64,000 nucleotides of DNA from Candidatus Kapaibacterium sp. (GTDB lineage Bacteria > Bacteroidota > Ignavibacteria > Kapaibacteriales > UBA2268). Made by a program: the position numbers and the translations under genes. The first letter of the stretch is position 1; each line of letters begins with the position of its first letter. Below are positions 1 through 64,000 of the stretch, piece by piece. Location: NCBI GenBank assembly GCA_963665665.1, contig OY762428.1:4832001-4896000 (forward strand), in the 5' to 3' direction. A model generated the notes under the pieces. The model was not told the origin of the DNA and did not search any database. It was given only the letters and a program-made list of their open reading frames with translations.

Positions 1-2
1 GT

Positions 3-281
3 GGCCATGTTAGTGAACAATATATTTCATATACCGCAAAAAAAGATAAACCAATCAAAAATATTAAAAATATTTTAAATTTTTGCGGAACCCCTAAATC
101 AAGAAAAGAAATTCTTGAACACTTTGGATTATCTAATCACACAAAAAATTATAAAAAATATCTGGAACCCCTTCTAAACCAAGAATTAATTAGGAGAACA
201 ATTCCTGATAAACCCAAAAGTAGTAAGCAAAAATATATTATCAGTGAAAAAGGTATAAAAATACTCGGAAATAACTATTGA
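3..281 (+). CDS. 3' end of a gene running in from the left edge; winged-helix C-terminal domain of the type found on Fic-like and AlbA/RecG-C-like proteins (partial)
   Basis: Frame +3 is open from 3 to TGA at 279-281 and reads ...ILNFCGTPKSRKEILEHFGLSNHTKNYKKYLEPLLNQELIRRTIPDKPKSSKQKY...; TIPDKPxSxxQKY is characteristic. Not in the ORF track. Confidence 0.7.
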   Translation, partial: GHVSEQYISYTAKKDKPIKNIKNILNFCGTPKSRKEILEHFGLSNHTKNYKKYLEPLLNQELIRRTIPDKPKSSKQKYIISEKGIKILGNNY

Positions 282-303
282 AAAATATTAAATTAGATAT
301 AAA

Positions 304-2352
304 ATGAAACCATTAAAAATTGCCTTCTTATGGCATACTCATCAACCGGACTATAAATCAGGTAATGAATTTCTCCTTCCCTGGGTACGTTTTCACGGAA
401 TAAAAGATTATTACGATATTCCTGCCATTCTCAATGAATTTCCAAAAATAAAACAGACTTTCAATATCGTTCCTTCTTTATTTAAACAAATCGATGAATA
501 TATTGAATGTACAACTCTTGATCAGGTTCAAAAATTAACATATATTTCTGCTGAAAACCTGACAGAACAGGAAAAATATAAAATAATTGACAGCTTTTTT
601 ACCTGCAATCTTGATAATATGATAAAACCATATCCAAGATATCTTGAATTATATGAAAAATCAAAAAACAAAGATGAAGCTATAAAATCATTATCTCCTC
701 AGGATTGGACAGATATCCAGACATGGTATAATTTAACATGGTTTGGCCCAATATCCAGAAAAGAGCCAATGGTTAGAAGATTGATACAAAAAGGGAAGAA
801 TTTCTCTGAGTCAGAAAAATTGATAGCATTAAAAAAAGGGAAAGAAGTCCTAAAGCGTATAGTATCCAATTTTGAAGAATTGATAACCTTAGGGCAGGTT
901 GAGCTAAGTGTTTCTCCGATGTATCATCCGATACTACCTTTGCTTATAGATTCTGATATTGCCCGAGAATCACTCCCGGGCAGAAAATTGCCACAACCAA
1001 GATTTAACTACCCGGAAGATGCTGAAATTCAAGTTAAAAATGCGTTAGGCTTCTATGACGAAATGTTTTCCGAATTTCCTGACGGAATGTGGCCTTCCGA
1101 AGGTTCTGTCTCAGACGAAACATTAAAATTGCTGTCTTCCTGTGGAATAAAATGGGCTGCAACAGATGAAGCTATATTATCAAAATCTGTCGGGCCGTCA
1201 TTCAAACCAACTGAAAAATTTTTCCCGAGGTGCTTCAACACAGGTTCAAATGAAATAACTTTGCTTTTCAGAGATCATTTTCTGTCGGACAGAATAGGTT
1301 TTACATATTCGTCGTGGAATTCTGAAGATGCAGCTAATGATTTTATCTATCACTTAAATAAAATTCGAGAAGAAATAATAAAGATTCACGGTGAGGATTC
1401 CCTGGACCATGCTGTTGTGCCAGTGATTCTTGATGGCGAAAACTGCTGGGAGTTTTATCCTGAGAATGGCCTGCCCTTCCTCAGGAATTTGTATTCTAAG
1501 TTAATTAATAATGAAAGATTGACTACAGTTACATGTTTTGAGGCATGTTCGGACAGTCATGATAAATATTTGCCAACATTGGATCATATTTTTCCGGGTT
1601 CCTGGATTGATTCCAATTTCAGTATCTGGATTGGGCAGGAAGAAGACAGGCTCGCGTGGGAAATGCTCGGCAGGGCAAGAAAAGAAGTTGAAAACAGGAG
1701 AGACAACATAAGTTCTGAAAAAATCAACAGAACTATGGAAGAAATATATATTGCCGAGGGCAGCGATTGGTTCTGGTGGTACGGGGACGAACATCAGGCT
1801 CCGAATAAAGATGATTTTGATATTATGTTCAGAAATCATATTAAAAATATTTATGAATTAATAAACCTTCCTGTTCCTGATGATGTCCTTAAACCAATCG
1901 GAAGGAAAATAACTACTGAGACACGGAAACAAAATGAACCGAAACAAATTGAGATTAACGGAAGATTAATTCCTGAAGACAAATGGGACAAGGCAGGTTA
2001 TTTCTCAGCTTCAGGTGAACAATCTTCAATGCACAGGAGCGGTGAAATATTCAGGGGGCTTTATTACTATTTTATTAATAATAAGTTGTTCATAAGGCCC
2101 GAGATAAAAAATCAGTTATCGGAAGATGATGTTTTAAGGATAATTTTCCGAAGCGGAGAGTTCTTTGAATTGAAGGCGTCAGGAATATCTTATTCTGATA
2201 GCCTGGATTCCGTTATCTTTGCCAATTCTGAAGTAACCGAAATTGGAATATTCTTCACTGAAAGAATTGAAAATATTTCCATTGCCATAGAAACAGTATC
2301 GGTTAATAATAAATACAGATACCCTGCATCAGGTATGGCAGAATTAAAGTAA
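304..2352 (+). CDS. Glycoside hydrolase family 57 (amylopullulanase-like)
   Basis: GH57 motifs WHTHQP, HPILPL, WPSEG (nucleophile), ILDGENCWE (acid/base), AEGSDWFWW. Confidence 0.92.
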   Translation: MKPLKIAFLWHTHQPDYKSGNEFLLPWVRFHGIKDYYDIPAILNEFPKIKQTFNIVPSLFKQIDEYIECTTLDQVQKLTYISAENLTEQEKYKIIDSFFTCNLDNMIKPYPRYLELYEKSKNKDEAIKSLSPQDWTDIQTWYNLTWFGPISRKEPMVRRLIQKGKNFSESEKLIALKKGKEVLKRIVSNFEELITLGQVELSVSPMYHPILPLLIDSDIARESLPGRKLPQPRFNYPEDAEIQVKNALGFYDEMFSEFPDGMWPSEGSVSDETLKLLSSCGIKWAATDEAILSKSVGPSFKPTEKFFPRCFNTGSNEITLLFRDHFLSDRIGFTYSSWNSEDAANDFIYHLNKIREEIIKIHGEDSLDHAVVPVILDGENCWEFYPENGLPFLRNLYSKLINNERLTTVTCFEACSDSHDKYLPTLDHIFPGSWIDSNFSIWIGQEEDRLAWEMLGRARKEVENRRDNISSEKINRTMEEIYIAEGSDWFWWYGDEHQAPNKDDFDIMFRNHIKNIYELINLPVPDDVLKPIGRKITTETRKQNEPKQIEINGRLIPEDKWDKAGYFSASGEQSSMHRSGEIFRGLYYYFINNKLFIRPEIKNQLSEDDVLRIIFRSGEFFELKASGISYSDSLDSVIFANSEVTEIGIFFTERIENISIAIETVSVNNKYRYPASGMAELK

Positions 2353-2368
2353 ACTGCCATACCTGATG
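2327..2368. terminator. Hairpin between convergent genes, overlapping the GH57 stop codon
   Basis: 15-bp perfect inverted repeat CATCAGGTATGGCAG ... CTGCCATACCTGATG. Confidence 0.6.
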
Positions 2369-2378
2369 TACAAAAACA

Positions 2379-4652
2379 TTAGTGCAAAACTGTAAATCGG
2401 GTTGTATACATTCCGGAATCTGTATCAATTTTCACAAAATAAACTCCCGTTGGCAATTTTGATATGTTTACAGATATTTCATTACCCGTATTTGTAATCT
2501 GAGACTTTTTTAGAACAATATCACCCAATGAATTCGAAATAATAATTTTAGCGGAACTTCCATCAGCACCTGAAATAGAGAAATTAACAACATCATACGC
2601 AGGATTCGGATATGAAGTAATATTAGAAATCTCGTTTGTCTCATCAACAACAGAATTTATTCCGGCAGTGTTTTCCATCCCTGGTGTAGGGCTCATAAAA
2701 TCAAAGGAGCCAACCCCATTTGGATACCTGCCAAAGCTAATATCGGTTTCCTGGCTTTCCCAAGATATATAGTCTATAACTGCCATCTCGTTATTACTAA
2801 GAGTCAGAGATTCTCCTGATCCGGATAATTTAAAGTTTGCATGCAATTCACCCTGCTTACCATCTTCATCAGCCCATATAACGAGGTATTCATCCGGATT
2901 GATAGTTACAGCCGGCAAATCCCATTTATCAGGATTATCTTCACTGTCGGTAAGATACCATCCTTCAAGCGAAACGGGATCACTGCCTGTATTATAAAGT
3001 TCAATCCAGTCGTCAAATTCATCTTCTTCATCGGAAATAGTATTATCATTTTTAGCGAGCAACTCATTTATTACTATACCGGATTCGGCCATAAATTCTG
3101 TTTCAATTGTGTAATATTCATAAGCTGCCCTGGCAGGTGAAAATATGCCGGCTTCATTGTTTTCGGCGTAAATGTAGTATTGAATATCAGCAGTGCCGGA
3201 AATTATTTCTCCGCCAAAGATACCATCGTTTGCATCTCCGTCATCATGCTGCCCGTCGTCATACAATTCTGAAATTGAATATTTTTGGTGTTCATTGTTC
3301 CGATGGGCAATAAAAGCATAATCAGCATTTTCAATTTTAACTGATATACTCACAGACTCATTCTGTGAAGGTTTTTCGGGTGAGTATTCAATGTTGTTGA
3401 TGATTGGCTGTTCCGCTTTAAATTCACCAACTCCGCTCAAAAAATCAACCCGATAATCCATTAATTGTTTTATTCCTATCATTGACTGCGGCCCCATACC
3501 GACCTGGTCGGTGATATTGCTTTCAAAAGAAGCAATGTTATAGAATTTATTATTATCCTGGATTAGATCAGCTTTAATAATATCCTGAAAATAATAAGCC
3601 CTTTCGAGATATTTGTCGTTTTCAAAGTATTCTTCGATCATTGTTCTCATGTGTGCAACATACATTCTTTTATATCTGGGAATTTCTAACACTTTTTTCA
3701 CGATCGGGTAGTTATTGTTCGATTCATTTAAAAATGGATTCAGCTGCTGCAGGCCACTGGTATTGAGCGGTGGCCCATCCAATAAATTTGCAAAGCAACC
3801 AAAAGATTCATTGAAATCCCAGGGGATAATCTGGAATTGCCCGTTTCCTGATTGATAAAGATAAAAATTATGTGCGAAATTTATCGGTGCATCCAGGTTT
3901 ACTGTCAGATTATCGAATGCTATTTTCCATAAGTGCCGGTCGACATTATAGCTATTCTCCATATTATCCGGATCATTGTTAAAAGTATCTAGGAAATCTA
4001 TCAATTCTTTCCAGCCATAATCAGAACGAAGTTCGTAGTAGGAAGTATAATCCGAGGAATCTTCCTCAAAATATCCCATAGAAGAAACTACCTGCTGAGA
4101 ATTCCCAACTAACTCGCCCTTGAAAGCAGGATTATCCCTGCTGCCGAAATGTGAGTCGTAAAAATATTTATCTACTGATTGAACTGATGTATAAACTCCG
4201 ATATAATCGTCATTTATATATACTTTTGCATAATTTGCCATTGGGGCAGGAAAATAGTTTCTTGCAATCTCATAGGCAAGAATCTCTCGCACAATTGTGG
4301 GATCCTTATATCCGTTTGATAGCTTCAACGTCCCAAAGCCGTCAAGTTCCTGGTCATCAATTATATGATCAAGCTTAATATTCAGAGGGTTTTTCTTATT
4401 CTGAGGCCTGTAACTGCTATTTCCCTTATACCTGACCCCAACACTGTCAAATTGTTCTCCATCAACATAGCAAGTAGCTATTAAGCGTTCTTCATCACCT
4501 GCCGAATAGAGATTATCCAATAGATCATCCCAGTTTTCCTGTTCAAAGTAAAGTTTTATTTCTGTTATTTTGCTAACCGAATAAAAGTCGTCTGCCTTGC
4601 TGTTCATCAATGGAATTAGCACTATTCCCATAAGGATAATCAATTTTTTCAT
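2379..4652 (-). CDS. Secreted CotH-family kinase with lamin-tail domain and T9SS C-terminal sorting domain
   Basis: Signal peptide; CotH motifs VGVRYKGNSS, HNFYLY, IPWDFNESFG; LYDDGQHDDGDANDGIFG Ca-type motif; VINELLA..DWIELYN lamin-tail domain; YPNPA...LPTGVYFV CTD. Confidence 0.88.
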   Translation of the reverse strand: MKKLIILMGIVLIPLMNSKADDFYSVSKITEIKLYFEQENWDDLLDNLYSAGDEERLIATCYVDGEQFDSVGVRYKGNSSYRPQNKKNPLNIKLDHIIDDQELDGFGTLKLSNGYKDPTIVREILAYEIARNYFPAPMANYAKVYINDDYIGVYTSVQSVDKYFYDSHFGSRDNPAFKGELVGNSQQVVSSMGYFEEDSSDYTSYYELRSDYGWKELIDFLDTFNNDPDNMENSYNVDRHLWKIAFDNLTVNLDAPINFAHNFYLYQSGNGQFQIIPWDFNESFGCFANLLDGPPLNTSGLQQLNPFLNESNNNYPIVKKVLEIPRYKRMYVAHMRTMIEEYFENDKYLERAYYFQDIIKADLIQDNNKFYNIASFESNITDQVGMGPQSMIGIKQLMDYRVDFLSGVGEFKAEQPIINNIEYSPEKPSQNESVSISVKIENADYAFIAHRNNEHQKYSISELYDDGQHDDGDANDGIFGGEIISGTADIQYYIYAENNEAGIFSPARAAYEYYTIETEFMAESGIVINELLAKNDNTISDEEDEFDDWIELYNTGSDPVSLEGWYLTDSEDNPDKWDLPAVTINPDEYLVIWADEDGKQGELHANFKLSGSGESLTLSNNEMAVIDYISWESQETDISFGRYPNGVGSFDFMSPTPGMENTAGINSVVDETNEISNITSYPNPAYDVVNFSISGADGSSAKIIISNSLGDIVLKKSQITNTGNEISVNISKLPTGVYFVKIDTDSGMYTTRFTVLH

Positions 4653-4789
4653 ATAAACTCCGCTTGTATAAAATTACTTTTATGCTGATTAGACAATAAA
4701 CAATTAAGAAAGTTTAATGCAAATATTTTTTTATAACATTTAATAATTATTATCTTTGTTATTTGATATTAACACCATCGGAGGTAAAA

Positions 4790-5476
4790 GTGAAGATTCA
4801 CAACCTGAAACAACTTGCATCAGTATTCGACCATACTAATCTCAGACCTGATGCTAACATTATGGCCATCTCCGACTTGTGCAGCGAGGCTGCTGATTTT
4901 GGTTTTGCTTCAGTATGTGTATTGCCATCATACGTTGAAAATGCTTACGACTTCCTGAAAGGTACCGATGTTAAAGTATGTACCGTAATAGGATTTCCAA
5001 TTGGAGGTACTTACGGCAAGGTAAAATTATTCGAAGCGGAAACTGCTGTTTTAAAAGGAGCTTCGGAACTTGATATGGTGATGAATATACCTGCATTTAA
5101 AAATCTGGATTACCAAACCGTCAGGGATGAGATAAAAAATATAACAGCACTCACAAAAGGACAGGACCTTATTGTAAAGGTGATTATCGAAACCTGCCTG
5201 CTGAATGAAAAGGAAAAAATCGCCGCCTGCAAAATCGTATCTGATTGCGGGGCTGATTTTATTAAAACATCAACCGGATTTTCCTGTGGTGGTGCAAATC
5301 TTGATGATATCGACCTTTTTAATAAATATCTTCCGCCTGATGTAAAAATAAAAGCTGCCGGAGGTATAAGAAAAGCTCACTTTGCTATCGACCTTCTTGA
5401 GGCAGGAGCAGACAGGATAGGCAGCAGCAGTTCTATTCAAATAATGAAAGAAGCTGAAAGCATTTTGATAAGATAG
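4790..5476 (+). CDS. deoC: Deoxyribose-phosphate aldolase (probable GTG start at 4790 after GGAGG; ORF track starts at 4763)
   Basis: DHTNL, CTVIGFP, ELDMV, KVIIET, FIKTSTGF, KAAGGIR, RIGSS motifs. Confidence 0.95.
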   Translation: MKIHNLKQLASVFDHTNLRPDANIMAISDLCSEAADFGFASVCVLPSYVENAYDFLKGTDVKVCTVIGFPIGGTYGKVKLFEAETAVLKGASELDMVMNIPAFKNLDYQTVRDEIKNITALTKGQDLIVKVIIETCLLNEKEKIAACKIVSDCGADFIKTSTGFSCGGANLDDIDLFNKYLPPDVKIKAAGGIRKAHFAIDLLEAGADRIGSSSSIQIMKEAESILIR

Positions 5477-5646
5477 TTACTTCCGTTACTAATAATGCCG
5501 ATAAATTTTTTTTGAATGCCGTTTTGGGGTAAACACGAATTTTTTAATTATTGTCTCATGATAATTATTAACCCCTAAAAACGTTTCTTTGGTTATCAAA
5601 ATTTTTGCAAATTGCATATTCGTAACTATGATAATGAAAGATTAAG

Positions 5647-6309
5647 ATGTTAGAATCGATTGTTGAGATATTACAAAATGTACCCTGGGGTTGGATATTA
5701 ATTATTGGCTTTGCCATGACTTTTCTTGAAAACGTTTTCCCGCCGGCTCCCTGCGATTCGATACTTGTTTTCACAGGCACTCTTGTTGGAATTGGTACAG
5801 TTGGCTTTATACCGCTATTATTAACGGCTACTCTTGGCTCTTCTCTCGGTTTCATATTTATGTTCTGGCTTGGCAGAAAGTTTGGTGTTTCAATTGTGGA
5901 TTCTGACAAAATGAGATTTATAAATTCAAAAACTCTTGAAAAACCAGAAGAACTTTTCCGGAAATACGGAGACATTATAATTGTTGCTAATAGATTTTTA
6001 TCTGGAAGCAGAGCTGTAATTTCTTTCTTTGCAGGAATATCCAAGCTGCCGGTAAATAAAACAATTGTGTTGTCAACTGTAAGTGCTCTTGTATGGAACG
6101 TCATCTTAATATATCTTGGCAAGCTTTTAGGAGGCAATTGGAGAGTAGTTCAGGACTATATGGATTCATACAGTAAAATACTTATTCCTTTAACAATATT
6201 GATCATAGCTGGATTCGTAATCAGATGGCTGATTCTCAGGAAGAGGAATTCCAACAGGAATGTTGATAGTGTTGGAAAAGTTGAAACAAAGCTATCAAAA
6301 AGAGCCTGA
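5647..6309 (+). CDS. DedA family membrane protein
   Basis: LENVFPPAP, FRKYG..IIVANRFLSGSR motifs and hydrophobic helices. Confidence 0.9.
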   Translation: MLESIVEILQNVPWGWILIIGFAMTFLENVFPPAPCDSILVFTGTLVGIGTVGFIPLLLTATLGSSLGFIFMFWLGRKFGVSIVDSDKMRFINSKTLEKPEELFRKYGDIIIVANRFLSGSRAVISFFAGISKLPVNKTIVLSTVSALVWNVILIYLGKLLGGNWRVVQDYMDSYSKILIPLTILIIAGFVIRWLILRKRNSNRNVDSVGKVETKLSKRA

Positions 6310-6524
6310 TAAACAAGTAGTAAGCCCATGCACTGGATAATTCATCAGATTAAACCGCAACTACACTTTTTACAGAAGTTTTTTTTTAATATGGCCTTTA
6401 AATCGATTATTAAAGTTTTTTCGAATCATAATTCAGCAGATTTCGGGTATTCTTCATCTTACCCTATCCGACTGAAAATTGCATTTCATTTAGCTTTTGG
6501 TGTTGATTATTCCAGATAAAAACA

Positions 6525-6557
6525 CTGTAAACCGGTAGTTTAACTGCCAGTTTACAG
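6525..6557. terminator. Hairpin downstream of the chemosensory operon (convergent with dedA)
   Basis: CTGTAAAC-cggtagtt/aactgcca-GTTTACAG inverted repeat. Confidence 0.5.
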
Positions 6558-6579
6558 ATATTTTAAAAAAAAATGATAC

Positions 6580-6981
6580 TTACGCTTGTGGTAAAAGATC
6601 CAGATCCATCAGCATATTCACAATTTTATCTTTTTCGATAGGCTTGATAATATAGCCTTCGCACTGATTGCTGAATGCTTTTCTCAGGTTATCAAAATCA
6701 CTAAGCGCGGTGGCCATAATTATATTAACACCGTCGAGGCCTTTTACCTGGTTGTCTTCTTCGAACTGCCTGATTTGTTTAAGAACTTCCTGGCCATCCA
6801 TTTCCGGCATCATAATATCAAGAAGAATCAATTCAAAAGGATCGCCTGAAGAATATGCCTCCTTGAATTTATCAATAGCCTGCCTGCCATCTTCAGCAAT
6901 ATCCGCTTCTCCAAACCCGGTCATTATCTCATAAACAACCTGGGAAGTGATATAGTCGTCTTCTACAATTAATGTTTTCAT
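6580..6981 (-). CDS. Single-domain CheY-like response regulator
   Basis: LIVEDD, LLDIMMPEMDG, ATA, YIIKP; 133 aa with no output domain. Confidence 0.9.
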   Translation of the reverse strand: MKTLIVEDDYITSQVVYEIMTGFGEADIAEDGRQAIDKFKEAYSSGDPFELILLDIMMPEMDGQEVLKQIRQFEEDNQVKGLDGVNIIMATALSDFDNLRKAFSNQCEGYIIKPIEKDKIVNMLMDLDLLPQA

Positions 6982-7011
6982 ATCTGACCTATAGTGAAAA
7001 ATTGAATAATA

Positions 7012-8931
7012 TTAATTTTTTTGTATCGAATTTATCTTGTCCGTCAAATAAAATTCAAGAAGTTTCAATTCGTTGTACAGCACGAAAATTATTTTTTTAA
7101 TCTTTTTAATTTCCCAGTCTTCCTTTACATTTTGCAGTTCAAATGCCAGGTTGTAGGCATTTTCGGCTCCGAAATGGCCAATTTCAGATTTCAATTTATG
7201 TGCTGTGGAGCTAATGCCATTAAAATCTCTTTGCGAAAGGAATTTCTCCAGTTTTTTTATCTCATTTTTATAATTGTCAATAAAATATGATGCAATCTTC
7301 ACAAAAACATCAGGTTTTTGGTTCAGAGATTCCATTAATTTATCAATATTGGCAACATGTTCCATTCTGCCGGACCTGACAATAACCTTATGATAAAGAT
7401 TATGCCACTTGAATGGTTTCGAAATATAATCATCCATTCCGGCATCAATACATTTCTGTTTATGACGCTCACCTGCATGAGCGGTTATCCCGATAATTGG
7501 AACATGTTTTCCGTTAATTTCTTCTAATTCCCTTATGTGCTTAGTAGCAACAAGGCCATCCATATCAGGCATTTGCACATCCATAAGAATAATGTCAAAA
7601 TCATTCTTTTTATATTCCTCCAAAGCCTCAATACCATTGTTGGCAAAATTTACATCCCAGTTTTTTGCCTCCAGAGCTTCTTTTATTACTTCCCTGTTAA
7701 TATAACTGTCCTCAACAAGTAATATTCTTATGGTTGTATCAGGAAATATTTCAACAGATTTTTTAAAATTTGAGCCGGCATTCAATTCCTCAATTTCAAT
7801 AGTGGATTTTTTCGCGGCAGAAACTTTTAAAGGAATAATAAGATTGAAAGTAGCGCCCTGATCCGGATTATTCTTAACTTCAATTTTTCCTTCCAGCCTG
7901 TCCACAATTTCCTTTGTTATTGTTAGCCCAAGCCCGACGCCGCCATACTTCCTTGTCAATGTACCGTCAATCTGGCTAAAACTTTTGAATAGTTGATTAA
8001 TTTGGCCTTCGGGAATCCCAATACCTGTATCAGAAATTGTGAAAGACAGAACGATCTTATTATCTTTCCTTTCAACAATTCTTATTGAAAAGTCAATTTT
8101 TCCCTTGTCAGTGAATTTTACTGCATTACCGATTACATTGTGCAGGGCCTGCTCAAGCCTTCTAGCATCTGTTATCAAATAAGTCGGGATATTTTCATCT
8201 ACGTTTAAATTGAATTCAAGGTTTTTCCTGTCGGTGTTTTGTTTCATAATGTTATATACATTTTGAATTGCATCATGAAAATTAAACCTATAGTTATGAA
8301 TTACAAATTCATCAGAATTTATTATGGTAAAATCAAGTATATCGTTGATAATTTTCAAAAGATTATCAGCAGAATATTTTACCATGTTTAAAAATTTCTT
8401 CTGTTTATCGTCAAGTTTCGTATCAAGCAAGATACTTGTAAACCCGAGAATACCGTTCATCGGAGTTCTAAGCTCGTGGGAGACCTTGGCCAGGAAAAGA
8501 TTCTTTGCCTCGTTTTCAGCTTCGGCAGCTTCTTTGTCCATCACAAGTTTTAATGACTTAAACACTTTGTCGAGAGCTTTTAATATTGTATCTCTTTGAA
8601 TCGGTTTTATAATAAATTGATTTATACCAATATTTATTGCATCGAGCAGAGTGTTTTTATTGTCCAGAGCTGTTGTTAAAATAATCAGGGCGTCTTTATT
8701 TATTTCCTTTATATTCCGGGACATATCCAGGCCATTCATCTTTGGCATATCAATATCGGTAACGACTACATCCGGCAAATGTTCTTTATATAATTGAAGG
8801 CCTTCATAGCCATTTTCAGCAACAAATATTTCTTTTACTTTTGTTTTAACAAGAGTTGACATAAAAATTCTTGAAGGCATATCGTCTTCAACAATCAAAA
8901 CAGAACCTGGAAATTTTTCTTTTTCAGTCAT
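7012..8931 (-). CDS. Cytoplasmic hybrid histidine kinase REC-HisKA-HATPase-REC-HPt
   Basis: N-terminal REC (VEDD, TDIDMP), SHELRTPMN H-box, NAVKFT, DTGIG, GVGLGL, second REC (MDVQMP), C-terminal AHKLKS HPt; no TM or sensor domain. Confidence 0.9.
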   Translation of the reverse strand: MTEKEKFPGSVLIVEDDMPSRIFMSTLVKTKVKEIFVAENGYEGLQLYKEHLPDVVVTDIDMPKMNGLDMSRNIKEINKDALIILTTALDNKNTLLDAINIGINQFIIKPIQRDTILKALDKVFKSLKLVMDKEAAEAENEAKNLFLAKVSHELRTPMNGILGFTSILLDTKLDDKQKKFLNMVKYSADNLLKIINDILDFTIINSDEFVIHNYRFNFHDAIQNVYNIMKQNTDRKNLEFNLNVDENIPTYLITDARRLEQALHNVIGNAVKFTDKGKIDFSIRIVERKDNKIVLSFTISDTGIGIPEGQINQLFKSFSQIDGTLTRKYGGVGLGLTITKEIVDRLEGKIEVKNNPDQGATFNLIIPLKVSAAKKSTIEIEELNAGSNFKKSVEIFPDTTIRILLVEDSYINREVIKEALEAKNWDVNFANNGIEALEEYKKNDFDIILMDVQMPDMDGLVATKHIRELEEINGKHVPIIGITAHAGERHKQKCIDAGMDDYISKPFKWHNLYHKVIVRSGRMEHVANIDKLMESLNQKPDVFVKIASYFIDNYKNEIKKLEKFLSQRDFNGISSTAHKLKSEIGHFGAENAYNLAFELQNVKEDWEIKKIKKIIFVLYNELKLLEFYLTDKINSIQKN

Positions 8932-8942
8932 TTTAAAAATTA

Positions 8943-10004
8943 TTATTTGGTTACAATATTGATTAATCCTGCAGCAATTTTCTCGATAGGCAGTTGCCTG
9001 TCCACAGCCCCGTACTGGTATGCAACCTTTGGCATTCCGTAAACAACCGATGTTGATTCATCCTGGCCAAGTGTCCTGGCACCGTTTTTCTTCATTAAAA
9101 GCAACCCTGCCGCACCATCTTTTCCCATACCGGTTAATATCACACCATAAGCATTTGCCCCTACATGTTTGGCAACAGAATTCATCATAATATCAACTGA
9201 AGGCCTGTGCCCGTTTACTTTTTCATCCTGATTGAGTTTTATTATATATTGGCCTCCGGAACGCACAACTGTCAGGTGATAATCGCCGGGAGCAATAAAT
9301 ACTTTTCCGTTAATAATTCTGTCATCTTCTTCAGCTTCCTTTACATGCATCATAGCAGATTCATTCAGCCGGTCAGCAAAAGTTTTTGTAAAGCCGGCAG
9401 GCATGTGCTGAGTAATAACAATGCCGGGCGTTGTAGGGGGGAGCGGGTCAATAACTCTTTTTATTGCTTCAGTTCCTCCGGTTGAGGCACCAATGGCAAT
9501 TACCTTGTCAGTTGATTCAGAAAGAGCACTTGTCTTGCCAATTGTATCTTTCAGAGAAGAACTTACAGGCCTTTTATTTTTCCAATGAGCAACCGAAGCA
9601 GAAGAAGCAATCTTTATTTTGGTTCTCAGTTCCATCATCATTTTACTTAAGCCCCTTGCAACATCCGAGGATGGTTTGGGAACAAAATCCACAGCTCCTG
9701 CTTCGAGTGCCTGCATTGTGATCTTTTTACCTTTTTGCGTAAGCGAGCTAACCACAACAACGGGCAAAGGATATTGTGGCATCAGGCGTCTGAGGAATTC
9801 CACACCGTCCATTCTTGGCATTTCAATATCAAGAGTCAACACATTAGGTTTCAGTTGTACAATTTTATCTCTGCCAATATAAACATCCGGAGCCGTACCA
9901 ACTACTTCAATCCCCGGATCAATTGAAAGCCCCTTAGAGAGAATATCTCTCACCAAAGCAGAATCGTCAATAATAAGAACTTTTATTTTTTTATTCAGAT
10001 TCAA
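8943..10004 (-). CDS. cheB: Chemotaxis methylesterase CheB (REC + methylesterase)
   Basis: TLDIEMP; IGASTGG, QHMP, HRPSVD, LTGMGKDGA, VVYGMP. Confidence 0.97.
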   Translation of the reverse strand: MNLNKKIKVLIIDDSALVRDILSKGLSIDPGIEVVGTAPDVYIGRDKIVQLKPNVLTLDIEMPRMDGVEFLRRLMPQYPLPVVVVSSLTQKGKKITMQALEAGAVDFVPKPSSDVARGLSKMMMELRTKIKIASSASVAHWKNKRPVSSSLKDTIGKTSALSESTDKVIAIGASTGGTEAIKRVIDPLPPTTPGIVITQHMPAGFTKTFADRLNESAMMHVKEAEEDDRIINGKVFIAPGDYHLTVVRSGGQYIIKLNQDEKVNGHRPSVDIMMNSVAKHVGANAYGVILTGMGKDGAAGLLLMKKNGARTLGQDESTSVVYGMPKVAYQYGAVDRQLPIEKIAAGLINIVTK

Positions 10005-10017
10005 TCATTACTCCGTA

Positions 10018-10884
10018 TCATATTTTTTTATACATGGCCGGGCTGACATAACTAAACGAGCTATCCAGGCTTTGTAATGTCTCGGAATGGCCAATGAACA
10101 AATAGCCATCCGGCCTGACAAATTTATAGAATTTGTCTACCAATTCCTGACGTGTAGGCAAATCAAAATATATCATTACATTTCTACAGAATATGCTGTG
10201 GAATTGCTTCTTAAACGGAAATTGCTTATTCATCAGGTTAAATCTTCTGAAAATTACTTCCGACCTTACGGTATTGGAAATTTCCCAATTGCCGTCAGGC
10301 AATTTATTGAAATATTTTTTCTTAAAATATTGCGGTAGTTCGTTAATTCTCTCATCAGAATAGACCCCTTGAATAGCTTTGTTCAGAGCATCTTCGGAAA
10401 TATCAGTAGCAAGAACTCCGGAATTATATTTTCCATAATTTTTTCCAAAATATTCCATCATCAGAATAACCAGCATATAAGGTTCTTCTCCACTGGAACA
10501 GCCGGCGCTCCAAATCCTGATATCATTTGATTTTTCAAGTTTACATTGGTTTTCGATTTCAGGTAAAACAATTTTTTGAAAATAATCGAAATGATCTTTT
10601 TCCCTGTAAAAAAAAGTATGGTTGGTTGAAATTGTATTGGCAAGTGTACTAAGGGCGTGGCCGCTTTTATCTTTCAACACGTAATCATAATAATCAGAGA
10701 ATGTATTAAATTTCTCCTTCCTGAGTAATTTCTGAAGCCTTCCCGATACAAGAGCTCTTTTCTCCTCGGTAAGATTTATACCAAGTTTGTCATAAACCAA
10801 CTTCCTGATCGCATCAAATTCCTTATTTGTAATTTCTATCCAACTTTGGGATTTAATTTCAGAGAAATTATCCTTTTTATTCAT
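10018..10884 (-). CDS. cheR: Chemotaxis methyltransferase CheR
   Basis: TNHTFFYRE, WSAGCSSGEEPY, ATDIS, IFCRNVMIYF, GHSETL. Confidence 0.97.
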   Translation of the reverse strand: MNKKDNFSEIKSQSWIEITNKEFDAIRKLVYDKLGINLTEEKRALVSGRLQKLLRKEKFNTFSDYYDYVLKDKSGHALSTLANTISTNHTFFYREKDHFDYFQKIVLPEIENQCKLEKSNDIRIWSAGCSSGEEPYMLVILMMEYFGKNYGKYNSGVLATDISEDALNKAIQGVYSDERINELPQYFKKKYFNKLPDGNWEISNTVRSEVIFRRFNLMNKQFPFKKQFHSIFCRNVMIYFDLPTRQELVDKFYKFVRPDGYLFIGHSETLQSLDSSFSYVSPAMYKKI

Positions 10885-10926
10885 AAATGCTCCGGGTTAT
10901 AATATTAAACAAAATTTCCAAAGCCC

Positions 10927-11451
10927 TTATGCATCTTTTTCTTCGCCATCGGTTTCAGTATCGGAATCCTTAGTATCATAAAGCAATTTTATTAAATCAA
11001 GCATAATTTTCACATCTTCATCAATGCGCCCGAGGGATTTAATAAACCTGCTTTTCGACCCCTTGCCGGTTTGCGGAGGAGGAAAGACCATATCTTCTTC
11101 AATTTTCATTACTTCGGAAACTTCATCTACGATAAGCCCGATTTGTGTATTATTTACATGGACAACAATAATGCAGGTCCTGTCATTATAATCAATTTCT
11201 TTCATTCCAAAACGAAGGCGTACCTCTACAACAGGAATAATTATCCCGCGAAGATTAATGATACCTTTGATAAATGATTTTATGTTAGGGATAGAAGTTA
11301 TCTTCTGAATACCAATAATTTCCCTTACATATTCAATTTCAATAGCATAAGATTCACCACCAATATAAAATGTAAGGTAACGATCTTTCAGGGTGTCTTC
11401 ATCCTCGTTGCCGACCAGATTCCGGGTGATTTCTTTAACTTTTTCTTCCAT
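10927..11451 (-). CDS. cheW: Chemotaxis coupling protein CheW
   Basis: YLTFYIGGESYAI, VREII, GIINLRG, GLIVDEVSEV. Confidence 0.95.
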   Translation of the reverse strand: MEEKVKEITRNLVGNEDEDTLKDRYLTFYIGGESYAIEIEYVREIIGIQKITSIPNIKSFIKGIINLRGIIIPVVEVRLRFGMKEIDYNDRTCIIVVHVNNTQIGLIVDEVSEVMKIEEDMVFPPPQTGKGSKSRFIKSLGRIDEDVKIMLDLIKLLYDTKDSDTETDGEEKDA

Positions 11452-11493
11452 TGTATCCCCTGTTTTTTGTTAAGTTTAAGGATAATAGTTGAT

Positions 11494-13848
11494 TTAATTA
11501 TGATATTCAAAATGTTCAAATCCCATTTCATTGATTATTTCGGGATTTTCTGCAAAAATCACAAGACTTTCCAGGTCGATAATCAATCCGATACCTCCGT
11601 CGCCGGTAATCATACACCCGGTAATACCCGGAACTTTTCCAATATAATCAGAAAGCCCCTTGATTACTGCCTGTTGCTGCCCGATTATTTCATCTGCAAA
11701 AAGGCACATTTGTTTTTCTTTGTGCTCGATCATTATTAATAAGCCATCATCCAGATTTTTATTTGGTGTGTTGATATTAAATAATTCATGCAAACGTATT
11801 ACCGGCATAACTTCTTCTCGTACCTTAACAACTTCCAGTCCGTCCATTGTTTTGGTAATCATTCCTTTTTGTGTTCGGAACGACTCCTGAAGAGCTAATA
11901 TAGGCAAAGCAAAAATGCTTTCACCAATTCGTATAAGCATTGCCTCCATTATGGCCAATGTCAGCGGTATTCTCAGGGTTATTACCGAACCCCTGTCCTG
12001 CTCAGTATCAACGGTAACTGAACCGCGAAGCTTTTCGATATTCTTTTTAACAACGTCCATACCTACCCCTCTGCCGGAAATATCAGTTACTTCCTGGGCA
12101 GTGGAAAATCCCGGTTCGAATATCAAAGCAGCAATTTCCCTGTTGCTCATAAGTTCCGGATCACTATTGATCAGGCCTTTTTCCATTGCTTTTTTAAGAA
12201 CGGCCTCTCTATTTATTCCTTTGCCGTCATCTTTAACAATTATCAATATTTCATTTCCCTCATATCTTGCAGATAGAGATACTTTTCCGGTCTCGTCTTT
12301 ACCGGACGTAATTCGATCCTCGGGGGGTTCAATACCATGATCAATAGCATTCCTTAGGATATGAACAAGTGGATCTGCAATTTCATCGATCACGTTTTTA
12401 TCCATTTCCGTTTCCTGGCCTGAGATCGAAAAATCAACTTTTTTACCCATCTTTATAGAAACATCTCTTACAAGCCTCTTCATTTTATTAAATAGTCCTT
12501 CAAGAGGCATCATACGTATGGACATGGATATTTCCTGCAACTCCCTGGTGATCTTATTCAGCATATTAGCAGATTTTGAGAAATTCGGGAGATCAAGCCC
12601 TTTAAGGTCAACATTATTTGTAACCATAGTTTCTATAGTAATTAACTCACCTACCAGATCAAAAAGTTTATCAATTTTGTTTGTTTCCACCCTGATATCC
12701 TTGCGTTGCATCGCAGGCATTCTGGTTTGTTTTTTGGCAGGTTGAGCCTTTGAAGCTGCGGGCTTAGATTTTTTCTCTTTTGCTTCCTTAGCTGCTTTCT
12801 CCTTATTTATATTTTTTTCCTTAGTTTCTTCCTTAGCAGTTTCGGGTTTGTTGTCTTTTGCAGTTTTATCCTTGGGTTTTGAATCTTCTTGTGTTTCTTC
12901 AGCATTTTGCTGGTTTACTTTTTCAACCATTGCATCTATTCGGTTACGTATCTGCTCAATCTGGCTGAGAAGAACCGAGATGATGTTCTGGTCGATATCT
13001 AGTTCATTGTTCCTGATCGAGTCAAGTATGGTTTCCACATCCATTGAAATTTCTTCAATTTCTGAAAATCCCATGAAACCGCTATTTCCTTTCAGGCTGT
13101 GAATAGCACCGAATGTTTCTTGTACCAGGCTGGAAAGTGTCGGATCTTTTTCCAGTTCTAACAGATTTTTATCAATTATATCAAGCAATTCGTAACTATT
13201 TGTTGAATATTGATCGAACATATCACTTGAAAGCAAATCAGCCAACTCAGTATCCTGATCTAAATCAATATCGATCTTGCTATTGTCTTCCAGAAGATTT
13301 GGTTCTTGTTCTGTTTCATCGACAATTTCCTCAATAATTTCACTATCATCAGGAATTTCTTCAATAATTTCGGAATCCATATCTTCGGATATTTCTTCTA
13401 TTGGCGCAGTATCTCCTCCCTGAACAGTATTTAAACAATCCTTAACTATCAGGATCATATCTTCGGCTTCTTCGTTTCCGCTAATGTCGGTGAAATCAGT
13501 TGATACTCGTTGTAGCAGATCTCTGAGGAAATCGAAAGTCTGATATATAACAGTAATTGTATCTTCGGACTGAGGCTGATTTTGTTTTCTCATTATATCA
13601 AGAAGAGTTTCAGCTTCATGAGTAACCCGGTTGATCACTTTCATTTCAAAAAATCCTGAAAGCCCTTTCAGGGTATGGAAAACCCTGAATATAGCATTCA
13701 CAGATTCTTCATTATTCTCTTCCCGTAGATCTTCAACAATAGGTTCGTTTGTATCCAGCGAATCAAAAGCTTCGGATACAAATGATCTCAGCATTTCCTG
13801 TGTTTCAGGGTCAACGTTTGTTCCTTCTAAGTTATCGGTATCACTCAT
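11494..13848 (-). CDS. cheA: CheA kinase with two HPt (P1) domains; probable start MSDTDN at 13848 (ORF track extends to 14019)
   Basis: IFRVFHTLKG and FGAIHSLKG HPt motifs; IRVE..KIDKLFDLVGEL dimerisation domain; HILRNAIDHGIE, DDGKG, PGFSTA..SGRGVGMDVV; C-terminal CheW-like P5. Confidence 0.96.
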   Translation of the reverse strand: MSDTDNLEGTNVDPETQEMLRSFVSEAFDSLDTNEPIVEDLREENNEESVNAIFRVFHTLKGLSGFFEMKVINRVTHEAETLLDIMRKQNQPQSEDTITVIYQTFDFLRDLLQRVSTDFTDISGNEEAEDMILIVKDCLNTVQGGDTAPIEEISEDMDSEIIEEIPDDSEIIEEIVDETEQEPNLLEDNSKIDIDLDQDTELADLLSSDMFDQYSTNSYELLDIIDKNLLELEKDPTLSSLVQETFGAIHSLKGNSGFMGFSEIEEISMDVETILDSIRNNELDIDQNIISVLLSQIEQIRNRIDAMVEKVNQQNAEETQEDSKPKDKTAKDNKPETAKEETKEKNINKEKAAKEAKEKKSKPAASKAQPAKKQTRMPAMQRKDIRVETNKIDKLFDLVGELITIETMVTNNVDLKGLDLPNFSKSANMLNKITRELQEISMSIRMMPLEGLFNKMKRLVRDVSIKMGKKVDFSISGQETEMDKNVIDEIADPLVHILRNAIDHGIEPPEDRITSGKDETGKVSLSARYEGNEILIIVKDDGKGINREAVLKKAMEKGLINSDPELMSNREIAALIFEPGFSTAQEVTDISGRGVGMDVVKKNIEKLRGSVTVDTEQDRGSVITLRIPLTLAIMEAMLIRIGESIFALPILALQESFRTQKGMITKTMDGLEVVKVREEVMPVIRLHELFNINTPNKNLDDGLLIMIEHKEKQMCLFADEIIGQQQAVIKGLSDYIGKVPGITGCMITGDGGIGLIIDLESLVIFAENPEIINEMGFEHFEYHN

Positions 13849-14076
13849 ATTACATCTTACTAAGGTGGATAATACTGCCAATAATGAAAAAAATCCGGAT
13901 TTAAAAAAATCAGGTTCCACTAAATGATAATTAATTTTCAAATCAAATGCAAAATTTCTAATATAATTACAAAACTGTAATTCTTTGTGTAATGTATAAT
14001 TTTTTTTCAATATTTTCAAACAAAACTATTCATTTCTGAATATTTTATTAATAAAACATCAAATAAAACTAAAAAT

Positions 14077-14835
14077 TTATTTTTTGGAGTAATCATATCT
14101 TTCCAACTTAAATGTTTCTCCGAGATATAATTTCCTTACTTCCTCATTCGATGCAATATCTTCAGCCGAGCCGGAAGTATAGATATTGCCATCGATCAAT
14201 ATGTATGCCCTGTCGGTAATTGAAAGTGTTTCGTGAACATTATGATCTGTGATCAGCACTCCGATACCCTGATGTTTTAATTCTCCAACCATCTTCATAA
14301 TATCTTCAACAGCTATAGGGTCGATACCGGCAAAAGGTTCGTCAAGCAAAATAAATTTCGGGTCAGAAGCCAGGGCTCTTGCTATTTCGCATCGCCTTCG
14401 TTCGCCTCCGGAAAGCATATAGCCCTTGCTTTTCCTTATATGGGTTATCCTGAAACTTTCCAGAAGTTCTTCAAGCTTTTCCTTTCTTCTTTTTCTGTTC
14501 ATTTTCTGTAGTTTCAGAATTGCGTAAATATTTTTTTCAACCGATAATTTCCTGAAAACAGATGCTTCCTGTGGGAGGTAGCTAATTCCCAGACGTGAGC
14601 GTTGATACATTGCCTTGGATGTTATAGGCAGCTGGTTCAGTTTTACAATTCCCTCATTGGGTTTGATCATACCTACTATCATGTAAAAAGTAGTGGTTTT
14701 TCCCGCGCCATTTGGCCCGAGTAATCCAACAACTTCACCCTGTCTTACTTCAAGAGAAACACCTTTTACAACAGTTCTCCGGTTATATTTTTTAATTAAA
14801 TTTTCTGCTTTTAAAAAACTTTGTTTTTCATCCAT
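14077..14835 (-). CDS. lptB: LPS export ABC transporter ATP-binding protein (probable start MDEKQ)
   Basis: [64 protein letters not shown]. Confidence 0.95.
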
Positions 14836-14836
14836 A

Positions 14837-16063
14837 TTATCGTTTGACCTGCTCAAGTTTAAGTGATTTATTTAATATTTTGTTATCTCTTAATATCTTC
14901 ATGTTCATTTCCTGCCCAACAAATCCGTCATTTACAACTACCATGAAATCATCGCTATCCTCAACTTTTATGCCATCAATTTCAATAACAATATCACCCG
15001 GCTCGATACCTGCTTTTTCAGCAGGAGAAGAACGGTAAATATTCACAACAACTACACCATTCTTGGAATCAAGTTTGAAATAATTTGCAATTCTGTCATC
15101 AATAGCCCTTACTTCCATCCCTGTATAGTAATTTCTGTTAATTACCTGGTCTTCTTTAAGGATGTTTACAATTTTCTTAACCCTGTTGATAGGTATGGAA
15201 AAACCAATACCAATGCTGCCTGCTCCCTGATTATTCTGTGCCGTTGAAAATATTACTGTATTCATTCCAACAACCTGGCCAAGAGCGTTTACAAGCGGCC
15301 CGCCTGAATTTCCGGAACTTATGGCTGCATCTGTTTGAATCATTCCTCGGTACACTCTGTTATCCTGCATGAAATCGATACCATAATTGGAAATAACACC
15401 AACTGTTACTGTTGGCCTGGCATTAATATTAAATAACCCGAATGGATTGCCAAAGGCTATAACCCATTCACCTGTAATTATTTCATCGGAATCAGCCATT
15501 TCAAGGTAGGGGAAATTTTCTCCTTCGATTTTAAGAAGAGCAACATCACTTACTCTGTCGGATCCGATAATTTCAGCATCGTATTTTTCTCCGTTCGTCA
15601 TTGTAATAACAATTTTAGAGGCATGGCCTGCAACATGATGGTTTGTAAGTATATAGCCGTCAGGAGAAATGATAAAACCTGAACCGACGCCACTAACCTC
15701 ATACTCTTTGTATCTTGGCTTTCTTTTATTACCAAAAAAATATCTGAATAAAGGATCATTAAAAAAAGGATCGCGATATTGAACTCTTTTTACTTCTGTA
15801 ACATTTATTCCGACAATTGCCGGGCATGATTTTTCGACGGCAGATGTTATAGCATTAGAACGTGATGAATTAATTCTTTTGTTCATTTTTTCCAGTTCTT
15901 CTACTTCATTCTCGTTATACTCAGCTTCAGCAAAAATCTCGGTGTTTTTTTGTTTCCCGATATTTATCTGCTCATCTGAAGCTTTGTTTTCCTGGGAATT
16001 GCAAGACGTATTAATTAAAATCATAGAAATTAAAAGAATTCCGAATTTTAATGCTCTTTCCAT
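14837..16063 (-). CDS. HtrA/DegP-family serine protease with one PDZ domain, probable lipoprotein
   Basis: [33 protein letters not shown]; [15 protein letters not shown]; possible lipobox NTSC. Confidence 0.93.
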
Positions 16064-16205
16064 AACTTTCTCCCAAATAATTACTTATTTAATAATGATA
16101 AATAATAATAATCAAATTTTAATGTTTAAACGAAATAATCTTAAAAAAATTTATCCTCTTTTTTTATCTTAGCTGTTACTAAAGTAAGGAATTTTTGAAT
16201 AGGAA

Positions 16206-18722
16206 ATGACAAAAACAGTAAAAATAGCTTTACCAATTCCGTCAGACAGGTTGTTTACGTATCTTGTCGGTGATATAATTTACGAAGAATTGATCGGAAA
16301 AAGGGTTCTGGTGAATTTCGGAAAGAGAATTCTAACAGGAATAATCACTGAAATATCGGAAACCAATGATGATTCAAAACTTAAAGAAATTATTGAAGTT
16401 CTTGATGAGAAACCGGCTTTTTCGTCAAAAATGCTAAAATTTACCCGCTGGGTTGCTAAATATTATTATGCTTCATGGGGAGAAACACTTCATGCTGCAC
16501 TTCCTCAGGGCATGAGTCCAAAAAATATGCTAAAAATCTCGCTTTACTCTGATTATGACAGGGAATATATTCAGCAGATAAAATCCAGCGCCCCAAAAAG
16601 AGCAGCGCTGCTGGATATTATCATTAAGAAGGATACTCCACTATCGGTAGGATACTTGCAAAATGAGCTTGGAAGCGAGAATATTTCACATCAGCTTCAG
16701 GCTTTAGACCAGGCGGGAATTATTCACCTGGAGCGGTATGTTGAAAAAGAAATAAAAAGCAAAACTCAGAAAGCCGTGAAACTTCCTGATTCGCTGATAA
16801 ACGATAAAGATAAACTTAACAGCGTTTTGGCTGAACTGGATGAAAAAGCATTTAAGCAGGGGCTTTTTCTTAGCCATGTTTACTTATCAACTTTTAACAG
16901 CAGAGAGCCATTATTATTGTCGAAGGCGCTCGAAGACACGGCGGTATCTTCGTCCACTGCAAATACTCTGAAGAAAAAAGGGCTTATTGAAATTTTTCAG
17001 GCTGAAATTGATCGCAGCCAGAGTGTTTTCGAAGGAGAGAAACTCAGCGATTTTAACGAACTTGATCATATGCTGAACCAGGAACAAAGCGAAGCTCTTA
17101 AAATAATTAACCAATCTGCAGGAAAACAGGGTTTTGATACTTTCCTGGTGCACGGAATTACCGGAAGCGGCAAAACCTTGATTTACCTGCATGCAATTAA
17201 AAAAGCGATTGACGCAGGAAAAAATGCCCTGATTTTAGTTCCAGAAATTTCCCTTACCCCGCAGTTGACTGATAGATTCGAAAAATCATTCCCGGGATTA
17301 ATGTCTGTGCTACATAGCAAAATGTCCGATGGTGAACGTTATGATTCCTGGAGAAAGATTAGCAACGGTAACAGCAGAATTGTTCTCGGAGCAAGGTCGG
17401 CTGTTTTCGCACCTCTGGAGAATATCGGGATAATAATTGTTGACGAAGAGCATGAGCCATCATACAAACAGGACGCCAAGAGGCCCAGATATCATGGGCG
17501 GGATTGTGCTATTGTCAGGGGAAAAATGGAGAATTGCACGGTTCTGCTTGGATCTGCAACTCCTTCTACTGAATCAATGAACAATGCACTGTCGGGAAAA
17601 TTCAAACTGATCAAACTTATCAAAAGGGGAGACGGAGCCTCTTATCCTGATATTGATATAATTGATATGAAGGAAGAGAAGAAATCAGGAGCTGTGAAGG
17701 GAAACTTTTCTATTAGATTGCTAAAAGAAATTATTGACCGGGTAAATCGTAAGGAAGGAGTTATACTATTCCAGAACCGGCGTGGATATTCCTCCTACCT
17801 TGAATGCAGCGACTGTGCGGATATACCGATGTGCGAGAACTGTTCTGTATCCCTTACATACCACAAAAAAATTGATTTACTGCGTTGCCATTATTGCGGA
17901 TATACTGTAAAAGCTTTTAAAACCTGCCGTGCCTGCGGATTCCCGGAAATGAAAGAAGTCGGAAGCGGCACGCAGAAAATCGAGGACGAACTTGCAGAAG
18001 CTCTGAAAAATATGGGTTGCGATGCAAAAATTGTTAGAATGGACCTGGACACAACATCAAAAAAGGGATCACACAGGAAAATATTGAGTTCCTTTGCCAG
18101 GGGAGAGTCGGATATCTTGTTGGGGACTCAAATGGTTGCAAAAGGGCTCGATTTTTCCAGGGTAACGCTTGTCGGGGTAATCAATGCCGATCTCCAGCTT
18201 TACCTGCCGGACTTCCGGGCATCTGAAAGAGCCTTCCAATTATTAACCCAGGTTGCCGGGCGTTCAGGAAGAAAGGACGATATGCCAGGCAATGTATTGA
18301 TACAGACCAATCATCCTGACAATATGGTTCTGGATTATGTTCAAAGTGGCAGTTACATTGATTTTTTCAATAAGGAGATCAGGGAAAGAAAAAACTTATG
18401 GTTCCCACCCTTTTGCAGGCTCGTACTGATTGAATTCACAGGACGTGATGACAAGAAAACAGAATTGGCTGCCGAAGCATTCGGCTCTTTCCTTCCGGGA
18501 AAAAATAAATACCTGGTAAAATTTGGCCCAATGAGGCCGCAGATTTACAAGGTAAGAAACTGGTTCCGGCACATAATAATAATAAAAAATGATAAAAGCT
18601 CTGACCCCTCGGGAAACATCCTGAGGAAATATTTTGATCATGCTTTCGAAGAATATGGCAGAAAACACTCAACTTCTGCGGTTCGTATTAATATTGATAT
18701 TGATTCTTACTCATCAATCTGA
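16206..18722 (+). CDS. priA: Primosomal protein N' (replication restart helicase)
   Basis: HGITGSGKT, VPEISLTPQ, VDEEHE, four CxxC pairs, GTQMVAKGLDF, QVAGRSGR. Confidence 0.97.
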   Translation: MTKTVKIALPIPSDRLFTYLVGDIIYEELIGKRVLVNFGKRILTGIITEISETNDDSKLKEIIEVLDEKPAFSSKMLKFTRWVAKYYYASWGETLHAALPQGMSPKNMLKISLYSDYDREYIQQIKSSAPKRAALLDIIIKKDTPLSVGYLQNELGSENISHQLQALDQAGIIHLERYVEKEIKSKTQKAVKLPDSLINDKDKLNSVLAELDEKAFKQGLFLSHVYLSTFNSREPLLLSKALEDTAVSSSTANTLKKKGLIEIFQAEIDRSQSVFEGEKLSDFNELDHMLNQEQSEALKIINQSAGKQGFDTFLVHGITGSGKTLIYLHAIKKAIDAGKNALILVPEISLTPQLTDRFEKSFPGLMSVLHSKMSDGERYDSWRKISNGNSRIVLGARSAVFAPLENIGIIIVDEEHEPSYKQDAKRPRYHGRDCAIVRGKMENCTVLLGSATPSTESMNNALSGKFKLIKLIKRGDGASYPDIDIIDMKEEKKSGAVKGNFSIRLLKEIIDRVNRKEGVILFQNRRGYSSYLECSDCADIPMCENCSVSLTYHKKIDLLRCHYCGYTVKAFKTCRACGFPEMKEVGSGTQKIEDELAEALKNMGCDAKIVRMDLDTTSKKGSHRKILSSFARGESDILLGTQMVAKGLDFSRVTLVGVINADLQLYLPDFRASERAFQLLTQVAGRSGRKDDMPGNVLIQTNHPDNMVLDYVQSGSYIDFFNKEIRERKNLWFPPFCRLVLIEFTGRDDKKTELAAEAFGSFLPGKNKYLVKFGPMRPQIYKVRNWFRHIIIIKNDKSSDPSGNILRKYFDHAFEEYGRKHSTSAVRINIDIDSYSSI

Positions 18723-18731
18723 GATAACAAA

Positions 18732-19523
18732 ATGGCCTTTCCAAAAATTATGGGTATTCTGAATGTTACTCCCGACTCATTTTCCGACGGTGGCAAATAC
18801 AATAGTTTAGAGAAAGCAATAGCCCGTGCTGAGAAAATGATCCGTGACGGAGCTGATATAATTGATATCGGCGGTGAAAGCACCAGGCCCGGTGCAGATG
18901 AAGTTTCACCGGAAGAAGAAATTGAAAGGGTTATACCTGTAATATCATCGATTAAAAAGAAATTCCCAGGCATTGAAGTATCATGCGATACTACCAAGCA
19001 TGAAGTTGCAAATGCTGCTATCGCCGAGGGGGCAGATATTATTAACGATATCAGCGGCCTTGATTTTGACGAAAGGCTGGCCCATTTGGTTGCAAAGTAT
19101 AATAAATCGCTTGTAATAATGCATATTCAGGGGCGTCCAAGAACAATGCAGAATAACCCCGTTTATAAGAATGTTGTTGAAGATATATTTTCAATATTAG
19201 AAAAGAAAATTGCGTTTGCAAAATCTATCGGGGTGAAAAATGTAATAGCAGATGTCGGGATAGGGTTCGGAAAAACAGTTGAGCATAATATTGAATTGTT
19301 GAAAAATTACGACCGTTTCAATGGCTTAAAGGTTCCTTTGCTTCTTGGCATATCAAGAAAATCATTTATTGCCAAGACTCTTGGCATTGAAAATCCTGAG
19401 AAAAGGGATGTTCCTACGGCCTTAATTCATTCCCTGCTGATTAAAAAGAATATTGATATAATCAGGGTACATGATGTTGCTATGCACAATATGCTACGGC
19501 AGTTAAACGATATTCTTTCCTGA
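18732..19523 (+). CDS. folP: Dihydropteroate synthase
   Basis: MGILNVTPDSFSDGG, IGGESTRPG, INDISG, GIGFGK, SRKSF, RVHDV. Confidence 0.97.
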   Translation: MAFPKIMGILNVTPDSFSDGGKYNSLEKAIARAEKMIRDGADIIDIGGESTRPGADEVSPEEEIERVIPVISSIKKKFPGIEVSCDTTKHEVANAAIAEGADIINDISGLDFDERLAHLVAKYNKSLVIMHIQGRPRTMQNNPVYKNVVEDIFSILEKKIAFAKSIGVKNVIADVGIGFGKTVEHNIELLKNYDRFNGLKVPLLLGISRKSFIAKTLGIENPEKRDVPTALIHSLLIKKNIDIIRVHDVAMHNMLRQLNDILS

Positions 19524-19610
19524 CTTATCCTGCTAAACTATAAGTATTTTATAATAGCAGATTTGAAATAATCCACCAGATATTATATTGTCGATTTTTG
19601 GGCATTGTTT

Positions 19611-20153
19611 CTAACGTTTTATCACCCTGTCAGGGTTATTCTTTATAAAATCTTTCCAGTTCGACGGGCCTGCATTAATTTTACCGGCTTTCATAGAATG
19701 GCATATTGCAACTGCAAGAGCATCTGTCGAGTCAAAGAAATCCGGAGTTTCATCAATATTCAAAATTCGTTTTACCATAAAAGACACCTGTTCCTTGGAA
19801 GCGCTGCCGTTACCTGTTACCGATTTTTTAACTTCTTTCGGAGAGTATTCAAAAATTGCGGTTTCATAAAGAGAGGCTGCCAGCATTGCCACACCACGTG
19901 CATGAGCAAGCTTCATCAGAGATTGGGCATTCTTTGAGTAAAACATAGTTTCAAAGGCGGCAATTTCAGGGCTGGTACGCTCAAGAACCTGTTCCAGCCT
20001 GAGGAATATCTCAGTAAGCCGGGCAGGTATTGTCTTGTGTTTTCTCGCAGCTTTTACCACGCCGTATTCAATTAGTTGAATTCCGGTTTTGGTTTTATCT
20101 ATAACGCCGTATCCGCAGATCAGCGAGCCGGGATCTATACCAAGTATTCTCAA
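19611..20153 (-). CDS. ruvC: Holliday junction resolvase
   Basis: ILGIDPG, HARGV, EYSPKEVKKSVTGNGSASKEQV, DSTDALAVAICH. Confidence 0.97.
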   Translation of the reverse strand: MRILGIDPGSLICGYGVIDKTKTGIQLIEYGVVKAARKHKTIPARLTEIFLRLEQVLERTSPEIAAFETMFYSKNAQSLMKLAHARGVAMLAASLYETAIFEYSPKEVKKSVTGNGSASKEQVSFMVKRILNIDETPDFFDSTDALAVAICHSMKAGKINAGPSNWKDFIKNNPDRVIKR

Positions 20154-20166
20154 AATATACCTTTAA

Positions 20167-20199
20167 ATAAAAATCCCCGAAACCTTATGTTTCGGGGAT
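20167..20199 (-). terminator. Intrinsic terminator-like hairpin between yebC and ruvC
   Basis: ATCCCCGAAAC...GTTTCGGGGAT stem followed by a T-tract on the minus strand. Confidence 0.6.
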
Positions 20200-20220
20200 A
20201 TGTTTACCAATATAATTATT

Positions 20221-20976
20221 TTATTCATTCTCAAGATCAGCAATAATTGAATCATCAAAATCAGCATTTGTAAATACGTTCTGCACGTCTTCATGATCTT
20301 CAAAATGATCGATAAACTTCATTACTTTTTTGGCATGATTTACGTCAGTAATATTTATTACATCCTTAGCGATATATTCAAGTTTACCTTCAGTTACTTC
20401 CAATTCCTTGTCCTGGAAGTATTTATTACATGCTCCGAAATCTTCCATCGAGCTTATGATACGTGTTGATGATTCATCATACTCCATATCCTCAGCGCCT
20501 GACTCAAGGACGTGCTCCATCATATCGTCTTCGGATATGTCGTTAGTATTAATTGTAATAACGCCCTTTCTGTCGAAGTTCCATGCCACGGCACCGCTAT
20601 CACCGAGGTTGCCGCCAAGTTTTGTAAACTGAGAACGAAGTTCTGCCACAGTACGGTTTTTGTTATCAGTAACAGTTTCCAGGATAACAGCCACACCATT
20701 GGGTGCGTATCCTTCGTATGTAATTTCTTCGTAGTTAACGCCTTCGATTTCGCCTGTACCTTTTTTGATTGCTCTTTTGATATTATCCATAGGCATATTT
20801 ACAGAACGTCCGTTCTGAACTGCAAGCCTCAGCCTGGGATTAGACTCAGGATCGCCACCGCCTTCACGTGATGCAATAGTGATCTCTTTTGCTATCCTGG
20901 TGAATATTTTACCTCTTTTGGCATCCTGCCTGCCTTTTCTATGCTTAATATTTGCCCATTTACTATGACCTGACAT
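20221..20976 (-). CDS. yebC: YebC/PmpR family protein
   Basis: MSGHSKWANIKHRK, NPRLRLA, YEGYAP, TDNKNRT, DVQNVFTN; classical linkage to ruvC. Confidence 0.96.
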   Translation of the reverse strand: MSGHSKWANIKHRKGRQDAKRGKIFTRIAKEITIASREGGGDPESNPRLRLAVQNGRSVNMPMDNIKRAIKKGTGEIEGVNYEEITYEGYAPNGVAVILETVTDNKNRTVAELRSQFTKLGGNLGDSGAVAWNFDRKGVITINTNDISEDDMMEHVLESGAEDMEYDESSTRIISSMEDFGACNKYFQDKELEVTEGKLEYIAKDVINITDVNHAKKVMKFIDHFEDHEDVQNVFTNADFDDSIIADLENE

Positions 20977-21235
20977 TATATCTCCAAAAAGAAAATTTTA
21001 CATAATTTATAATTATTATTCATAACTTATCAATATTAATAACCGGAAAATTACGCAATTTTCCCGAAAGAAAAAACCAATTTCAGGAAACAAATTATTG
21101 TGAATTTTTTGACTATCATTTTTATTCTTTAAAAGAAATTTCTTATATTCATTTATTCTAATTAGATTTATCACTCAGCTCAATTTTATTGAATCATTTG
21201 AAGTTGAGAGATAGTTATAATATCCCGGGGGTTAT

Positions 21236-24200
21236 ATGTTCAGGAAAATTCTAATTATTGCAGCTTTTATCTTTTTTCCTCTCACCACGGAGTCGAAGGA
21301 CGAATCTTTCTATTGGGTGGGTGGTTCCGGCGATTGGTCAGAGTTTTTCAAGCATTGGGCCGGTTCTTCGGGCGGAGATCCGAGCGAGTTTGGTAAGGTT
21401 CCCGATGCTGGCGATACTGTTTATTTTGATAACAATTCGTTCCTTCCCGAAGACGAGGAAATTGTAATAACAATTAAAGATAATGCAGAATGCTTAACCC
21501 TTGATTTTTCGAAAGCTTCGAAAAAAATTGTTTTTAATAAGAATACTCAGCCGATGCTAAAAATATATGGTTCACTGATATTGAACAGTGATATGGATTT
21601 TAATGTAAATTCATTGAATTTTGAAAGTATGCAGAAAGGTAATGTTATAAAGTCCGAAGGTATCAAACTTGGAAATATCAGGTTCTACGGTATCGACGGC
21701 GGATGGGAATTGCTCGGAGACCTTCAATGCGGTGAAATATACCATAAGCATGGAAGTTTCAATACAAAGAATTATAACCTTACCTGCTATTCATATTCCG
21801 GTGCAAGCAATCCTGACAGGGAACTTTACCTGAATAATTCAATTATTCACCTTACAAGTTCAAACTGGGTATCCAACGGCGCATACAAAACACATGATGC
21901 CGGCAAATCTGAGATATATCTTGACGGTTTAAGCAGAACCTTCAATACCGGTGGCTATGATTACCACAACGTATATTTTACAAACGAAACCAATTCATCG
22001 AATATTGAAGGAGGAGGGAACTTCAACAAAGTGGTTATCAATTCCAATGCTTATATCAAGAATGATTATACTTACGACAGCCTGATATTTAATCCGGGTT
22101 TTATCTATTCGTTAACATCAGGCAAAACGCAAACTGTACACGAATACTTCAGCGCAACCGGAGAATGTGATAAATATATTTTTATAAAATCACAGACGGT
22201 GAATTCAGCAACAACGATAAAGTCCGAAACAGCAAATATTGAACTTGATTATGTGGTTCTTCAGGATTTAACAGCTTCGGGTTCGGCAGATTTTACAGCC
22301 ACAAATTCAATCAATCTTGGCAATAATTCCGGCTGGACAATTACAGGCCCACCCCCCAGGGCTCTATATTGGGTCGGCAATGGAAAGGGATATTGGGACG
22401 ACAGGCAAAACTGGGATGAATCTGCGGCAGGAAGCGGCGGAGCATGTATACCAACGCCCTTTGACGATGTGTTCTTTGACGGTTTGGATAATGATACTGT
22501 AATTGTTCGAACGGCACTTGTATTTTGCCATGATATGAAATGGGAAAATACCGGGAATGCATTATTCACGAAGGAACTTCAATTCCCGATCAGGATATAC
22601 GGAAGTTTGTATCTTGATGAGGCATTGGATTACAGGATGACAAATATCATCAATTTCGAGGCTATGGACAAGGGCAATATTATAAAATCAGCATCCCAAA
22701 AATTATCAAATATCAGGTTCTACGGTATCGACGGCGGATGGGAATTACTCGGAGACCTTCAATGCGGTGAAATATACCATAAGCATGGAAGTTTCAATAC
22801 AAAGAATTACAACCTTACCTGCTATTCTTATTCGGGTGCGAGTAATAATGACAGGGAACTTTACCTGAATAATTCAATAATTCACCTGACTAATTCAAAC
22901 TGGGTATCCAACGGCGCATACAAAACACATGATGCCGGCAAATCCGAGATATATCTTGACGGTTTAAGCAGAACCTTCAATACCGGTGGCTATGATTACC
23001 ACAACGTATATTTTACAAACGAAACCAATTCATCGAATATTGAAGGAGGAGGGAACTTCAACAAAGTGGTTATCAATTCCAATGCTTATATCAAGAATGA
23101 TTTTACTTACGACAGCCTGATATTTAATCCGGGTTTTATCTATTCGTTAACATCAGGCAAAACGCAAACTGTACACGAATACTTCAGCGCAACCGGAGAA
23201 TGTGATAAATATATTTTTATAAAATCACAGACGGTGAATTCAGCAACAACGATAAAGTCCGAAACAGCAAATATTGAACTTGATTATGTGGTTCTTCAGG
23301 ATTTAACAGCTTCGGGTTCGGCAGATTTTACAGCCACAAATTCAATCAATCTTGGCAATAATTCCGGCTGGACAATTACAGGCCCACCCCCCAGGGCTCT
23401 ATATTGGGTCGGCAATGGAAAGGGATATTGGGACGACAGGCAAAACTGGGATGAATCTGCGGCAGGAAGCGGCGGAGCATGCATTCCAACGCCCTTTGAC
23501 GATGTGTTCTTTGACGGTTTGGATAATGATACTGTAATTGTTCGTACACCCCTTGTTTTTTGTCATGATATGAAATGGGAAAATACCGGGAATGCATTAT
23601 TCACGAAGGAACTTCAATTCCAGATCAGGATATACGGAAGTTTGTATCTTGATGAGGCATTGGATTACAGGATGACAAATATCATCAATTTCGAGGCTAT
23701 GGACAAGGGCAATATTATAAAATCAGCATCCCAAAAATTATCAAATATCAGGTTCTACGGTATCGACGGCGGATGGGAATTACTCGGAGATCTTCAATGC
23801 GGTGAGATATATCATAAGCATGGCAGTTTCAATACAAAGAATTACAATCTTACCTGCTATTCTTATTCGGGTGCGAGTAATAATGATAGGGAACTTTACC
23901 TGAATAATTCAATAATTCACCTGACTAATTCAAACTGGATATCCAACGGCGCATACAAAACACATGATGCCGGAAAATCCGAGATATATCTTGACGGTTT
24001 AAGCAGAACATTCAATACCGGCGGTTATGATTACCACAACGTATATTTTACTAACGAAACCAATTCATCGAATATTGAAGGAGGAGGGAACTTCAACAAA
24101 GTTGTTATCAATTCCAATGCTAATATCAAGAATGATTTTACTTATGATACACTGGAGTTCAGGCCTTCATTTAATTATACACTGACTTCTGGCAGAGAAC

Positions 24201-25774
24201 AAAAGATCAATAGTTTTTTTGATTGCAGGGGAAACTCGTGTTTTCCTATTACAATTAAATCAACATTATCCGGTATCCAAACGAGTATTATAAAAAAAGA
24301 AGGGACAGTATCCTGTGATTTCCTTAGTCTGACAGATGTTAGAGCTGACAGCGGGGCGACATTTTATGCCGGGGCATATTCCAAATCTATAGGGCCTAAT
24401 AACAAGGGATGGATTTTTGAAAATGCTCCTGATTACATTTATGGTTTCGGCCCGGATACAATTCTTTGTGAAGGCGATATTCTGAATACCTTCAATTTCA
24501 ACGGCGCTAAGGAATATTTGTGGCATGACGGAACTACTGAGTCCTGGCATGAAGCAGACGAAACCGGGCTTTACTGGGTTTTGGTAAAATACGATGACGA
24601 TTGTGAATTCCGTGATTCTATCTTTATCGAGATAATTTCCAACGCTTTTGTTGATGCCGGGGATGATATTTATGTGTGTGAGAAAAATACTGAAGTTCAG
24701 GTGAAAGCCAAAATTAAGGACGGAATTGCGCCGTATGAAATTTCCTGGGAACCTTCCATAGGAATTAGCAACCCCGCAAAACCATCCGTAACTATCAGTT
24801 CAGATATTAGCCGGAATTATATATTGAAAGTGAAAAGCAAAAACGGATGCTATGCCAGGGATACAATCAAATATATTATTATAGACGAGTTTAAACCGAA
24901 AATTTGGAAAGACGGATATTACCTCGTTTCAAACGCTGACAAGGGAAACCAATGGTATATGGACGGGGAAATTATACCGGGAGCAGTACACCAAAAGTAT
25001 CTTCCGCTGAAAACCGGGCTGTATTCTGTTGTTGTAACAAGCGATTTCGGATGCGAATCTGAAGCTTCAGACCCCTTATATTTTTATAGCAGCGATTATG
25101 ATAATCCTACTTTGTTTATTGGCAGTACACAAGGCAGTCCTAAGGATACGGTATTGATACCGCTTATTATTGCTAATGAAAAGGATCTGATTGAAAGTGG
25201 TGCGGAAAATATTAATGTTAATGTAAACTTCAACCCAAGCCTTTTATATCCTATTGATTTTGATATGATATATGTCGATGAAAAAAATGCATATATAGAT
25301 ATAAACGGGCTAAACATTAATCCCGACGAGAATGGTGTCCTTACTTATCTGCGGTTCTCGGTTGGCCTCGGGAATTCAGAAAGTTGTGAACTTCTTCTGC
25401 CGCTGGCCGAACCAAACGGGGGAGAGGCTGAAATGGTAACGGTGGATGGTATGTTCACCCTTCTGAATATTTGTGAAGAGGGAGGGAAGAGGCTTGTTAA
25501 TCCTTATGTTGAAGCAGGAATTATTAGTATAAGCCCAAACCCTGGCAATTCTCATATCAATCTTAGATATACAATTTCTGAGAAAGGAGCTGTGGATATA
25601 TCGATTTTTGACATGATGGGGCGAAAAGTAAAAAACCTGGTAAATTCAGTTACGGATAATTTTGGTAATTTTATTCGCAAGGTAGATATAAAAGATTTAC
25701 CAACCGGGAATTATTTTGTTGTTTTCCGGTCGGCAACGATAATTGAGAGTAGAAATATTGTAATAATAAAGTAG
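21236..25774 (+). CDS. Large secreted repeat protein (345-aa tandem modules, Ig/PKD-like and cohesin-like regions) with T9SS CTD
   Basis: Signal peptide; repeated YWVG..G.W....W...GG...P...D.V.FD modules; ICEEGGKRL then SPNP...LPTGNYFV CTD. Confidence 0.85.
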   Translation: MFRKILIIAAFIFFPLTTESKDESFYWVGGSGDWSEFFKHWAGSSGGDPSEFGKVPDAGDTVYFDNNSFLPEDEEIVITIKDNAECLTLDFSKASKKIVFNKNTQPMLKIYGSLILNSDMDFNVNSLNFESMQKGNVIKSEGIKLGNIRFYGIDGGWELLGDLQCGEIYHKHGSFNTKNYNLTCYSYSGASNPDRELYLNNSIIHLTSSNWVSNGAYKTHDAGKSEIYLDGLSRTFNTGGYDYHNVYFTNETNSSNIEGGGNFNKVVINSNAYIKNDYTYDSLIFNPGFIYSLTSGKTQTVHEYFSATGECDKYIFIKSQTVNSATTIKSETANIELDYVVLQDLTASGSADFTATNSINLGNNSGWTITGPPPRALYWVGNGKGYWDDRQNWDESAAGSGGACIPTPFDDVFFDGLDNDTVIVRTALVFCHDMKWENTGNALFTKELQFPIRIYGSLYLDEALDYRMTNIINFEAMDKGNIIKSASQKLSNIRFYGIDGGWELLGDLQCGEIYHKHGSFNTKNYNLTCYSYSGASNNDRELYLNNSIIHLTNSNWVSNGAYKTHDAGKSEIYLDGLSRTFNTGGYDYHNVYFTNETNSSNIEGGGNFNKVVINSNAYIKNDFTYDSLIFNPGFIYSLTSGKTQTVHEYFSATGECDKYIFIKSQTVNSATTIKSETANIELDYVVLQDLTASGSADFTATNSINLGNNSGWTITGPPPRALYWVGNGKGYWDDRQNWDESAAGSGGACIPTPFDDVFFDGLDNDTVIVRTPLVFCHDMKWENTGNALFTKELQFQIRIYGSLYLDEALDYRMTNIINFEAMDKGNIIKSASQKLSNIRFYGIDGGWELLGDLQCGEIYHKHGSFNTKNYNLTCYSYSGASNNDRELYLNNSIIHLTNSNWISNGAYKTHDAGKSEIYLDGLSRTFNTGGYDYHNVYFTNETNSSNIEGGGNFNKVVINSNANIKNDFTYDTLEFRPSFNYTLTSGREQKINSFFDCRGNSCFPITIKSTLSGIQTSIIKKEGTVSCDFLSLTDVRADSGATFYAGAYSKSIGPNNKGWIFENAPDYIYGFGPDTILCEGDILNTFNFNGAKEYLWHDGTTESWHEADETGLYWVLVKYDDDCEFRDSIFIEIISNAFVDAGDDIYVCEKNTEVQVKAKIKDGIAPYEISWEPSIGISNPAKPSVTISSDISRNYILKVKSKNGCYARDTIKYIIIDEFKPKIWKDGYYLVSNADKGNQWYMDGEIIPGAVHQKYLPLKTGLYSVVVTSDFGCESEASDPLYFYSSDYDNPTLFIGSTQGSPKDTVLIPLIIANEKDLIESGAENINVNVNFNPSLLYPIDFDMIYVDEKNAYIDINGLNINPDENGVLTYLRFSVGLGNSESCELLLPLAEPNGGEAEMVTVDGMFTLLNICEEGGKRLVNPYVEAGIISISPNPGNSHINLRYTISEKGAVDISIFDMMGRKVKNLVNSVTDNFGNFIRKVDIKDLPTGNYFVVFRSATIIESRNIVIIK
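21673..24148 (+). repeat. Intragenic tandem direct repeat, period 1035 bp, about 2.4 near-identical copies
   Basis: AAATATCAGGTTCTACGGTATCGACGGCGGATGGG starts at 21673, 22708 and 23743; copies differ mostly at synonymous sites. Confidence 0.95.
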
Positions 25775-25777
25775 ATA

Positions 25778-26509
25778 TCAGAGAACCACAAACCCTATCA
25801 GGGAAATGCCAATTATCCCGAGAATGATATAAATATATTTATGAAATTTTTCGGGATTTATTTTTTTGTTCAGCCTGCTGCCGAGAAACATTGCAAGCAA
25901 AACAAGTGGAAGTGAATACATGAGATAGGCCAGCATTTCCGTATTCCACAGGCCTACCCACCCGTGCCCGATCGTAATTAACAGATTGGTTGGAAGGAAT
26001 ATTCCCTGCAGGATTGCCCTGAACTTTTCCGGTTCCCAGCTTCGAAGCGTGCCGTATATGATAATCGGGGGGCCGTTCGTATTATAAGCGCCGCCGAGTA
26101 CGCCTGCAATCAGGGCAAATAATGGTGCTGACCTGCCGGTCGCAAGTTTAAAAAATTCAGGCCTGAAAAGCTTGAAAGCAGCAAAAATTATTAGAACTAC
26201 TCCAAGCAGTATTTTTATCAGGCCCTCGCCGCTGTCCTTCAGGAAAAAGAGTCCGAATGGTATGCCAATAAGCGAAAAAATTACCAGCGCCGGGGCGTCC
26301 TTAACCTCTATCATTTTCCAGTTTTTTGCAATGATAGAAATGGCTATTATACTTGCTATTATAGCTACAACCGGAGCCGCAATCTTTACGCTGATAAAAA
26401 GAGACAGCATTGGCATAGCAATAAGGGCATCGCCAAAGCCGAGCGCCGAGCGGCACAGCGAGGATATAAACAATATCAGGGCAACGTATATTATGATAAA
26501 TTCATTCAT
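25778..26509 (-). CDS. TauE/SafE (sulfite exporter) family membrane protein
   Basis: ALGFGDALIAMP, GVLGGAYNTNGPP, about 8 TM helices. Confidence 0.85.
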   Translation of the reverse strand: MNEFIIIYVALILFISSLCRSALGFGDALIAMPMLSLFISVKIAAPVVAIIASIIAISIIAKNWKMIEVKDAPALVIFSLIGIPFGLFFLKDSGEGLIKILLGVVLIIFAAFKLFRPEFFKLATGRSAPLFALIAGVLGGAYNTNGPPIIIYGTLRSWEPEKFRAILQGIFLPTNLLITIGHGWVGLWNTEMLAYLMYSLPLVLLAMFLGSRLNKKINPEKFHKYIYIILGIIGISLIGFVVL

Positions 26510-26685
26510 CAGATAAAATTAATGAAATTCAGGGAGAATAGCCCCGAAAAAGTGATTGCAACAGGTGGATGTTATCAATCCGGAAAGTTGCCAAAGCTTG
26601 GATACCCATAATGAATATTCTCGGGAATCATAACAGTCCAGGTATGGATGAAACACTGCACTAAGCGAAGTATTCATCATTTCTG

Positions 26686-27564
26686 CTACTCTGAAAGTCC
26701 CGGAATAATCTTTAAATTACCCCCGGGATATTTATTAATAAAATCACTATGCATTTTTTTTTGAAGTTCTAAAACATAATCCAGTTTTGTTCCGGTATTA
26801 AATTTCAATTCCACTTCAACAAAAAAATCATTACCTTTGGTAGTGGAATATATACGTCCGATATTTTCATATTCATTGAAATACCTGGAAAGAATATTTA
26901 AAATAAACAACTGCTCGGATTCTTTAAGCGGAAAATCAGATAGCGATTTAGAATCACTGATAATCTGGCCCAGGTAAATAAAACTTCCGTACATTGCAAA
27001 AGTCAATGCCAGCCCTTTATCTATCCAGTAATGGGCATGAATATCATCTATGCTGATAATCCATAATGTTAATACAACAACGAAAGATGCTAAATTCCTG
27101 TAGGTGCCAATTTTTGCATCTTTTCCAAGAATTATCAGAATGGGGCTGTTTTCATGTTTCATCCCTTTTTTGGCAATAAAATAAATTCCGAATTGTGTTG
27201 AAAAAGCGATAATGAGTGACAGGGGAATGGTAACAAAATTATTCAGGATATGAGGGTCATGCAAAATACTCCTTACTGCAAAAACAACTGATACGACAAC
27301 GCATGACAGAATGATAACCGATATAACCAGGGCATTGAAATTTTCAAGCCTGTTCGTACCGTAAGGAAATTTGTCGCTATGGCCTTTTTCCCTTTCCCTT
27401 ATTACCAGTAGTGTCAGGATTGAGCAAATAATACCTGACAAACTGATAAAAATTGTATAAAGAACGGCCGCAGAATCTGAAAAATAAAAAGATAAAATTG
27501 CAACAATAATCGTTATAAAATTTCCGGCAAAAGTAGCATAAGCAGTAAGTTTTGTGTATTTCAT
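26686..27564 (-). CDS. Cation diffusion facilitator (CDF) family transporter, divergent
   Basis: KFPYGTNRLE motif, six TM helices, C-terminal FVEVEL dimerisation-like domain. Confidence 0.75.
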   Translation of the reverse strand: MKYTKLTAYATFAGNFITIIVAILSFYFSDSAAVLYTIFISLSGIICSILTLLVIREREKGHSDKFPYGTNRLENFNALVISVIILSCVVVSVVFAVRSILHDPHILNNFVTIPLSLIIAFSTQFGIYFIAKKGMKHENSPILIILGKDAKIGTYRNLASFVVVLTLWIISIDDIHAHYWIDKGLALTFAMYGSFIYLGQIISDSKSLSDFPLKESEQLFILNILSRYFNEYENIGRIYSTTKGNDFFVEVELKFNTGTKLDYVLELQKKMHSDFINKYPGGNLKIIPGLSE

Positions 27565-27770
27565 ATAAAGAATGATAATTATTAAATAGTGTCATAATAA
27601 TATAAAATAATTAAAATTTTTGAAATGAAAAACCTTACAGTAAATTTACTGCATACAAATGACAAGGTCTCTTATGTCAGAATATTTCCAATTTGACATT
27701 TCTGATACGTTTAGAATTGGCAGATGTACGCCGATGGCATCGATATATTCCCGATAAATAGAAACAAGAC

Positions 27771-27800
27771 GGGGAAGGCGGGGGGGGGGGCAAGGGGCGG
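27771..27800 (+). repeat. G-rich tract with a G11 homopolymer
   Basis: GGGG-AA-GG-C-G(11)-CAA-GGGG-C-GG in an AT-rich intergenic region. Confidence 0.8.
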
Positions 27801-28053
27801 AGTGAAAATTTTCTAAACGACAACGATCACAGATGCTAACCTTCTGAAGGTTGCCGGATTCAGACAGCTGTAATTATGGAACTCCTGCTTTTCGAAAGAA
27901 ATGGAATAGTTCCTCGCCCTGTCCTGACGTGTCCGAACAGGCGGGAAACAGTTTTTTTTCTTTCTTCCCAAAATCCCGCTTTCTCCCGGATAGTACCGGT
28001 TGGGTAGGAAAGTATCGGGAGCTTTAGGACGCTACCCTTTGATGAAGATAAAT

Positions 28054-28086
28054 AAAAAAAGGCCGCCACAACGCAGCAGCCCTTTT
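28054..28086 (-). terminator. Intrinsic terminator of the kinase operon
   Basis: Minus strand AAAAGGGCTGCTGCGTTGTGGCGGCCTTTTTTT: GC-rich stem plus T-tract just after the stop at 28107. Confidence 0.7.
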
Positions 28087-28106
28087 GGGTTTGATGTTGT
28101 ATAGGA

Positions 28107-29723
28107 TTAAGCTTTTGGGAATTTACAGATAAAATTTGTTCCTTCGCCAAGTTTACTTTCACATCTAATATCGCAATTCATCAGCTCGCAGAGTTTTTTT
28201 ACTATCGAAAGTCCAAGTCCTGTTGAATTTTCTCCTGCTGTAGGCTGTGCACTAAGCCTGGAGAATTTTTTAAACAATTTTTTCTTATCTTCTTCACTAA
28301 TGCCCGGGCCTTCGTCGCGAACGGAAAAGATCACGTGGGTATCAGTATTTTCAAGTTGTATATATACTTTTTTTCCGAGCGGATTATATTTAATGGCATT
28401 GGAAATAAGGTTTTCCATTATCTGAGCGCTTGCGTTGCTGTCCTGGTAAACATAATATGGACCGTCGGAATTCGACAGAATAATATCAATATTTTTCTTT
28501 GCAGCGGATTTACGGAAAAATTTAACTTCTTCTTCAAGCAATTCATTAATATTGAACCTGTCCTTTTCAATTTTGATTTTTCCCTGGTCTATGGCATTTG
28601 TATCGAGCAGATTCTTAATAAGATTGAACATTTTTTTGGTTGAAGAAAGAATATCGCCAGTGAATTCCTTTATTTCTTCTTGGGTAAGTTCATCGCAATT
28701 ATTTAAATATTCGGCTATCATTTGTATTCCGCTAAGCGGATTTTTCAGGTCGTGAACAGCAATGCCAAGGATTTCGTTTTTTTCTTTATTCAGCTGTTTT
28801 AGTTCGCGGGTTCTTTCTTCCACTTCCTGTTCCAGTGTCAGGTTATATTCCCTGAGCAGGTTTTCTGCTTTTTTTCTGAATCCTATGTCCCGCGCCATAA
28901 TTGTGTAATAATTCTCTGATTCGGAAACTATTTTGCTGACTGAAAGTTCAGCAGGAAAGTTCTGGCCTATGCTGGTATATGCATCAACTTCTCTGTTCTT
29001 GAAAATTACAGTTGTTTCATCGTCATCAATATCATATTCTACAGATTTCTTCATTATTATTTCCCTTAATCCGGGAAAAAAATCAGAAATATTGTAGGCA
29101 ATTATATCATCGCTGATCAGCCCTAATAATTGCTCGGTGGCAGGATTAACAGTCTGGATATTACCCATATCATCAATGGTGATTATCGAATCGGCAGCAG
29201 ATGAAATAATGGAATGATTCAGGGCTTTGCTCATACTAAGGGAGTGGCGGGTTTTATTCAGGGCTTTAAGGCTGGACTTGACTTCATCGATTGTTTTCCT
29301 GGTTTTCTCGATAGTAATAGCCAGGTCTTCAAAATCTATCGGCTTTGTCAGGAAGTCGTAAGCACCTCTGTTCATGGCTGTCCTGATATTATCCATATCA
29401 CCGTAAGCAGAAACTATTATAGCTTTTAGCATTTTGTTCACGCTGCTAAGGTGATTTAAAAGTGTAAGGCCGTCCATTTTCGGCATATTAATATCCGAGA
29501 TGACAATATCGATATCAGGATTTTCTTTGAGTTTGCTAAGTGCATCAAAACCGTCTTCCGCAAAAACAAAATCGTATTTCCCCTTGCGGATCTGCTTCCT
29601 GAATTTCAACCGGACCATCCCCTCGACGTCAGGTTCATCATCAACCAATAATATTCTGGTAGCCCCGGAAATATCTGTTGGCATAGTATCGATCCTTTTA
29701 GTATTATGCTTTTCAATAATCAT
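28107..29723 (-). CDS. REC-PAS-HisKA-HATPase kinase
   Basis: LLVDDEPD..SDINMP; PAS (DSIITIDDMGNIQTVNPATE); VHDLKNPL; NAIKY, DEGPG, STGLGL. Confidence 0.9.
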   Translation of the reverse strand: MIIEKHNTKRIDTMPTDISGATRILLVDDEPDVEGMVRLKFRKQIRKGKYDFVFAEDGFDALSKLKENPDIDIVISDINMPKMDGLTLLNHLSSVNKMLKAIIVSAYGDMDNIRTAMNRGAYDFLTKPIDFEDLAITIEKTRKTIDEVKSSLKALNKTRHSLSMSKALNHSIISSAADSIITIDDMGNIQTVNPATEQLLGLISDDIIAYNISDFFPGLREIIMKKSVEYDIDDDETTVIFKNREVDAYTSIGQNFPAELSVSKIVSESENYYTIMARDIGFRKKAENLLREYNLTLEQEVEERTRELKQLNKEKNEILGIAVHDLKNPLSGIQMIAEYLNNCDELTQEEIKEFTGDILSSTKKMFNLIKNLLDTNAIDQGKIKIEKDRFNINELLEEEVKFFRKSAAKKNIDIILSNSDGPYYVYQDSNASAQIMENLISNAIKYNPLGKKVYIQLENTDTHVIFSVRDEGPGISEEDKKKLFKKFSRLSAQPTAGENSTGLGLSIVKKLCELMNCDIRCESKLGEGTNFICKFPKA

Positions 29724-29725
29724 AT

Positions 29726-30892
29726 TTAATCTCTGCTGTAGTAATCATTTAAACTTTTGAACAGCGGTAATTTCACTTTAATGTTTGTGCCGCTGTTTAG
29801 CATACTTGTTAATCCAATACTTCCTTTAAGCTGTTCAACGCTTTTCTTAACAATGGAAAGCCCAAGTCCGGTACCCTGTGTTTTTCCAACATTGCCGGCC
29901 CTGTAGAAAGGCTGGAAAATTTTATTCATATCATTTTCTTTTATACCAATTCCATTATCGTTAATATCAAATATCAGGTGTTCATTATGAATTTTCAGGT
30001 TTACCTGAATTTCGCTGCCTTCAGGAGAATACTTAACTGCATTGGATATTAAATTGGAAAATATATACCTGAGCAGATTTGAATCGCTCAGATATTTCAA
30101 TGATTTGCAGGATAGTTCGGTTTTTATATCATGCTTATCCCTGTCGATTAGTTTGATTTCCTCAATAATTGTTTTCAGTACAAGGCATATATCCATTTCT
30201 TCCAGATTCAACCTTTCTTCGCCGCTGTCGATACTTGCCACTTTTACCACATCATCGAGCATTTCGGTCATCAGTTTTACCGCAGAATGAATTTTATTAA
30301 GATGATTATTTTGTTTATCATTGATTTGCCTGCCCAGGTTCATTCTCATCAGGTCGGCTGAAGTTTGAATAATTGTTAAAGGGTTCCGGTATTCATGGGA
30401 TACCATGGAAAGAAATCCTGATTTCATATCATTCAGGTCTTTTTCTTTTTTCAGGGCATCTTTCAGCTTTAGCTCTGCCTGCCTTGCAATCTCTTTAGAT
30501 AATTTGATATCGAAAGCATTTTTGGAAACGTTATTCAGCGAGTTTTCAAAATCATTGAAATTAATTGGTTTTGTGATATAATCCGATGCACCAAGGCTCA
30601 TGGCAGTCCTGACATTCGTCATATTTCCATAAGCGGTAATAATAATTGTTTTCATATCCGGATTAATTTCCTTTAGCTCTTTCAGGAGCGAGAATCCATC
30701 CATTCTTGGCATGTTAAGGTCAACCACAGCCACATCGATATTGGGTATTTCTCTGATTTTTTCAAGTGCATCCACACCGTCGCTGGCATAGATAAAATGA
30801 TAATCCCCGTTTTGAATCTGTTTTCTCATTCGGAGTTTAACGAGTCCTTCCACATCGGGTTCGTCATCAACTAATAATACTAAGGAAGCCAT
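29726..30892 (-). CDS. REC-HisKA-HATPase kinase (probable start near MASLVLLVDDE; ORF track extends to 31015)
   Basis: LLVDDEPD..VDLNMP; SHEYRNPL; NAVKYS, DNGIG, GTGLGL. Confidence 0.88.
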   Translation of the reverse strand: MASLVLLVDDEPDVEGLVKLRMRKQIQNGDYHFIYASDGVDALEKIREIPNIDVAVVDLNMPRMDGFSLLKELKEINPDMKTIIITAYGNMTNVRTAMSLGASDYITKPINFNDFENSLNNVSKNAFDIKLSKEIARQAELKLKDALKKEKDLNDMKSGFLSMVSHEYRNPLTIIQTSADLMRMNLGRQINDKQNNHLNKIHSAVKLMTEMLDDVVKVASIDSGEERLNLEEMDICLVLKTIIEEIKLIDRDKHDIKTELSCKSLKYLSDSNLLRYIFSNLISNAVKYSPEGSEIQVNLKIHNEHLIFDINDNGIGIKENDMNKIFQPFYRAGNVGKTQGTGLGLSIVKKSVEQLKGSIGLTSMLNSGTNIKVKLPLFKSLNDYYSRD

Positions 30893-30956
30893 TTTTGCTT
30901 TTCCGTCTTTATTTGATATTTTTTGTTCCAAAATCAAATCACCTTTTACATTGCCG

Positions 30957-33377
30957 TCATTTATTATACGGCAATTTGATAATACATTTTGCATACTTTC
31001 CTTCTTCTGATTCAAACTTCATTTCGCCATTATGCCCGTTTCGTATAATATCATAGCTCAGGGATAGTCCCAGGCCTGTACCTTCGCCTGTTGGTTTGGT
31101 AGTGAAAAATGGATTCATCACCTTGTTAATAATATTTTTCGGAATCCCGTTACCGTTATCCCGAAAACCTATTTCAATATATCCGTTATTCAATTTTGTT
31201 GATACTTTCAGATCGGCCATGAAACCGTTTTTCTGCTCTTCGTTTTTTTTCATTGTGGAATAGCAGGCATTATCAACAATATTGGTTATTACTCTGCTAA
31301 TTTCCTGATGATTAAGTTCCAAAGGCGGATTTTCATCGCACAGCTCAAAGTTCAGGGCTGCCGTGAAATGTTTGTATTCCCCCCTGAAACCATGATAGGC
31401 AAGTTTTGTATATTCCTCGATGAAACTATTAATATTAACGGTTGTTTTTTCACCATTACCCGATCTGGCATGTTCCATCATTGAGCGGACAATACTGTCA
31501 ATTCTCTGACCATTCCTTTTTATCGTATCAAGGTGGCTTCTGACTTCATTGAATGTGCCGGCATAATAATTAAAATCATCCTCACCGATTTTATCCCTGA
31601 GTTCATCAAATTCCTCAGCGATCTCTTCCAGAAGTTCAGAAGTACCGTCGGAATAATTGGTAATAAAATTCAGGGGATTCTTTATCTCATGGGCTATTCC
31701 TGTAGTAAGCTGTCCGAGCGAAGCCATTTTTTCGGCCTGTATAAGCTGGTTTTGTGTTGTTTTCAGTTCTTCGTGCGAACGTATTATCTCATCGTATGAT
31801 TGAGCGTTGATAATTGCTATAGCAACGTAGGATGCAATATTTCTAAGCCAGTCAGTAATATTACTACTATATGCATTTTCTTCCTGGCTTTCTATTGATA
31901 TAACACCTATTGTCTGATCTTCGATGATTATTGGCAGATATATAGCAGACATGGAATTGAGTGTGATCGTTTCAACATTATCGTTGAAATATTCGGGATA
32001 GGATTCAATCAATTCAGCCTTATCTTTTCCTAAATCGGTAATAACTATTTCATTTCCTGTAAGCACACATACATTATCAATTCTTGATGTTTTTTGCAGA
32101 TCGGTAATAACTTCTCTTTGCTTCTCGGATCGCTCGATAACAAGCTTGTAGTTTATGGCATTCTTTTCATCATCAACAAGGCCGATAGCAAATGTAGAGG
32201 AATCTATAACGCCACGCAGATGCATGTATAATTTAGTGATAATATCGTCAAAATTCAGAACAGATGTTATACTTTTACCTATTGAACCAAGCAGGGCAAG
32301 ATTTTCGAGTGATTCCTGGAGGTCGGATGTCAGCCTGCCAAGTTCATTATTATTGTCTTCAAGGCGTTTGTTCTGCTCGAGAATAGTTTTGTTTGAACTA
32401 CTTATATCACCGGCCATCTGGTTAAAGCTTTCCGAAAGGTCCTGTATCTCGTCCCCGGTTTTAATATTCACCCTTATATCAAGATCGCCTCTGCCAATGG
32501 CGATTGCAGCATTCCTTAGTTTCTCTACGGGCTTGGTTATGCTCCTGGCCAGGGTAATTGAAATCAGAATTGCCAGAATTATTGAAATTACCACAACAAA
32601 TATTTGAATTATCCTTATCGTATCTGCTTTTGCTTCTTTCTGAGCTGCTATCTGCCGGATTTTCTGATTTAGTTCGAACTCGCTGTTTATAAGAATAGTT
32701 TCTAAAGAATCTATTTTCCTGAAAGTGGATATAAGTGAAATAAAATTATCAAGGTAAATATTCGAAAGTCTGTGAATCTCGGATTCTGTCCGGGGATTTC
32801 CCACAACTTCCGAGGCTGTGGAGTTAAGCTTTTCAACAACATTTTTTACTTTGTCGATATATTTATTCTTGCGTCTCATAATATAATCTTTTTCACTTCT
32901 GCGGGCCTGAAGCATATATACATATAATTGATAATTATTCATGGATTTTATGATATCTTCAATATTATGAACGCTTTCCCTGAAACGGCCCTCCACGCCG
33001 TGATTTTCATCCAAGCCCCTTACGCGGTATTGTTTCACGTATTCGTCAAACAGGCTTCTGTACTGCTTCTGCTTTTCAATCAAAAAACGTGTATCTTTTT
33101 CAGTTTTGTAATCGTCGATGGTTTTAACGAAGTCATTCATAAGGGAAGTGAAAACACCGGATAGCAGGGTATCCCTTTTGCGGGAAAAATCGGTACGAAC
33201 CTGTGATGATCTGAGAAGAAGTGTATGTGCCTTCCTGAAATTATCACGATTGTTCTGAACTTTGTAGGTATAAATAGAGATAAGAGCTACAAGTAATATC
33301 AATGCTCCAAGGCCGCTTGCAAGAAACAAAAGTTTCTTATATAAGGTCATCTTTAAATTTAACATTATCAAACCCAA
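30957..33377 (-). CDS. Membrane sensor histidine kinase (periplasmic helical domain, HAMP, GAF, HisKA, HATPase)
   Basis: Two TM helices flanking an LQARRSEKDY periplasmic region; HAMP (ITKPVEKL..DEIQDLSESFNQM); GAF; EKMASLGQLTTGIAHEIKNPL; PFFTTKPTGEGTGLGL. Confidence 0.9.
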   Translation of the reverse strand: MGLIMLNLKMTLYKKLLFLASGLGALILLVALISIYTYKVQNNRDNFRKAHTLLLRSSQVRTDFSRKRDTLLSGVFTSLMNDFVKTIDDYKTEKDTRFLIEKQKQYRSLFDEYVKQYRVRGLDENHGVEGRFRESVHNIEDIIKSMNNYQLYVYMLQARRSEKDYIMRRKNKYIDKVKNVVEKLNSTASEVVGNPRTESEIHRLSNIYLDNFISLISTFRKIDSLETILINSEFELNQKIRQIAAQKEAKADTIRIIQIFVVVISIILAILISITLARSITKPVEKLRNAAIAIGRGDLDIRVNIKTGDEIQDLSESFNQMAGDISSSNKTILEQNKRLEDNNNELGRLTSDLQESLENLALLGSIGKSITSVLNFDDIITKLYMHLRGVIDSSTFAIGLVDDEKNAINYKLVIERSEKQREVITDLQKTSRIDNVCVLTGNEIVITDLGKDKAELIESYPEYFNDNVETITLNSMSAIYLPIIIEDQTIGVISIESQEENAYSSNITDWLRNIASYVAIAIINAQSYDEIIRSHEELKTTQNQLIQAEKMASLGQLTTGIAHEIKNPLNFITNYSDGTSELLEEIAEEFDELRDKIGEDDFNYYAGTFNEVRSHLDTIKRNGQRIDSIVRSMMEHARSGNGEKTTVNINSFIEEYTKLAYHGFRGEYKHFTAALNFELCDENPPLELNHQEISRVITNIVDNACYSTMKKNEEQKNGFMADLKVSTKLNNGYIEIGFRDNGNGIPKNIINKVMNPFFTTKPTGEGTGLGLSLSYDIIRNGHNGEMKFESEEGKYAKCIIKLPYNK

Positions 33378-33505
33378 ACATCATCAAACCTAATCCATAC
33401 ATCAACAGCTTGCAAGATAGTATATGAAAGTGAACTCTGTTTGAATGAAATGTTAATTTTCAATGAAGTTCAAAAAAACAGATTTTCTGCCAATAGTAGA
33501 AAACG

Positions 33506-35293
33506 TTAACCTTCTTTGTCATCAAGTTGCAATTTTTCTATTCTTGATTTTATCGCTCCCCTCGACCGTTTAAAGTGTTTTGATAAATCTTTAATAGTAA
33601 TGCCTTCAGTATACATAATTGATAGTTTTTCATCATGGTTTTTAGTCCATGGTTTATATGCATTTTCGAATATTGTTCGAATATTTGCAACATTATTAGT
33701 TAGATCCTTTTTGAGACTTCCATCTGTTTTATTTTTTGTAATATTATGGTTAAGAAGTTCATTTTTTTCATCTTTTTTTCTAATTGGTAAAAAATATATA
33801 TGTTTTGATTGATTATAAAAATCCTTAATTAATGAATCTGGTAAATATAATCGGTTTTTAGTTCTAGTAATTGCTACATATATTAAATTAATTTCCTCAT
33901 TTATTTTGGTTAGAATATGCTCATTTATTTTTTTATCAGATAATAATATATCCATTTTCTCTTCAGTAATAAAGTCATTAACAATTTGAATTGCATCATA
34001 TTCCATACCTTTACAGCGATGAACTGTTGAAAATATAATTTCAGCTTCATCTTTATGATTATCATCAACATGTTTATTCTTTATTGTTTCCAGTATTTTC
34101 GGAATGTCATTACCATATTCTTTTACAATATCTATCATCATTTTTAATTGAATATCTTCGGTTTTATCTATGTAATCATTCAAATCCTTGATAGTTTTCA
34201 TTTTTTTGATTAGCTTGTCTTTTATCAATCTATGTTTACCAATATAAAGATTTAAAACATCATAAAGAGAGGCTCCTTCATCTGCATAGGTATAAGAGCT
34301 AATGTTACCTTCGAAATAGATTTTCTTAACTTTTTTCTTCTCTGTAACATAAGCTATTGCCTTTTGCAATAAACCCAAATTTGTCCTTGCAATAACAGCT
34401 TTGGTAATAATTCTATCAGAAATTCCTACTCCTGAAATATTGAGCTCTACGTTATAATTTAATTTTTTCTTCCATTTTAAAATTTCCATTGCAAGATCTG
34501 CAATATCCTGACTAAATCTAAAACTTTTTGAAAGGTTGAAGTTTTTAAAATTTGACTTTTCAAGAGAATTTATTGCAAAACGCCAACCATAAATCTGTTG
34601 ATGTGTATCGCCAACAAGGACTTTTACTGATTTTTGGTTATAAAAAACATTAAGCATTGCGGCAGAAGCATCTTGTCCTTCGTCGAAAAGAATATAATCA
34701 TAATGTAATTTTGGTTTTGAAAGTTGAAATTTTTTTAAATAAAAATCATGAGTAATTGCAATTTCACTTCTGTCCATTTTTCCAAGAAATAATCTTGTCT
34801 GTTTAACAATGTAATTATAATAATTTGAAACAAATAACTTTGACTTTTTATCTGATATAATATCTAAATAATTGAGATCGGTTACTTTTTCTTTATCACT
34901 ATTGCAAAAATATAACATAAATTTATTTATAAAATTTGCTATTATAAATTCTGAATATTCATCTCCAAAGTTTTTTATTCTTAATAACTCTGTAATTTCG
35001 TGTGTTTTATAACCATGAGATTTTATCTTATAGTTACCATTAAAAACAATATTTTTATAAGCTAACGAATGAGCTGTTTCAACTTTTACATTATATAAAC
35101 CGATATTATTAAATTTATTAGCTGCTTCTAATTTTACTGATTTATTAAATGCAAGATATAAAATTTTACAATTTCTGGGTCTAGCTTTTGCATATTCAAT
35201 CAAGGTAGTTGTTTTCCCAGAACCAGCAACAGCATTTATTTTAATATTGCCAGAAGAGCTAATTATATCTTTTTGTTCATCTGTTAACATCAT
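33506..35293 (-). CDS. UvrD/Rep-like SF1 helicase (compact, FBH1-like core) with C-terminal Myb/HTH-like module
   Basis: LTDEQ, AVAGSGKT, YLAFN, FDEGQD, VGDTHQQIYGWR, SFRF, STVHRCKGME, YVAITRTK; tail AYKPWT..D..L...FKRSRGAIKSRIEKL. Confidence 0.88.
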   Translation of the reverse strand: MMLTDEQKDIISSSGNIKINAVAGSGKTTTLIEYAKARPRNCKILYLAFNKSVKLEAANKFNNIGLYNVKVETAHSLAYKNIVFNGNYKIKSHGYKTHEITELLRIKNFGDEYSEFIIANFINKFMLYFCNSDKEKVTDLNYLDIISDKKSKLFVSNYYNYIVKQTRLFLGKMDRSEIAITHDFYLKKFQLSKPKLHYDYILFDEGQDASAAMLNVFYNQKSVKVLVGDTHQQIYGWRFAINSLEKSNFKNFNLSKSFRFSQDIADLAMEILKWKKKLNYNVELNISGVGISDRIITKAVIARTNLGLLQKAIAYVTEKKKVKKIYFEGNISSYTYADEGASLYDVLNLYIGKHRLIKDKLIKKMKTIKDLNDYIDKTEDIQLKMMIDIVKEYGNDIPKILETIKNKHVDDNHKDEAEIIFSTVHRCKGMEYDAIQIVNDFITEEKMDILLSDKKINEHILTKINEEINLIYVAITRTKNRLYLPDSLIKDFYNQSKHIYFLPIRKKDEKNELLNHNITKNKTDGSLKKDLTNNVANIRTIFENAYKPWTKNHDEKLSIMYTEGITIKDLSKHFKRSRGAIKSRIEKLQLDDKEG

Positions 35294-35350
35294 AATAAAA
35301 AAATTAACAAAAAAATTTTAATTATTTCATTTAAATTACAAAAACTACTT

Positions 35351-36151
35351 TCATTTCCTGCCCTGAAACAAGGTGTATGTATAAAAACCATAATAATCAG
35401 GATCAGCAGGTAAGAAATTTTCTGAATCCGCTATGCAAAGACTCTGGAATTGTTCCCAATCTTCTTTCGAAACCTCATTCCGGCTGCTGCCCCAGAACAT
35501 TTGAAAAAATATTGCAAGTGCTTTCTTATGATCTTCGCTCAAAGGGCCGCTGATATCACCTGCAAAGGTTTTTGCTTTAACATCGCTAAAACCTGCATTC
35601 CTAAGCCAGTTTAGGGCGTATAAGATATGATTCTCATGTTTCATATCTTCAATGTAGGGAGCATTAGCCTTCTCGGATGAGTTTAGCCTTCCTTCCAGCA
35701 ATGGATAGCCCGGGAGCAGCTTTTGTGACGACCAGAAAAGCAGGTTGACTGTGCCCCCCGGCTTTAATGTTTCGTGGAACTGCCGAAGTATTGCATCAGG
35801 TTTTTCAGCCGGGCAGCCATATTCTTCAGGGCCGGCCCAAACTGTATCCATACTCCATATCCAGTCGAAGGAATTTTCAGGCAGTTCAAGATGATTAATA
35901 TCCCCCTGAACAAATTTGATATTTTTAGGTCTGTGATTAATTGCATGGTTTATAAATTCCGAAGAATAGTCCAGCCCCAGAATACTCCCTTCCGCAGAAA
36001 TCCTTTCAGCCAACAATTTAGTAATGCTTCCGATACCACAGCCAATATCAATACCATCGCTTACAGGGGCAATATTGATATTATCAATAATTTTTTTAAT
36101 CAAAGGTTCTCTGAACTTTGACAACAATTCATAAGTATTAATCTGATTCAA
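35351..36151 (-). CDS. Class I SAM-dependent methyltransferase
   Basis: IDIGCGIG, GLDYS, QGD, FDWIW, LKPGG. Confidence 0.88.
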   Translation of the reverse strand: MNQINTYELLSKFREPLIKKIIDNINIAPVSDGIDIGCGIGSITKLLAERISAEGSILGLDYSSEFINHAINHRPKNIKFVQGDINHLELPENSFDWIWSMDTVWAGPEEYGCPAEKPDAILRQFHETLKPGGTVNLLFWSSQKLLPGYPLLEGRLNSSEKANAPYIEDMKHENHILYALNWLRNAGFSDVKAKTFAGDISGPLSEDHKKALAIFFQMFWGSSRNEVSKEDWEQFQSLCIADSENFLPADPDYYGFYTYTLFQGRK

Positions 36152-36241
36152 TGCTTTCCTTACTCACTTATTCGGAAAATTTTATATCAATGAAAAATTA
36201 CAGGTTTAAACCCAATGGATTTTAATAGTTTAACTGGATGG

Positions 36242-36664
36242 TCAGCTATCAAGAATATCGTTGTAATCAACAGTTATATTCATTTTGGTAGTAACAAAAT
36301 CTCTTATTTTTTTTGCAAAAACCATGGCATCTTCAACAATTCCATTAGAAAGAAAAATGGTCTCATTCGGATATCTTATTTCTACAGCATAACCCTGCAA
36401 TTCCGTAACAATATCAAAATAGCGGCCGAAATCCGGATCTGTCTCAGTTATTAAATCAAGTAAATAGGCCAAATCATGAGAATATCTAAAATCAGTATTT
36501 CTATAAATCAGGAAAGCCTTAAAATATTTCTCAATTGCCTGTTGGCAATGAAAGGTTACAGTATCAAGATATTCGGGTATATTAAGATAAGTTATTTTGG
36601 CAGTACCCAGATCATGGTCACCTTTTCTGATCCATTGCTTTATATCGTTAATTGGATCGTTCAT
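36242..36664 (-). CDS. HEPN domain protein (COG2250-type) of an MNT-HEPN pair
   Basis: W..K.D.DL, FHCQQAIEKYFKAFL, HDL, RYP; overlaps the upstream MNT gene. Confidence 0.88.
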   Translation of the reverse strand: MNDPINDIKQWIRKGDHDLGTAKITYLNIPEYLDTVTFHCQQAIEKYFKAFLIYRNTDFRYSHDLAYLLDLITETDPDFGRYFDIVTELQGYAVEIRYPNETIFLSNGIVEDAMVFAKKIRDFVTTKMNITVDYNDILDS

Positions 36665-36968
36665 ACAAAGTTTTTCCATAATTTAAAACTTGATATACAA
36701 AACCATGTTTGTCATCTTTCGATTTCTCTATTTCACTTGGAGTATAAACTATTATATCAATCGGAATTCCGGTTCCCAGTAATATTTTTCTAACAAAAAA
36801 GGTTCTCTGCGGCCTTGGCAAGTCGCTGTCTTTTATAACAAACAAGTCTAAATCACTATTCTCATCCTGATTTCCAATAGCATAAGAACCGAAAAGTATG
36901 ATTTTTTCGGGATTGTAACCTGCTACAATCTTTTTAATAACTTCCGATATTTTATCTGCATCAATCAT
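36648..36968 (-). CDS. Minimal nucleotidyltransferase (MNT); probable start MIDADKI at 36968
   Basis: PEKIILFGSYAIG..SDLDL, IDIIVYTP motifs; the longer ORF-track N-terminus overlaps the upstream gene and its terminator. Confidence 0.88.
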   Translation of the reverse strand: MIDADKISEVIKKIVAGYNPEKIILFGSYAIGNQDENSDLDLFVIKDSDLPRPQRTFFVRKILLGTGIPIDIIVYTPSEIEKSKDDKHGFVYQVLNYGKTLYERSN

Positions 36969-37033
36969 AATTGCCAACAATATACAATTTTTTTTTAAAG
37001 AATCAATAGAAAGCTGGCAGGGCAAATTGCTAT

Positions 37034-37073
37034 AAAAAAAATTCATCCGATGACTGCCTGCCACCGGATGAAT
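37034..37073 (-). terminator. Intrinsic terminator ending the ECF operon 40374-37084
   Basis: ATTCATCCG...CGGATGAAT stem with adjacent A-tract (T-tract on minus strand) just after the stop at 37084. Confidence 0.65.
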
Positions 37074-37083
37074 CATTCTGAAA

Positions 37084-38049
37084 TCAGTCTTTTTCAAATT
37101 TATAAATGCTGCATGGATTTTTTCCGCTGGCCCATATGGTTTCCTGATCCAGAATAAATATCTGGTCAATTCTGTTATCGAAAAGATGGCCGCTATCCTG
37201 CCAGGTTTCACCACCATCAATTGATACGATAAATCCGCCTCCGTCATTTCTTGACCCGCAGGCTCCGTAAGCAACTTTATCATTAACAAATTCAATATCA
37301 CTTATACCGAATGCTGTATTCGATTCCAGTTCAATCCATGATTTCCCGCCGTCAGTGCTTTTTAGCAATGTTCCCCAGTTACCGCCAATAAGAATAGTAC
37401 CATTGGGGGCAACACAAATATCCTGAAGGTAGGAGTTTACCGTTTCCATTATTTCCCAGGTCTCCCCACCGTCGTTAGTTTTCATTATGTAGCCTATCTG
37501 CCAGCTTTTACCATCAGTATAAACAAATGTTCCTACTGTCATTATACCGTTGTCCGCATCAAAGAAGTGCATTGTAGATACCCAGTCTGCAACGGGAAGC
37601 TTAAACTTTTCCCAGTTGGCGCCGCCGTCTGTAGTCCTGAATACGTGCCCGTGCCTGGTAGCCACCCAGCCGGTATTTTCATCAACAAAGAATAAATTAC
37701 TAAGGTAAGTTTTTGTAATATCCAGGCTGATGTCCTGCCATGTTTTACCCCCGTCCTCGGTTTTCATTATTGTGCCATACTCGCCGCATACATACCCCTT
37801 GGTTTCACTGACAAACTGCATCCCCCACAATTCCTGCTTTGTACCTGTATAAATATACTCCCAGCTTTTGCCGCCGTCGGTTGTTTCCGCCATGTATCCG
37901 TCGGGAGCAATCATAAGCCCTTCCAGTTCATTGAAGAAAATAAAATCGCGGGAGAAATATGCTCTTTCTGTAAATATTTTATTCCACTCAGCCTGCAAGG
38001 TGTTCATACCTGCAATTACGAGAATTATTAAAATTATTATCTTTTTCAT
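37084..38049 (-). CDS. Secreted YCF48-like/BNR-repeat beta-propeller
   Basis: Signal peptide; six TxDGGxxW-type BNR/Asp-box repeats. Confidence 0.88.
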   Translation of the reverse strand: MKKIIILIILVIAGMNTLQAEWNKIFTERAYFSRDFIFFNELEGLMIAPDGYMAETTDGGKSWEYIYTGTKQELWGMQFVSETKGYVCGEYGTIMKTEDGGKTWQDISLDITKTYLSNLFFVDENTGWVATRHGHVFRTTDGGANWEKFKLPVADWVSTMHFFDADNGIMTVGTFVYTDGKSWQIGYIMKTNDGGETWEIMETVNSYLQDICVAPNGTILIGGNWGTLLKSTDGGKSWIELESNTAFGISDIEFVNDKVAYGACGSRNDGGGFIVSIDGGETWQDSGHLFDNRIDQIFILDQETIWASGKNPCSIYKFEKD

Positions 38050-38063
38050 TTTACTACCAAAAA

Positions 38064-39821
38064 TTATTGTTTAACAAATCTGATCACAGCTACTTCGCCC
38101 ATGTTTGTTTTCACCGAAGCAAGGTAGATACCCGGCTGCAGGCCGCTAAGATTAATATTTATTGTATATTCACCCGGACTGAGCAATTGTTCGTTCCGAA
38201 TTTCCCGGACAAAATCTCCGTTTGTTCTGTAAAGATTAATACTAACCTTTGCCGAATTATTTATCCTGAATTTCATTGATGTGGAATTCAGCGCCGGATT
38301 AGGAAAAATATTCTGTATGCTTACCGGGCCGGAAGATATCCTGCAAATATCATAGAAAGATTCGTCTTCGTTGAATCCCTTGCAGGCTTCTTCTTCAGGC
38401 ATTGCTCCTGAACGTATCTGCCTGAGTATTTCGGCTTCCTTTCTTAATTTTTTGGCATAACGATCCGGTAGTGCGTTTAAAAATTCATCCGTTGGATAGT
38501 ACCAGAGTACAACCCTTTCGGCGTAGTAGTCATCATGATTATCGAAATATTCATTCAAATTTATCTCTACCGGAACCATATCTTTGTAATAAGGATCGCT
38601 ATTTGTCAGGAAAAGCGGATGCCTCGGGTTATGGATGAAGAACAAGGGCGTTTTAAATACGCGATTAAGAATATTATCTCTTTTGTCTTTATAAGTACAT
38701 GTATAAAGAAGCGGCGAGATTCCGGAATACCCGTCAATACCTTGGCCGTCATAATTTTGCAGGTTGATATCCAATCCTATAGCAGATTTTATTTGTCCAA
38801 GGCGGTTCATTTCTTCGTTTGCGAGTTGTGCTTTTCTTCTCTTTTCTTCCGGCCAGCGGCTGTCATAACCATGATAGTCCAGGTCTTTCATCTTACGGCT
38901 TATTTCTTCTTTTTTATCTCTTATTTTCCAGTCTTTTATTTCGACGGCTATATGTTCTTTCACACAGAAGAGGCTTCCGTCCAAAGGATATTCGGCTTTT
39001 ACATATTTCTGAACCTCTTCACTATTGCGGTATTCATCCAGTCTTTTATAATCAATCGGGTGAATTCGGTCAGTTCTTTCAGTTATAAATTCAACTGTAT
39101 TGCCTGTTAACTTTACTCCGATCTTTTCAAGTTCTTCCCTGTTAAGATTCAGGACAACTATTCCGCCTATACTGTGCCCTGTTCTTTTATCGTTGGCCGA
39201 AGGGTGCAGAAGTATGCTGGTGTTATCTTTCCCTCCGCTTCCAATAGCAAATGATGTAGTGGTATTACTGCTACCGTTATTTTCCACTGATCTGAGTTTT
39301 CGGACAATTCTGCCTTTGTATTTTAAAACTCCGTTATTTTCTTCAATACTCTTTCCCTCGTTTGGATATTCATAATATTCAATTATCCTTCTCTGCTTAA
39401 TATCCTCTTTCTTTTCAGATTTGTCCTTTCCTTTTTCTTTTGGTGATTCATCTGAATTAATATTATCTGATATAATATTATTTTCTAATAATTTAACTGT
39501 ATTCACATCAGAATTGCTTTTATCGCTTTTCTCAGTCGTTTTCGTGATTATATTTGAATTTGCTGTGCCCAGGGCAGTTGTTGTTACAACGTTTTCATCC
39601 GCCTGGTTTGTGAATATCAGCATTAACGCGCTGACTAAAATACCTGCTCCCGTGAGTGGCATGATTAACCTCCTGAAAATCTTTGGTTTAACATTTGATA
39701 AATTCGTTTGTACAGATTTTTTATCAATAATGCTCCGGAGCATATCTTCGCTTAAAAGTTCTTCCCGGTTGCGCAATTGGCCGAGATCTTCCAAACTTTT
39801 ATTTAAATCGATTTTTTTCAT
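38064..39821 (-). CDS. Putative single-pass anti-sigma factor carrying a C-terminal T9SS sorting domain
   Basis: Directly downstream of an ECF sigma; about 50-aa hydrophilic N-terminus, KIFRR then hydrophobic helix, T/S/N/K/E-rich linker, globular core, IFPNPA...LQPGIYLASV..RFVKQ CTD. Confidence 0.7.
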   Translation of the reverse strand: MKKIDLNKSLEDLGQLRNREELLSEDMLRSIIDKKSVQTNLSNVKPKIFRRLIMPLTGAGILVSALMLIFTNQADENVVTTTALGTANSNIITKTTEKSDKSNSDVNTVKLLENNIISDNINSDESPKEKGKDKSEKKEDIKQRRIIEYYEYPNEGKSIEENNGVLKYKGRIVRKLRSVENNGSSNTTTSFAIGSGGKDNTSILLHPSANDKRTGHSIGGIVVLNLNREELEKIGVKLTGNTVEFITERTDRIHPIDYKRLDEYRNSEEVQKYVKAEYPLDGSLFCVKEHIAVEIKDWKIRDKKEEISRKMKDLDYHGYDSRWPEEKRRKAQLANEEMNRLGQIKSAIGLDINLQNYDGQGIDGYSGISPLLYTCTYKDKRDNILNRVFKTPLFFIHNPRHPLFLTNSDPYYKDMVPVEINLNEYFDNHDDYYAERVVLWYYPTDEFLNALPDRYAKKLRKEAEILRQIRSGAMPEEEACKGFNEDESFYDICRISSGPVSIQNIFPNPALNSTSMKFRINNSAKVSINLYRTNGDFVREIRNEQLLSPGEYTININLSGLQPGIYLASVKTNMGEVAVIRFVKQ

Positions 39822-39834
39822 TATTCAACCCGAG

Positions 39835-40374
39835 TTATATTTTCATTGAAACGGTTTTAATATCCCGAATGCTGTTTTCTGATACCTCGATACCAAGTTC
39901 TTTCCTTACAAGCTTCTTTGCTCTGAACAGGCGCAGCTTTACGTTAGATAGCGAAGTATTCATAATATTTGCAATTTCCTTTTGGCTAAAGCCCTGAATA
40001 TAGAACAATATCAGTGTTTCCCTGTATTTAGAATCCAAATGGTTTATTGCCTCCATCATCAGGTTTATATCGCACCTGATTTCCGGGCTGACTTCCTGCA
40101 TTTTCAGATTGTCCAAAACGCTTTGGTCAGTGGCATCAAACCTTGCAAGCCTGCTCCTGTTCTTGTTGTAAAGCCGGTAGGCTATAGTAAACAGATAGCT
40201 GAGGAAAGCCTGTTTGTTCTTCAGTCTGTCAAATCCCTCGAAAGCTGCCAGCACGGTTGAAGCTGTAAGGTCTTTCGCCTTATCGCGGCTACCTGTAATT
40301 ACAATGGCGAACCTTTCCAGCCTCTCCTTCAGCGGCATGTAGAGTTCAAGGAATTCATCATTCTTGTTTTTCAA
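39835..40374 (-). CDS. ECF sigma-70 family RNA polymerase sigma factor
   Basis: Region 2 (AKDL...AFLSYLFTIAYR) and region 4 (QGFSQKEIANIMNTSLSNVKLRLFRAK); 179 aa. Confidence 0.93.
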   Translation of the reverse strand: MKNKNDEFLELYMPLKERLERFAIVITGSRDKAKDLTASTVLAAFEGFDRLKNKQAFLSYLFTIAYRLYNKNRSRLARFDATDQSVLDNLKMQEVSPEIRCDINLMMEAINHLDSKYRETLILFYIQGFSQKEIANIMNTSLSNVKLRLFRAKKLVRKELGIEVSENSIRDIKTVSMKI

Positions 40375-40883
40375 ATCAATAATTAACCGGTTAATAAAAC
40401 AAATTCGCGCTTTAATTTCACAGTATGTTCCGCAAAATCCAAAAAGGTTACAAGAATTGCAAAATTATTTTTTTGGCCCCGGTGTTTGGCAATGATACTT
40501 AAGGAACAATATACATGTAATAATAATAATATCTAATATCTTGTAAAAAAATTGTATCTGAATCACAGCCACAGGAAGCAGGATGATTAACAACAATCAC
40601 GGGAATAAAGCCGGAGTAAGCTATCGGAAAGGATTCCAAAGCCGGCAGCGGGTTAATTACCCTCATCCGACAGAAATCCTGTGCTAAATGATCATTGAGT
40701 TTGCCGGGCATAGTAAACTTCAATGTTTGTATATCCTATATTCACCCGGAAAAAACAAATACCGGCTCTTCCGTACCAAAACATCAATTGAAAATAGGGA
40801 TCGACCGTTCTAATAGAACGAATTTCTATATCAAAAAAGTGAAACTCTGTGTTTTCTGAGTAGAATTTTACCTGAAAAAGTGT

Positions 40884-41114
40884 CTCGGAAGGCACGAGGG
40901 AACGCTCGGAAAGCATGGGGGAACGCTCGGAAAGCATGAGGGAATGCTCGGAAAGGACGAGGGAATGCTCGGAAGGCTCAGGGGAATACTCGGAAAGGAC
41001 GAGGGAACGCTCGGAAAGGACGGGGGAACGCTCGGAAAGGACGAGGGAATGCTCGGAAAGGACGGGGGAACGCTCGGAAAGGACGGGGGAACGCTCGGAA
41101 GGCTCAGGGGAATA
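40884..41114. repeat. Intergenic tandem array of 11 x 21-bp units, consensus CTCGGAA-RG(C/G)(A/T)YRR-GGGAAYR
   Basis: Eleven contiguous 21-nt units read directly; CTCGGAA and GGGAA invariant; units 5 and 11 identical. Confidence 0.95.
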
Positions 41115-41450
41115 CTATTATTGCACAAAACAAGGGATTCTATGCGTGATAAATCGTTTACGGAGGATATGAGAACAGCGACGAGTTCAGAGACCGCTAT
41201 CGCTGCAGGTCGGGCATTGATGCTACTAACTCGCGATACGTACAGATGGACGGAGCACGCGGCGGTATCGTTACCGGGGCCTGGCGAATAAAAAATACAA
41301 AGACAGTATTTTTACCTATTGCCATGATAAATATTTTACTTAATTTTGAAGTCGTTAACTTTATACTTTTGAAAAGTTTATGTTTTGATATGATTAGCAT
41401 GGTAAATTGACCTTTTTGTTTTTTGGAATTTAAGTGAAAGGACGGAAGAA

Positions 41451-42386
41451 ATGGAATTGAGTTTAAAAAAAGGCAGTGCCTTTTGGGATTACTTTTTCTC
41501 GACAATTGGCGCAGCTGTAATGGCCCTTGGAATAAGCGTTTTTCTGATTGATGCACAAGTCGTACCGGGAGGCGTAAGCGGACTCTCGATGGCTATTCAC
41601 TACTTATCAAACAAAACTCTCCCTGTTGGTTTGATGATATGGATTCTGAATGTTCCACTTTATATCTGGGGCCTTAAAGAACTTGGTAAACGTTTTGGCA
41701 TCAGGACATTTTATTCCTTCACCATGAACTCTTTCTTCATTGATTTCTTCAGGGGTGATATTCCGGGATTCGGTTTTATTCGCCTGCATGAATCTGAAAC
41801 CGTGAAACAGCTTCTCGAACACGACTTTTTCTTCCTGATACTTATCGGTTCTGTATTGCTCGGCACAGGACTTGGAATAATCTTCAAATTCAAGGGTACA
41901 ACGGCTGGTTCGGATATTGTTGCAGCTATTATGCAGAAACGATTCGGCATAAAACCCGGCCAGGCAATCATGATCATTGATTTCTTTGTGATCTCTCTTG
42001 CCGGTATAATAATCGGTGCCAAAGGCCTTTCCCCGGATAAGCCTGCGCTGGTTCTGACGCTATATGCCTTTTTCCTTTTGTTTGTCTCATCAAAAATCAT
42101 CGATGTTATATTGGATGGTTTTGACTATGCACGTGCCGCATATATTATATCTGATAAATATAATGAAATTTCCGATGCCATTGTCAGGGACCTGTCCCGC
42201 GGTGCTACTGCTATTAAATCCAGGGGGCTTTATAAAGGTGTTGACAGGGAAGTTATCATGACTGTGGTAACATTGAAGGAAATTGGGCGGCTTGAGGAAA
42301 TTATCCGCAAGATCGACCCGGACGCATTCGTGATTGTTCACACCGTACACGAGGTGGTAGGCCGGGGATTCCGGCGAAGGATATAA
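41451..42386 (+). CDS. YitT (DUF161/DUF2179) family membrane protein
   Basis: PGGVSGL, NVPL, GTTAGSDI, RGAT, IDPDAF..EVVGRGF. Confidence 0.92.
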   Translation: MELSLKKGSAFWDYFFSTIGAAVMALGISVFLIDAQVVPGGVSGLSMAIHYLSNKTLPVGLMIWILNVPLYIWGLKELGKRFGIRTFYSFTMNSFFIDFFRGDIPGFGFIRLHESETVKQLLEHDFFFLILIGSVLLGTGLGIIFKFKGTTAGSDIVAAIMQKRFGIKPGQAIMIIDFFVISLAGIIIGAKGLSPDKPALVLTLYAFFLLFVSSKIIDVILDGFDYARAAYIISDKYNEISDAIVRDLSRGATAIKSRGLYKGVDREVIMTVVTLKEIGRLEEIIRKIDPDAFVIVHTVHEVVGRGFRRRI

Positions 42387-42412
42387 TTTTTGCAAAATAT
42401 TTAATAATTGAT

Positions 42413-42451
42413 AATCGTCCGGCGAATGAACAAACCGGACGATTTTTTTTT
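42413..42451 (+). terminator. Intrinsic terminator after yitT
   Basis: AATCGTCCGG...CCGGACGATT followed by a T-run. Confidence 0.7.
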
Positions 42452-42681
42452 ACAACCAAATACTTATTTAAGATTAAACCATTAAGATTTTAATATCTTA
42501 TAAACCATTAAATATGGCCCGGTTTGTATTTTTATTATATCAAATGATATTGTATAAACTATTAAGTTATCATTTGAATTTTTCCTGCCGGCTTCATTCA
42601 ATTACTTTTCAGATTAGTTAGTTTTTCTTATTTTTGTTCTTTTTTAAATACTTGATTTTGCAGACGGAAGAAAGAATAGTT

Positions 42682-43284
42682 ATGGAAGGAAAGACATACG
42701 AGAGAACGGAAAGAAGAAAAGAAAAACTAATGAACGTATTGAAGAAAAGACAGCCCGAACTAACAATTATTCTTGAAAATATTAACGATCCTCATAATAT
42801 GTCGGCTTGCCTGCGTTCCTGTGATGCCGTAGGTATTATGAAAGTATATATGATATACCATAGTGGCCAGCCTTTCCCGAAGCTTGGTGCTCAAAGTTCC
42901 GCCAGTGCAAAAAAATGGGTGGAATACGAACGCTTCGATACTGTAGAAGAATGCTTTACGAAATTGCGTAATGATGGATATAAAATCTATACTACCCACA
43001 TGGGCGAGGATTCCGTTTCGCTGTACAGCCTTGAATTGACTGGTAAGGTTGCCCTGATGTTTGGAAATGAACATTCAGGTGTATCTGCAGAAGCTTATGA
43101 AAATGCCGACGGAAACTTTCTGATTCCTCAGCACGGAATGATACAAAGCCTTAATATATCCGTAGCATGTGCTGTTTCTCTTTTTGAAGCTCAAAGACAA
43201 AGGCAGGTAGCCGGAAAATATGACATCCCACAACTTTCGTCAACTGAACTTGACAGCAAATATTCCGAATGGTTAAAAAAATAG
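42682..43284 (+). CDS. trmH: tRNA (guanosine-2'-O)-methyltransferase, SpoU/TrmH family (probable ATG at 42682)
   Basis: RQPELT, DPHNMSACLRSCDAVG, FGNEHSGVS, IPQHGMIQSLNISVA. Confidence 0.88.
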   Translation: MEGKTYERTERRKEKLMNVLKKRQPELTIILENINDPHNMSACLRSCDAVGIMKVYMIYHSGQPFPKLGAQSSASAKKWVEYERFDTVEECFTKLRNDGYKIYTTHMGEDSVSLYSLELTGKVALMFGNEHSGVSAEAYENADGNFLIPQHGMIQSLNISVACAVSLFEAQRQRQVAGKYDIPQLSSTELDSKYSEWLKK

Positions 43285-43356
43285 TGCCACACTTGATTTA
43301 ATGCTGTTTTCTGATTATCTTACCAAAGAGTAATTTTATCAATATCGGAACTTAAT

Positions 43357-45423
43357 ATGAGGCTTCCGTTCATATTCCTACTTTTTTTATTACCGCTAAA
43401 GATTTTTTCTGCCACGGAGAATCTTGATTCTCTTGAAAGTGCTCTGAAAATTGAAACAGTTGACAGTATAAGGGCAAAAATGCTAACTACTTTATCCAAA
43501 GAACATGCCAATAAAGGTTCGGATGAAGCACTTAAATATATTAATCGCCTCAGGGATATTTCTAAACAAAAGAATTATGGCAAACATTTAATTGATGTAG
43601 AAGCTAATTCTTTTATATATTATTCACGTAAAGGAAAACTGAAAGAAGCTCTGAAATATGGTGAAAAGATGTATTCACTTGCAAAGGCTCTTGAAAATCA
43701 GGAAAAAATGGCTGAAGCAAAGAATAAACTCGGTATTAATTATACAAGGCTCGGTGAATATGACAAAGCTGTTGAACTATTTACCGATGCAATTAAAATC
43801 TCGAAGAAACATAATATTCTAAATGTTGAAGCAAATTCTTATCTGATGCTGGGCATACTTAGTGAAAAAAGAAATAAAATTGAAGTAGCACACGATTATT
43901 TATTAAAAGCCCTTGATGCAGCAAACAAAAGCGATAAGAAAGATCGTTTATTACCAACAATTTATTCAAACTTATCAAGTTTCGAGATTTTACTCGGGCG
44001 TTATGATGAAGCTGCAAAACACCTGAATAATGTGATAGATATATATAAAAAGAAAAATGACCTGAACAGTTTGTCCATTGCATATAATAATAAAGCAATA
44101 TTATATTATCACCAGGAGGATTTTGAAACTGCGCTGAAGTGGTTCGAAGAATCAAAAAAGCTGAAAGTTAAACAGGAAAATATCATTGGTATTGCTCTTA
44201 TAGATATGAATATGGCCGAAATACTAATGAATATGAAAAATTATAAGAAAGCATTAAGAATTCTGGATTCTTCGAAAGTTGTATTTGATAGTACCGGAAC
44301 TATTGAATTATTAATTGAAGCATACAATACCGAAAACAAAATCAATATAGCCAGGGGGGATTTTAAAGCAGCACATAAATCTCTTGAAATGTATCATAAA
44401 TTAAATGATAGCATTCATAATAAGGCAAGTGAAAATAAGATAGCTGAAATTGAAACTCATTTCAAAGTTGCAGAAAAAGAATGGGAAAACGAACGATTGA
44501 AGGAACAGTCAGAAAACCAGAATTTAATTATCATTATTATTTTAATCCTGTCTTCCCTGATATTGATCCTGGCAGTTGCTTTAATATTTAAAAACAGATC
44601 GATGAATAAAACCAATGAAATATTGAAGGATCTTAATACTAAACTTGAAGATAAGCAGCTAAGAATCGAGAATCAGAACTACGAACTTGCCGAGTTAAAT
44701 TCCGACCTGGTTAAAACCAACCGGGAACTAAGTGAACTCAATGCAATGAAAGATAAATTTTTCTCTATCATTTCCCATGATTTGAAAAGCCCTCTCTCAT
44801 CCCTTTACTTAATGATTGAAATGCTCGTAGAGAACTATAATGATTTTTCCGGAGATGAATTGGAAGAAACACTTGAGCTATTAAAAGCGTCATCACGAAA
44901 CACCAGTTCTCTCCTTGAAAATCTACTGACCTGGTCGAGAACACAGATGAACAAAGTTGATTTCAACCCGGAACTGATTTCAATGCATAATCTTGCTGAA
45001 AGTACCATCAATGCTCTACAGTCTTCTGCATATATCAAACGAATAGAAATTGAAAATGAAATACCTGATAATCTGAAAGTATCATGCGATTATCCCATGA
45101 TATCAACTGTTATCAGAAACATCACGAACAATTCAATCAAATTTACACCTGAAGGCGGTAAAATAATTGTATCAGCAGCTGATGAAAAAGATTATTTGAG
45201 GATATCGATAGAAGACAATGGTGTGGGAATGAATGAAGATGCAAAGAACAATTTATTCCTGCTTGACAAAGCCAGCTCTACACCTGGAACGAATAATGAA
45301 AAAGGTACCGGTTTAGGACTTATTATTGTTAAGGAATTTATCGAAAAACATGAAGGAAAAATCTGGGCTGAGAGTGAAAAAGGAATAGGAACAACATTTC
45401 ATTTTACCATAAAAAAAGACTGA
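43357..45423 (+). CDS. TPR-repeat sensor histidine kinase
   Basis: Signal peptide, TPR-like helices, TM helix, DKFFSIISHDLKSPL, LLENLLTW, NSIKFT, GTNNEKGTGLGL. Confidence 0.9.
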   Translation: MRLPFIFLLFLLPLKIFSATENLDSLESALKIETVDSIRAKMLTTLSKEHANKGSDEALKYINRLRDISKQKNYGKHLIDVEANSFIYYSRKGKLKEALKYGEKMYSLAKALENQEKMAEAKNKLGINYTRLGEYDKAVELFTDAIKISKKHNILNVEANSYLMLGILSEKRNKIEVAHDYLLKALDAANKSDKKDRLLPTIYSNLSSFEILLGRYDEAAKHLNNVIDIYKKKNDLNSLSIAYNNKAILYYHQEDFETALKWFEESKKLKVKQENIIGIALIDMNMAEILMNMKNYKKALRILDSSKVVFDSTGTIELLIEAYNTENKINIARGDFKAAHKSLEMYHKLNDSIHNKASENKIAEIETHFKVAEKEWENERLKEQSENQNLIIIIILILSSLILILAVALIFKNRSMNKTNEILKDLNTKLEDKQLRIENQNYELAELNSDLVKTNRELSELNAMKDKFFSIISHDLKSPLSSLYLMIEMLVENYNDFSGDELEETLELLKASSRNTSSLLENLLTWSRTQMNKVDFNPELISMHNLAESTINALQSSAYIKRIEIENEIPDNLKVSCDYPMISTVIRNITNNSIKFTPEGGKIIVSAADEKDYLRISIEDNGVGMNEDAKNNLFLLDKASSTPGTNNEKGTGLGLIIVKEFIEKHEGKIWAESEKGIGTTFHFTIKKD

Positions 45424-45487
45424 AAAACTATTTTTAAAAGTTTATATTTGTATCAAATTCATTTGATAAACAATCAGGAATGAAAAT

Positions 45488-46084
45488 ATGGACAGATTAT
45501 CTGCTGCTGAATCGATAATGATAAGCCAGAAAAAGGAATGGGGAGAGATCATTACCGGCTTTGAAACAAAGAATAAATACCAGATAATGACTCAGGACGG
45601 CAGCCCGCTGTATTTTGCCGGTGAAACCGGGGGAAATTTCCTTATGCGTATGTTCCTTAAAGGCTCAAGGCCATTTGAAATGACGGTAATGGATTCTTCC
45701 GGCAAAGTTATTCTGAAGGTAAACAGGCCTTTTAGATTTTTCTTTCCTGAATGTACTGTCAGCGACGGCTCCGGCAAAATACTTGGCCAGGTAAAATGGA
45801 ATTTTGCAATTTTCAGAAAAAAATATACCGTTCTTGATAAAAATGCTATGGAAATATTCCGCTACTTCGGCCCTGCTTTGAAACCCTGGACATTCAAGAT
45901 AATGAACGGAGAGCAGGAAGTTGGGATTATTACCAAGAAATGGAGCGGCCTTTTCAAAGAAGCTTTCTCTGATGCCGATAACTTCGGTATTCAGTTTCCT
46001 CCCGGCCTTTCTGTTGAACAAAAGGCATTGTTGCTTGGCTCTGTATTCCTGATAGATTTTGTTCATTTCGAAAACAAGAATTAG
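45488..46084 (+). CDS. Phospholipid scramblase / LURP-one-like protein
   Basis: GFETKNKY, RPF, VGIITKKWSG, DADNFGIQFP, KALLLGSVFLIDF motifs. Confidence 0.85.
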   Translation: MDRLSAAESIMISQKKEWGEIITGFETKNKYQIMTQDGSPLYFAGETGGNFLMRMFLKGSRPFEMTVMDSSGKVILKVNRPFRFFFPECTVSDGSGKILGQVKWNFAIFRKKYTVLDKNAMEIFRYFGPALKPWTFKIMNGEQEVGIITKKWSGLFKEAFSDADNFGIQFPPGLSVEQKALLLGSVFLIDFVHFENKN

Positions 46085-46144
46085 CTCTTATTCCGGACAG
46101 AATTTCTTATAAGACTAAAACTATCTGAATGGAATGTTTATTAC

Positions 46145-46177
46145 AGCCTGATCCCTGACGCTGTCGGGGATCAGGCT
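46145..46177. terminator. Hairpin between convergent genes
   Basis: AGCCTGATCCCTGAC-gct-GTCGGGGATCAGGCT inverted repeat. Confidence 0.65.
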
Positions 46178-46338
46178 TGTATTTATTGAGATGTATGAAA
46201 AGCAATATTTTCCAACACTCACCTTTTAGATATTCCCTATATTAAAAAAATTGGGAAAAAAGTTTAAATTGCAATTTGAAAAAGCATCCAACGATAAGCA
46301 TTGAACGAAGCATTATCCGAACACTACTATAAAGATAT

Positions 46339-49300
46339 TTATCTGTTAACAACAAACCTGGATTTGTATTTAACAGCACCGTCCCGGATTGTAATAAAAT
46401 ACACACCCGAAACAAGGCCGCTTATATCAACTTTTATCAAATCTCCCGAATTATTTATTTCTGTTTTAGCGACAGCAATATTACCCGTGATATCAATAAT
46501 TGAAATTTTCGGGGTATTTACTATTTCTGGCAAACGAATATATACATAACTTTCTGCAGGCTGTGGATAGATTAACATGCCATAAATATTATTATCAGAA
46601 CCTTCGGAAATTCCTACCAGGAAGTCATTCGGAGCTCCCGGTGTACCGTAAGTTTTTGAAGCAGCCCAATTTCTGCCAAGGCTGTTGTCAAGTTCCCAGG
46701 AAATCAGTGAAGCGGAGTGTCCGTCGCCGTCAGCTTCTTCCGGCCAGGGAGATTTATCGTCATAGTTCAAAGAATCAACCAAAATACCATTGTTGTCGTA
46801 CAGCCTTATCAGCTCCCCTGATGCACTAAGTCCGAAATCCATTGTTCCAATTACATTATTAACATCGGGAAAGAATTTGCCGAAGGCATTCAGATCATCA
46901 CTCAATACCAAATATCCGTCAGCCGGAATAATAGTTCCATCCGGGAAAATAAATTTATGAGCATCGTTTCCGTCAGAGAAATACCAGTTAGTGATATCAA
47001 TCTCTTCATCTGCGGGATTGTAAAATTCCACCCAGTCGCCACATTCAAAATCGTTGTGGGAATTATAATTAATCTCGTTAATAACAAGTTTGTTGCTTGG
47101 CTTTTCGTAATAATAAGCCCCAATATCCGAACGGCTGCCGTCAGGGTCTGTATAATCCGGAGAACCGGTATTAATGCAGGGCGATCCGCTTGTTAATTTG
47201 AAATTATTATCAACAATGTTTACAAAGAGAGGATTGCCATTGAAATTGCCATCACCGTCCAATGTACCATTATCGCTTATGCAGTAATTTACATTCGAAT
47301 CAGAACCACTTTCAATACTGATATCCTTTTCATTTTCGAAGAATATACAATTTATCACATCGGCATTGCCGGGCTTGTCGAAGTCTTTGGTATTAATATC
47401 AATACCGGATGCATTCTTATAAAAAGTATTATTCAGAATCAAGGCTCCGGCATTATCTTTCACGTTAACCGCGATGCCCGAATTAATTATCACATTCCTG
47501 CTGATAAATATATTTTCTTTTGGATTGCCTTCGATATTCCTAATGGATATAGCCTTGTCAGCTATTTTATCAAAGAAACAATTATTAATATGAACAAGTT
47601 TCGAATCGTTCAGGTCGATTCCGTCATCAGACGAACCGGAAAATTTGCAGGATTCAATTCTTATTGAATCGCTGAACATATATTCCACGGCATCATTAAC
47701 GTTAAGGAATTTGCAGTTAATAATATCGCCTCCGGAGTAGTCGCCGATGATACCTTCGCTGCTTTTGTCAGATAAAAATACAGAATTATTTATATCCGTG
47801 TTGCAACTGTCGAAAAAGAAGAAATAATTTTCATTTCCCGTACAGGAGTATCTTTCAGCTTTTAAATGGTCTATATCAACATCTGTTTTCAAGGAGTATA
47901 CAGAGCCATTCAAAATATTTGTATGGCTGATAATGCAATCGTCAACAGCATTATCAAAACTGATCTTTGCCCAGGCATTATGATTGGGAACAGGCGCTAA
48001 AACAACCGGTTCTGCAACAGTACCTGCTGATTCAAATCCTCCGTAAATTGTTATTGATTTCCCCTCGGATATAAACAGAGTAGCGCCGGGCATAAATTTT
48101 AACTTACCGGTTTGGCTGACTGTCAGGTCGCAGTTCAGCCTGTACGGAGAATTTTCCTTTGTAAGAATATATTCCCCGTCGATATCACATGGCAGAACAG
48201 TTCCGTTTTTCACTTCCAGAATATGAAAGTCATCATAACCGTATGTTTCCCAGTCTCCGTCATAAGCTTTCACGTACCAATAATATTTGCCTTCTTCAAT
48301 AACGGCAGTATAAGTAGTATCTGTCAGGTCTCTGACAAATGTTGCATATTCTTCTTCATAAGAAACCCGGGTTGACCACGCAAGTTCGTATTTTACCGGG
48401 TTACCCGACCTTGATTCCGAAGGATGCCATGAAAAGCGAACGGTATCCATTGCCAGCCTTACACCGGGGTTAACCATGAAGTTCTTTGGTTTTTTCTGCA
48501 TCTGTTCCAATACTATTCCTGCTCTTTGCTGAATATAGCTTTTATCATGATCGATAGCAGCATCAAATACGGCCATATCGCTGAAGATTTTCGTTGTATC
48601 TTCTTCCACGGCAGTTCTGATCACAGTTTTCAAACTGTCAATGATAGGCCCGAGATGCTCGATATTATAATATTTATCGCTGAACTCCATAATTTTCCCT
48701 TTTATATCGGAAAATATCTGATCATCGATAAAAGCCCTTTCCGGATACGGGTTGTCAGGATAACCTGTTAATGAACTGATATCAAAATGTGTATGAATAT
48801 AATATTGCCCAATAGTTTTATCAAGATCCCACGGGGTCATAAACCATTTGCCGCTTCGGTTTATATCATGGAACATGTGGTAATTATGATAATAGGTGCT
48901 ATAATTGCTGATAAGGATATTCATGGCAATTATCGAGACCATATTCTCGTAATTGAATGTTTCCCTGGCCCACTGTAGATAATCATCCTCAGGAACAGTA
49001 TTAATATTGTCAATTAATTCCTGAAGGTCGCCCGTACCGAGATTTTCATTTGTTTTCTTTTCCCAGTACCTGCTAATATCATCCCAAATACCAAGGCTTG
49101 CCCAGTCTTTTGTGGCTTTGTACAAATTACCGTTCCTGTCAAGTCCCCGATTTTTCAGGAAATCAGTATCAACATTTTCAACCATCAGATAAATGCCCAG
49201 ATAAGAACCGTTCAAATAAATTTTTGCATGCTCGCTTTTAAAGCAGTACAGGCCTGCATCGTTGAAAAGCCTTGTAGATAAATACTGGTGCATCAGAGTA

Positions 49301-49608
49301 TTGTCCAGGTATTCAGCGTTCAGGTTCAGCACATCGCTGCCGGAGATAAACTCACCGGAATCAAATTTTATCTTCAGAGATTTCTTTGGATATTCCCTTG
49401 ATCCGTCTCCTCTGACACGCATACGGCAGTCAGCCCAGGTTTTATCCCCGTACTGAACCGTAACAGGAATATAATAATCCTCGGCAAAATGTTCGTACAT
49501 CTTCTCAAAATCGCCAGCCTGGCTGGTCAGGTAAATAGATTTAAGTTCATCAGCCGATAAAGTTATCGAAGCAAGAAACAGCAAAAACGCTGAAATGAAA
49601 TATTTCAT
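46339..49608 (-). CDS. Secreted CotH-family kinase with FN3-like, beta-helix and lamin-tail domains and T9SS CTD
   Basis: MRVRGDGSR..PKKSLKI, YHNY, PWDLD; parallel beta-helix repeats (DDGID, DKAISI); VINEINYN..DWVEFYN; YPQPA...SGVYFI CTD. Confidence 0.88.
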   Translation of the reverse strand: MKYFISAFLLFLASITLSADELKSIYLTSQAGDFEKMYEHFAEDYYIPVTVQYGDKTWADCRMRVRGDGSREYPKKSLKIKFDSGEFISGSDVLNLNAEYLDNTLMHQYLSTRLFNDAGLYCFKSEHAKIYLNGSYLGIYLMVENVDTDFLKNRGLDRNGNLYKATKDWASLGIWDDISRYWEKKTNENLGTGDLQELIDNINTVPEDDYLQWARETFNYENMVSIIAMNILISNYSTYYHNYHMFHDINRSGKWFMTPWDLDKTIGQYYIHTHFDISSLTGYPDNPYPERAFIDDQIFSDIKGKIMEFSDKYYNIEHLGPIIDSLKTVIRTAVEEDTTKIFSDMAVFDAAIDHDKSYIQQRAGIVLEQMQKKPKNFMVNPGVRLAMDTVRFSWHPSESRSGNPVKYELAWSTRVSYEEEYATFVRDLTDTTYTAVIEEGKYYWYVKAYDGDWETYGYDDFHILEVKNGTVLPCDIDGEYILTKENSPYRLNCDLTVSQTGKLKFMPGATLFISEGKSITIYGGFESAGTVAEPVVLAPVPNHNAWAKISFDNAVDDCIISHTNILNGSVYSLKTDVDIDHLKAERYSCTGNENYFFFFDSCNTDINNSVFLSDKSSEGIIGDYSGGDIINCKFLNVNDAVEYMFSDSIRIESCKFSGSSDDGIDLNDSKLVHINNCFFDKIADKAISIRNIEGNPKENIFISRNVIINSGIAVNVKDNAGALILNNTFYKNASGIDINTKDFDKPGNADVINCIFFENEKDISIESGSDSNVNYCISDNGTLDGDGNFNGNPLFVNIVDNNFKLTSGSPCINTGSPDYTDPDGSRSDIGAYYYEKPSNKLVINEINYNSHNDFECGDWVEFYNPADEEIDITNWYFSDGNDAHKFIFPDGTIIPADGYLVLSDDLNAFGKFFPDVNNVIGTMDFGLSASGELIRLYDNNGILVDSLNYDDKSPWPEEADGDGHSASLISWELDNSLGRNWAASKTYGTPGAPNDFLVGISEGSDNNIYGMLIYPQPAESYVYIRLPEIVNTPKISIIDITGNIAVAKTEINNSGDLIKVDISGLVSGVYFITIRDGAVKYKSRFVVNR

Positions 49609-49914
49609 GGTTCCTCTTGAATAATTGCAATTATTACATATTCAATAACACAGCAAACCCAAAAAGGTCTCAGGAAATTGAAAATAATATCGTTTTGAAA
49701 ATTACGAAAAAAGAAGAAATAAACATTGATCTAAAGTTACTCCTGAAAAAAGTCAGTAATTAATTTATTTTGAAGCAGGGATAATTGCCTGGAAATATTG
49801 TGCAATATTAATCCAAACAAAATTGAATTACATATCTTTTTTATGCAATTCTTTGATTATGTTCCCCTTCAAAATAAAAATTAATAATAACATATTGGTC
49901 TGTTCGCATCTGCC

Positions 49915-49964
49915 ATGACAATTTTGTCATTTCATTAGAAATTATCGACAAATTTGTCGATAAT
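49915..49964. promoter_or_regulatory. Two tandem palindromic operator/enhancer sites sharing GACAAWWTTGTC
   Basis: ATGACAATTTTGTCAT (49915-49930) and perfect 24-bp palindrome ATTATCGACAAATTTGTCGATAAT (49941-49964); centres 30 bp apart. Confidence 0.7.
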
Positions 49965-50024
49965 ATTACCAATAAGTAATATTCTATAATGCAATGATAT
50001 TGATAAATAGAGACTTATAATTTA

Positions 50025-50040
50025 TGGCACAGCAATTGTA
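50025..50040 (+). promoter_or_regulatory. Putative sigma54 (-24/-12) promoter
   Basis: TGGCAC-AGCAA-TTGTA matches TGGCAC-N5-TTGCW with one mismatch; about 70 bp upstream of the ATG at 50110. Confidence 0.55.
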
Positions 50041-50109
50041 AATAATTAATCAAGGCGCCGCTAAGGTAAAAGAAAAGTTTAAAGAAGAATTTTTGACAAG
50101 GAGAATATC

Positions 50110-50553
50110 ATGAAAAAGTATCTGGCAATAGCAGCAACATTTGTAATGGCAATGGTTTTAACAGCAAGCATGACTTTGGCACAGGAAGAAACACCATCAA
50201 AACTCAGGCTTCATCAGAACAGCGAAGGAACTAATTTTGTAGATGCAGACGGCGACGGCGTATGTGACAATGAACCGGCAGAAGCAGGAACCCGAAGAGG
50301 AAACAGGGGACTTGAAAGACCAAACTTCGTAGATGCAGATGGTGACGGAATTTGTGACAATGAAGGTGCCGGCCTCGGAAACGGATCAGGCAACGGTTTG
50401 AAAAGAAACTTTGTAGATGCAGACGGTGACGGTGTATGCGACAACTTCGGGACAGAATCATCCAGGTTGCGTCAGAACCTGAAAGACGGCTCAGGTACAG
50501 GTGAAATGATGCAATCAGCAAGCAAAAAAGGCAATGGCAGAAGAGGCCGTTAA
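50110..50553 (+). CDS. Small exported protein with three NFVDADGDG[VI]CDN repeats and Gly/Arg-rich linkers
   Basis: AAGGAG ribosome-binding site, signal peptide ending TLA-Q, three DxDxDG Ca-binding-type motifs each with one Cys. Confidence 0.85.
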   Translation: MKKYLAIAATFVMAMVLTASMTLAQEETPSKLRLHQNSEGTNFVDADGDGVCDNEPAEAGTRRGNRGLERPNFVDADGDGICDNEGAGLGNGSGNGLKRNFVDADGDGVCDNFGTESSRLRQNLKDGSGTGEMMQSASKKGNGRRGR

Positions 50554-50571
50554 TTGAAGAAAGTGAGAAAA

Positions 50572-50598
50572 AAAACGGGCGGAATATCCGCCCGTTTT
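50572..50598 (+). terminator. Intra-operon hairpin between the repeat protein and the beta-barrel gene
   Basis: AAAACGGGCGGA-ata-TCCGCCCGTTTT. Confidence 0.65.
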
Positions 50599-50629
50599 AA
50601 AAAAAAATAGTTCACAGGAGGGAAATATC

Positions 50630-51751
50630 ATGAAAAGAACGAAATTATATCTGACACCGGCATTAATGATCTTATTATCAGTAAGCCTGGCATACACAAC
50701 ACTTGAAGCACAATGGGTAGGAACTTTCACAACAAGCAATTCTTATGATGATAACATTTTCGGTATAAACGAAATGCAGAATGGCATAATTAATTCAAAC
50801 AATCTTTTTATCGGTTATGCACCTGATTCGGCACATTATGCTTTGAGTTATTCTGGAAGGCTGCTTTTTGTAGGAGGAATTGAAGACCTTGGATACAATT
50901 CACACGATCTTGCTTATTCCTATACTTATAAATACGGTGATTATTCGGAAAATTCCCTGGCTGCTCTTCTGAAAGGCCGGGCACGATTCAACAGCGATGC
51001 TTATAATACATATAATAACACAGTATTAATAGCAGGAATTAATTCCGAGCACGAAATTACACAAACCTTTATTCTTAGTTCAGGATACTACTACAGGCAA
51101 AAAGATTACAATAACAGCCCTGATCTGTCTTACTCGGAACACGAGGTATTTACAGGATTCAGGAAGTACCTGGAAACAAATACAAGTATTCATATAAATG
51201 CGGCTTATCAGATAAAATCTGCAAACTCTGTATTCGGATCGTTATTTGAAAAAGGGAAAAACGGGAACAGTGGTGAAAGTTTCAGCCAGATGGAAATATC
51301 TGCAAAAGTGGGACAGTCGCTGGCAGAAAAAACAGGATTGAGCCTTATGTATAAAAGGAAATTCGACCTTGGAAGCGAGAACTATTCCGGAACAATGTCA
51401 TATATTGATTATTTCATGGAAACAGAATTATATGACGATCCATACAGCTATCAAAGCAATGAGTACAGTCTGACATTAACACAGATTTTCCCATGGTCGA
51501 TAATGGCTAAGCTTAGTGGCTTTTACGCTGACAAATCCTATAACTACCTTGTGGATAATCAAATTGATAAAAGATCGGACAGCTATTCTGGAATATCCCT
51601 ATTCGCGCAGAAATCATTCCGGCTTGATTCCGGTGTCATACGCTATATTAACGTCAGTATGAACTATAGTTATATCAACAATGATACAAATCTCGATTAT
51701 TTCAGGTATCATAATAATTCGCTCGGCATTAATTTCAGTTTCGGTTTATAA
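50630..51751 (+). CDS. Predicted outer-membrane beta-barrel protein
   Basis: Signal peptide, YDDNI N-terminal motif, Tyr/Ser-rich amphipathic strands, C-terminal GINFSFGL. Confidence 0.75.
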   Translation: MKRTKLYLTPALMILLSVSLAYTTLEAQWVGTFTTSNSYDDNIFGINEMQNGIINSNNLFIGYAPDSAHYALSYSGRLLFVGGIEDLGYNSHDLAYSYTYKYGDYSENSLAALLKGRARFNSDAYNTYNNTVLIAGINSEHEITQTFILSSGYYYRQKDYNNSPDLSYSEHEVFTGFRKYLETNTSIHINAAYQIKSANSVFGSLFEKGKNGNSGESFSQMEISAKVGQSLAEKTGLSLMYKRKFDLGSENYSGTMSYIDYFMETELYDDPYSYQSNEYSLTLTQIFPWSIMAKLSGFYADKSYNYLVDNQIDKRSDSYSGISLFAQKSFRLDSGVIRYINVSMNYSYINNDTNLDYFRYHNNSLGINFSFGL

Positions 51752-51781
51752 AAATTGATATTTCGTTCTCAGGTGAACAAT

Positions 51782-51819
51782 GCTCTTGCCCGTGGAATTT
51801 CCAGGGCAGGAGTTTTTTT
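51782..51819 (+). terminator. Intrinsic terminator after the beta-barrel gene
   Basis: CTCTTGCCC...GGGCAGGAG stem followed by T7. Confidence 0.7.
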
Positions 51820-51857
51820 ATACAGAAATACCTCATTATTCACTATTTATTACTATA

Positions 51858-52089
51858 GTCAATTGGAGAGCAGCGAAGAATCCATAACCCGCATGAATAC
51901 TGGGTTCTTCACTTTATTCAGAATGACAAATCGACAAATCGTAAATATTTTAAATAAAAAGACATTATCCACATCTTTCCAAAACGAAGGCGGCGTAGCC
52001 ACGGCATTTTTGCAGGAAGATAAACACGGGATAAATAACAGCCCCGTAGGTGCGGCATAAACAAAAGAATATACGGTTCCTACGGAGCT
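51858..52089. repeat. Cluster of degenerate REP-like palindromic elements
   Basis: GTC...GCAGCGAAGAATCC...GGGTTCTTCAC...CAGAATGAC (51858-51927); GGCGTAGCC unit near 51990; AGCCCCGTAGG...CCTACGGAGCT inverted pair (52040-52089). Confidence 0.55.
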
Positions 52090-52158
52090 TTTTATATATC
52101 ATTTCATCATAGCTAAGAGAAGTTTTTTAAAAACAATTTTCAATCCCAATACAAGCAA

Positions 52159-54399
52159 CTACCTTCCCACAACCACGGGCACAGTCCTTGTTGTGCCGCC
52201 AAGCCGTATATTAATAAAATACACTCCTGATGAAACCGAAGAACAATCCCAGTTTATTTCGCCGCGATATACATTCATTTTGTTAATGCTTATATCGCCG
52301 GGCTTGCTAACCAGCTTACCTGTGTAGTCGTGCACTGTTATTGCAGCGTTTTGCATGTCGTACCTACTGTCCCAGTATATTTCCGTACTGACGTGGTTGT
52401 TTGCCGGCTGTGGATAAGGCGGATAGTTGTACATTTTTATACCTTCTGCCCGTGGTTCTTCTACCGGTGTATCTTTATGGAATGTGAATTTAAGTAAATG
52501 ATAACCATTAGCATAAGCATACATTGTATTGTCAAAAAAGCCGTTTATAATTCGAATATAGTAACCAGGAACGGAATCTTGTTTCCAATCATAGGGATTA
52601 TTTTCTAAATCTTCGCAGTATATTAAACAACTGTCTCCTCCTGCTATTATCCTGCTATCCCATTCAATAAAATTTTTATACCCGGATTCATTATCAAGTT
52701 TCAATAATTCATAAGTTCTTGTTTTTATATTAACTTTGTGTAGTGTATGTTTAGCATTTGGATTTTCATCAGGACACCATACATAGCCTCCAAGAAGAAT
52801 ATTATTCCCAAAAATATTAATGCAATTTATTGTAGTATCCATCATTTTCATACTGATAAGGGTATCCCATTTTGCTCCAGGTTCATCTGAATATAAAATC
52901 TGATATACATTGGTATCAGGCGGTGGCCCATTCATTTGCCTCCTGTCAATAGACAGGGCATAATATAAATCATCGTGCTTCAATATTTTAAATATATTGA
53001 CTGTATCAATTATTTCCTTACTAATGAAATTCAAATCAATATCCAGTGTAAACAAAAGTGTAAATAGCCAGGTTTGGCGCTTACCTGGGAAATATATTTT
53101 ATATTCGTCATTTATCCTGATAATTGGCGCTCCAAGATGGAAAGTATAGCTGCTAATTCCATCAATATATTTTGTTTTGTAAGTATCTCCTGCGTCATCA
53201 GTGTAAATTACATTTGGCAAACCTACTGCTGTACCACTTCCAACAAGCAGCCCTCTGCCGTCTTCATTGAAATATGATGTTGAATTTAATGGCCAGTTTG
53301 ATAAATTCTCATCCATTTTTATTTCAGTTTTCCAGGTAATCCCGCCATTAGTAGTTTTATAGACAACGCCTTTATCCATTTTCTGGTAGCCAATATTTTT
53401 ATCCACCCATTGAATTTCTGGCCAGGGTTTATAATATGATATAAAATCCCAATTAATACCACCGTCAGAAGATTTCAAAATTAAATTATCATATCCGTAT
53501 GCATAAATTTCCTGATCATTTACAAAATCAAATCCGACTGGAATTAAAATTTCACAATAACGTTTCAGGTCGGGATTGCTTATCTGTTCATAATCAGGAG
53601 CATTGTTTTTATAGAAATACAACTGATCATTTATTTCTCCAAAACCGCTCTGCTTCAATTGTAATGAATATATTTCATCTTCAATTACATTATATGAATT
53701 GCCAATAATATCCACTTTTGTAAAGGTAACAAAATCGGAACTTTTATAAAGATTGCCGGCAATCTTTAAATAGAAATAGTTCTCTGATTTTTCGAAGCTT
53801 TGTACTTTTCCGGTAGAATCACAATACGACTTTTCCAGAAAATCAATAATTTCCGGTTCGTTATCGATATTATTGTTGTATTTAAAAAGCAACCCGTTTT
53901 CAGTACCTGCTAATAAAAAATCCCCAAAAGTTTCAATTTCACTTATTACAATTCCGCTGTCATAATCTTTAGTATTTAACAAGTTAAAATTATTATCAAA
54001 AGCCAATATTGAATTTTCACAAACAACAATATATTCATCATTGAATTTTACTATATCAATAAATTCTTCATCGGGGGGATTATCTAATTGTTTCTTATAA
54101 ATAACATCACCTTCATCATCAAGACGGAATAATCCGCTTTCATACACCCCGTAAAATCCCCCTGTTTCGCTTCTCATCTTTTTAATATTAAAACCGTTTT
54201 CGGTAATTGTGATTGATTTCCATTCGGAATTATCATGATTGGACCTGTTTATATAATTATTTGTTCCGTATAAGAATACATATTTATCATTTGATGCAAT
54301 TCCCCGGTACTGATAAAATCTCAGGTCTATATAGTCAAATTTCAGCCCGGCATTGGCAGTATAAATAATTAATAAAAGTAACGGTAATATCTTTTTCAT
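52159..54399 (-). CDS. Secreted beta-propeller/BNR-repeat protein with T9SS CTD
   Basis: Signal peptide; SSDGGINW, TTNGGITW, TDDAGDTY repeats; PPYPQPA...SSGVYFI..VPVVVGR CTD. Confidence 0.82.
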   Translation of the reverse strand: MKKILPLLLLIIYTANAGLKFDYIDLRFYQYRGIASNDKYVFLYGTNNYINRSNHDNSEWKSITITENGFNIKKMRSETGGFYGVYESGLFRLDDEGDVIYKKQLDNPPDEEFIDIVKFNDEYIVVCENSILAFDNNFNLLNTKDYDSGIVISEIETFGDFLLAGTENGLLFKYNNNIDNEPEIIDFLEKSYCDSTGKVQSFEKSENYFYLKIAGNLYKSSDFVTFTKVDIIGNSYNVIEDEIYSLQLKQSGFGEINDQLYFYKNNAPDYEQISNPDLKRYCEILIPVGFDFVNDQEIYAYGYDNLILKSSDGGINWDFISYYKPWPEIQWVDKNIGYQKMDKGVVYKTTNGGITWKTEIKMDENLSNWPLNSTSYFNEDGRGLLVGSGTAVGLPNVIYTDDAGDTYKTKYIDGISSYTFHLGAPIIRINDEYKIYFPGKRQTWLFTLLFTLDIDLNFISKEIIDTVNIFKILKHDDLYYALSIDRRQMNGPPPDTNVYQILYSDEPGAKWDTLISMKMMDTTINCINIFGNNILLGGYVWCPDENPNAKHTLHKVNIKTRTYELLKLDNESGYKNFIEWDSRIIAGGDSCLIYCEDLENNPYDWKQDSVPGYYIRIINGFFDNTMYAYANGYHLLKFTFHKDTPVEEPRAEGIKMYNYPPYPQPANNHVSTEIYWDSRYDMQNAAITVHDYTGKLVSKPGDISINKMNVYRGEINWDCSSVSSGVYFINIRLGGTTRTVPVVVGR

Positions 54400-54429
54400 T
54401 ACGTAACCTTTTTAATAAATAAGCAAATT

Positions 54430-54462
54430 ACTCATCCGATCACTTAAAGTGATCGGATGAGT
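54430..54462. terminator. Perfect hairpin between the Cys-rich gene and the T9SS propeller gene
   Basis: ACTCATCCGATCACT-taa-AGTGATCGGATGAGT. Confidence 0.6.
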
Positions 54463-54471
54463 TTAAATAAT

Positions 54472-55086
54472 CTAATCTATATCGCAAGATATCACAAAAC
54501 ATTCAGTCGTCCAGTCCTCATCAGGATCAAATTCTTCTTCATCAGAGAAATCAGGCATTTCTGCGGAACATGTTTCATTATCAATTGACTGAGAATTGAC
54601 TAATTCTCTGAATGTAACAACCGGGGATTGGGTATAATCAGTACATACTTTGTAGAACATCTGACATTCTCCGTCATAGCCGCAATTTAGTATATTACAA
54701 ATACCATTCGTATGGTCGTTTGTAACTTTCCAACATTTTGCCCTGCTCGTAATTACATTGTATGTCATTGCAGGACATTGCGGAAAACTATAATTTTCTT
54801 CCATATCATCAAGAATAGTTGAATTAATAAAACTCCAAAATTCTCCTGTAGTAATATCATTGACACAATCAATATCAATCAATATCCTGTCAATTCTTGT
54901 ATGATATACATTGTTTGGGTCCAGCATCACACATTAATAGATATCAACACGGCAATCTCCGTAATTAACCGAAACAAATTCAGCAACTTCCGGATAAGTA
55001 CAATCTGCCTCTGCTTCCTGAATAAGACTAAGAAACGAAATAAAAAGAACAGCGAATAAAACGATTAGATTTTTGCCTGTTTTCAT
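54472..55086 (-). pseudogene. Cys-rich secreted protein (204 codons) interrupted by one in-frame TAA at 54934-54936
   Basis: AGGAG, then ATG at 55086 gives signal peptide MKTGKNLIVLFAVLFISFLSLIQEAEA-DCTY...DCRVDIY*CVMLDPN..., continuing in frame into the ORF-track 54472..54930 frame. Confidence 0.8.
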
Positions 55087-55428
55087 GGCAAACTCCTGCA
55101 AATTATTAATAAATTGTATTTATTAATAAACAATGATACGGCATTATTCCGTGCCTATTGTTCTTCTTCCATATTATGTTTTTTATTACCGATTTTACGC
55201 ATCAAAAGTTTCCTCTCACCCCATTTTGTCAAAATAAATGGCTTTCAGGGGAAGTATCAACACATTATTTATTTGCTGCACAAAGTAAAAAAAAAAAAAT
55301 GATATTTGCAAGTAAATATACAAAGAATATATATTCATAAAAACACAGCCCACCGTTTGCTTACAATCACTTCTTATTTACCATCATCATGCCTTGCAGG
55401 GCTATTGTATTTCCGGGTACAGCTGTAC

Positions 55429-56154
55429 TTATTTGCCGGATTTTCCTGCTATTTTGAATAGCTGCCTGGCATTTCTGTGGGCATGGCCGCCCATGCAGTT
55501 GTTGAATGCTATAAAACAATCATTTTCCTTGTTATTTTCTTTCAGCGCGGAGGCCATTTTTTCAAGGAAATCACCGGGGTATGGGCTTTTGTACCACTCT
55601 TCAAAGCCATGCAGGCGATAGTAATTAATATCAGAGGTTCGGATATCTGTCAATCTTTGCGCCGGGTGGTCTATATTGGCATAGCTCGTGTTGGTGGATT
55701 CAAGGATATTCAGAGTTTCTTCCCTGTACCAGTCCGGATTCCTTATCTCGATAATCAGTTTAGAGCCAATTCCGAAATCATCAATTACCTGCTTTAGCCT
55801 GTCGGTATAAAAAGGCATTTTCGGATGCATCTGCAGCAGGCATCCGGCAAGCTTTTCGCCAAGAAGGCCGGCTTTTTCGGCAAACTCCCTGCATTCGGCT
55901 CCGCAATCCTGCAGGTATTTTATATGGGTGATATAGCGCGGTACTTTCAGAGCCATTTTACCGCCTTCGGGTATTTTATTCCTCCAGTTCTCGAACGTAG
56001 ATTCCCGGAAGCGCCTGTAGAAAGTAGCATTCACTTCAACGAAACTCAACTTTTCGAAGTAATAATTAAGCCATTTGGCCTTGCCAAGCCTCTGCGGGTA
56101 ATAATCTCCTGCCCATTCGTCGTAGGTCCAGCCTGATGTACCTGTATATATCAT
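55429..56154 (-). CDS. DUF72 family protein
   Basis: GTSGW.Y..W, VEVNATFY, KVPRYITH, EIRNPDW, YYRLHG, FNN. Confidence 0.93.
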   Translation of the reverse strand: MIYTGTSGWTYDEWAGDYYPQRLGKAKWLNYYFEKLSFVEVNATFYRRFRESTFENWRNKIPEGGKMALKVPRYITHIKYLQDCGAECREFAEKAGLLGEKLAGCLLQMHPKMPFYTDRLKQVIDDFGIGSKLIIEIRNPDWYREETLNILESTNTSYANIDHPAQRLTDIRTSDINYYRLHGFEEWYKSPYPGDFLEKMASALKENNKENDCFIAFNNCMGGHAHRNARQLFKIAGKSGK

Positions 56155-56245
56155 TTGTTTCCGTTATATTATTTCAAAATCAAATTTATCAAAAAAAATA
56201 ATTATATTAGCAAAGTCAAATTTTTAAAATGAAATTGAGGTAAAA

Positions 56246-56944
56246 ATGCTTAATCGTTTTTTCAGTATGAAGATTGTTACATTTATTATTCTTTTCTTCT
56301 GTTCTATAGCTATATTATCAGCACAGAAAGACAATGAATTGCAAACAAAACAAAACCAGTCCACAATCGCTCATTGCATAGGTGTTTCAGGAGGTGGAAA
56401 TATATCTGTAATATCCGAACCTGCATTCGGCCTTCCCAACCTTGATTTCATGCCTTCATGGCAGATAATGGCTTCTTACGAGTATAGAATTAACCAAAAT
56501 CCCAAAACAGGCAACAGGCAATTCGATTACGGATTCCGATTAGGAATAGGATATATTGGTAAAGGCCACGATATCGGCGATTACATAAAAACCGACGAAA
56601 CAGGGCAGGTAATAGGAGAAATGAATTCACAGGGAATGAAAAATTACCTGATTTTTCCGATTAATGCTTGTATTTATTATAAAATATTCTACCTGAAGGG
56701 CGGACTTTACGGGGCAAAACTGCTCGATGTTCAGATTACGACAGACGGCAAAACAGAAACATGGAACGAACATAGTTTCGAAACTTTTGACCTTGGAATA
56801 GACCTGGGAGCAGGAATTAATTTCAACATATTCAACAACCTGTCATTATCTTTTGGCTATACATTCCAGCAAACAATTATACACGAGGCCACTGATAAAA
56901 ATACATCCCACTTGCTGGATTTGGGTGTGTTTATCTCTTTGTAG
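56246..56944 (+). CDS. Small outer-membrane beta-barrel (PorT-like/OMP_b-brl type)
   Basis: Signal peptide, NYLIFPI, FDLGIDLGAG amphipathic strands. Confidence 0.7.
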   Translation: MLNRFFSMKIVTFIILFFCSIAILSAQKDNELQTKQNQSTIAHCIGVSGGGNISVISEPAFGLPNLDFMPSWQIMASYEYRINQNPKTGNRQFDYGFRLGIGYIGKGHDIGDYIKTDETGQVIGEMNSQGMKNYLIFPINACIYYKIFYLKGGLYGAKLLDVQITTDGKTETWNEHSFETFDLGIDLGAGINFNIFNNLSLSFGYTFQQTIIHEATDKNTSHLLDLGVFISL

Positions 56945-57042
56945 CGCTTTTGCATATTTGAATTTATTACAAGCAAATGCTGATTATTATTCAAGAAATA
57001 ACGATAATAAATTAATTGAGCAGGATCATCAACGAATTTAAT

Positions 57043-57077
57043 AAAAAAATCCCCGGTTGAAAGCGCCGGGGATTTTT
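57043..57077. terminator. Bidirectional intrinsic terminator
   Basis: AAAAAAATCCCCGG...CCGGGGATTTTT between convergent genes. Confidence 0.75.
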
Positions 57078-57097
57078 CAAAAATATTTCATCAAACA

Positions 57098-58297
57098 TTA
57101 TTTGTTCTTATAGCGGTCGTAGAATTCGGCAATCAGTTTGAATGCTTTTTCCAGTGTTTCTTCAGGGGGAAGAATTACTATTCTGAAGTGGTGTGAACCT
57201 GGTTTCTGTCCGAATCCAGCTCCGGGAACAGTTACAACTCCTGTTTCCTTGATTAGCTCGCCAACGAAATGGAAATCATCTTCAACGTCAATGCTCGGAA
57301 AAGCATAGAAAGCGCCTTCAGGTTTTACAAGAGAAATGCCCGGAATTGTATCAAGCATTTCCATGGCAATATTTCTGCGGCGCTCAAGTCTTGTTTTTGC
57401 CTCTGCAAGATGCGACTGGTCTCCTTCGAGGGCTGCTACTATAGCGTACTGCTCGGGATGGTTTGCACAGAGGCGGGAACGTAAAATTTTATTAACACCT
57501 TCCAGGAACGGAGCCATAATTTCCCTGCGTCCGCTTGCAACGCCCCAGCCAATCCTGAAACCGGGAACAACATAATTCTTGCTCATTCCCGAGAAAGTAA
57601 CACAGGAAACATCCTTATTGAGCGAAGCTATAGAAACTAATTCCTTTCCGTCCAGCAGAAGCTTGTCATAAATCTCATCAGCAAGGATCACAAGGTCGTG
57701 CTCCAAAGCGAGGTCAATTATCTTTAGAAGAGTTTCTTTTTTGCAAATAGAACCCGTGGGGTTATTAGGGTTAATAAGAACGATAGCTTTTGTTTTATCG
57801 TTAATTTTTGATTTAATATCTTCAACATCCGGCTGCCATCCGTTTTCCTCGTCAAGGTAGTAAGGATTGGGTTCAAGCTCCAGCTTGCTCTGAATAGCAG
57901 TGTATAGCGGGTAGCCCGGTGTGGGCATCAGGAAGTTTTCTCCGGCATTCAGAAGCGAAGTCAGGCATATTTCAATAGCTTCGCTTGCGCCTGTTGTAAT
58001 AAATATATCAAGAATATTATCAATGCCCTTGGCATTAGTATCTTTTTCAATGGCTTTTACTGCCTGGTTTATTCCCGAAGAAGGTGAATATCCATTATAG
58101 TTTGCCTTCATGGCCTTGTAAGTTGCTTCAATAACATTTGGCGGTGTAACCCAGTCATAAACATTGGGATCGCCAATATTCAGGTAAAGCATTTCCTTTC
58201 CTGTTTTAGCAGTTTGCTCAGCCATAACAACGATATCCCTGATCGCGTATTTAATATTTTCCGTCCTGCGTGCTGCCTGAATCATCTGGTTTGCCAT
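57098..58297 (-). CDS. PLP-dependent aminotransferase class I/II (AlaA/tyrosine aminotransferase-like); probable start MANQ
   Basis: LNIGDP, PGYPLY, INPNNPTG, ADEIYD, SGMSKNYVVPGFRIGW. Confidence 0.92.
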   Translation of the reverse strand: MANQMIQAARRTENIKYAIRDIVVMAEQTAKTGKEMLYLNIGDPNVYDWVTPPNVIEATYKAMKANYNGYSPSSGINQAVKAIEKDTNAKGIDNILDIFITTGASEAIEICLTSLLNAGENFLMPTPGYPLYTAIQSKLELEPNPYYLDEENGWQPDVEDIKSKINDKTKAIVLINPNNPTGSICKKETLLKIIDLALEHDLVILADEIYDKLLLDGKELVSIASLNKDVSCVTFSGMSKNYVVPGFRIGWGVASGRREIMAPFLEGVNKILRSRLCANHPEQYAIVAALEGDQSHLAEAKTRLERRRNIAMEMLDTIPGISLVKPEGAFYAFPSIDVEDDFHFVGELIKETGVVTVPGAGFGQKPGSHHFRIVILPPEETLEKAFKLIAEFYDRYKNK

Positions 58298-58506
58298 CTT
58301 TATCTCTCCGAAATATATAACTATCGTCAATTAAAACAATTCAAGGTTAGCAACTTAGCCAAGAAGCCCGATTTTTAAAAGCAAATTTTTTGCAGGAATG
58401 AAAAAATGTGTGATTTTTTGATTTTATATTAGCACCCAAAAAAAAGTGCGTCTTTTTCCTTTCTTATGGGTATTATAGTCAAACAGTAGAAATAAATTTT
58501 TAGAAA

Positions 58507-59070
58507 ATGAACAGAGAACTGCAACATATCGATGAAAAAAACCTGGTAAGTCTTTTAATTGAAGAAAAAGGCAAATCCGACCGGGCATTTAACGAGATAT
58601 ATGAAAGATATAAAGCAGACGTATATAAATATTGCACTTACATGACTGATAACATCGACGAGGCAAACGATGTATTCCAGGAAACATTTATCAGGTTCTA
58701 TAATAATATTGACCTAAAAAAACTTGGCAAATCTGTTATTTCCTACCTGATAATAATTGCGAGGAGTATCTGCCTTAATCTGATTAGAAACAGAAAATCC
58801 ACTGTTGAGTTCTCCGAGACAACATTTTCTGTTGACGAAAGAAACCAATACGACAATAACGAGCTTTTCGAATTAATAATTCGATCCCTGGACCTGCTAA
58901 AACCTGAAAACCGTGAAGCTTTTATACTTAAAGAATTGCAGGGATTCAAATACAGGGAGATTGCAGATATCCTTGATATTAGCGAGTCTTCTGCCAAAAC
59001 AAAAGTAGCAAGGGCAAAAGTAAAAATAACGAAAATTCTTCAACCTTACATTAGTGAATTGAAACAATGA
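58507..59070 (+). CDS. ECF sigma-70 family RNA polymerase sigma factor
   Basis: AFNEIYERY, ANDVFQETFIRFY, REAFILKELQGFKYREIADIL..AKTKVARAK. Confidence 0.93.
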   Translation: MNRELQHIDEKNLVSLLIEEKGKSDRAFNEIYERYKADVYKYCTYMTDNIDEANDVFQETFIRFYNNIDLKKLGKSVISYLIIIARSICLNLIRNRKSTVEFSETTFSVDERNQYDNNELFELIIRSLDLLKPENREAFILKELQGFKYREIADILDISESSAKTKVARAKVKITKILQPYISELKQ

Positions 59071-60221
59071 ACGATTATGAAAAAATATATGATTACTTAG
59101 AAAGCTCCCTCGAACCTGAGGAAGAACAGCAGCTTTTTGCACGGATAAGCGCTGATTCCGAATTAAGAGATTTCTTTGGTAATACCATAAGAATCAATAC
59201 TTCCCTTAAGGAAAACGATCGTGAGATTCTTCCGCCGGATTCACTAAAAGGAACTATATTTTCCTCTCTCGGCCTTTCTGGAGACAACCCTGAAATGAAA
59301 GAAGCTCCCGTTAAATCCAAATTGTCGAAACGTTATTTACTCTGGCTGCTGCCGCTCCTATTAGCATCTATTTTTATCTATGATCATTATGAATCCAAAC
59401 TATCCGGCCTTGAGGGCCAGGTGCAAGCTTTGAATCAGAAGATTGAAGAAGGGATTAAACTGGCTGACAATACTCCCATGCAGGATAAGCAGACTGTAAA
59501 TAGTCAGGTTGCCATAAAGAAATCAATTCCACAAACAGATAACAAAGAAAAATATAATGCAGTGATAAACAAAAATGATTCATTCAATTCAATAAGAAGC
59601 GAGGGTTGTTTTATTAACCCGTCATCGGCAAAATTTTCATCAAAAATAATGAAGGTTAGTACCCCCGCTACTGATTTTCAAAATTATTATCAATCATATC
59701 CAATGATATCCAATTTATTGGCTCTCTCGGGACCTGATTCAACCGGGCCGTTTTCACTTGAGATAGGCGGAATTTTTGCCGGCGGAATTCAGAATTACAA
59801 TTTTGCCGCTAATGATTTCGGCCCACTGCATGACAATTTGATCGGTATTAATTACTCAATGGATGAGAATTGGAACTTTGGGCTCATATTCCGCAGAGAA
59901 GAATTCCTGCAGGAATTCACCGGACATGAAGCTGACAGTAATTTCAGATACAAGCAGGAGCAAACACTTACCAGCCTGGACTTTAGGGTATTGTATAAAA
60001 CCGCAGTCCTGCCTTATAGCGATTTTTACCTTGCAGGTTCCGGCGGAATAAACACTTCGGGTTTTGTATTCAGGGGTAGTTTCGGCCTAGACATTAAGGC
60101 TATGAACAATATTACATTCAGGTTAGGATATAATTATTCTCGCCTGTTCTTTAAATACCAGGGAAACAGTTTTCAGTCCGATAAATCAGGACTACAATAT
60201 AGTATATTATACAGATTCTAA
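59067..60221 (+). CDS. Putative dual-membrane-spanning anti-sigma factor (N-terminal ASD-like region, TM, linker, C-terminal beta-barrel)
   Basis: ATGA overlap with the sigma gene; DYLESSLEPEEEQQLF N-terminus; KSKLSKR then hydrophobic helix; low-complexity linker; amphipathic strands ending YSILYRF. Confidence 0.72.
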   Translation: MNDYEKIYDYLESSLEPEEEQQLFARISADSELRDFFGNTIRINTSLKENDREILPPDSLKGTIFSSLGLSGDNPEMKEAPVKSKLSKRYLLWLLPLLLASIFIYDHYESKLSGLEGQVQALNQKIEEGIKLADNTPMQDKQTVNSQVAIKKSIPQTDNKEKYNAVINKNDSFNSIRSEGCFINPSSAKFSSKIMKVSTPATDFQNYYQSYPMISNLLALSGPDSTGPFSLEIGGIFAGGIQNYNFAANDFGPLHDNLIGINYSMDENWNFGLIFRREEFLQEFTGHEADSNFRYKQEQTLTSLDFRVLYKTAVLPYSDFYLAGSGGINTSGFVFRGSFGLDIKAMNNITFRLGYNYSRLFFKYQGNSFQSDKSGLQYSILYRF

Positions 60222-60268
60222 TATCGCGATATATTTTCTTAGATCAATTATTAAATCAATTACTAAAA

Positions 60269-61387
60269 ATGACAATGGAGAACACAATGCGTAAATTTTT
60301 ATTTTTAGCTTTATTTACAGGAATGATTCTATCGTCATGCGATGATTCGGTTCCGCTGGAAAACAATCATCAGAAAGATCCTATAGTTGAAGAACCTGAT
60401 ATCATCCTTACAGAAGTTAATGGTGACGACAGGAATATTCTTACAATTTGCGAAGACGGCAGCAACAAGACAACCCTTATAGAAGGTGCTTCGATCATGT
60501 CAGCGCCTGTGGACGGTAAAATTGTTTACGTGAAGTATGATACTGACATCAATAGTGGCTGTAAAATTATTTATTCGGATATGGATGGCGAAAATTCAGT
60601 TGAACTTTTGTCTTATCCTGCATCAATGAAGAATGTCCATGCTAAATTATCTCCTCGGGGCGATAAAGTAGTTTACTGGCATGAAGCAGACCCGCTTTCT
60701 GAAATCGGGATGATAGATGTTGACGGAACAAACCAGATACACCTTGCTGATATGGGATATATTTATTGCAATCCACAATTCTCCCCCGACGGGAACCAGA
60801 TAGCATACTTTGATTCTGAATTCTGGGTATCAACCCAGAATCCTCGTAAGTTTGTAGATATTAAAATTATTAATACAAACGACGGCAGCAAATCCGGCAC
60901 CGACTATTCATGGATGAATTATCAGTTTCGCCCTGCGATTACTTTGTCCTGGAGTAGCGATAATTACCATCTTGTTACATCCGGCAGGTTCGGATCATCC
61001 GGTTCTGTTCAGGAAGTTACAATTCTTCAAAATGACAGTAGCGGATGGAATAATATAACAACCAACAATATGGATATATGTGAGTTAGGAACTTTGTGGT
61101 CTCCGGATAATGATAAGATTATCTGGGGCAACAATTTCGGCGACCTAAATGTCAACACTTTCTCCGGCCAAAATCAACTTGGGATTAATTCCGGAGATGG
61201 TGGCGTTCTTATACCACAGGCATGGAATGCCACAAGCACGAAGGTACTGTATCTTCAAACCATGTCAAATCACGATGATAATCCCTGGGATTATTTCGGA
61301 ATTCTGAAAATATTTGATATTAGCAATAATTCAAGCAGCAGTGTTATGGGGGATTACGGAACAGAATATGCATTCTGGATAGAATAA
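60269..61387 (+). CDS. Lipoprotein with TolB-like (PD40) beta-propeller
   Basis: Lipobox LSSC; LSPRGDKVVY, PQFSPDGNQIAY, WSSDNYHL, WSPDNDKI repeats. Confidence 0.82.
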   Translation: MTMENTMRKFLFLALFTGMILSSCDDSVPLENNHQKDPIVEEPDIILTEVNGDDRNILTICEDGSNKTTLIEGASIMSAPVDGKIVYVKYDTDINSGCKIIYSDMDGENSVELLSYPASMKNVHAKLSPRGDKVVYWHEADPLSEIGMIDVDGTNQIHLADMGYIYCNPQFSPDGNQIAYFDSEFWVSTQNPRKFVDIKIINTNDGSKSGTDYSWMNYQFRPAITLSWSSDNYHLVTSGRFGSSGSVQEVTILQNDSSGWNNITTNNMDICELGTLWSPDNDKIIWGNNFGDLNVNTFSGQNQLGINSGDGGVLIPQAWNATSTKVLYLQTMSNHDDNPWDYFGILKIFDISNNSSSSVMGDYGTEYAFWIE

Positions 61388-61397
61388 TGCTTTAAAA

Positions 61398-61432
61398 AAC
61401 ACCTCCGATAACAGTAGGTCATCGGAGGTGTT
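61398..61432. terminator. Hairpin between convergent genes
   Basis: AACACCTCCGAT...ATCGGAGGTGTT. Confidence 0.7.
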
Positions 61433-61456
61433 ATAAATAATCCCAATTACAATTTT

Positions 61457-62731
61457 TTATTTATCAGCTTCACCCATTACCGGGTCGATTGAACCGATGG
61501 CAAGGATAACGTCGGCAATCATCGAGCCTTTTACCATTTCCGGCAGGCTTTGCAGGTTGGCTGCCGATGGTGAGCGTATTTTCATTTTCCAGGGGTGGCC
61601 GGAGCCGTCGGATACTATGAAAAAGCCAAGCTCTCCCTTGGGGGCTTCGATAGCAGTGTAGGTTTCGCCTTTTGGGGGCGGCGCTCCGAAATTGATAAGC
61701 ATGAAGTCAGAGATAAGCTCTTCCATCTTTGTATAAACTTCTTTCTTGCGGGGTAGGGCTGCTTTTGGAGATTTTGCAATTATATCGCCCTTTGGCATCT
61801 GATCCAGAACCTGGTAAATGATCTTCAGTGATTCATACATTTCCTTAATTCTAACCATGTAACGCGCCCAAACGTCTCCCTCGGGATATGTTATAACGTC
61901 GAAATCAAGTTTGTCGTAAACCAGGTATGGCTCATCACGTCTAAGGTCATGAGCAACTCCCGAACCGCGAAGGGTGGGGCCTGTAATACCAAGCTGAATT
62001 GCTTTCTCTGCGCTTAAAATACAATTTCCGGCAAGGCGGTCGATAAATATCCTGTTGCGGTGAACCAGTTTTTCGAAATAAGCCATTTCCCCGGGGAACT
62101 GATCGGCCCAGTCTCTTATCATACCAAGGGTGCGGTCGTCAATATCGTTCGATACTCCGCCAATCCGGGTATAGCTTGTTGTAAACCTTGCGCCGCAGAT
62201 AAGCTCAAATATATCGTAAAGTTTCTCTCTTTCGGTAAAAGTCCAGAGCAGTATTGTCAATGCCCCGGCATCCATACATGTGGAACCCATAGCCATCAGG
62301 TGAGAGGATATCCTGGCAAGCTCTGCCACGAGTACCCTTATCCATTTTGCTCTTTCGGGAATATCCAGCCCAATTGCCGTCTCAATAGCCTGTGCCACAG
62401 CAACGTTGTTCGATAGTGGCGACAAGTAGTCAAGCCTGTCTGTGTGCGGGATGAATTCATGGTATGTAACATTTTCGGCAAGTTTTTCAAAACCGCGATG
62501 CAGGTAGCCAAGTTCGGGTACACAGTTAATAACTGTTTCGCCGTCAAGCCTGAGAAGTACCCTTAGCACACCGTGCGTTGCCGGGTGCTGCGGCCCCATG
62601 TTAAGCACCATATCATTTTCAAGTGCATCGTCAAATATTAGTTCAGTATCTTTGTCAAGAAGTTCACGATAAATTTTTTCTTGTCTGATCTTGTTAATTT
62701 TATCAACTTCTGCGTTGGTTCTGACGTTCAT
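61457..62731 (-). CDS. nuoD: NADH-quinone oxidoreductase subunit D
   Basis: LNMGPQHPATHGVLR, GYLHRGFEK, DRLDY, EAPKGE, KIRSPS, GSIDPVMGEADK; no NiFe CxxC ligands. Confidence 0.95.
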   Translation of the reverse strand: MNVRTNAEVDKINKIRQEKIYRELLDKDTELIFDDALENDMVLNMGPQHPATHGVLRVLLRLDGETVINCVPELGYLHRGFEKLAENVTYHEFIPHTDRLDYLSPLSNNVAVAQAIETAIGLDIPERAKWIRVLVAELARISSHLMAMGSTCMDAGALTILLWTFTEREKLYDIFELICGARFTTSYTRIGGVSNDIDDRTLGMIRDWADQFPGEMAYFEKLVHRNRIFIDRLAGNCILSAEKAIQLGITGPTLRGSGVAHDLRRDEPYLVYDKLDFDVITYPEGDVWARYMVRIKEMYESLKIIYQVLDQMPKGDIIAKSPKAALPRKKEVYTKMEELISDFMLINFGAPPPKGETYTAIEAPKGELGFFIVSDGSGHPWKMKIRSPSAANLQSLPEMVKGSMIADVILAIGSIDPVMGEADK

Positions 62732-62899
62732 AGTGACTCCGGAAGAGGTTCAGAATATCATTAATTCGGGTAAGCAAAACATATTGCCGAAAATTCCCCT
62801 TTCATATCCATTAAAATAAATAAGATTCATGGCAATAGCAAAAAATAAAAAGAAAAATGATATTTTGTAATATATTTTTTTTCAATACGGCTATAAGAT

Positions 62900-63934
62900 A
62901 TGACTGAAGCTATACTTTACGAACCCGGCAGCAACAAATCAATACATTGCAAAATGTGCGCCCACTATTGTAATATTGAAAATGGTGATAAAGGAAAATG
63001 CCTTACAAGGGAAAATATTGACGGGAGGTTATATACACTCAGCTATGGGGCTTCCACGGGTTTTGCTGTCGATCCTATCGAAAAAAAGCCATTCTATCAT
63101 TTTCGGCCGGGAACTAAGGCTTTGTCTTTCGGTACTCAGGGTTGTAATTTTACATGTAAAAATTGCCAGAACTGGACCATGAGCCAGGGATTGAGAATTG
63201 AGAATCTGAAATCAGAGAAAAAAATAACCGAACCGGAAGAAATTGTAATTGCAGCGCGAAATCGAGGTATTGAAAATATTGCTTACACCTATTCCGAGCC
63301 GGCAATATTTTTTGAATATGCCAGGGATATTGCTAAAACCGCAAGAAGTACCGGTGGATGTGATGATATATCTCACGTTTTTATATCTAACGGATTCTAT
63401 TCAAATGAATTAACTGATATGATAATTGGCGAGAATCTTGCCGACGCGATTAATATCGACCTGAAATTTATGGATGACAAAAAATATCGTGATATTTGCG
63501 GTGGCAGGCTGAAGCCTGTGCTGAAAAGTATTGAAAGAATTTTCGAATCGGGAATACATCTTGAAGTGATTAACCTTGTTATCCCCGGCGAGAACGACAG
63601 CGATGATGATATTCAAAGACTCATAGATTTTATAGGAGCTGTCTCGCCTGAAATTCCATTACACTTCAGCCGGTTTTACCCCCAATATGAAATGGCAGAA
63701 TATCCACCTACTGCAATTATTAAACTGGAGAGAGCATATAATAAGGCTGTTGAATCAGGGCTTAGGCATGTTTTTGTCGGGAATGCAGATATTCCGGGAA
63801 CAAAAGATACTATATGCCCGTCTTGTGGAAAAACTCTGATAAAAAGAAACTGGTCGGGAATAATTATCAATGAAATTCAGCAGGGAAGTAAAGCCTGCCC
63901 TTATTGTGGTTATGATCTGTATATTAAGGGGTAA
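62900..63934 (+). CDS. amrS: AmmeMemoRadiSam system radical SAM enzyme
   Basis: C..CAHYC..G.C..REN N-terminus, DPIEKKPFYHF, GCNFTCKNCQNW, YTYSEP, PLHFSRFYP, C-terminal CPSCG/CPYCG. Confidence 0.92.
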   Translation: MTEAILYEPGSNKSIHCKMCAHYCNIENGDKGKCLTRENIDGRLYTLSYGASTGFAVDPIEKKPFYHFRPGTKALSFGTQGCNFTCKNCQNWTMSQGLRIENLKSEKKITEPEEIVIAARNRGIENIAYTYSEPAIFFEYARDIAKTARSTGGCDDISHVFISNGFYSNELTDMIIGENLADAINIDLKFMDDKKYRDICGGRLKPVLKSIERIFESGIHLEVINLVIPGENDSDDDIQRLIDFIGAVSPEIPLHFSRFYPQYEMAEYPPTAIIKLERAYNKAVESGLRHVFVGNADIPGTKDTICPSCGKTLIKRNWSGIIINEIQQGSKACPYCGYDLYIKG

Positions 63935-64000
63935 GATTCAATTTATATGTATCATAGATAAAGTCTATCAAACTGTCGAACCGGCCAATTTCAGTTTTTA

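Follow-up and report, generated by a model that had tools for sequence, protein, structure and literature searches.

The closest described plan is that of the Dma proteins of the Bacteroidota. Dma1 spans both membranes and combines a sigma binder, a membrane helix and a long disordered tether to the outer membrane, and the C-terminus of Dma is an eight-stranded outer-membrane barrel (PMC10927553, from excerpts of the article). Envelope-spanning anti-sigma factors of the Bacteroidota were recognised only in 2024. In the FecA/FecR/FecI system and in the SusC-like/anti-sigma/ECF trios of Bacteroidota, a single-pass anti-sigma factor relays information that arises at the outer membrane to an ECF sigma. 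The RsgI/SigI systems of cellulolytic clostridia comprise several paralogous pairs per genome with differing extracellular sensors on single-pass anti-sigma factors. In the FlgM export checkpoint of flagellar assembly, the way in which a secretion machine handles the anti-sigma factor FlgM determines how active the sigma factor is. In the PorA-PorXY-SigP pathway of Porphyromonas gingivalis, a T9SS CTD protein relays surface information to an ECF sigma factor (PMC7712824, from excerpts of the article).

The DNA analyzed here is a stretch of 64,000 nucleotides (the window) from Candidatus Kapaibacterium sp. (GCA_963665665.1, contig OY762428.1, positions 4,832,001-4,896,000; genome of 5.46 Mb). 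It contains an ECF sigma gene and a gene for a 585-aa protein whose products probably form an ECF sigma/envelope-reaching anti-sigma pair of the Dma type that acts by the mechanism proposed below. As with Dma, the predicted gene for the 585-aa protein directly follows that of the ECF sigma factor in a member of the Bacteroidota, and the models suggest that the protein binds the sigma factor with its N-terminal region, crosses the inner membrane once and continues in a long disordered tether. Unlike in Dma, the C-terminal barrel is replaced by an alpha/beta domain of approximately 290 aa and a T9SS type A tag, and a Pfam search of the 585-aa protein for OMP_b-brl gave no match at E<=1. As the Dma-type barrel is absent, delivery to the outer membrane would require the T9SS in place of barrel assembly. 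The term 'T9SS' occurs 0 times in PMC10927553 and 'secretion' 0 times in the preprint, and no description of a T9SS tag in place of the Dma barrel was found in the literature searched. The original prediction had considered the architecture paradoxical and without a characterised example. In this form the view finds no support, since the Dma proteins have the kind of N-terminal binder predicted here, the helix and the tether reaching the outer membrane and provide a precedent for an inner-membrane-anchored anti-sigma factor that extends this far.

Fec-type systems use two proteins, an outer-membrane transducer and FecR, whereas a single polypeptide would bridge the envelope here, and the 585-aa protein did not match the FecR family at E<=1. 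FlgM is small and soluble and is exported whole via the flagellar type III apparatus, without a membrane anchor or sensor domain. RsgI is found in Gram-positive cells that have no outer membrane, carries no secretion tag and has an N-terminal domain of a different family. PorA, as far as the excerpted account goes, is a separate, soluble or surface protein that acts via the sensor kinase PorY and the regulator PorX, is not fused to an anti-sigma factor and is not encoded next to the sigma gene.

Operon layout and the sigma factor

The compact operon that had been predicted was recovered in full. In the ORF list, the genes for the ECF sigma factor, the 585-aa protein and a BNR propeller follow each other on the minus strand (Table 1) with gaps of 13 nt and 14 nt, the latter between the 585-aa gene and the BNR gene. 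The stem and T-run of the terminator begin 10 nt past the BNR stop codon. Judged by eye, the N-terminus of the BNR propeller is signal-peptide-like, and a profile search detected no sorting domain in this protein. Paralog 4 likewise has a BNR-repeat protein encoded approximately 800 nt downstream.

Table 1. Coordinates of the operon and its features in the window
Feature	Position	Strand	Basis
ECF sigma factor, 179 aa, TTG start	39835..40374	-	TIGR02937 61.4 bits (cut-off 42.9)
Promoter-like element TGTAACCTTTTTGG, candidate ECF-type -35 region	40439..40452	-	78 nt upstream of sigma start
585-aa protein (T9SS-tagged putative sigma partner)	38064..39821	-	ORF
Residues 1-35, two short helices, predicted cytoplasmic sigma-binding module	39717..39821	-	conserved motif, AlphaFold2, complex model
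Predicted single membrane helix, residues 52-72, preceded by basic KIFRR patch	39606..39668	-	hydropathy, AlphaFold2 helix 47-73
Disordered tether, residues 75-208, rich in K, S, N, E, T	39198..39599	-	pLDDT <50
Folded alpha/beta domain, residues 209-504 (~290 aa)	38310..39197	-	AlphaFold2, conserved columns
T9SS type A C-terminal sorting domain, residues 505-585	38067..38309	-	PF18962 34.4 bits (cut-off 27), TIGR04183 33.4 bits (cut-off 23)
Co-transcribed BNR/Ycf48-like beta-propeller, 321 aa	37084..38049	-	PF14870 82.2 bits, BNR 34.2 bits
Intrinsic terminator closing the operon	37040..37074	-	15-pair stem (6 G-C pairs), loop of 5, then TTTTTTATAG

The 179-aa protein is an ECF sigma factor (sigma-70 group 4) that contains regions 2 and 4 only, with matches to Sigma70_r2 (24.6 bits, cut-off 24) and Sigma70_r4_2 (56.9 bits, cut-off 25.7). 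Its TTG start is consistent with 13 orthologs (alignment A3), and it shares 36-46% identity with five paralogs in the genome. Among the named NCBIfam models NF058625 (GFO_1088/PG0214 type) scored best, but its 69 bits lie under its cut-off of 130. For ECF21, the sigma group that partners Dma proteins, the main text of PMC7826278 contains no detail on gene neighbourhoods. The exact 14-mer TGTAACCTTTTTGG is present in two copies in the 5.46-Mb genome, just upstream of the window sigma gene and of the par1 sigma gene, and related forms precede the other three paralogous sigma genes. With up to two mismatches no genome-wide enrichment was observed (58 found, 58.6 expected), so the element is assigned only a putative promoter role.

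The sigma partner and its gene linkage

The 585-aa protein is very probably the membrane-anchored partner of the sigma factor. AlphaFold2 placed helices at residues 6-15 and 25-33 of its N-terminus, for which alignment A2 gave the family consensus MKxxLxxxFxxAKxLxxxxxLxxxEELxxLL. In the complex model, which agrees with the predicted binding of the sigma factor via this N-terminus, residues 4-33 sit between sigma regions 2 and 4 and touch both, with contacts to sigma residues 5-45, 88-107, 121-126 and 153-162. The model scored 0.64, compared to 0.37 for the best of three controls, with a contact agreement of at least 65% between runs and a partner pLDDT of at least 56. Of 80 solved complexes 58 attained the mark applied, as did 2 of 110 mismatched pairs; these counts are only a rough calibration for this model because our own alignments were used. 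General likeness to many solved sigma/anti-sigma complexes may be what lets the model pass.

Known anti-sigma profiles (zf-HC2, RskA, FecR) were not detected in residues 1-504 (Pfam and NCBIfam, E<=1), the HxxxCxxC zinc motif is absent and residues 1-50 contain neither Cys nor His. With approximately 35 residues, the module is presumably more similar in length to the short anti-sigma factors of class II (CnrY). A profile of the N-terminus recovered only four of the five paralogs in the genome and nothing else even at E<=50. The N-terminus of a Dma-like paralog showed weak homology to it (hhalign E 0.03, probability 1.65%).

Hydropathy and the AlphaFold2 model agree on one helix after the binding module, as had been proposed for the segment behind the hydrophilic N-terminus. 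The apolar spans of the family members have a median length of 20 residues (interquartile range 19-22) and a median start at residue 52, and the net charge is +3.1 before the helix and -0.8 after it, the former being the higher in 110 of 111 members. From these features, residues 52-72 are predicted to be a membrane anchor and not a signal peptide. The linker that follows was likewise expected to be disordered, which the low AlphaFold2 confidence over approximately 130 aa bears out; its length in the family has a median of 143 aa (interquartile range 101-281).

The protein family comprises 1435 cluster representatives. The first apolar segment lies at residues 35-80 in 111 of the 150 best representatives; it starts earlier in seven and later in three, and 29 representatives of 145-697 aa, many of them fragments, show no apolar segment. 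The internal Met was considered as the true start of the 585-aa protein and was ruled out by the family-wide conservation of the N-terminal 50 residues. Since the N-terminal motif is conserved, the upstream start assumed in the original prediction is taken to be real.

Five paralogous sigma/partner pairs are encoded in the genome, with gaps of -3 to 52 nt between the two genes. The module that precedes the tag was found in exactly five ORFs, each directly after one of the five closest sigma paralogs, and these are 5 of the 265 ORFs that match the family-derived sorting-domain profile. In ten other genomes of the same order, 15 of 16 loci are directly preceded, on the same strand, by a gene for a sigma homolog (31-42% identity); the 16th locus lies 950 nt from a contig start. 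The expected linkage to ECF genes is evident in both data sets. One of the ten genomes encodes two further pairs, with the tag judged by eye. In a survey of 401 genomes, in which just three candidates were scored per genome, true family matches were confined to one order. A similar N-terminus followed by other C-terminal domains is found in the partners of related sigma factors from two genomes of a different family and in the partner of a sixth paralogous sigma factor of this genome. The latter partner, with 418 aa, resembles a true Dma protein and its C-terminus ends barrel-like. OMP_b-brl_2 occurs in 29-50% of the members of its ESM Atlas neighbours and is treated as a lead only, as Pfam itself gave no match.

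Alternatively, the 585-aa protein could be regarded as an ordinary cargo of the T9SS whose signal peptide is cleaved and extended, comparable to those of autotransporters. It would then be co-transcribed with the sigma factor and perhaps regulated by it without being an anti-sigma factor. We consider this very improbable. The internal Met coincides with the beginning of the apolar stretch, and its equivalents were chosen as starts by gene callers in P0062 and P0080, which are two of the seven early starters and represent paralogs from this genome. No anti-sigma profile matches the protein, and the apolar-span lengths overlap those of signal peptides (median 16, interquartile range 15-18, in 247 tag-bearing ORFs), so that cleavage by signal peptidase after the helix is possible. 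However, these 247 ORFs, out of 260 other tag-bearing ORFs in the genome, have their apolar segment within the first 30 residues, whereas that of the 585-aa protein begins past a conserved hydrophilic module and does not match the typical N-terminal Sec signal peptide of T9SS cargo. The 50 residues before the helix are also conserved in length across the family and are modelled against both sigma regions with a score clearly above the controls. In addition, the pairing with a sigma gene is near-invariable, and no second anti-sigma candidate exists among the products of the window operon.

Folded domain, sorting domain and secretion machine

The domain beyond the tether was confidently folded by AlphaFold2, with a pLDDT of 86.5 and a pTM of 0.84 for the core alone and a pLDDT mostly above 90 across residues 210-585 of the full model. 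It contains a conserved LWYxPTxEFxxALPxRY module and the nearly invariant cysteines C480 and C493. Foldseek returned no PDB match at E<=0.001, and the best VIA-align hit among solved structures was confined to 53 residues of a helical hairpin, with a Z of 6.7. The sorting domain was the sole family match of the 585-aa protein in Pfam and NCBIfam at E<=1.

Judged by its profile matches, this sorting domain is a genuine T9SS type A tag, and the TIGR04183 search that had been recommended located it at the extreme C-terminus with a score above the cut-off. All four paralogs also exceed the curated cut-offs (34.4-44.2 bits). Nearly invariant columns in the family include PNP, three glycines and Y566. 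The modelled beta-sandwich superimposes on PorU (6za2_B, Z 10.6, rmsd 2.0, 85 aa), mirolase (8qb1_A, Z 10.0) and NucA on the T9SS (8glk_D, Z 9.0), and unrelated Ig-like folds align to it equally well as true T9SS sorting domains. The genome encodes a complete T9SS with SprA (956.6 bits, cut-off 200) and PorU (853.4 bits, cut-off 420). A PorV-like gene adjoins PorU; its match is split into two parts that score 164.4 and 79.5 bits, both under the cut-off of 250. Tag matches over the cut-off number at least 150 in the genome.

The generic nature of the beta-sandwich, to which alpha-2-macroglobulin, fibronectin type III and the RsgI4 sensor (7cg5_A, Z 9.6) can also be aligned, would suit a conventional anti-sigma factor whose sensing end stays in the periplasm, with the tag serving as an Ig-like module that docks, for example, to PorV, or persisting as a relic. 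Such an arrangement would also avoid the topological difficulty that export of a tethered chain poses. It appears quite improbable, as both curated cut-offs are passed in all five paralogs, the tag retains the family's nearly invariant columns and it is located at the extreme C-terminus in 150 of 150 representatives (detected with a profile built from the same family). The tether of 100-280 residues also far exceeds the need of a periplasmic sensor.

Proposed mechanism and its implications

In the Dma-type mechanism that we favour, residues 1 to approximately 35 of the 585-aa protein would keep the sigma factor bound on the cytoplasmic side of the inner membrane, in which the single helix would anchor the protein with its N-terminus inside. 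The disordered tether would be long enough to cross the periplasm and would carry at its far end the new folded domain, a putative sensor, followed by the sorting domain. The latter would take over the role of the Dma1 outer-membrane barrel and guide the sensor to the T9SS in the outer membrane (SprA/PorV/PorU), and from there to the outer membrane or cell surface. A surface signal or the state of the secretion machine could then cause the tether or membrane helix to be cut, which would release the sigma factor to switch on its own operon, including the BNR propeller gene, and other targets. Full release of a chain tethered in the inner membrane to the surface by the T9SS is impossible unless the chain is threaded or cut.

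The same architecture could also be explained by a secretion checkpoint, the mechanism put forward in the original prediction, in which the T9SS engages the sorting domain of new molecules and pulls on the tethered chain, and this force or the stalled state exposes a cleavage site, so that sigma release reports T9SS function and tunes cargo or machine genes to the secretion capacity in a manner similar to FlgM. As tethered cargo cannot finish export, a stalled or pulled state is plausible, and the genome invests heavily in the T9SS. BNR-repeat genes are located downstream in two of the five paralog operons, one of them with a sub-threshold tag (20 bits, cut-off 27). PorA illustrates how an ECF pathway that controls T9SS genes can receive input from a tag-bearing protein (excerpts of PMC7712824). 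On the other hand, the five paralogs with their differing middle regions and conserved fold resemble sensors for five different cues more than read-outs of a single machine, the conserved domain of approximately 290 aa would be idle in a pure pulling model and no T9SS structural genes adjoin the operons examined. The checkpoint is considered unlikely on balance. A bolder version that would unite surface sensing and secretion, and to which we assign a small but appreciable chance, treats the T9SS itself as the signalling device. The translocon or PorV would grab the tag, a pull or stall driven by the GldLM motor and its proton-motive force would govern tether cleavage, and each of the five sigma factors would be switched by secretion activity together with its own surface sensor. 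If true, this would be the first T9SS-gated anti-sigma factor, with a chain threaded from the cytoplasm to the cell surface.

Returning to the favoured Dma-type pair, the family combines a Dma-like plan with a different far end that consists of a T9SS tag and a new folded domain. The short predicted binder, the clear tag and a likely self-regulated promoter make the system practical to study. Should the tag be in use, the T9SS would be dealing with a substrate whose inner-membrane anchor is still in place, and the secretion machine or the cell surface would be connected directly to gene regulation. Several such switches would then run in parallel in T9SS-rich bacteria, to which this organism with its more than 150 tagged proteins belongs.

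Operon organization and the N-terminus of the 585-aa protein

The original prediction placed an ECF sigma factor, a 585-aa putative anti-sigma factor and a BNR-repeat protein in one compact operon, and all three minus-strand reading frames were recovered, separated by gaps of 13 and 14 nt and closed by a hairpin (see the table). The sigma factor clears the ECF superfamily model (TIGR02937, 61.4 bits; cut-off 42.9). The predicted type IX secretion system (T9SS) sorting tag at the end of the 585-aa protein (residues 505-585) was likewise verified, both with TIGR04183 (33.4 bits; cut-off 23) and with PF18962 (34.4 bits; cut-off 27), while Pfam and NCBIfam profiles detected no family other than the sorting domain in this protein. 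Two reading frames past the terminator resemble, as judged by eye, a HEPN-like/nucleotidyltransferase pair (..GSYAIGNQDENSDLDLFV..).

Coordinates of features in the window and at two comparison loci, L051 and L047, of the same genome
Feature	Location	Strand	Remarks
ECF sigma gene	39835-40374	-	179 aa, TTG start
585-aa protein gene	38064-39821	-	585 aa
BNR/Ycf48-like propeller gene	37084-38049	-	321 aa; PF14870, 82.2 bits
Terminator-like hairpin	37074-37040	-	15 pairs, then T-run, directly past BNR gene
ORF past terminator	36242-36679	-	
ORF past terminator	36648-37301	-	
Tandem array	40884-41100		21-nt period, 10.3 copies; 510 nt upstream of sigma gene
Second ECF sigma gene	58507-59070	+	
Partner of second sigma	59067-60221	+	384 aa
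BNR-repeat protein gene	L051:3459-4937	+	492 aa; about 800 nt downstream of paralog 4
Sixth paralog, sigma gene	L047:2271-2897	-	L047 is G000:C1:2132000-2135200
Sixth paralog, partner gene	L047:1018-2274	-	418 aa
Sixth paralog, next gene	L047:311-970	-	219 aa

An AlphaFold2 model of the 585-aa protein, built with 111 aligned homologs (mean pLDDT 76.1), contains short helices at residues 6-15 and 25-33 and a long helix at 47-73 that holds the apolar stretch. Residues 75-208 are without confident structure, and the chain is confidently folded from residue 210 to its end. A word-indexed homolog search returned only the query, both for this protein and for a 418-aa Dma-like paralog. At E<=0.001, an exhaustive HMMER search with the 585-aa protein yielded 1435 cluster representatives, of which 363 pass E<=1e-10 and 22 pass E<=1e-30. 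About a dozen representatives are alike over the full length; the majority instead match residues ~415-585, a conserved module comprising the motif LWYxPTxEFxxALPxRY, two nearly invariant cysteines and the tag.

The position of the apolar segment was compared among 150 listed representatives. It lies first at residues 35-80 in 111 of them, earlier in seven (two being internal-Met gene calls of this genome's own paralogs) and later in three, and it is absent from 29 proteins of 145-697 aa, many of which are fragments. For the alignment, 111/150 representatives that looked full-length and contained a helix on visual inspection were kept and the remaining 39 were omitted. In these aligned members the helix starts at residue 53 (median), and 143 aa (median; IQR 101-281) lie between it and the folded domain. 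The helix is flanked by net charges of +3.1 on its N-terminal and -0.8 on its C-terminal side, the former exceeding the latter in 110/111. The residues before the helix share the consensus MKxxLxxxFxxAKxLxxxxxLxxxEELxxLL. The internal Met is therefore not the true start, contrary to the reading in which it would turn the helix into a conventional cleaved signal peptide. Apolar spans in the family measure 20 residues in the median (IQR 19-22); among the 260 other tag-bearing ORFs of this genome, 247 have N-terminal signal peptides, with a median span of 16 (IQR 15-18), and the two ranges overlap. That the protein is ordinary T9SS cargo whose signal peptide is extended is considered highly improbable.

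Linkage to ECF sigma genes and modelled sigma binding

In the complete genome, searches with tblastn and profiles turned up five ORFs, and no more, that contain the pre-tag module. They directly follow the five closest sigma paralogs, one each, with gaps between -3 and 52 nt. The four other sigma paralogs are 38-46% identical to that of the window, and the tags of all four partners clear the Pfam cut-off (34.4-44.2 bits). These five tagged partners are a small part of the 265 ORFs matching a tag profile, and a partner of this kind stands beside 5 of the 23 sigma-like ORFs of the genome. Among 401 genomes sampled from the phylum, matches extending beyond the tag were obtained in ten others, all of the same order; three candidates were scored per genome, most of the list consists of tag-only matches and 431 weaker matches came besides, so that the family may extend beyond its order. 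A sigma homolog (31-42% identity) is encoded immediately upstream on the same strand in 15/16 fetched loci, the 16th lying 950 nt from a contig start. The expected tie of the homologs to ECF genes thus holds for 5/5 partners in this genome and 15/16 loci in relatives.

A sigma-based search added two further sigma/tagged-partner pairs in one of the ten genomes, with tags judged by eye, as well as two pairs from a different family of the phylum, in which the partner shows an N-terminus of this style and the helix but carries other domains at its C-terminus. The N-terminal piece therefore behaves like a module that accompanies this sigma clade, whereas the far end is variable. A profile of the N-terminus recovered 4/5 paralogs among all ORFs of this genome and nothing further even at E<=50. 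At L056 and L057, loci in genomes G103 and G107 of the other family, sigma homologs of 35% identity are followed by single-pass proteins of 295 aa and 458 aa, with N-termini of the same style and C-termini that are neither tag nor barrel-like. Several different far ends appear to be attached to the predicted sigma-binding module.

Clamping between regions 2 and 4 is the usual anti-sigma grip on ECF sigma factors. In a complex model of the sigma factor with residues 1-76 of the 585-aa protein, residues 4-33 contact sigma residues 5-45 (region 2) and 88-107, 121-126 and 153-162 (region 4). The model scored 0.64, against 0.37 for the best of three controls, with at least 65% contact agreement between runs and a partner pLDDT of at least 56; in the calibration of this score, the mark was attained by 58/80 solved complexes and 2/110 mismatched pairs. 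The anticipated binding of the sigma factor by the N-terminus is thus supported by the modelled contacts and the margin over the controls, and the pass may also reflect mere likeness to known structures, because many sigma/anti-sigma complexes have been solved.

The exact 14-mer TGTAACCTTTTTGG has only two copies in the genome, one 78 nt upstream of the window's sigma gene and the other 41 nt before a paralog, and related forms precede the other three paralogs, a placement that would fit self-regulated ECF promoters. Genome-wide, with up to two mismatches, 58 sites were found versus 58.6 expected, so that neither enrichment nor a regulon could be read from this motif, and a sigma-70-type promoter scan was uninformative (10 found versus 11.4 expected). 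A BNR-repeat gene lies downstream of two of the five tagged-partner genes, namely those of the window and of paralog 4. The BNR-repeat protein near paralog 4 has a sub-threshold T9SS tag (20 bits; cut-off 27), and BNR genes are very numerous in the genome (125 tblastn pieces). Tandem Repeats Finder (TRF) detected 148 arrays of period 21 or 42 across the whole genome, about one per 37 kb, belonging to a few unit families and frequently in adjacent pairs; some also occur close to the operons of paralogs 2 and 4, perhaps by chance.

The core and the sorting tag

The modelled tag forms a beta-sandwich that matches PorU (6za2_B; Z 10.6, rmsd 2.0 over 85 aa), mirolase (8qb1_A; Z 10.0, 22% identity) and NucA bound to the T9SS (8glk_D; Z 9.0, 23% identity). 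Similar scores against this model are reached by generic Ig-like domains, and the argument for the tag is therefore carried by the sequence profiles. The genome encodes SprA (956.6 bits), PorU (853.4 bits) and a PorV-like gene adjoining PorU, and at least 150 tag matches lie above the cut-off.

Folded alone, the core (residues 205-505) gave a pLDDT of 86.5 and a pTM of 0.84. Foldseek and VIA-align searches with the whole model matched the sorting domain only. With the core alone, Foldseek gave no match at E<=0.001 (best E 0.11), the best VIA-align hit (Z 6.7) was confined to a 53-residue helical hairpin, and ESM Atlas provided no usable lead; this lack of structural matches does not prove that the fold is new. 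The two nearly invariant cysteines would be compatible with an oxidising compartment. A sensor anti-sigma factor acting in the periplasm only is regarded as quite unlikely.

Comparison with Dma proteins and proposed modes of signalling

Dma proteins adjoin ECF21 sigma genes and were demonstrated by fractionation to span both membranes (PMC10927553). The 585-aa protein has the membrane helix and tether of this family, and its N-terminal anti-sigma domain beside an ECF sigma is assigned by adjacency and modelling only. Lacking the outer-membrane barrel, it falls outside the Dma definition, yet very likely runs on a Dma-like plan. The genome's sixth sigma paralog shares 36% identity with the sigma factor of the operon. 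Its partner, a protein of 418 aa, resembles the 585-aa protein in its N-terminal motif, contains a helix around residue 63 and terminates like an outer-membrane barrel. Neither this partner nor its neighbouring gene has a Pfam match at E<=0.01, but 29-50% of the members of its ESM Atlas neighbours carry OMP_b-brl_2, and on this Atlas lead alone it looks like a true Dma1-type gene. Profile alignment of its N-terminus with those of the 585-aa family was weak (E 0.03). These observations suggest, short of proof, an origin of the tagged proteins within a lineage of Dma type. The ending of the 219-aa protein that follows is also outer-membrane-protein-like.

The second ECF sigma of the window has a partner with an N-terminal 'YLESSLEPEE'-type region, an apolar segment near residue 89 and a barrel-like ending (..GLQYSILYRF), for which Pfam found nothing. 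Partners of this kind accompany about 14 of the 23 sigma-like ORFs and, from their sequences, may constitute another family of anti-sigma factors that span the envelope.

The T9SS is never named in the Dma paper (PMC10927553), the main text of the ECF reclassification paper mentions neither T9SS nor Por_Secre (PMC7826278), and a literature search for anti-sigma factors with T9SS tags found no paper describing one. The other near case is PorA of P. gingivalis, a surface protein with a tag that provides input to the PorXY-SigP pathway but is a separate protein (PMC7712824).

The observation behind the original prediction was confirmed and its interpretation was partly supported. Part of that interpretation held that the T9SS engages or pulls the tag, so that sigma release would report on T9SS activity. 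This checkpoint idea stays alive because a chain anchored in the inner membrane cannot be released at the surface and must stay threaded, be docked (e.g. on PorV) or be cut; five paralogs with differing middles and a conserved folded domain speak against a pure checkpoint, which is thought rather unlikely. Held most likely, with moderate confidence, is a Dma-like switch, in which the tag would bring the sensor end to the T9SS of the outer membrane, where a signal would lead to cleavage and free the sigma factor. The 585-aa protein would then be an anti-sigma factor on the Dma plan that bears a T9SS tag and a new putative sensor domain, a design of clear interest to those working on the T9SS and on ECF signalling.
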